DNA of 64,000 nt from Leidyana gryllorum EB-2025a. Lineage: Eukaryota; Protista; Apicomplexa. Below the pieces are notes generated by a model, which worked only from the letters and a program-made list of their open reading frames with translations, ran no database searches and had not been told where the DNA came from. Position numbers and translations under genes: made by a program. The stretch spans positions 62,001 through 126,000 of the forward strand of contig JBLWGC010000121.1 in the NCBI GenBank assembly GCA_048772705.1. The letters run 5' to 3'. Shown here piece by piece: positions 1 through 64,000 of the stretch (position 1 is its first letter; the number at the start of each line of letters is the position of its first letter).

Positions 1-3000
1 TCTCGTATGTCACAGCTTCGACTTTCTTTATCATTTGAACATCACTGTCCAAAGGCAGACTTCGTAACCAGCAATCCAACGAAGCATCCGCTGCTGCCCG
101 AGGGGTCACCAACTCCCTAAAGTAAAGTAACCATTCACTCAAATCTAAACGTCAATGACTTACGAGATGACAGTGTGCAGAGCAGCCGACCGCGCTTGGT
201 GGAAGTGACTGACAGTGGGGAACACCACGTTGGCCGCCTCGTTGCCTCCTCGTTGAAGCTGTTTGACATTCTCCAGAGTGGCCTTGAGCGACTTGAGAGC
301 GACCCGCAACGCTTGAGCCGGATCCGTACACTCACCCAGCGAGAGAGACTGAGTCATCTGGTCGAAGGAAATTACGTAAGAGGGCGCATAAGCTGCCCCG
401 CTGTCGCGAACTGGCTGGAAAACCGGCCCCTCGCCCGACCTCAGGAACTCTTGGCACACTATCAGTGCCGCGCCCTCAGTGTGGAGCCTAAAACCTTCTC
501 GAGCGCTGGGAGGGATGACTTGGTCTGGGAGCACCGATGTCAGAGACATTTGAGAGCTCTCGATGGTCGGGAGCACAGCGGTGTTCAGCTTGACACCCTT
601 AGCGGCAAAAGGCTGTGGCCGGCGGTATTTGAGGTAAGAGTGATACGTCGGAGCAGTGACGACGGATCCTTTAGCCGCGGCTTGGAACTCTTTGAACACT
701 TTGAGGAACGGACCGTTGGGGGCCTCAAAGACGCCGAGGTCGCCCGAAGCGGCGTGGATAGAAGTGGTCGTGGAGAAGAGATACTGTTTGAAGATGGGAT
801 AGAGCTGTTGCAGAATGTAGACGAGGATTTCAGGGAACTTCAGCCCCACTCGGCACACCAAATTGGAGATCAATCCGTTTGTCTCCAGGACGGGGCTGTT
901 CCAGTCGTAGCGGGTGAGATGAGTCATATCCGGCAGCACATCTTTGCCTTCTCTCAACTGGTTATTGTAATAGGCCAAATCCTTACGCAGGGTGACCAGC
1001 AACCTGTCCAATGAGAGATCGGTGTACTCCAGAACGGCACGAAGCAGTTTGAGAGACTTTGTGTCAAACTTGTCGAGCGAAGCTTTCCATTGGACATAAA
1101 TCGAAGTGTTGAACACTGATCCGCTGTCCAACCCGACCTGCATATCGTACTCCAACACTTCACCGCACAGCTTCTTGTGGAGATCTTTGCTTTCGATGAT
1201 GACCTGTCCTTTCTTGTCGGCGGGACCGGCAGTCTCCAATCCGAGTTCAGCCGCCAGAGCTTTGGGCATCTTGAGGTCACTGTTGAATATGCAATGGGCA
1301 AAGAGGTCGGCAATCTGTCCAATTCGGACTTTGTCCAACACAAACAGTAGAGCTCTATTGCAATAGTCGTCAAAGTCCACGTCTCCATCAGACCGTTCAA
1401 AGGACGATGACTCGTCGTCATCGTCGTCGTCGTCGTCGCTCCACTCTTCTTCTCCTTCGTCGGTGCAGTCCTCTTCGCCATTGAGTTTCTGCTGCCACCC
1501 TTTCTCAAAGTCGATCTTTCTGTTCTCCAACAGAAAATCGACAATGTCCATATCCATTCCTCGGAGACGGGTCTTCTTGGCTCCGGGGTTTTTGCCCTGG
1601 AGGAAAGTCCAGAGAGTCTGTTGGCACAGCTGTCGGGGCAAATTGATCAGCAGACCCAAATCGACAAAGTTGGACGCGAAAGTGGGACTCTCGTCCCCTT
1701 TGATCAATACCAGATGAATCGGAGATCCATAGGCTTTGAGGGCGGCGGGACATTCGTTCGGACCGCAATTGGTCAAATCAGTTCCCAACACCAATTGAGC
1801 ATTTCCAGTGGCCATCAGTGGCTCGACTTTGTTCTCAACCATCAACGCGGCAACTTTGGCTTTGCGGGCGTCCTCGTCGACCTCAGCCAGCTGTTTGATG
1901 GGAGGTTGACCGGGCTCGAGCCTCTTAGCGGCAAGCGCTTGGCGGGTGAGATCGACACTGGTCGCGTGAAGACTCGAGGGGTATACCAATGTCTCGTAAC
2001 ACGGGCGGTCGATGAACAATTGTTTCAGCAAATTCTTCCAATAACTCAAAGGTTTCGCCAACAGAGTCCGCAGAACTTCGTCGTGGCAAATCACATCTCT
2101 CAATGTACTCTGCCCATTGGTGATCTCCTCTTCCCGACTGTTCACAATCCAAGCAGAAACTCTCCAGTCAATGTGAGACTGCGGAGAGTCCTCCAAGGTG
2201 TCGAGCTCTTCCCAAATCTTGTTGTTGATTATTCCCTTCAACCTGTCCTGGTCCAGAGTGTAAGCGTCACCGTCGTTCACCAGACTGTTCAGAACGGCCT
2301 CGAACCGTTCGCGAATTTCGCGCATCTTATCCACTCTGCAGTCCTCAAAGTTGAAAATAAGCAAAGGCCATCGATACTCCATTGTGCTGAACGAAACAGT
2401 CGCAGCCAGACTGTCCGTCTCGGACTCCACAATGTCAGCGTTCACAGGGGCCGCAGACCCCTCAGTCAGATAGGTTCCCAAGACCTCCGTGGCAGCGCGG
2501 GCCTCAGCATTCGCCCAACACAGACCGCGGAAAGCCAACGACACAAACGCATCCCCGTCGTCGTCTCCAGGAGAGGTTCGCACAACCGTCGACGACCGCG
2601 GCAATTCAGGCTCGTCACCATCACACCAAATGCTGTGGAAAGGAGTCGAGCTCGCGGGCAAATTCTCTTCGGCCTTGGCAATGCATTCACAAAGCCGCTC
2701 CAAATCCACTTGGCCCACTACTAATATCACCATGTTGGAAGGCTTGTAGTATCTCTCGTGCATAGCCTTCACCATATCATTAGTCAATGACGGGATCATC
2801 TCCAGCGTCCCCCCAGTAGAATAACTCAGTCCGTGTCCAGCAGGGTACGCTTGCCTAAAATCAATACCCAATTAGAAGTGACAGGGGAGGCTCTTTCACA
2901 AGCACACTCTCACCTGGCTGCTGCATAGGTCGCAATCTCCAAAGGCTCGGCCATACAAGACTCCATTTCACTATAGACCACTCCCTTGTTCTCCCCCTGT

Positions 3001-3460
3001 TGAGATATGTGGAAGACTTCGGTTTCAAAATCGGCTTGGCTCAGCAACGGATTCAAAATGTGGTCCAAGTAAACGGGCAATAAGCCGAATAACCCCTCTT
3101 GACCAACCAATGAAGCGGTATAGACTGTACGGTCTGTGACCGTATAAGCATTTGTGCCACATGACACCATAGCCATGGCAACAGACTCCATATACCCTGC
3201 ATTCCAGGCTCACTTCCAGTCCGAAACTCATTGTTCTTACCTGCCACGGGATATCGTTGACTTCCGCGGAAAATAAGGTGCTCTAAGCAATGTGGCTCTC
3301 CGGCATCACTATCCCCCATGGTGGGAACAATCACGGACAAAGCCGCAATCGGACTGGGAGCAGCCGCCAATATGACGGCAATTCCAGTTTTACGGGACCT
3401 TAGATAGTGGCATTTGATGCCACTTACCTCAGTTTCGCTGACAAGGTTGAAGCCTTCCAT
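1..3460 (-). CDS. M16 (insulinase/pitrilysin-like) zinc metallopeptidase, multi-exon, 3' end runs off the window
   Basis: Inverted zinc motif HxxEH (GEPHCLEHLIFRGSQRYP), followed by TNAYT..DRTVY and ETEVFHI...KGVVYSEME. ORFs 3053-3499, 2910-3191 and 160-2871 join through GT-AG introns, and a further exon continues below nt ~116. ATG at 3460. Confidence 0.85.
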
Positions 3461-3957
3461 TCCGTCCGCCAAAAAAACCTGCACTGGCTCTTTGATCAAA
3501 CAAGAGGATCTGAACCATCGTTGCCCGAATGTGTTGTCAATATACTGCCGAACTGAAGTTGCAACGAAGATCGGTCACTCTCAATAAGCAACTGCATCAA
3601 CTACCAACACGAACGCACACGTGTTTGGTGGAAGTGTTCATTCACCGAGATCGGGAAATTTCGGGATGTGGTGCGCGAATCATTCAGCAACTGGAACATC
3701 CTGGGGTCCAGGAAGGTGGAATGGTTTGATCAGTTCTGCTGACAGATAATAATATTGGACCGCTATATATTCGAAGGCGCAAGCCTGGCTGAAGTGACTA
3801 AAAGATCGTTTTGTGGAGGTGACTGGGTATAATCGTCTCGCTGACCCAGCTGCCTGCGGAACGTATCTTGCACAGAGTGAAAGCGTGATGGGTTCGGCCC
3901 GTGCGGTGGATGAGGGTGCCACATGGTCAGGTGTGGCTTCAAATTTTTGTGACGAAC

Positions 3958-6900
3958 ATGGCGGTCGCCGATGGGCCGGTGGACAGGGCAGAAGGATATG
4001 AAATGCTTCTGAGCGCTTCGAGGCATAAGATACCTGCCTATTACAAGCGTCATTTGCCCAAGTATGAGAATCCTGAATACAACCCCCATTTCTTGTCCGC
4101 CACATGGCCACACATCTGGTCGTTCAATCTCTTCTTGGACTTCTATACTCAAGAGATGGTGAAGAGTCTGGAGTCCGTTTACATTGACGCGACAGCGGAC
4201 CCGATGCGAACGGACCTTGATTGCACGCACTTTCCTCCAGAGTATCTGAAGATCAGTATTTCGAAGGTTGAAATTGGGAAGCCCCGGCGAACTGACAATG
4301 AGGGTAACGCGAAGGCGGACCCCCGTATGTTCCCGCGACACGCTCGGACTGCCCACATCACATATGGGGCACCATTGTACATTACGTTCGTCTGGAACAA
4401 CACTGGTGGGAAGAAGGTGAAAGAGAAGAGGGTATTCAGTGGGCTGTGCCCAATTATGGTTCGGTCCAAGAACTGCCATCTGGCTGACATGTCGCCGTTC
4501 GCGATGTGTTGGTACGCTGGGGAGGACTTGAACGAGCCCGGTGGATATTTCATTGTCAATGGGAACGAGCGAGGAGTTCGATTTGTGGTACAGCAGCGTT
4601 GTAACTACGCGATTGGTATCAGAAAGTCTCGTTTCCGGACCCGAGATGTTCTCTATACGGAGTACGCGGTGTCTTTCCGTGGGATGCGACGGGACGGAAC
4701 TTCCACTAACAACTTGATATTCTTCACTGAGGATCACCAATGCGTTTTCCGTATCCTGCTGAACCGTGGAGAATGGACGTGTCCCTTCTGGACGTTGGCG
4801 AAGGCTCTTTTCCCGACCGTTCAGCTCAAGCTGCTCAAAGAGAAGCTTTTGGATGGAGTGGAAGACTCGGAAATGCTGTTCGAAGTTGAGGCTCTGTGGG
4901 AGCAGATGGTTCAGAGTGATACCCTCTACACTGATCAGGATTTCCAGGAAGATCGGGTAAGTCAACAGAGAGCAATGAGTGATGTTATATCAATTCTTTC
5001 GCAGTATTTGGCACAGTTGGGTCAGTTCTTCTGGGACGGAGTCTCGACTCGTCTGCCCCCGGGATCGGGATACGCAGCTGCCGGCCGCTTTGTGATAAAT
5101 GGTTATGTATTGGTCCACACGGACAGTTGGAACGGCAAATTGGAGACTCTCCTTCACATGTGGCGGAAGCTGTGGGCTATCAGACGTGGCGACATTCCCC
5201 CGGAGAACATTGATTCCTTTGCCCTTCAAGAGGCTTTGGGTCCGGGTCAGTTGTTCGCTTCGGTGCTGAAGGATGGGTTGTTCAATGTGCTGACGTCCAT
5301 TCGTCTGGGTTACATGAATGAGATCCGCCAGGCGAAAGCGGTTGGTGAAGATCCGATCAGTATCATTCGATCGGAATCGCTGTTTGAGCAGATCGTCGAG
5401 AGGAACGCTTCTGGGCCCGCGAAGGCGCTGTCTTTCTTTGTGGCCACCGGAAACATCAAAACGTATCAGTTGGATCTTCAACAGACCACTGGATGGACAA
5501 TCACCGCTGATCGTCTGAATATGAATCGTTTCATTGCCCACTTTAGAGCAATTCATCGCGGAGCTTTCTTTGCGAAGATGAGGACAACCGAAGTTCGAAA
5601 ATTGATTGGGGAAACGTGGGGTTTCATCTGTCCAGTCCACACTCCCGATGGGCCCACTTGTGGGCTCCTTCTCCATCTTGGTCAAGATGCTCTGGTGGTG
5701 TCAGACCCACCTGACGGTCGATTCAGAGCCGCTGTCATTGACTATCTTCTTTCGCAAGGGGTCGTCCCTGACGTCACTGGCCGTGTGATCTCGCCCGCTT
5801 CCAATGTCAAAGACTCCTTCCCCGTGGTGGTCGACGGTGAGCCTCTTTGCCGTCTCCCCCGAGACCTCTTTGATGAGTGGGCGACAAAGTTCCGCGAAGT
5901 CAAGTTGAACAGATCCCACGGGTTCCCCGCCCAATGTGAGCTCTGTTGTTTCAAGAAGGGCTGTGGTGCCTTTGAAGGTATTTATCTTTTTTCGTTCCCT
6001 GGCCGTCTCGTCCGGCCGGTTCGCGATGTCGCCACTGGACGCGTCGAATGGATAGGGCCCCTGGCCCAGCCCTGGCTGAGAATCGCCAGTTCCGATCGCG
6101 ACGTGGCCAATGCCCAAGAAGCCATCAGTCTCCAATCTGCTCTCATACATAAGCTCACTGACGCCGGACAGCCAAACCCCCCCGTGGCAGACTTTCAGGC
6201 AACCGTCGGTGCCTTCTCGGAAGCTCTGAAGAAGCCGGACCGAGAGGCCAAGCTGCTGGGATTGCTGGGTGTCACCAAACATGAGACCAGAGCCAAAGAG
6301 ATTGTTCAAGTTTGTCCAATGGATTACGATTACGTCGAGGTCTCACCCACATCCTTCTTGTCAATCAATGCCAGCTTTACCCCTCTCTCCAACCACAACC
6401 AGTCTCCAAGGTAAGGAGGGTCTCTCGCCCGGTCTTCCAAATCACCTTTTCGCTCTGCAGGAATATGTATCAGTGCCAAATGCTTAAGCAAACTATGGGA
6501 ACCCCATACCACAATCTCCACTATCGGACAGACAATAAAGTCTACCGCATCTTATTCCCCAATCGACCACTCGTCCGAAACAGGGATTATCGCAAATACG
6601 ACTTTGACCCCTACGCCTCTGGAACCAATGCTATTGTGGCCGTCATCTCCTACACCGGATTCGATATGGAAGATGCGATGATTATCAATAAACACTCCAT
6701 GGAACGCGGATTCGCCCACGGCTGCGTCTACAAGACTAAAGTCGTGGAGGCCGCTCCGGCCGGAACTCGTTTGGTGAGTGCAATCAAATTGTTTGACAAT
6801 CAATGATGGTTATCTCCTGCCAGATGGACGCAAAGAACTTTGTTTTCGCCAACGTGACGCCTTCGGGAGGCAAATACGACACTCAACTCGATACCGATGG

Positions 6901-8344
6901 CTTCGCCCCCATTGGCACTCTTCTGAAACGAGACACTCCACTCTACAGAACCGAGGACCTCCGCAAGAAGATGGCTGGCGGTATCGACGTCGACGGTCAC
7001 TGTGGCCACGTCCACACCTACCACGATGATGAGGAAGCCTATGTGGACAAGATCATCTTGACCAACCCGGAGGACCGTCACAACAAATACGGAGCATTGG
7101 TGCCCTGTCAAAGAGCTATGATCACTCTTCGATGTGTCAGAAATCCAATCATCGGTGACAAATTCGCTTCCAGGGCGGGTCAGAAAGGTATCCTGTCTCT
7201 GTTGTACCCACCAGAAGATATGCCTTTCTCGGTAAGTCAATATTTTGAGCTAAACACCAGACTAAATCTTCTTCTGTTCAGCCGTCGGGTATCACACCTG
7301 ATATCGTTTTCAACCCCCACGGCTTCCCCAGTCGTATGACTATCGGTATGATTATCGAGAGTATGGCGGGGAAAGCGGCTGCCATCCACGGATCCTTCCA
7401 AGATGCCACTCCGTTCAGAGAGTTCCCGCGTCAAGAAGTCGTTGACAACAATCGCTGGATCAATCAAGGTGGATACAATGGATGGACACGCCGGGGCAAG
7501 AGATACATGACCGAGGAAGAACTGGCTGATTACAAGGTCGATAACCCTGTTGATTACTTCGGAAAGGCACTTTTGACATCAGGATACCAATATTACGGCA
7601 CTGAACCCTTGTATAGCGGTATCCACGGTGTCGAAATGGATGCTCATATCTTCATGGGAGTCATCTACTATCAGCGGCTGCGACATATGGTCTCGGATAA
7701 ATGGCAGTGCCGTTCCACCGGACCCATAGACTCACTGACTCGTCAGCCAGTCAAAGGTCGAAAACGTGGAGGTGGTGTACGTCTGGGTGAAATGGAACGT
7801 GATGCCCTGCTGGGACACGGGGCTTCGTTCATGTTGCAAGATCGTTTACTGAACGTAAGTATTGACTTTGTTGTTCGGAGACACGCACACACGTGTTTGT
7901 TTGCAGTGTTCTGATGCGCATCAAGCGTTCGTTTGCCCGGTTTGCGGTAGCGTCTTGTCACCGTGCTTGGATCTCGGGAAAGCGAGAGCGGTGGGTGGCA
8001 CGCAGACGATCCCGGCTTGTCGCGTGTGTGACGTGCCTTGCCGTATGACGACCCTACCGTATATTTTCCGTTACGTATCTAACGAGTTGGCGGCGATGAA
8101 CATCGCCATTCGATTAAAGTTGAGAGAGTGCGATCAGGACATCAAGGTGGATAGCAAGCAGCCTTTACATGTAGGGGCGGCGATGGCACGGTTCCCGGCT
8201 CTAATCGAGAGCGCTCCTCCGCCGCCGGCAAGAGTGGAGATTGAGGAGGGTGCAACGAGTCAAGAAGAGGCGAACGAGCCTCAGGGAGAGGTGGCTAAAG
8301 TTGAGCTTATTCCAGTGAAGACTAAGGAAGAGCCGAAAAATTGA
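3958..8344 (+). CDS. RPA2: RNA polymerase I second-largest subunit (RPA2/RPA135)
   Basis: Motifs [94 protein letters not shown] and a C-terminal CxxC zinc site. Five short GT-AG introns (~4958, 6411, 6773, 7232, 7855). Confidence 0.96.
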
Positions 8345-8813
8345 TTATATGCCGCTATTCAATCTAGGGAACTCGACAGTACGAATAGGGAATGGTGACT
8401 GGTAATTGGTTGGCAGAGAGATCCAACTGGTTGGGTAGAGAGTTGTTGGTAAATTTGAGGGTACCATTGATGTTTGTTGAGACTCTTCGATTCGATTGAG
8501 TGTGAACTCTGCTAATTTGCCCATGGCCTAAGTGAGAGGTGCTCTTTGTTTCTTGGGAGAGTTAGGTTGCAGATTGGTTTCTAACCTGTTTAACTATTGC
8601 GGAGTTTATTGCTCCGTCGGCCACAGCGTTCATGATGGGTCTGTCCTCCGCACTGACGACCTGGAACGCTCGGGCTGACAAAGTTGCTGCTTTGGCTCCC
8701 AGTAGAGCTAAGCCGGACATTCGGCGACGTTCGGCTGGCTGTCCATTTGCTGTTGCTTGCGTCCCCAACAGAGAGGTGGAGCAAAGGAAGAGAGCCAAGC
8801 TGGCGATCAACAT
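8345..8813 (-). CDS. Small putative secreted protein (2 exons)
   Basis: Signal-peptide-like start (MLIASLALFLCSTSLLGTQATA). An intron GTTAG...CACTTAG (~8585-8528) joins an open second exon (AMGKLAEF...LNSGI*) whose TAA is at 8345-8347. Confidence 0.55.
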
Positions 8814-8873
8814 ATGTTTGTCTTTGCCGTACAGCAAGGATGCTTCCCCATTTTGTACTGGTCGAAAAAATAA

Positions 8874-10496
8874 ATGTCATCCGTAACTCGGGGCTGCCAT
8901 GTCATTATCCAGGACCTGGCGACTAAACAGGCTCGAGTCGAGTTCATAGGCGAAGGGCGTTCCGAGATTAAACAATGTGCGAAGCGCCCATCAATATTGG
9001 TCAATACCATATTGGGCTTGCCGTTCGGATCAGTACTGCAATTGCAACAGAACAAATGGGTACCTGCCCCTCGTCTCTTGGAGAACGAGCTCGTCCAAGG
9101 TGAGTTTGCACACTTGCCGCTTCGACTCTCTTCGTGTGTGTGTGTGTAGAGGTTCTGAAGGCTGCAGAGGCGGCTGATGGTGGTAACGGGATGACAGACG
9201 GAGGCGATGAGGGAGACTCGTCTCCTTCGTCACCGCCTGCGAAGAGACATAAGCCAGAGTTGTTGAACGACGATAATACTGCTCAATCACTCACTCCCGA
9301 AGAGGTCTTGGCTCTTAAAGAGAGTGGGATGGGCCATGTAAACTTTCTGAGTTCGTTATGTAGCGGCTCGCAGAGCTTCGACTACCGGAGCGACTTCGCT
9401 AAAGAGAAGTATGTGCTGCGCAAAATGCAAAGGCACGTTGTTCAGATGATGCTGTTGAAGCCGACCGCTCGTAATCTGGCAATAGCCTATGGAGAGCCGA
9501 TCAAAATCGGGGGCCTGAAACCCGAGACGGCTGCTCTGATGCTCAACGAAGCGAACATCACCTCGGGAAAAAAGGTGATGGTGTTCGACCATTCCACGGG
9601 GTACCTCACAATGTGCGCTCTCATGCGCATGGGAGGAATGGGACGTCTATACGCTCTCACTGAGAAGAAGGGCCTCTCTCAGCACATGGTATCTCAAGCC
9701 GATTTGTCTGAAGAATGGACAAATGTGATGTGTGACATCCCTATGACTGCTCTTCAAACTGCGTTGCAAAAGGGTGATTTCAACCACCCAGACATACTCG
9801 ACAAACACGAGTGGTTCAAGCGGTATGAGAACATTGATTTCGAGGTAAATGACCCCACGCGTCTCGAAATCGATCGAGAGCGGGCTCTCGCCGCGATGGA
9901 AAGACGCAAGATACGTCGAGTACGGCGGATGGACTTCTGGGATACCCTCGGCAAGGAAGGCGTCCAAGCCTTCATTGGGAACATAGATGGTACCAGAATG
10001 GAAGCCAACAATCCCATCCAGCTGGCCAACATGTTAAGCGAAGTGTACCAAGTGGCTGAAGGGATCCTACAGAGCGGTGGCCGGATTGTCCTTTACAGTT
10101 CCCAAATGAATCCATTGGTCGATCTGTATGCTTACATGAAAGCGCGCAAGAATACCTGGACTGCATTGCGGTTTGAAGAGTATGGATTAAGACGCATTTC
10201 GGTAAGCTAAATTATTCCCATCCGACTGGCTTCGTTGGAGGAATCCATCCTGGTGTGCTATTCGTTGTTTGTGCCCTTTGCAGTCGCTCGACTTTTGCTC
10301 GCGCGCTTCGTGTGTTTGTTTGTGTGTGTGCTCGCCGTGTCTCCCCCTCATTTTGGACATCACTGTGACTTTTGGCTGTCCGCAGACGCTTCCGGGCCGC
10401 AGTCATCCGCAAATGGAAAGTACATTGCGGATTTTCGAAGGTTTCGTGCTGACAGGATCGCGAATGACTGAGACTGAGATTGATCCAACTGAATGA
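8874..10496 (+). CDS. TRM6: tRNA (adenine-58-N1)-methyltransferase non-catalytic subunit (TRM6/GCD10)
   Basis: ILGLPFGS; AQSLTPEEVLALK..G..(F)DYRSDFAKEKYVLRK; ANITSGKKVMVFD. The terminal exon TLPGRSHPQM...GFVLTG follows a 184-nt intron (10202-10385). First intron ~9100-9149. Confidence 0.9.
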
Positions 10497-10553
10497 GGAG
10501 GGATTGGTGCATGCCAGGTGGGGGGAGTCCCGATTGCTCTTGAGTTGCGAGGG

Positions 10554-10979
10554 ATGCAGTCGTCGTCTGGCGAGATGCCCGCTGGGCTATTGCCCATTGT
10601 GGTTGAAAAGATGGTTCAGTTGGATGACCTGCGAACTCTGGAGAACAACACAATGGAAATGTGGCGGGCGTTGACACGGTATGAAATTCAGAAGGAAGAG
10701 GAGATGAAGAACTTCAAACGTCGGGAACAGGCCGAGATGGACGCTCTGCAGGCTCAGAACGCCCAGCTGCGGGCCGAGTTGCTAATTAGAGATGCTCACT
10801 TTGGGGTCGTGACACCCCCTTGTTGCCCACCATCGTCACAGACACCCGCTCCTTCTTGCTGCTGTTCGTCACCTGGGTGTTGCTGTTGTTGTTGTTGCGG
10901 CACCAGCGAATGCACCGCCTCGTGCCCCTCTGGCGGAGGGGGCGTGAGCGGCTGGGCCAATTGGAGACGACGACGGTGA
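10554..10979 (+). CDS. Hypothetical coiled-coil protein with Cys-rich tail
   Basis: Open frame with a heptad-like charged segment (LRTLENNTMEMWRALTRYEIQKEEEMKNFKRREQAEMDALQAQNAQLRAEL) followed by a poly-Cys stretch. No family recognised, and competing minus-strand frames exist. Confidence 0.4.
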   Translation: MQSSSGEMPAGLLPIVVEKMVQLDDLRTLENNTMEMWRALTRYEIQKEEEMKNFKRREQAEMDALQAQNAQLRAELLIRDAHFGVVTPPCCPPSSQTPAPSCCCSSPGCCCCCCCGTSECTASCPSGGGGVSGWANWRRRR

Positions 10980-11417
10980 CTGTGTGAAGAGGAGCGGAGA
11001 GGACGACCGCCCCGGGGCTGAGAGAGAAAAGCTTGGTGGTTGCTGCTGTGGGTGGCCGGATAGAAGTTCAATCTTCTTCTTGTGCTTCGTTAAGGGAAAG
11101 GTGCCGATCGGCTGGTGTCGGAGATCGGGCGCTGCGGTTGAACTGAGTAGAGGCAGGAGCAAAAGGCGATGAGGAAGAAAAGGGCTAGGAAGACTACAAC
11201 TCCGAGTACGAGCAGCAAGGAGGCCTCTTGAGTGATTGGGTCGTTTTTCTGTTGCATTAGGGTTGATGATCCAGTCGCGCACATTTTAGAATGACCATGC
11301 AATGAACTCTTGCTTGCTGACTGACTGACTGACTGACTTACTTCCTCCTCTTTGACAAGCTACTCTCTACTTCGCACTCGTGCTGGGAACCTATTACTCA
11401 TTCACTCCGTATTCACA

Positions 11418-14112
11418 ATGGCAACGGACGAAGGGAACACTAGTAATAACTCGTTTCGTAACAACTACACCTCAGTCTTTCGATTCAAGACCAACTTCGA
11501 AGATGAGGAGGTAAACTGCCGATGCACATGGCGTAGAAGCAAGCTAAGCGGCCTAAATGTTATTATATGCAATGTGCCCTCGGATTGCGTCTTTGGAACA
11601 TTCACCTTCCTGACCAAGGTACTCTACCTCCAGCATTACATGCATCTATCTATATGTTTCTTATCCAATGTCATCAGACTGATTCGAATAAGCCCCTTGC
11701 TGCGTGCGTTCAACGACTCACTTGGTGCGGCAGCGAGAACTTTCCGCCAAGTAATCATACCCTCAATCAAAGCTTCAGCCTAAACTGCCATGCAGACTTT
11801 GTTGAACGCGTGGGGAGAACATTGCCGAACGCCTTCGCTGGCTCTACCTTACATGCGGACCGCAGTGTTTATACTATTAATGCAGAGTCAGATCGCGGCT
11901 TATTGGCGCTTCTCCCTCGTGAGACTCATCTTATATTAGCCACCGAATCCTCTCACATTTGAATCGCAAACAGCCTATCTTGATGCACTATTTCTACCAT
12001 CTATGACGGAGAACGACTTCCGGGAACAGATATACAATCCTAGAACAAGTAAACCAACAGACTCCTCTCCAAGCAATCACAAACAATCGCATAGGCAAAG
12101 GCAAACCTGGGGGCGAAATGTACAAAGAGCTGACCACGCAATCAACAACCGGCAGCTTACAGGGGATCGAATGGTGCGTTCGAACCTACTCCTCACACAT
12201 ATACAAACATTTTATATACTAGTGAGATATATCCTAAGGACAGCCCGTACCACTTTCCGTGCCGAGGATCTGCCGAAGCACTGGCAACCGTGACCCTCGC
12301 CGAAGTACGAGAATATCATCGGTGGTACTATAGGTGAGCATTCAGACCTGGCCTTCAATGTAATGTTACCAACACGCAATATGTGTGCCTTCCAAATGTG
12401 TGCTGTAATGTGTGTGCTTTTGGTGTCTCACCTCGGTACACACCTCTCCGGCGGTCGGTCGGCAACTGACGTGAGATACAGCAGTCGAATTGCGTCAATG
12501 CTCCCCGGTTGCTGCTATTTTTTCCCCGTTATACGTCCCTGACTAATTGTTTCGAACCTGGCACGATATGAATCTGCTGATCAGACCAAGCAACTGCTTC
12601 ATGATTTTGGCTGGATCCATTGATACCGATGATATACTTGAAGTTCTGTATAAATTCGAAAGTGAGCTGCCACCAGCTATGCTGGAGCTCTCGAGAAGAG
12701 ATTCATGCAAAATCGTGGCCCCGAAAGTTCCACCCATCTTGGTGCAGCCACCACGAGAAGGAGCTATTGAGCGGGCTATGCAACCCCTATTTATGCCTAG
12801 GCGACAGGAGAGTGAAGCCCCAAAGGCGGTCGTCCGGTTTACCAAGGAGGTAATTGAGGTGGAGCGCGTCAAGGATACGATGGCCCAAGCTGAACGCGAG
12901 GGTATCCCCGAGGGCGGCAAGCCGTTCTTCAATGTCCATCTAGCCCTGCAGGGCCCGGACCTATTGCGGCATCTAGAATGGACCGCTTTCAATTTCTTGA
13001 TCAACCTGCTCAAGACTTCGTTGAACGAAATGCAGAACGAAGGATTGGATGATGATGATCCTTTTGAGGGTCAATCTTTTAACCCCAGCGCATGGAGTAG
13101 GCTGACCCTGAATACGGAGGAACGAAAGTTCCCGCTCGCTGCCCTTACGCTGCCTGGAGTATCCGAGGAAGGGATAGAGGGCACCGCGAAGCAGTTTGAG
13201 GATCTTATTGCTGTAAGCCGATAAAGATCATAGATGAGAGTCAGATCTCATTCACCTACAGAGGTTTTGGGTGAAGGGCGATCCTTTGTGCCTCAACGAT
13301 CCTGAAAATCTTCGACGATTGTTGGATGCAGCCTGTGAGCGCTACCGAGAGCAACTGTCCTGGCGGGCGGAGTTCGACAGTGAGTGTTGTGGGCGGCGGG
13401 CCTCATCGTGAACACTCCCAGTCGTCATGTCACTCACGCTGTGGGTATCAAGTTGTGCGGCGGACGAGGCAGGTGCAGATGCGAGTTTCTTGTCAGCCCT
13501 TCACCCAGCTACAGATTACAGGGCGTTACGGGAAAAGCCGAGCGCCTGGTGGTTGGATTTTGTGCAAACATACTTAAGTAATGGTGTGTCGGTAAGGATC
13601 GGAGTGAGTGAGGCGGGTGTAAAGCTTTACTGCAGCTAATAGAGTTAGCTCGTGTTAGCTTGGGGGCCCACGAGTTGAAAATCGACCCGAACAAGCGTTC
13701 ATCGCGCTGGACTCTATCGTCCGCCGCGTCTGATCGCGGATTTCCACGCGATTTGAAGGAGATGAAAGAGTGTCGATGGGTAAGTGGCAATCGTTATTCG
13801 TTCTCAATTGTCCCTCGTGGTGCCCCCTTCGTTCACAAAATAAGTGATGTGATCCCTGTTCGGCTGGCTATTTTCGCTTTGGCGGAGATCGGTATCGCAA
13901 AGGATGGAACTGGCTGTCGGTCGCCGCCGACGCGATATGTGTACTGAAGGACGACACCCAGCCAGCGTTTGCTGAGCTGCTTGTGCGCTCGATCGTGTGT
14001 TTCTGTCTCTGTGTGTGTGAAATGTGTGCGACTATGTTTGCAGGAGACGGACGGGACCGTGGAGGCATACATAGAGTCTCTGGGTGGACGCGCGGCCCTG
14101 CAGACGGCGTAG
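11418..14112 (+). CDS. M16 peptidase-like paralogue lacking the zinc-binding motif (pseudo-peptidase), multi-exon
   Basis: Aligns by eye with the N-terminus of the gene at 1-3460: RSKLSGLNVIIC vs RSRKTGIAVILA; TDSNKPLAACVQRLTWCGSENFP vs GDSDAGEPHCLEHLIFRGSQRYP; DRSVYT vs DRTVYT; RPSNCFMILAGSID vs KPSNMVILVVGQVD. Many GT-AG introns; the 3' exons are uncertain. Confidence 0.7.
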
Positions 14113-14278
14113 TGGATGGAGCGGCACATTTGCGCAAATTTACGGGAACTTTCTTTCTCTTCTCTCTTAACTTTTCTCTTTCTTCTTGCCTTTCTGACTG
14201 GAGAAGGTTGATATGTTTGAAAATGATGTGGGTTGATTAAGTGGCAGCGTTTTTTTGCCGGAACCTGGCGAATTTTCT

Positions 14279-14632
14279 ATGGCGACGCGAGCGCCCTCGA
14301 GCGTTTCGTCTGCGACGTCGGTACTTGTGAGCAAGGAGAAGGTGGAGTTGAGGTGGTGCTGGACGGAAACGTCTTCACTACGCATTGATCTGCGGTGTCC
14401 TGCGGATGAAGTAGTAGCGATTCGGCGAACTTTGGCTCTGAAAGCTTTGGAGGGGTGGATAGCTCCCGAAAAGTGGTTGCTCGCCGCCTGGGAGCTTGAA
14501 CAGAGCCGTTCGGCACTCTCGGAGCTTGAATATGAGACACAGGAGCGCAAGTTGCGCAAGCGATTGATGAAGAAGATCCCCAAGGCGGCCAAAAAGGAGA
14601 TCAGACAGATAGAGAAGCGATTAGCCTTATAA
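14279..14632 (+). CDS. Hypothetical basic protein
   Basis: ATG-started 117-aa ORF with a helical Lys/Arg-rich C-terminus that fills the gap between neighbouring genes. No homology recognised. Confidence 0.45.
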   Translation: MATRAPSSVSSATSVLVSKEKVELRWCWTETSSLRIDLRCPADEVVAIRRTLALKALEGWIAPEKWLLAAWELEQSRSALSELEYETQERKLRKRLMKKIPKAAKKEIRQIEKRLAL

Positions 14633-14685
14633 TTTTACCTATCCACCATTGCCTGACGAAAAGCCGCCACCGTATTGCTGGCGAT

Positions 14686-15786
14686 ATGTTCTGGCATTCA
14701 AAGAAAGACAGTTCGGATATATCGTCTTCCCCCTCTCCCTTGACCGCATTCGGAGGGGGCGGGAAATCGTCGGTCGTCAAGTCATCTACCAGTCGACAAA
14801 TACAACAACCCCCAAGTACTCCCTCTACTACGACGGCCTCGAGCTCGTCACCGCCCGCCCAGAAACTATCCGTAGTTAATGCCAGCACCTTCTTCCAACA
14901 ACACCCTCTCACTCCACCCCCCTTACCCCCCAATCTAGACTATGACTTTGACAGCCCGGCGGCGCCTCCCCTCACAGCCAAGACTGCTCGACACATAAGT
15001 CGGCGCCGTGGAACCGAACAACCCAAAGGCATTACTGAACGCCATTCTGAGGAGAAACGACGGGCCTCCGACTTCCGCGGCCCTGCACCTGTCGCTGCGA
15101 GACGAAGCCCGCGTACTACTATCCCCACCAAGGAGCCACTTTTGACGCAATCTGCCAGTCCCGTAGTCAAGCAGTTACAGCCAGCGAATGAAGTGTACAT
15201 ACTACCCACAACTCGTACTACTGGAGGTACCCGCACTGCTCGGACGCTCCAACCAGGTTCTCCTCGTTCAATGACCTCATCTCAACAACAACCGTTATAC
15301 TCGAAACCCCATCCCGATTATCAAGAGCGGATCATGCGCTTACAGTCGTCGCCCGACAAATACCGAGATGAAGTTGTCGCGGAACTGTTCTCCGAAGTCA
15401 AACGCGTTCCAGTTGGAGGACTCACATCCCGCAGACGCTCCTTCGAACCAAACAGGGACACAGCCATGACGGCCGCCACTGTCGCTGCATTATTGGAATC
15501 CGCTAATACAGAACTTGATCGACCTTTGAAAGACGTCACTGGCGCTCTACGCGATTGTGACGCCGCCATGGAGCGCTCCGTGGATATCGCCCATCAAGCC
15601 ACTGAACGACAAAGTGACTCAGCCCCGCAGCTCATCACTACTGTGGCCAAGGTAAGTTGGGGTCGGCTGTCCTCTTCAATATCATCAATCTGCGATCACT
15701 TGCCACTCAATAATACTGGTCACATCGAGCCCCGATCGATCTGTAGGATCCGATCGCGATCAATGCTGTCGTTCTATAATCTCCAT

Positions 15787-15822
<36 letters not shown>

Positions 15823-18800
15823 CGTGAGAGCGTGTGTGTTTCTCGCCAACTACTCCTCAGCCCCTCATTACTGCATCTTCGCTCGCTTATTTCTCTCGTC
15901 CTCCACACAGATCTCGCGAAAGAAGCAGAATGTCACTGCTAAAGGAGCGCAAGGAAGAGCCAAAGCGGCAACCGCTGCAGTCGATACTGGCGTTACCAGG
16001 CTGATGGCTCAAGCGCTCAGTCCTAGATTTGTGACCATGATGCCCCCCGAATTCGCCGCTGATGCTCTGGCGATCCTGAGTAATGGTCTGGCTTGTCAAG
16101 CCACCCGAGCTGCCACTCGGCAAAGTGTGTTAGAAGCGAACGTCCCTGCAACAGCTGAGAATATTGTGAAAGACCCCAAGTCTATCCCGGCTGCCAGAGA
16201 AGCCGCCACCGAGTTCGGCGTTCACTTCGCTGAAAACCCTGCTGACAGGGAGTTTCTGGCCAAGGTGAGCACAATTGTCCTCGCAGATCTTCTCGACCAA
16301 AGGGAATCCTTCACAGAATCATCCTGCACTCCTTGCTGAGGAACAGACCATTGCCCTGCCGATGCTGATGCGCGTGGTGAGGCGCAAGGTCGGCGCGGGC
16401 AAAACGGGGAACGGTAGTGGAAGCCAAAACATGCTCCCGTCGTTAGGGCAAGTCCGTGTGACTAAGCCCAAACGAGATCGAGCTGACACAGACGGCTCTG
16501 ATGACCTGGCGGACATCATTGCGCGCTTTGAAAACCCGCAGACACTCAAGGATCCCGAGGCGGCTGGCGCATTCGTAAGTCATTGGGTGGCCATCAGCAG
16601 TGTGAGACGGCTTTTCAGGCTGAATTAGTATCCACATATGCAGCAAAAAGGAGAGCTGTAAAGGTTGTGGATGCCGGAGGTCATGAGCTTTTGCTCAAAC
16701 TCCTCAAGATCCACGCGGACGAGCCTCTGGTGGTTGGATCTATTCTCGATGCTTTTTCATATCTCTGCGAAGACGATACTTTCATGCAGTTCTTCACTGC
16801 TGATAACGTGCCCCCTGTTGTGAAGGTACAGCGGCAGCACGTGTCTCCGTGTGTGCACACACTCCCTCCCTCTCTCTTCTTAGGCCCACGCAATCGCTGA
16901 TGATCCCGACTGTGTGTACAAGTATGTTGACCTGTTAGAAGACCTCGTCGTTTTTGGTACGGACGAGGCTCGCGGGAAGATTGCCAAGGCGAAGGTTCTC
17001 GCGGACTTGGATTTCCTGGAAGAGAAGGCGGATCCCGAAGAGGTGCCGCTTTTGATCAGCATTGGAGACATCCGGAAATGTCTGGTACCCGAGGAGAATC
17101 CTTTGACCTTGAAGGAGGTATACTCCATTCTAATGTCTCGACAATACAATGACGAGTCTCTCAACATTGTAGAGGTGGGTGAAAAGGGATATGGGTAGGA
17201 GACATATTGTGTTGTGTGCAGGAGAGATCTGTGAAGAGGTTGTTTAACTTCGTGCGGAAGAAAGTGCGAGAGTACGGAGTGGAGGGACCAATTACAGACG
17301 GCGTGTTCAGTTTTACGGCCTCTGAGCTGATGTATGGATGTATGTCCTTCCAGCTATTGGCTTCTGTTGAAGATAATCACGCACTCTTCAAGCAATATGA
17401 CATACCTCAGCTCATGTTGGATGTGATGCGGACGCAACCTGATGAGCAGATTGCACAGCACGCAGTTCTAACAGCCGCAGAATTAGCCCAGCACGAGACG
17501 CTGGTGAATTTGTTCGTCGACAGCGACGACAAGAAGACTTTGATTGTTCAAACGCTGAAACGCGGGCGAAAAGCGGTCGAGAATGACGTATACAATGATG
17601 TCGAGGATCTGGTTGGCCCACGTGTCCAACTCATCGAGCGTACTGCCGTGAAGCGTGATACATATGCGGGTACTGAGGCCGTTCAGCAACTCGTGGAGAC
17701 TTGGGACGACTATGAGTACTATTTCTTTGGCAACATCCGCGTCAAGAACAAACAGGACCTGAACCTCATCTTCAAGGCGGACCGCAAAGACAAACGAAAG
17801 GCTAAAATGGCTAAACGCTTACATAGGAACCACGAGCACCACTACCATCAGTCGACTGATGGCGCCCCGCTCAGTGGCGAGTCCTCAAGACGGCGTAAAT
17901 CCATTGTGAATCGCGCATCTCAATTCATTCGACGGAAGGAAACTGACGAAGATCGTCCTTCGCGACCGTCAGTGATGTCTCCGTTAGAGCGTCGCAAGTC
18001 TATCGTTGGGGGTCAGCAGCCGCCGCCAACCCCTTCTCCTTTGGAGAGACGCAAATCAGTGGTTCCCGGAGGCATCTCTAACGCTCGTCGTCAATCTCTC
18101 GGCAATGCTCTCCCGATCACAAACACTGAGTCTCAGCATCCGGGGCTGATGCGCAGGGCATCTCAGTTCTTTGGCGCTGCGAAACCGGAGCCTCAGGGCC
18201 CGACGGGTGTGCTGGGTGCTGGTGGGACGATTGCTCAGGCGCGTCAAGCTGCTAGCGGTAACGCTCCGTTGCAGCGTCGCGGATCTTTCTTCGCCCGAGG
18301 CAGTCTGGCGGCGGCGCCCGCAGTGATGCCGAGCTCCCCGGACAAGCGTCGGGCTTCTCTTCTGCAGCGGCGGGCGTCTATGAGTCCCCCGGTGGCAGAT
18401 TTGTCGCACATGCCGCAACGGAGGCCGACGCGGAAGAGCTCAATCGCCAGCTCTGTGTATGATGGCCACACAGTGAATGGGAGCTTCAAATCAGGTCGTT
18501 CATTCGGTTCCGAGAGCAGATGGTCTGACTTTGACTTTGAGGGTGCTGAGTTGAGTGACCAATTTGTGCCGCACATGTTGGAGTATGTGTTCAAAGCTCT
18601 TCGGCGTACGGTGGGTGTGACGGAAGTTTCGGTTCTGAGAAAGGCGAATGTACCGATGCGATTGGTTGGACTGATAGCCGACCAAGAGACTCCCCCGGCG
18701 GCCTTCCCAGATATCTTATACCTGATTGGTATGCTGGCTGGGACTGACAAGACGCTAAAGGAAGAGTTCGGCGACTATAAAGCTGTGGAGAAGGCGTGTT

Positions 18801-21800
18801 CCTTGTTGAAGCGGGCGTATCGTCAACAGGGAGCGTATGTGAGTGAAGTGGTGACGAACGCTTGTTTATGTTTGGCAACGCTGTGTGTGGTGCATTTGCC
18901 GAATACTCGGAGGTTCGAGAAGAAGAAGGGTCCGCAGCTGACAGTGGATGCGTTGCGAGCTCGAGGAGACTACAACGACACTCAGGCGGTGAACGCGGCG
19001 TCGGCTTTGATCTGTAACTTGTGTTACAAGAATGAGTCGATGAAGGCCGTTCTGGGTGAGGCGGGTGCTTCGGAAGCTTTGGTGCGGGCGATGGCCAAGT
19101 ACGAGTCGACCGGGAGCAAAGCCGAAGGCACTCGTTGTATCTCGTCTCTGTTCAAAGCCATCGGGAACTTGTCGCTGAACCAAAAGAATATGGAGAAGTT
19201 GATGGCATCTGATGTGGAGATCGCTTACAGCAGTTTCCTCGGACAAGTTGATGGCGAGTTGGATGACAGCACTCTGGAGGCTGCGTTACGTACATTGTCG
19301 AATCTGGTGATTGAGAAGGATAATATGGAGCGATTCGCTCCAGTGGTTGTACCGTTTTTGTCAATGTTGCGAAGAGAGAGGACGACGAGTACAGATGTCC
19401 ATCGCTGGGCATTTATGACATTGGCTGGTTTATGTCGTCGTCCCAAGAACGCTCAATCGTTTTGCGAGAACGATGGTGTGCGGACAGTGATGAAGTTGGT
19501 GCCGTATTTGGAGCGAACCCCCGGGCTTCGTGCATCAATAATCTGTCTGTTGGGTATCCAGACGACGCATCCCCCTAACGTGAAGGTGTTGGTTGACAAC
19601 GGAGTGTTTTATGTGATCGCTGAGACTCTGCGCGAGTTTCTGGAAATGTTGGAGAAGAAACCCCAGGCCGCCGACGCGTTGGCGTCGACTCACCACTCGG
19701 CTGTGGAAGGGATGGATCAACAGACGAGCGATATTTTGGCGTTCTCCCAACTGCCAATCTCATCGCTGCGTTGCGCACATCGCTGCTTGACACACCGAGA
19801 AGCTGCACAGGAGTGTATCAAGGAGGGCGTGTTCGAACTCGCTCAAAAGGTGATGATGAAGTCGGCCTTCCAGCCAATGCTCACCTACGAGACGTTGCGA
19901 GTCATCTTTGGCTGCATGAGTCTATTGGATCCAGATCACTTTAGCCGACGATCCGACTTCCCCTTCCTCAACAATGTTGTGGTGGGGCACAAGGACAAGG
20001 GAGTCGAGACTTTCGATGAGGTCCTGCACGAGTGGGGCAACGCCGAGCTCGAGGCTCTGCAGGACGGAGAGGACCCGACGCCCACCGAGCCGCCGTACGT
20101 TGATCCCACGGAGCCCGAGTGGCTGCTTACATTGGGTGACCACGTCCGTCGGCCTCACGGACATCGAATTTGGGAAGAGCTGAAAATGACACCCAATATG
20201 CTTGCAATGTGTGAATCTATCCGAAAGATAGCATCTAATGAGAAGGCACAACGAAATGTCCGTCTACAGCGCTGCGCACTCGGTGCACTCGCCTGGATTA
20301 GCTGCGAACGGGTGTGCGTGCCTTCGCTCTTCCGGCGGCTACACATACCCATTGATCCGGATCTCCATTGCCCCGCAGAGGACGCTGAGGAGGAAGTTGA
20401 AAGTGTGGCTACGCCACCTCCGTTGCAGCGACGGAAATCCATTTGGGATACTTTGAAGCGTGACAAGACACAGGCGCATATCACTATAGAAGAGCCACCC
20501 AGCTCTGGAGTAGATCACTCTTATTCCAAGGCTCCCCCACCCATCGCCCGACGAAAGTCGGTCTGGGACGCTTTCAAGAGAGACAAGACCGAAGCCCGCT
20601 TGGAACGCAAAACCGGCTTTGGACGTCAACGCAAGACTGACAATACCAGTATTGTCGATCTCGTACGTCGTACTCTCCAGAACCTGTGGTTCGACAGCGA
20701 CTGTATTGATCTCGTAAGTGGCCCACACCAACAAAAGTCGAACAGATCGGCGTCGCTGGGTGTCTCCCCCTCTGTCCCCCTCTGTCCCCATCTGTCCCCC
20801 TCTCCAACCCCCCCCCAGGTGATGATTTTACTGAATAACTGTATCTGGGCGTGCTTTGGCCACCAAGACCTCGCTCCCTTACTCGCTGAAGTCGAGCTGT
20901 ACAAGGAGCTCAAAGCCTTCATTGATCGGAACGAAGAGAAGGTCAAAGCATATTGGCTGTTCACTCTGAAGAACTATAAACGATTCATGCAGACTCGTGA
21001 GATACTTACTATTGGTTGTTGGTGTGTGATTTCCTTCCGTCCGTTTCAGAGGGAAAGTTCCACCCCATTGATGACTGCTCAGATTTCTCGGATATCAGTC
21101 ACTTTAGTCGGAGTCCTGCAGGGCGGGAGGGCACTGTGAAGCCGTCTCGGACTCAAATGGACATCCCGGGTATACCAAGACGCCAATATCTGACAGGCGA
21201 AGACTTGGGTCTGATGCATGCTCTGGCGCTCACATCTTTCCCGATGGACTTGACGCAGTGGGATATCGATCCATTCCCGGACGGAGTCCAAAGTCTCCCG
21301 GCGGAGACGCGCAAGAAGCTGAGAAGTGGGGGCAAATGCGAATACATCGACGCATCGGGCAAGCGGAACTACTTTTACTACAAGTCGTCCCACGACCTGG
21401 TGTAAGTGATGCTGACAGCCAGCGCTCTCCACAATTGGATGTGACAGGTTGTTTGAATGGAAGATTGTCCCACTGGACGCCAAGAATAAGGAGGTCGACC
21501 CACAGTATCCGCACGCCTTGGCAATCTCTCGTTTCTATGCGATGAACTCGGGGGTCGATCACGTCAATTTTCATCGTGGAATGCAATTTGACCGTGGCAG
21601 TGAGTTGAGACGTCCTTTGGCCACCAATCTCCCACCCCCCTCAGTCACCGAGTCTAAATGTTGTTTGCTGCGCGGACCAGCCATAGCCTCTCAGCCGGAA
21701 GGTGTGACACTGAGTCTGAAGTTCAAAGACTCACATCACCGCGACTACTTCATCACGGTCATGGGCCACTGGCGCGAAGCTTGCGCATTTGGCTTCATAT

Positions 21801-21802
21801 GA
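14686..21802 (+). CDS. Glideosome-associated connector (GAC)-like armadillo-repeat protein with C-terminal PH domain, multi-exon
   Basis: ARM segments resemble apicomplexan GAC as recalled (TWDDY; VFKALRR; FPDILYLIG; NAASALICNLCYKNESMK; FKAIGNLSL; RTLSNLVIE). The PH-like end reads WDIDPFPDGVQSLP..LRSGGK..KSSHDL..EWKI...LRGPA..PEGVTL...WREA. About 8 GT-AG introns link ORFs 14686, 15794, 16275, 16583, 16914, 17207, 21016 and 21449. Confidence 0.8.
15789..15820. repeat. (GT)n microsatellite in first intron of the GAC-like gene
   Basis: About 15 perfect TG units are visible at 15789-15819. Confidence 0.9.
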
Positions 21803-21848
21803 TGGTACCTTTTTATATGTGAGCGAGCGTTTCTTAGATAAAAATAAG

Positions 21849-24145
21849 ATGGACAATGCGGCTAAACTACGACAAGCAGCAGGCTGGATGCAGCAACAGG
21901 CTGCAGCCGGCTATCAGGAAGTAGCCACCCGAGTCAAAGCTCGCCGAGACCAACGACTGGAAAACAGGGGTGGTAAGATCTATTTTTGGGATGCCGCCCA
22001 AACGATTCTTCAAAGGCGGAAGGGGAGGCCAGTCTGGGAGAGGTGACCCACCCCCACAATCCGCCGATGTCAACCCTCCTCCGAGCTACAACCAACAGCC
22101 ACAATATGCTGCCGGCCAACCCGACCCTCAGATACTGTATCATCAACAAAGCGGACCTCACCCTATGTACCATCATCAGCCCCCCTGGGCCCAGGGGGCA
22201 CCACCCCCTGTCTACCCACAAGGGATGTACCCGGCTGGCGGCCAACCACCGATGATGCAGCAGCAGCCGAGCTATCAAATGCCACCTCAACGGCTGGACT
22301 CCTATCAGCAGCCGAGACCCGCCGGCTCCTATCATACAATTCCAAGCTTCGGTGGAATGGTCGCCTCCGCTCCGGACCCAACCCCGAGCCCTCCTGTCCA
22401 TCTGCCTTCCTGGGTGGAGGCAGCCAACACTTCCCACCACTCTTCCAGCGGCAATTACCCCTCTAATATGCTTCAACAACAGCAGCAAATGCAGCAACAA
22501 CAACAGATACAAACTATCAACAATCAACCAGTGGTCAATCAGGCTGGTGCGCCCCCAAATGTTGGTACTGCCCAGAATCCATTGGCCGATCTCATTGGTA
22601 ACAATCTCTGGCAAAAACTACCCGGATGGCTCAAAATACAAACGAATGCCACATACACTCCTCAAGGTGTCTGCATTGCAGACGAAGACGAAAACGAGGA
22701 ACCCCTGCCCGTTAATAACAATGGTGCCCTTGTGGTCTCGCCGCTCAGACCTCAACAAGGAGAGAGTGAAGAAGTTTTGGTCGCGAGACTCATGAGAATG
22801 GTACCTGGAGTCAATCCATCCGAGGCAAAACAGTGAGTACCCTTCACATCTTCGACTAGATAAAGCCATTCAACAGAGCGTTGCGAGCCAATAACAATAA
22901 TATTGACGAAGCTGCTTCTGATCTTCTAGAATTGGCAACCGATAAAGCGTCCAAGGCACGCCAAGCCCAAGCGCTTTGCAACGCGACTATATATCAAGTC
23001 TTCCCAGGCGGAGTTGACTTGGGCGCGTCCACCTATCCGGATTGGCTCAAGTCGAATGCTCTCAATTGTACTGTGGCAGGAGCAGCGGCAGTCCAAGCCT
23101 TTGGCGCTGCAGGCGGCAAAGTGCCACCCTCAGGTATGTGTGTGTTGTGCTACAGGGCTGCTCAAACGCCAATGGTCAGACTGTGTGCTGTCCAAAGTGT
23201 GTGCTGCCCGTGTCTCCGTGTGTGCACTCTGCAGCAGAGTTCGTGATATCGATCGGATGATGTTGTCTCTGCCGCAGGTCGGAAGAAGGCTCTGCTCATT
23301 GGTGTGACTTATACGGGAACAAAGCAGGAGCTGAATGGGCCGATGCAAGACTTGAGAAGAATGAAAGAGTTTCTGACAAGAGTATGGGGAATTGGGGACA
23401 ATCCGACTACTTTGGTTTGTTTGTGTGAGTCGGACGAGAATATGAGGGCACAGAATATCTATCTGCCAACACGGAAGAACATCTTGGCGGCACTGACGTG
23501 GTTGGCTGATTGCAAGCCGGGCGATGCAACATTTTTCTACTTTAGTGGGCATGGGAGTCAAAAGAAGGCTCGGGACGGTTATCTGTATGAAAGCAATGGG
23601 ATGGACGAGACGATTCTGCCAATGGATTACAAGACTGCAGGCCAGATCCGTGACGATGACTTGGCCGACTACTATGCCAGACGTTTGCCTTCTGGCGCCA
23701 AAGGGGTGACTCTGTTGGATTGCTGTCATTCGGGGACTGGTTTGGATCTGCCGTATACTTGTGATCTGGCGACAGGCCGTTGGAAGCACTCGAAGCAAAA
23801 ATATACTTTCCCTGGAGACGTCACTTTAATTGCTGGGTGCCTGGCAGATCAGACATCGGCCGATCTGACGTTGGGGAACAATTCTAAGAAGGCCGGAGGA
23901 GCAATGACAATGGCATTCCTTTCAGCGTTGAGCTTCAAGCCCTTCGATCATACCTATAAGTCGCTTCTGAGAACGATGGCCAAAGCCTTGCAGACCCGCG
24001 GGTTCACCCAAGTCATCCAGTTGTCGAGCTCATGCGAGTTCGAGCTCTCCAGATTGTTTTCGTAAGTGCTCCTCTTCGGAACAGAATGGTCAATTTTCCT
24101 TTTCGCAGACTCGAGGACATTATGACTCATTCCGTCACAAAGTGA
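21849..24145 (+). CDS. Type I-like metacaspase with Pro/Gln-rich prodomain and UBA/CUE-like module
   Basis: RKKALLIGVTY, ELNGPMQD, His-Cys dyad YFSGHG and LLDCCHSGTGLDLPY, GC..DQTSAD and GAMT. UBA-like segment LMRMVPGVNPSEAKQALRANNNNIDEAA. Introns ~21973-22015, 22834-22876, 23133-23277 and 24062-24108. Confidence 0.92.
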
Positions 24146-24158
24146 TCTTTATTGCTCT

Positions 24159-27100
24159 TCATATACGTATTCCCAATCTCCATCGCCTTCTTCTATATTG
24201 GTCACCGGAACAGTGTTTGTTTATGTGCGATTCGCGTCTTATTCTGTACTTACCGTCTCCTCCGAACGTGTCAGGAGCTTCCTGCAGCGAGGGCTGTTCG
24301 TGCAGCGTTTCCACAACGACCTCTCGACGGCCAAAGTGGGGACGGTATTTGGCCCAATTCCTAATTAGGAGCAGAACAACATCTTTGATATGCTGAGAAT
24401 GGACAACAAATTGCACACGGATGGGCAGCAGCCATCGCATCACCTGAACGATTTTGAGGTTCCCGGGGTGACTTGGACGAACGAAAGCCCACGAAAATGC
24501 CCCCACTATATTGGTGGGGCTGAACTGTAAGGATGCAGGATGTGTCACGCAAAGGTCCAGTCTTTTCTGGAGACTCACTCCGTTCTGACTTTGAAAGTGC
24601 ATCGAAACCTCAAAGAAGTTCAGGACAAACTTGGCTGACTCTTTGTAGGGGTCGTCGAGCCGTTCCAGGATCTGCAGATCACTCGCGCAGTGTGGGGTCA
24701 AAAGATATGCTCACATGGGTCACAGTGTCCTCAGGGCGGTTACCCATTTGGACGGAGTTTTCGACTATCCTCGCAGCTTTGGGCCCCAGTAATGGACTCA
24801 GGGCGACTGACAGTGAGTGACTGCGAGGCCGGCGGGCAACTTACACAGCACAATGCGGAACACTGACATGAGAGCTCCGGCACAATGCGTCTCGCACAGC
24901 GGCTGTCCGGTCTGAATGTCGCCCGCGAAGGCATAGACCTCAGAAGCCGTGGCCTGGCGGCGGAGCAGATTGGCGGTTCTCAGCATTGCTAAGTGTGACG
25001 GTCGGTCGGTCGGTCGGTCGTTTTGGGTACTCACTGGGTCTCGACAATAGGAAGATGAGCTGACTAAGAGTTGAGGGTATCTAAGGGGGGCGGGGGAGGA
25101 GGTCAGTCTGGAGAGGGGGATGACGCACTTTGAGACAATCGCGAGTGGTATGGCCGATGAGGCCGGCCTGAGTCTCGAGGTTAGAGACCCAGAGGTTCTT
25201 GTAGTACTCTGGGGCGTCATCAAAGAGGATATGGAGTGACGGAGACGACTGGGGGAATATGTGACTCGTTCGGGCAGTGGATGCGATTCCTTCGAAGTGA
25301 TCTTTCATCTGTAGTTTGGAGGCCCAGAAATGTTTGGAAGCTTTGGACAATTGGAGCAATCCGCGTGCCGAGGTACCGCCTTTGATTATGATGAGTTGAG
25401 TGATCTGTTTACGATAGGAGGACGGCATCACCGAGAGTACTGCGAGTGTGTGGAATGGTTGTGATGAGTGTGTGTAATTAGCTCACAATTAGTTAGCAGA
25501 GTGAAACTATTGTCAGTCAATGGCAGAGTCCGATTGAAGAAAGCCACAACGGTGAAGGGGTATGGGTCTTTCTTCTTTTTGAGACTCCTTCCGGCAAAGA
25601 TTATACGGTGGGTTTGGACCACCATGAATTTGCTGCCAACAGGTCAAATCGCGGGCAGCCGACACTCACGCAATGGTCTCGAGCTCCTTGCTCGCAGCAC
25701 CGGCCGCATAGGCCAAGTTGAGACCCACCAATGGCTCATCCCGAGAATTGACACCTAAGAACAGCACCAAAGGGAGAAGATCCCATCTGAGGGAAGAGCC
25801 GATTGGGGGGGGGGGCACAAGAATCGCCGCCTACTCTTCGTAGTGGTGTTCTTGGAAGATTTCGGCTTCATAGAGTATATCTTCGTACCCGTCGGGGGTG
25901 TCGAGCAGAGTGGTCGCCTCCAAGTCGGAGTCATAAGCAGCCTCTCCCGCAGTAGCCATGGGTGCGTCCTGCACCTCTTCTGTATCAAATCAGATCGAGA
26001 ATATTGAGGAACCTGAGATACACTTTCACAGTGTCCTGTCCAATAGGGACCAGAGCTTTTCTGACTTTCTTGGCTCTCGCGAGACTGTCAAAGTTCGCGT
26101 GCACCTCTTTCATATTCTCCACCAACGGCTCCAGAAAGATGCTCTTCAGTTTGTGAAGTGTCATAAAGCTCTGTGCTAACTGCTCATAAACGGAGGGGTC
26201 ACTCCGCGGAAACTCCAACGGGGCGTCTTTGTCTTCTTTCAGTCGAATTATCAATGCAAAATCGTACTCTCCGGTCAACTCTCTCAGCGCGGCCAATCTC
26301 GTCATGCTGATACCCGCTTTCACTGCACTCGACGGAGCCGATGGGGGCGGCGTAACCGTCACCGGACCCGCCGTCGTCACCGAGGAACACTGCGATATCT
26401 TTTCACGAGGCGGTATCTCCTCGTGCGCCGGTGTCTCCTCACGAGGCGGTGTCTCCTCACGCAGAGGTATCCTCTCATCCGATGTCTTTGCACGCGGAAG
26501 TGTCGCCTCGTGCGATGCCCTCTCACTCGATACTTTCTTCTCATTCGATGTCGTCACCTCAGCCTTGGAGGGCTCTTCGATCTTCGAAGGGGTCACAGTC
26601 ACCTCAGATTTGGGGGGCTCTTCGGCCTGCACAAGTCTTCTCGGTCTGGGGCCCCGATGTGTGGCAAAGGGATCTCGTCCATCTCTATAGATCAGTTCGG
26701 GGCTCCACCGTTCTTGAACGACGTGGCCGCCTTTGGGCACTTCAGGTGATGCTGGCGCTTCGGTGTTGTCCTCTTTCGTTCGCTCTCGTTCGTTCGACGC
26801 TCGACTGACGTGGACACTGTCCTTCGAACTGAGTAAACGGGTGCTGGCATTGCCGCTCCTTTCCCTCTCTCTGTCTCGAGCCTTTGCCTCGGAGACAGAG
26901 GACTGAGACATGGACTGTTCTGGTCGCGACGCCGGAGGATCAAAAGTACGCGGCACCGGAGGTTTCTGGAGACGGCTCGGCCTCTCGGCAGGTGGACGGG
27001 GGTCACTGGGCCGAGTGACCATTAGGCGCTCTTTCACTGGAGGTGGAAGAGGCTCTCGTTTCTCGGGTTCCGAGAGGCCCGGACTCGCCCTAAGTTCGGT

Positions 27101-29152
27101 GCAGGGCTTTATGGTCTCATCCAGCAGCGAGGTGCTGTTGTCGACAGACGACTGCGTGAGACACTGGGCGTCGGCTTTGAGAGAGGTCCTTCTCGATGAG
27201 TTTATGGTTCTGGTGGCCGTCTCCTCGGCAAATCGTTGGGACTGAGACGCGGTCTCGGCTTGAGATTTGTTCCGCGGTGGCTCGGGAGCCGAAACTTCAA
27301 TAATTTCCTTCGGAGGCTCGCGTCTCGAGTTGTTTAACGCATCGTCGTCGTAGAGAGGACGCGTTCGGGTCGGTGGTTGGGCCGTAACCCGAGAACGACT
27401 CATCATTATCATCGACATCTCCGACGGAGTAATGGTGTTCTCGCTCTCAGCATTTGTGCTCCCAACTGGGGGACGGATCGCAGCGCTCAGAGCAGCTGCC
27501 TCAGCTGTGCCCGGCTCTGGGAGTCCGAGGCTTCTGCGTCTACCAGTCACCGCTCGAGCCCCGTTGGCGGGTGCAACACGGTCCGGTGGAGGCTCACTTA
27601 CACCAGACACCTGTTTGGCGGCGGTGGTCTGTGATTGCGAGACGGTGAGGGGAGCAGAAACTGGGGACGGGGGTGCAATGGAACGCTGAGATCCGAGTTG
27701 GGGGTTCGGCACAGGCGGAGTGGGGTCTCTCCGAGACTCCATCTGGTCGACGGGGACTTTCTCTGATCGAGGTGAGGTGTGATTGGATGTTGGAGCTGAC
27801 GCTGCAGAGCGTTCTTGGGGAAGCGGCTGTCTCACAGACAGAGTGGGGGAAATGATCGTCGAGACGTCCGTGGTGTCCTCCTCGACGTCTTTGGGGTCGT
27901 CACAATCTCTGGTGCCTGGCTTGTGAACTTCAACCCCGGGCACGGCAGCCGAACCCTGAGGGACTGAGGCGGGAGGCTTCACGAGGGAGGGAGGGCAGCT
28001 AGCGAGGGCAGGGTGGGTATGCAAAGAAACATCCTGTTTCCTCGAGACATTGGCAGTGGTCGGGGCTGAGAGAAGGGGACCGGGACGCTGGGAGAGGTGT
28101 TTGGGTCGGTGACTGTTGGCTGAGGGAGGTGCCGAGCGATACGAGGAGGAGGCGGCGGAGGGTAGGAGATGAACGGCCATGGCGTGTCGCATAGGGCCCA
28201 TAAGTGCGGGATGCGTGGCTGTAACTTGAGCTTGACTTTCAACCCCTCTGAGCCACGGCTCAGTCACATCGGAGGGGTCACTGGTGGAAGAAGCGCTGCT
28301 GGTGGCTGACGACGGTTCTGACGACGCGCTGCGAGCACCGTTTGCCGACGTTGCGGCTTGCTGCTGCGACACTTTGACAGTGGTGGCGGGACGCAGATTC
28401 TGGGGCAGGTGAGGCCGGAACCTGGTACGAGGTGGGGGAGCGGAGGCGGTGGGAGCGCTGCTGCTGGTGGCGGAAGCGGAAGTGGCACAGGCGGCCGTCG
28501 TGGGGGCCGAAGAAGCCGTCGGGGCCGAAGAAGCCGTCGGGGGGCCACTGCAATGGGCAGAGGCCGACGTGGTGGTGGTGGTGGCGGAATTGGAGGAGGG
28601 AGGGGGCGGTTGTCGGCCCCTCAGACTGAATTGGTCGGCCTCATTCGGTTTATAAACGGCAATACTCCGTTTGGTTGTGACCATGAGGGGGTCGATGATG
28701 AGATCCTGAGGAGTGGCGCGGACGAGAGGGGCCGCTGCTTGGGCCTGGGCCTGTGCCTGCGCTTGCGCGTGTAGGCGCATAGCTCGGATATTTACAGCTA
28801 AGGGTCGTCTTTGGAGAACGGATTCATTGAGCGGCGGAGGCGAGCCGACAGGATGCTGTAATGGCATCGGTTCGTGTTGTGGGATGAACTTATCGACCCA
28901 TTGGGATAGTTCAGGTTTGGGGGCATTGAGTTGTCTCCAGCCTGTTTCAGCCAGTGACTCTAATAAAGCGGGTGCTGTGTTTGACCACAGATTTTGGACG
29001 TGCTCACTGATAGCTGAGGTTGAGGTGAATATACTCGCGCCCGCCGAGCCGATAGAGGAGTCTTTGCCCAATAGATGGCCTAAGAAGCCGCTGTGATGGT
29101 TTTGATTTTGTCCATCCCGGTTTGGAAGCATACCTTCTTCCAGCATTGGCAT
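24159..29152 (-). CDS. Large disordered protein with C-terminal BCH (Sec14-like) + RhoGAP-like domains (ARHGAP1/p50RhoGAP architecture), multi-exon
   Basis: The 1066-aa low-complexity ORF continues through short GT-AG introns. It enters a BCH-like region (LFLGVNSRDEPLV..PFTVVAFFN..LLSVMPSSYRKQITQLIIIK). A RhoGAP-like region follows (LRTANLLRRQA..ALMSVFR..SPLL..FVLNFF..QNGFSPTNIVGAFSWAFVRP..VVLLLIRNW). Confidence 0.65.
26400..26470 (-). repeat. 18-nt coding tandem repeat (EETPPR-like x4)
   Basis: Translation ERIPLREETPPREETPAHEEIPPREK; repeated ggtgtctcctcacg units. Confidence 0.75.
28490..28546 (-). repeat. 18-nt coding tandem repeat (PTASSA x2-3)
   Basis: gccgtcggggccgaagaa units; translation PPTASSAPTASSAPTTAA. 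Confidence 0.75.
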
Positions 29153-29416
29153 TATTATGGTGTTGTTGAGTGTGTAGACGAGCAATTTGAGCTTTGAGAT
29201 GCATATTACGATTCATAAGTTCGGCTTTCCGATCTGTGAGCTGTATACATTCCTGCTCGGCAGCTGCCGGACTGAGCTGTTGAATAAGCGGCTCATTGGA
29301 GTCAGTTACCCTTAATCTGTTGCTGCAAACTGGACATCATAACGTGTTGTCTTGAATGCTGGTTTCTAATTTTTTTGACCTTTTCAGGCCGAATTGACGA
29401 ACGACTCAATCACAAG

Positions 29417-31939
29417 ATGGTGAACTTTACCGTTGAAGAGATGCGCGAGATTATGGGTCGCCCCCATAACATCCGCAACATGTCCGTCATTGCTCACGTC
29501 GACCACGGCAAATCCACCTTGACTGATTCGCTCGTCTCCAAGGCCGGAATCATCTCCGCCAAAGCGGCTGGTGATGCTCGTTTCACTGACACTCGTCAAG
29601 ATGAACAAGACAGGTGCATTACCATCAAGTCCACTGGTATCTCCATGTACTTCGAGCACGAACTCGACGAGGCCAAGGGAAAAGAGCCTTTCCTCATCAA
29701 CCTTATCGACTCCCCCGGTCACGTTGACTTCTCCTCTGAGGTCACCGCCGCCCTCCGTGTCACCGACGGCGCTTTGGTCGTCGTCGATGCCGTCGAAGGT
29801 GTCTGTGTCCAGACCGAGACTGTCCTCCGTCAGTCTTTGGCCGAGCGTGTCCGTCCCGTTCTCCACATGAACAAAATCGACCGTTGTCTCCTCGAATTGA
29901 AACAGGACCCCGAGGCTATGTACGAGACTTTCCGTACCAACATTGAGAATGTCAATGTCATCATCGCCACTTATCAAGATCAGAACTCTGACTTTGATGC
30001 CCAGGTTGCCGCCGAGAAGGGTACCATCTCTTTCGGTAGCGGCCTCCACGGCTGGGCCTTCACCATCGAAGGTTTCGCCAAGATGTACGCCAAGAAATTC
30101 GGCGTCCCCGTCCAGAAGATGATGAACCGTCTCTGGGGCGACAACTTCTACAACCCCAACAAGAAGACCTGGACCAAATCCAAGGACTCCGAGGATCCCG
30201 ATAGCTGCCGTGGTTTCTGCCACTTCATCCTCAAACCCATCTACAACCTCTTCGACTGCGCCATGACCTCTGACAACGCCGTCTCCAAGGCCAAGCTCGA
30301 CAAGATGCTCGTCACCCTCGGCGTCGAGCTCAAGGGTGAGGACAAGGACCTCATGGGCAAACCCCTCCTCAAGCGTATCATGCAGCTCTGGCTCCCCGCT
30401 GGTGACACTCTCCTCTCTATGATTGTCACTCACCTCCCCTCCCCCGTCGCTGCCCAAAAGTACCGTGTCAGCACTCTCTACTCTGGCCCCATGGACGACG
30501 AGGCCGCCAACGCCATCCGCGCCTGTGACCCCAACGGACCTCTCATGATGTACGTCTCGAAAATGGTTCCCACCAACGACAAGGGTCGTTTCTACGCTTT
30601 CGGTCGTGTCTTCTCTGGCACCATCGCTACTGGCCAGAAGGTCCGTATCCTCGGCCCCAGCTACCAGCCCGGTGGCAAGGAGGACCTCCACATCAAGAAC
30701 ATCCAGAGAACTGTTCTTATGATGGGAAGAAACGTCGAACAGGTCCAGGATGTCCCCTGTGGTAACACCGTCGCCCTTGTCGGTGTCGATCAGTTCATCC
30801 TCAAGTCCGGTACTCTTACCACTTGCGAGAGCGCTCACACTTTCAACGATATGAAGTACTCTGTGTCTCCTGTCGTCCGTGTCGCTGTCAGCCCCAAGGA
30901 CCACAAGGAGCTCCCCAAGCTCGTCGAGGGTCTCAAACGTCTCTCCAAGTCCGATCCTCTGGTCGTCTGCTCCTCCGAGGAGAACGGACAGCACATCGTC
31001 GCTGGTTGCGGTGAACTCCACGTTGAAATCTGTCTCAAGGATCTCAAGGAAGAGTTCGCTCAGATTGACATCATTGTCTCCGAGCCCGTCGTGTCCTACA
31101 AGGAGACTATCACCCAGGCCTCCCCCGAGCCCGGTATGTCTAAGTCTCAGAACAAGCACAACCGTCTCTACATCACTGGTGAACCCTTGGATGAAGGTCT
31201 AGTCAACGATATTGAGAACGGCAAGGTCACCAACAGGGATGACGTCAAAGAACGTGCCAACATCCTCTGTGATAACTACGGCTGGGAGAAACAGCACGCC
31301 TTCAAGATCTGGTGTTTCGGTCCCGACACCACTGGCGCCAACATGTTTGTTGATGTCACCGCCGGTCTCCAATACGTCAGCGAAATCAAGGATCACTGCA
31401 ACTCCGCCTTCCAGTGGGCTACTCGTGAGGGTGCCCTCTGTGAGGAGAACATGCGTGGTGCTCGCTTCAACTTGGTCGACTGTACCCTCCACACTGATGC
31501 CATCCATCGTGGTGCTGGTCAGATCTTGCCCACTTGCCGCAAGGGTGTCCTCGGTGTCTCCCTCATGTGCGAGCCCCGCCTTGTTGAGCCCATTTTCCTT
31601 GTCCAGATCACTGTGCCCGAAGACAACATGTCTGGTGTGTACGCTGTCCTCAACAAGAGACGTGGTGTCGTCATCGCCGATGAGATCCGTCTTGGAACTC
31701 CCCTCCACGACATGCGCGCCCATCTTCCCGTCTCTGAGTCCTTCGGTTTCACCTCCATGCTCCGTGAGAAGACTCAGGGCAAAGCCTTCCCTCAGTGTGT
31801 CTTCGATCACTGGGCCGTCCTCACTGGCAGTCCCTTCGAAGCCGACTCCAAGCATCGTGAGACTGTGCTCGAAATCCGTAAGCGCAAGGGTCTCAACGAG
31901 CTCTTCGAGAAGACCGACCAATATCTTGACAAGCTCTAA
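29417..31939 (+). CDS. EEF2: Translation elongation factor 2
   Basis: [26 protein letters not shown]; [17 protein letters not shown]; diphthamide loop [13 protein letters not shown]; [12 protein letters not shown]. Intronless CDS with strong C/T-ending codon bias. Confidence 0.99.
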
Positions 31940-32608
31940 ACAGCTTCTCGTAGCAACCAGTGTCCTCGTAGCACTTAGTATTGTGAAGTGTCAGATTCGA
32001 AACCGAATTCACCAAAAACTTGATACTTCACAATTTAAACACCAAATCTCGCCGCCGTAATGCAGCCGCTGATTATACGACCAGCAACGCATCCCTTAAC
32101 ATTCGATCGGCACCACACACGTGTTTGCGTCTCTTGGCAGCCATGCCCTAATAAGCAGTTAGACATCCTTGAGTGGGATATGGCCACGGTGCTTCCCATC
32201 AGAGAGCAGATGACACTCGTCAGATCAGCCCACAACACATTTTGAAAGAACATTCCTCGTACCAGCGGCACATCACACTCATAACTCACTGCTACAACGG
32301 CGCAGTCACCAGTCGCAGTCACCAGTTAATCCACAGCAAGCAAGATGATAGATCCGGTGTGGATAATAGTGGGTAGGGTGGTCCATCGGTCGGTCGGTCG
32401 GTCGGTGAGCAATATTGGTGAAACTTTTGGTCCGCACACACCAGGGATCCGATATGTGTGCGGGGACGGATGCTTGGGTCGCACACAGAATGGATGGGAT
32501 TGTATGTGTATATAATCTTGTCAGTTCTGGATCTTTTAGTCTTGAACTCTCCTCTCCTAGGCTGCGCGTGCGAAGCTGAATCTTTTCGTGACCCCTTTGG
32601 ATATTAAT

Positions 32609-33738
32609 ATGGTAATGATTTGTTTGTGTGGTGCGGTGTCTAATCTGTAATGTGTTTGATATTTCAGCCGGCCAACTTCTCCCAGGAAATTTCGAAGGAA
32701 TTGTCTGAGACTGCTCGCGCGATCGCTACGCGTGGGAAAGGAATTTTGGCGGCGGACGAGTCTACTGGGACCATTAAGAAGCGATTTGATGGCATAAATG
32801 TTGAGAACACAGAATCGAATCGAGCGGCGTACCGTAAATTGTTGTTCACGACAAAGGGTTTGGGCGAGTACATATCTGGCGCGATTCTGTTCGAGGAGAC
32901 TCTGTTCCAGAAGGTGGGCGAGGAGAGTCAAGTTGATTTCTTGAAGGCAAACGGCATCATTCCGGGGATTAAGGTCGACAAGGGGTTGGTCGGCTTGCCA
33001 GGCACCGATAACGAGAAGTCCACACAGGGACTAGACGGATTGGCGGAGCGCTGTCAGAAATACTACGAGGCGGGCGCACGTTTTGCCAAGTGGAGGGCCG
33101 TATTGGAGATTGACGAGGCGAAGAACAAACCTTCTGCTCTCTCCATTCAAGAAACCGCTCACTCATTGGCTCGTTATGCGGCAATCTGTCAGCAGAACAA
33201 GTTGGTTCCAATAGTGGAGCCGGAGATCCTGACTGACGGTTCTCACTCCATACAGCACTGCGCTGAAGTATCTGAGAAGGTATTGAGTGCTGTTTTCAAG
33301 GCCCTGAACGACCACCATGTGCTGCTGGAGGGTGCTCTCCTGAAGCCGAACATGGTGACGCCGGGTGCCCAACACGAGAAGAAGGCGACTCCGGAGGAAG
33401 TCGCGTTTTATACTGTGCGCACCCTCCGTCGTACAGTGCCTCCTTCTCTCGTGGGAGTGTGCTTCTTGTCGGGAGGACAAACTGAGGAAGAAGCGTCACT
33501 CAACTTGAACGCTATGAACGCCATGGAGCAGCAGCATCCGTGGGTTCTGACTTTTTCCTATGGACGGGCCCTACAAGCGTCCGTTCTGGCTGCTTGGAAG
33601 GGGGACAGCAACAACTTCGCCGCTGGCCAGGAGGCCCTCACCAACCGCGCCAAGGCTAATTCCGAGGCTCAACTCGGCAAATACAAAGGCGGCGTTGCGT
33701 CTGCTGGAAACCTCTACGAGAAGGGCTACGTCTATTGA
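32609..33738 (+). CDS. FBA: Class I fructose-bisphosphate aldolase (first exon is the ATG only)
   Basis: [14 protein letters not shown]; GIKVDKG; RFAKWRAVL; VPIVEPEIL; LLKPNMV; FSYGRALQ; C-terminal [11 protein letters not shown] at 32609-32611, then intron 32612-32667. Confidence 0.98.
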
Positions 33739-34126
33739 TTTACTCTCTCAAAAGCAATTAATTATTCCATTGTGACACATACGCTGTCTCTATGTGATCG
33801 ATCGATCAGTAGGTATCCTACGCACGGTCCACCATCAGAGGAGCGGCGGCCACTGTTCTGAATGTTTCGAAAAGTTAAGAATTCCTTTCACGGTCACGCC
33901 CCCGTAAAGGAAGAGAAGTGATTTTATAGTGAGATTCTGTCCCGTATCCGCAAGAGAGATTCATACACCAATTTTAGAATGAGCCCAAATCCTAGCGTTG
34001 AATCTCTGCATCCTGTCAAGCCATCCGCTCATTGAAATGAACTCTAACTAACTGACACCCCCCCGAACGACTAATCGGCATTGAGAGAAAAACTTATTCA
34101 AACCATAGCTAGCACCACCCCCCAAC

Positions 34127-34636
34127 ATGGCCGACATGGAGGATGACTACGACTTGGGCGCTGACGACGACGTCTTCAATGAAAACGAAGAAGATGACTT
34201 GGGCGAAGCAGAAGAACTCTCAAACAATGAAGACGATGAGAATCGCGAATGTGGAATGCCCGATCCTCACCGCCCCCTATCCAAACCCGTGTGAGCCGAG
34301 CCACCCCGACCCCCACACCCAAACACACACACCCTCACTCTCACAGCGAGGGCCCGAGACGCACGTCGCCCTACATAACCAAGTTTGAACGGGCCAGAGT
34401 CATTGGCACCCGCGCTCTCCAAATAAGGTAGGTGCCGGCAGAGTTACTGGCTGCGAACCCCGGCTTCTGCACGCAGTTTGGGCGCACCGGTGACGGTTCC
34501 ATGCGAGGGAGAGTCGGATCCAATTATCCTCGCCGAAAAGGAACTGGCGGCTAAGACTCTGCCCTTCATTGTGAGGCGGTATCTACCGAATGGTGAATAC
34601 GAAGACTGGCCTATTGATGATCTCATTGCCGAGTGA
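34127..34636 (+). CDS. RPB6: RNA polymerases I/II/III common subunit RPB6
   Basis: Acidic N-terminus; RRTSPYITKFERARVIGTRALQI; PIILAEKEL..LPFIVRRYLPNGEYEDW. Two introns. Confidence 0.96.
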
Positions 34637-34653
34637 TATTACCCATTTGAACT

Positions 34654-34667
34654 ACGTCAATTGACGT
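34654..34667. promoter_or_regulatory. Perfect 14-bp palindrome ACGTCAATTGACGT between RPB6 and the RT-derived gene
   Basis: The sequence is its own reverse complement. Any regulatory role is inference only. Confidence 0.3.
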
Positions 34668-34846
34668 CCCGATGGTCTACCGGGATGATGGATTCCGTTC
34701 GGCCACCATTTTGGGCTCTTGGCCCTCCCGCGAAATTATAGATAAGATACCAATTTGAAAGGCGCAGGTGGACTGCTGGATGCGTGTTTGGCTGGAAATG
34801 ACAGGCTGCAGGGTGGGGTGACTGATTTGTGAGGGAAAACCACAAA

Positions 34847-36223
34847 ATGTCCCGACTGCGTGTTCAACTGGGATCAGGCGAGGAGACCACACTCGTGTGT
34901 TTGTCGCCTGGGAGTGATGCCGATCTTATTTCTATCAAAGGTCTTTCTGCAGCCGGTGTGGCTGAAGCGGATCTGAAACCAGCCACACACTCATTGGCTG
35001 ATGGCCGATCAGTTCCCATAGAATGTGTCGGAATCGCTTGCGTTAAAGTCAGAGTTAATCGAATCAGCAAGAAACACAAATTCTATGTGGTAAGAGACAT
35101 GCGATACGATTTGGTGCTGGGCCGTCCTGGTATGGAGAATTTTCAAATCGCCCTCACACAGCCCCAACGCCAAATGATGAGTCCCTTGTGTACCCTGGCA
35201 CCCTTACTGCCTAAAGGCTGCACTGAAGCAGCCAGCATTACTGCCTTTTTGAACAACAACGCACGCTTTTGGTCTGGACCACAGACGCAGACCGGAGTGA
35301 TCGAGTCTCGGATCGTTACTTTCCGTACAAAACCAATTTCTATGGCTTGGATTCCTTGGCCTGAACCGCAGGCTACCAGGTTGCGCAAATTGCTCGATCA
35401 GCTCATCAATGAGGGGATAGTTGAAGAGTCCAATAGTTCATGGGCAGCACGGGTCATCACTGACGCTGCCATAGACGAGAATAATGTCATGTTCTTAGTC
35501 AATTTTAGTGCTTTGAATCGCAAGATTCAACGTCTGGTGCCGTGGGCACAGCCTGAACGACCCGGCTGGGATGTCTTCTATGAATCCAAATACTTTTCAA
35601 CGTTCCGTATCAAGAATCCCTACTATAGCATCCCCCTCGAAGCGAATAGCAGGGAGAAGACTGCATTCCTCACGCCGTACGGAAGGTATCACTTCACAGT
35701 ACTGCCTATCGGTTTGGTCAAAGCCGACGGTTGCTTTCAAATCCTCATGGATTCCATTCTCAACCACTGCCGATACCGCACCGTTAGAGAATACCGAGGC
35801 ACCATCTTAGTCGGAGGCCGCACAGCTGCCGAATGCAGCCACGGCACGCTCGTAGTCCTCCGCACACTGAAACTCGCCGGCCTCCAGATCGATCGTTCAT
35901 CACTGCAATGCCTCAAAACCGAAATAGACTTCATGGGATACAGAGTGTCAGACGGGTATGCCTACATCCCGGGAGAAATTGAGAACAAGGTGCTCAACAG
36001 CTCCACTCCCGAAAACAAGACAGACCTTCAAAACTTCCTCTCCCTTCTCACGCCTTATGCCAACTTTATCGAGGATTGGGATGTCCTCACTCGAGACCTC
36101 GCGCTGCAAACAAGCATGGGCATCGAGCAATATGTCTGGGGCAAGAAACAGCAGGTTGCCTTCGATTCTCTCAAACGTTCGCTTGCGTGTAGACCGTCCA
36201 TTCCGCTAAGTTCGTGCGTATGA
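34847..36223 (+). CDS. Ty3/gypsy pol-derived protein (aspartic protease-like + reverse transcriptase-like), catalytically inactive; probable domesticated gene
   Basis: Protease fold: LADG...G...FYVV..YDLVLGRP, with DS/TG replaced by SPG. RT fold: LINEGIVEESNSSWAA, FSALN, REKTAFLTPYGRYHFTVLPIGL, FQILMDSIL, EIDFMGY, LQNFL..Y.NFI, W...QQVAFDSLKRSL. YxDD is replaced by YRGT and the motif-A Asp by Arg. 458 codons with no stops, frameshifts or introns. Confidence 0.88.
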   Translation: MSRLRVQLGSGEETTLVCLSPGSDADLISIKGLSAAGVAEADLKPATHSLADGRSVPIECVGIACVKVRVNRISKKHKFYVVRDMRYDLVLGRPGMENFQIALTQPQRQMMSPLCTLAPLLPKGCTEAASITAFLNNNARFWSGPQTQTGVIESRIVTFRTKPISMAWIPWPEPQATRLRKLLDQLINEGIVEESNSSWAARVITDAAIDENNVMFLVNFSALNRKIQRLVPWAQPERPGWDVFYESKYFSTFRIKNPYYSIPLEANSREKTAFLTPYGRYHFTVLPIGLVKADGCFQILMDSILNHCRYRTVREYRGTILVGGRTAAECSHGTLVVLRTLKLAGLQIDRSSLQCLKTEIDFMGYRVSDGYAYIPGEIENKVLNSSTPENKTDLQNFLSLLTPYANFIEDWDVLTRDLALQTSMGIEQYVWGKKQQVAFDSLKRSLACRPSIPLSSCV

Positions 36224-36242
36224 TCCAAGTTTCGATTTTTCG

Positions 36243-60287: not shown

Positions 60288-60900
60288 TCACCATCCGAAC
60301 TCAGACGGAAAACTAGAGGGGAGCTCCCGTAATAAAGAAGGCAGTTTTCGTGGGGGTGAAGGAGCTGGCGCAGGGACCTTCGTGTTCGAGCGATTTTGAA
60401 AGGCTTTTCGTAATTGTACGATAGGGTTTCCAGTACAGTAGATCAATGCGCAGGTCAATGTGAGCCCAATGAATAGAAGCAAACCCAAGGTCAGCAGAAC
60501 TCGTTCCCAATAGGGTAGAGTTGCAGCAATTGATTTGCCAGGCTCCATCGTCGACAGCTGCGTTCCACTCGACGCTTGACCTGAGCACGGATGGAAGCGA
60601 TCGACATCACAGATCTGCACTCACTATCTCGTCTGTGTGCCCACTCGGATCTAGATTGGGCCCAAAGCGCTTCCCATAACTTGTGGCTGATCCGAAACTC
60701 GCTTATGGCGTCCGTTGCAGCGATTTCGGGCTCGTCTGCCTTCACTGCATCCTGGGTAGGGCTCGCTACTTGAGGTCGAAGATATGAATTCTGCACTGGG
60801 AAGCGGACCTTAACCAGAAAAGTATCATCTGGGCCGCCCTTGCAGAGGAGGGGTAAGATCCCTACCAGGGTCCATCTGGGCATATGAGCGCGTGTGGCGT
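60288..60900 (-). CDS. Single-pass membrane protein, multi-exon; 5' end unresolved
   Basis: TM VLLTLGLLLFIGLTLTCALIYC followed by a Pro-rich tail. The upstream exon (ORF 60491-60922) joins through an intron at ~60624-60581. Confidence 0.5.
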
Positions 60901-61650
60901 GTGTGCTCGCGCAGAGACACACCCGGCAACCTTACCAGACCCACTCATACACCCGCTGCCGTGACCAACGGCAGATCATATGCCTCCTTAGTGCAGCGTT
61001 GCCCGACTTCGGTGGAAGTTGTAGGCACGGCCAGTCAGACTGAAACTGCTTGACACGAGGAGCTTCCGTCCCACTTTCCAACTTCGTGGCAGTCCAATTG
61101 ATCGTACGCCTCAACGGAGAGGCGCTAGATCTTCAGTCTGTCGACTCAGCTTCAGTCCTGATTTGGAACCCAGGTTGCGGTTAATGTCAGGCTTGAAGCC
61201 CACAGAAATTGCGATACGCAGAGGTGCGTAGCGACAGGAAGTGGTGCGAGTTTGCAAAAAGCGAGTAGTCGATCGTCCGCTGAGCGTCATTGACACGACT
61301 AACGCCCCTGAGCAAGGATAGTTTTATTAGATAATTTTACCCGAAAGGTGATGTCCCAATTTCGCGTGCGACGAGTAAATGTCCCGCTACTCGGACTGTT
61401 CTGGGTGGACCTCCCGAATGGCCGTCTCGGCAGTTCGACTGATCGATGAGAGAAATGGTTGAGAGCGGGCCAAGTCTACCTTTCTGAGCTAGCGATTCGA
61501 TGATTCCGTACCGAAGGGTGTGGGAATTCATGAGGAGTACGGTGAAAGCTGATTGACATTTAGCAACGTTCTATTTGACGATGTTGGCTGTTATGGATGA
61601 GTTAGGTGATTGGTGCACGACTGTTTTTTTGGGCTTTTGGTCGCACTGAA

Positions 61651-63083
61651 ATGAGCTCAGCAGGACTGGCTGCAGCCACAAGCCGTCCCGAGTGGACTTA
61701 TGAGCGATTTCTGGACCGTTACGAGGAGTTACAACGGAAGATTGAAGCTCATGAGAGTGGCGCGGTGGCACTATCGAAAGGCCAGGAGAGTCGCGCTCGA
61801 GCTGAACTGATAAAATTGGAGGCAGTGAAGGCTGACTGCGAGGCGGCTGGACTGTTGCCGAGTGACATCCCGGCTTCCGCACTTGGGGGCTCGGGTGGAC
61901 AGAAGAGCGAGCCGAAGGCGAAGGGTAAAGGAAAGGGCACTGAAACGACCGAGTCGGAAGCGAAGGTGACGGAGAAGGATCTCGCGGATACTGAAGCTGC
62001 AGCTGGAGAGGAGACCGAGGGGAAGAGTAAGCCAAAAAAGAAGAAGAGAAAGATTGAGGAGCACAAGCGGGATGCGGATCGTTCGATCAAGCGACGATTG
62101 AATGAAGACGTGCAGTTCATAAAGAAAGAGTGTCTCAATTGTCGGACGTTCGGCCACGTTTTGGCTAATTGCCCAGAGTTACATCAGAAGGGGCAGTCGT
62201 TGCATAGGGCTGCGGCCACATGTTGGCGGTGTGGATCGACCGATCACAGTTTGACAAACTGTCCAACACCAGCGGACGCCGAGGTAAGGCCCGGAGTGGT
62301 TTGTGTGTCTTAGGTACCGGTTATTGTGCAGAATTCGTTACCGTTTGCGGTGTGTTTCGTTTGCAATGAGAAGGGTCACCTGGCGGCAAAGTGTTCGATG
62401 AATCCGAATGGTAAGTGTTGGTGTGGTGCTGAGGAGACTTAAGTGATACGGCCCACTTAGGTATCTATCCCAAGGGTGGATCGTGTTTCCGGTGCGGGTC
62501 AATCTATCATTTGGCGGTTGATTGTACGATGAGGAATGAGAAGATTGCTGAAAAGCGCCAGAATCGTCAGGATAAAAGACATCGGGAATCAGCGGATAAG
62601 AAAAAGGACAATCCTTCTTCGGGTAACACTCAAGCGCCCCGGCCGAAGCCTCAGGGGAGCAAAGACACTACTGAGGGAGGTGCTGCTGGTGAGAACAAAG
62701 AATGGAAGCGTCCCCGCGGTACTCGCGGCGGGAAGCGCGTCCAGGAGCAGAGAGCCATGGCTGCAACTGGGGCCAACTCCGTGGGAGTTGGAGTCGCCAA
62801 GTTCAACGCTGCATCCGAACACCGTCAAGCTCGTCGTGATAACAAGAGTGACCGCTTCAACAAGGGTGATCGCTCAAGCGGACCCTTCAAGAGCAGACAC
62901 GGAGACGGCGATGGTAAACAGTTCTCTGGTCGTCGACGCTTTGGCGGGGGCGACGGCAAAGAGTCTTCTGGGCGTCGGAAATTTGGCGCCGGAGACAGGA
63001 AAGGAGGACCTCCGACGAATGGTCGTCGGGGCGGAGACAGCCGAAAGCCTTCCGGGAACAAACGGTTCTTTGGTCAATCATAA
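61651..63083 (+). CDS. CCHC zinc-knuckle protein (ZCCHC9-like) with RG-rich tail
   Basis: Four CX2CX4HX4C knuckles (CLNCRTFGHVLANC, CWRCGSTDHSLTNC, CFVCNEKGHLAAKC, CFRCGSIYHLAVDC) with the NPNGIYPKGG linker. Introns 62284-62331 and 62411-62460. Confidence 0.85.
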
Positions 63084-64000
63084 ACAGAGCTTCCCATTGA
63101 AGAAGAACGCAAGGAACTGCGGTTTGATCGAGAGACGATAGAGGAAGAGACATCGCAGCAGAAACAGGAACGACACAAAGGCCCCTGGGGCAAAGACGAA
63201 CCAGAAGAGCCGAACAAAGTCGCGCGGGAACACCAGAATGAACTCTTCTCTCATCGAATTGGTCAAACCGGACAACGAGGAGACCCCAAACGGTATCAGG
63301 AAGAATCTCAATATCATTCTGCAAACACAAAAGCGGAAGATATATACACACACACTTTGGCGCAGCACACTTACCCATAGTCAATGATCGTCTCGTTCTC
63401 ATTCCAGTACAGCGGCAGAGAGAGGTCGGGGTGCAACAGTCTCCCGGGCCCGTGAGAAGATATCATGACGGGCTCTGTCGGCGGAGGCGATGAAGAACGC
63501 TGTTCAGTCTGAATGTCGAAGCTTTGACCCGGCTCGGTAGAGGCTACCGGCGCACAGAAGACTGACTCAATGGTGACGTTACTGTTCTCATCCAGTACGG
63601 TGGGTTGTGGTGGCAGCGGGGCGGCCATTGGAGGGGATAATTGCGGCTGAAGATACTGTGACTGGGAAGTGTCTTGACGAGGACTGGGAGTGAACTCCAT
63701 CGATTGGGTTTGACGCAATACGTCGCGAACAGAGTCTATGAATCGATCCCAGGCGCTTTGGTACGTCGACTTTTGTCTGCGAGCGGCGCGTCGCTCGAGC
63801 TGTTTCTTGCGTGTGCGGCTTAGGGGCCGTCGGAGTGCCCGATAGGCATTGGCATTGAGCCCGATACCCACCAGAGCTCCTGCTATGGCTGCACTGTACC
63901 ACACATTCATTGATGCTTGACTTCCAACCATTATGCAAATCTCGACCCAATATGTGGCGTAGGCCCACAGAATCAAACTCGGCAATTCTGTAATGACCAG
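63078..64000 (-). CDS. Multi-TM hypothetical protein, 5' part beyond the window
   Basis: ORF 63371-63985 with hydrophobic segments is spliced (GTAAG..TTGCAG) to a hydrophobic terminal exon ending in TGA at 63078-63080. Confidence 0.55.

Follow-up and report, generated by a model that had tools for sequence, protein, structure and literature searches.

A candidate non-catalytic host gene derived from the protease and reverse transcriptase module of a Ty3/gypsy element in the gregarine Leidyana gryllorum

Where hosts have taken genes from LTR retroelements, the source is nearly always gag, env, protease or integrase. Co-option of the reverse transcriptase (RT) fold with its chemistry removed is rare, and RTL1, the one described case that was found, is centred on the capsid. 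RT polypeptides with a structural, non-catalytic role are also known from retroelements themselves, namely subunit B in the dimer of Ty3 RT and p51 of HIV-1 RT, the latter without RNase H. Neither differs in sequence from its active partner, and the two act inside the replication complex of the element itself. Mammalian RTL1 has been described as keeping the protease (PR) and a likely inactive RT (PMC11011659).

In Apicomplexa, a survey of mobile elements has reported gypsy elements in gregarines, and the word-stem 'domesticat' is absent from it (PMC9141347). A literature search of incomplete coverage found no paper on the domestication of a retroelement gene in Apicomplexa. An earlier note on this DNA had known of no comparable gene in apicomplexans; the absence of a precedent holds for the apicomplexan literature found, and outside this group RTL1 is a precedent for a kept PR with a likely inactive RT.

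The window that was analysed is a stretch of 64,000 nucleotides of Leidyana gryllorum, and it contains an open reading frame (ORF) with a PR-like and an RT-like domain. The PR-RT ORF derives from a Ty3/gypsy element, has lost all of its catalytic aspartates, is single copy and is without element termini. A stand-alone PR-RT gene in a gypsy-rich parasite genome of 15.5 Mb, with at least 90 open gypsy pol frames, would provide a simple system for asking what use can be made of a dead RT fold. In this report, the locus, its relationship to the resident elements and the explanations for its persistence are described and discussed.

The locus between RPB6 and NLE1

The PR-RT ORF lies between the genes RPB6 and NLE1, and the coordinates of its parts are listed in Table 1. 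The stop codon of RPB6 (34634-34636) is separated from the ATG by a gap of 210 nt, and the stop codon of the convergent NLE1 gene (36245-36243) is 19 nt away from the stop of the PR-RT ORF. An alternative in-frame start, GTG at 34829, would give a protein of 464 aa, and a stop seven codons 5' of the ATG closes the frame. At its other end, the protein terminates 7 residues past the conserved W...AF..LK..L...P, which in a multiple alignment is right before the start of RNase H in the homologues. The boundaries of the ORF are also domain boundaries.

Table 1. Coordinates in the window of the PR-RT ORF, its parts and its immediate surroundings
Feature	Position	Strand	Remarks
PR-RT ORF	34847..36223 (stop included)	+	Intact, intronless, ATG start, 458 aa, single copy
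5' spacer, RPB6 stop to ATG of PR-RT ORF	34637..34846	+	210 nt; presumed promoter and 5' UTR
Retropepsin-like N-terminal domain, residues 1-107, degenerate	34847..35167	+	Colinear alignment with PR domains of resident elements
S20-P21-G22 at the catalytic D-T/S-G position	34904..34912	+	Domain-only alignment; G22 column invariant
PR-RT linker, residues 108-145	35168..35281	+	About 20 residues shorter than the linker of resident elements
RT fingers-palm-thumb fold, residues 146-451	35282..36199	+	AF2, Foldseek, phmmer
R254 replacing the catalytic Asp of motif A	35606..35608	+	Alignments with Ty3 RT, resident pol and public homologues
Y316-R-G318-T319 replacing YxDD (motif C)	35792..35803	+	Same alignments; G318 and T319 on both Asps
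NLE1 last exon	36326..36243	-	Convergent gene; read directly as ...GHADE, 49-nt intron, VFAVDWSPDG...LWSH, stop

Because the two stops are 19 nt apart, the 3' UTRs of the PR-RT ORF and NLE1 must overlap. Such a close spacing of convergent stops (about 20 nt) is nothing unusual in gregarines: in G. niphandrodes (KK211471.1:75350-92912), NLE1 and a DEAD-box helicase gene are convergent (local 8001-9563 (+) and 9587-11038 (-)) with 23 nt between them. Overlapping 3' ends thus seem to be routine in gregarine genomes. The last intron of NLE1 (36327-36375, minus strand, gtaag...tag) is 49 nt long. A mechanically called ORF at 36268..36852 runs through this intron, which results in a false C-terminus of NLE1; the true last exon is the one given in Table 1.

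Beyond NLE1, an intronless ORF of 747 aa with a Chromo domain (PF00385, E 1.2e-7, residues 476-515) is present at 38110-40350 (+) of the window. This gene was considered as a sister piece of the same element and was rejected. Its sole similarity to resident chromovirus pol is over 42 residues of the C-terminal chromodomain (40% identity, E 2e-4), and homology to integrase and to RNase H is absent.

The assembly comprises 15.5 Mb in 237 contigs. A six-frame search of it resulted in at least 92 scored RT matches, most of them within stop-free frames of 1000-1544 aa. At the DNA level, neither the PR-RT ORF nor its flanks occur a second time in the genome. The ORF is also single copy at the protein level, where the best resident RT match is only 29% identical (E 9e-36) and no paralogue exceeds this value. 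The nearest resident match is a complete Ty3/gypsy (chromovirus) element on contig C123 (C123:72000-81038) with a gag of 262 aa and a pol of 1119 aa, and this pol carries the DTG, the motif A Asp, YxDD, RNase H and integrase. The terminal repeats of this element, visible as a 109-nt stretch up to the contig end (local 4766-4874 and 8931-9039), are 99% identical, and its gag ORF (local 4875-5663) starts at the first base directly after the repeat stretch. The resident chromovirus load is unusually live for an apicomplexan and includes several very divergent families, with examples on C123 and C35.

No direct or inverted repeats were found within 33700-37000. In addition, blastx of the flanks against the ORFs of the resident elements revealed no remnants of gag, RNase H or integrase, and no LTR remnant was found in the 5' spacer. 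LTRs, gag, RNase H, integrase and multiple copies, by which a complete or decaying LTR retrotransposon is recognized, are all absent from the locus, and what is present is an immobile, single-copy locus among host genes, as for a domesticated gene. The earlier note had described an intact, intronless ORF of 458 aa that ends where RNase H would begin, with flanks of 210 and 19 nt that leave no room for LTRs, gag or integrase. This description was borne out, with both distances exact, and the near-identical, LTR-flanked copies that the note had named as counter-evidence were not found in this assembly.

A kept RT fold and a degenerate protease

The RT part matches Pfam RVT_1 with 40.5 bits, against a curated cutoff of 29.6. 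In a phmmer search of solved structures, the Ty3 RT (4ol8) was the best match (E 1.8e-19, residues 178-451), followed by the RTs of CaMV, MMLV and foamy virus. The AF2 model has a pLDDT of ~90 across residues 125-450, and its Foldseek matches include the RTs of CaMV, MMLV and Ty3 (E 1e-19 to 1e-22, TM about 0.6), in line with the RT fold that had been proposed. Also, language-model features group the 458-aa protein with PR+RT fragments of pol. Ty3-type RTs reportedly have no separate connection subdomain, and the C-terminal helices (residues 375-447) are therefore assigned to the thumb and linker. Of the protease-RT-thumb-connection layout that had been described, the PR-RT order is supported, and the part called connection belongs to the thumb and linker.

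In the alignment with 4ol8, FTTLDLH of Ty3 is opposite FSTFRIK, and YLDD is opposite YRGT. Together with S20-P-G in the protease, R254 and G318/T319 confirm in the alignments that all four catalytic aspartates have been replaced. The replacements extend beyond these positions. Conservation of at least 85% among 37 gypsy homologues is seen in 68 columns, and the PR-RT ORF keeps 33 of these. Residues are kept or conservatively changed in 33 of the 46 core-type columns, versus 9 of the 22 polar columns (Fisher P 0.018). The conserved charged columns are kept in only 3 of 16 cases, compared with 11-16 in each of the 37 homologues. Conserved basic residues that contact the substrate in RTs have been substituted (R170P, K208A, R215M, R221S, K352S, H365Y and R405A), and the lost residues include the three Asps, R170, K208, R215, D219, R221, K352, H365 and R405, which contact the metal, the dNTP and the primer-template.

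Read from these alignments, the pattern of the RT half is that of a kept fold and a lost chemistry. Because the Asp triad and the lysine and arginine residues of the dNTP site are lost, the PR-RT ORF is a descendant rather than a working member of the Ty3/gypsy RT family. The RT part is still basic, with a pI of 8.7 and a net charge of +4 (the median pI of the homologues is 9.25). Since the conserved substrate-contact residues have been replaced, continued use of the canonical nucleic-acid cleft has become less likely, and this weakens the earlier proposal of a non-catalytic scaffold that binds nucleic acids.

In the N-terminal half, the retropepsin D-T/S-G motif is not present, and S20-P21-G22 is aligned in its place. 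S20 and G92, the latter in the L-G motif, are 72 residues apart, and DTG and ILG of the resident elements are 71-72 residues apart. The assignment of S20-P-G as the counterpart of D-T-G stands because the domain-only alignment is colinear, G22 is invariant and the spacing is equal. Another candidate for the catalytic motif, 'AAG' (residues 35-37), is opposite DTG in a whole-protein MAFFT alignment and was rejected, because the spacing and the alignment of the domain by itself speak for S20-P-G. With hhalign, a profile built from public and resident protease domains was matched to residues 61-104 only (E 4.8e-5, probability 68%), and the phmmer and blastx alignments to several pols begin at residue 58. 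Pfam gave no match on residues 1-130 even at E 10, in a setting in which the protease of the active resident element itself is matched weakly (E about 1e-3). The pLDDT of the AF2 model is 40-60 in the protease-like domain.

A two-copy model of residues 1-125 reached a score of 0.45, versus 0.01 for the best control. The three runs share at least 76% of the contacts, and the pLDDT is at least 73 (about 74). Of 30 solved homodimers, 21 reached the mark used for homodimer models, and of 23 single chains none did. The modelled interface consists of residues 2-4, 15-23, 70-73, 85-90 and 99-107, which correspond to the active-site loop on the dyad and the terminal strands, as in retropepsin dimers. 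This result shows likeness to retropepsin dimers rather than binding, and it may stem from the model's memory of solved dimers. At the level of the model, it supports the suggestion made earlier that the protease fold serves as a dimerisation module.

Relatives, selection and possible role

An exhaustive search of 1.84 billion representative proteins resulted in 30192 RT matches, which are ordinary pols with at most 33% identity, and no orthologue was found among them. A word-index protein search gave one ordinary RT with 32% identity and no orthologue, and a scan of metagenome contigs for the PR-RT ORF found nothing. Exact-sequence look-ups of the PR-RT ORF and of aldolase, in records from which the genome of the window may be missing, gave no match either. 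All three RT aspartates are kept in 142 of the 151 nearest public matches (150 of these from the representative search), and none of the 151 has lost all three. Among the sequences searched, the PR-RT ORF is shared solely by a relative that is ~98% identical. This relative was found in a public run from 2019 with a different organism label, as two short contigs that cover 34891-35151 and 36098-36274 of the locus. The neighbouring exons of aldolase, RPB6 and NLE1 were not found in the same run, which may be due to filtering or to a very low coverage. In three RNA runs, reads of this gregarine were absent, also on the aldolase gene.

NLE1 is matched best by Gregarina sp. (59%) and G. niphandrodes (53%), which indicates a gregarine that has no close relative in the databases. 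A syntenic orthologue between RPB6 and NLE1 in related species, which the earlier note had proposed as a check, was not found in the flanks of the two nearest gregarine contigs available: neither RPB6 nor an RT is present next to NLE1 in G. niphandrodes, where the convergent DEAD helicase is located, or in a Logan gregarine contig, where FHA and Aquarius genes follow. In both comparisons, synteny with RPB6 is broken and the species are distant (52-53% NLE1 identity), and the flanks therefore show only that the association of the PR-RT gene with NLE1 is not an old and fixed one.

The explanation that is preferred here, and that is probably correct, is a host gene that is selected, non-catalytic and derived from a retrotransposon. 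An ancient Ty3/gypsy (chromovirus-type) insertion would have been trimmed to its protease and reverse transcriptase module, and the gregarine would have retained this module as an intronless gene that codes for a protein and is present in one copy. The retropepsin-like N-terminal domain would then hold a homodimer that displays two dead RT folds without RNase H, comparable to the structural p51. The candidate protein would work without protease or polymerase chemistry, because the frame and the fold residues appear to be selectively kept and the catalytic aspartates are lost.

The first choice for a role of this protein is tentative: it may act as a decoy or interfering partner for the PR/RT or the RNA of the many active chromoviruses in the genome. 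A more specific version, in which the gag-less, doubly dead PR-RT is a dimeric decoy (a p51-like dead RT plus a dead retropepsin) against the protease, RT or RNA of the resident chromoviruses, is doubtful. The identity of at most 29% to every resident element and the loss of the canonical substrate-contact residues count against a decoy role. Dominant-negative poisoning of retrotransposon particles, as put forward in the earlier note, would be pure speculation. If the decoy role is true, it would represent the first case of a retroelement restriction factor that stems from pol and not from gag or env, as well as the first domesticated retroelement gene in Apicomplexa. The PR-RT gene could then exemplify a genome that turns pieces of pol against its own transposons.

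As the second choice for a role, the protein would be a nucleic-acid or protein scaffold of the host that has no part in transposon control, which is somewhat unlikely. As a full explanation, a domesticated gene unconnected with transposons would have a dimer of the dead RT fold serve as a nucleic-acid-binding or protein scaffold in routine cellular processes, as in the RT-like domain of Prp8. The case for selection is the same as that for the preferred explanation, and the basic RT part and the position of the ORF among housekeeping genes fit a scaffold as well. Also, the great divergence from the resident elements makes specific interference harder. The conserved substrate-contact residues have been replaced, however, and restriction to one lineage, with orthologues not found in other gregarines, is more in keeping with a conflict-type function than with a core one. 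This explanation is considered unlikely.

A functionless relic, in which the 1.6 kb between the two convergent genes would hold a truncated piece of an old retrotransposon whose frame is open by chance, is improbable. The lack of an orthologue in any other species searched, the degenerate protease half and a genome full of gypsy elements able to leave fragments would all suit such a relic, but the divergence of the ORF does not. In an ML tree of 45 RT domains, the end branch of the PR-RT ORF is 5.64 changes per column versus a median of 0.45 (more than 12 times as long); this long branch leaves the ORF unplaceable in the tree, and a resident family of origin is not assignable. Neutral decay was simulated from the homologous PR-RT segment of a resident element, with substitutions only, until the conserved-column retention of the PR-RT ORF was reached. 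This took 0.27 substitutions per site and resulted in a mean of 12 stops (minimum 2), and none of the 1000 runs remained open. A frame that is open at such divergence is hard to reconcile with a functionless relic.

Codon usage and the ~98% identical relative also argue against a relic. Using a codon table built on 13 host ORFs of the window, the codon log-odds are +0.122 bits per codon in the ORF's own frame and negative in the other five frames, compared with values of 0.03-0.25 among host genes and of -0.18 to 0.07 among the pol genes of resident elements. Codon usage is thus host-like in the sense frame only. GC and GC3 were dropped as discriminators since host genes and resident elements were not separated by them. 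Over 381 nt, the relative differs from the PR-RT ORF by five synonymous changes and three conservative replacements (A41T, D84E and V437I). These eight changes (91 synonymous and 290 non-synonymous sites) give a dN/dS of about 0.19 and a binomial P of about 0.02 for at least 5 of 8 being synonymous, in a small comparison in which part of the covered stretch overlaps the likely 3' UTR of NLE1. The preferential retention of core residues and the coincidence of ORF and domain boundaries are further points against a relic.

The four tests agree, and these indirect lines of evidence suggest that purifying selection keeps open the coding frame and maintains the residues that determine the fold. Regarding the host gene under selection that the earlier note had proposed, the gypsy origin, the dead sites and the single copy are firm, the dN/dS comparison that it had suggested points in the expected direction, and selection is indicated by indirect signs. 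The ORF might instead belong to an element that is non-autonomous or mobile to this day, or might have arrived recently from an unsampled lineage of retroelements whose PR-RT was already inactive. A recent arrival could explain the intact frame without host selection, and the many families in the genome would fit this alternative, but it is very improbable given the single copy at the DNA level, the absence of terminal repeats and other element parts, the host-like codon usage and the fact that a dead PR-RT is not maintainable by selection within an element.

Comparison with known systems

The preferred explanation, a selected host gene with a dead PR-RT, has its nearest precedent in RTL1 (PEG11), a domesticated Metaviridae gene that is likewise Ty3/gypsy-derived, single copy and immobile. 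RTL1 is built around a capsid (gag) domain and also keeps RNase H, whereas the PR-RT ORF has neither, and the PR-RT ORF has lost the protease Asp as well. RTL1 is also conserved across placental mammals and essential, while the PR-RT ORF is known from one gregarine lineage and from sequence alone.

Within the genome, the PR-RT ORF is matched best by the Pol of the resident chromovirus on C123, in which PR and RT follow in the same order and the fold is shared. In contrast to this element, the PR-RT ORF is without LTRs, gag, catalytic residues, RNase H and integrase. The foamy-virus PR-RT (7o0h, 7kse) resembles the PR-RT ORF in that a protease is fused to an RT in one chain, and Foldseek aligns about 465 columns, including the N-terminal domain. 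The foamy protein, however, is active and includes RNase H, and the rmsd of about 18 A indicates another domain arrangement in the model. With HIV-1 p51, the PR-RT ORF shares the absence of RNase H. It differs from p51 and from subunit B of the Ty3 RT in that it is a dead sequence, encoded at a host locus of its own.
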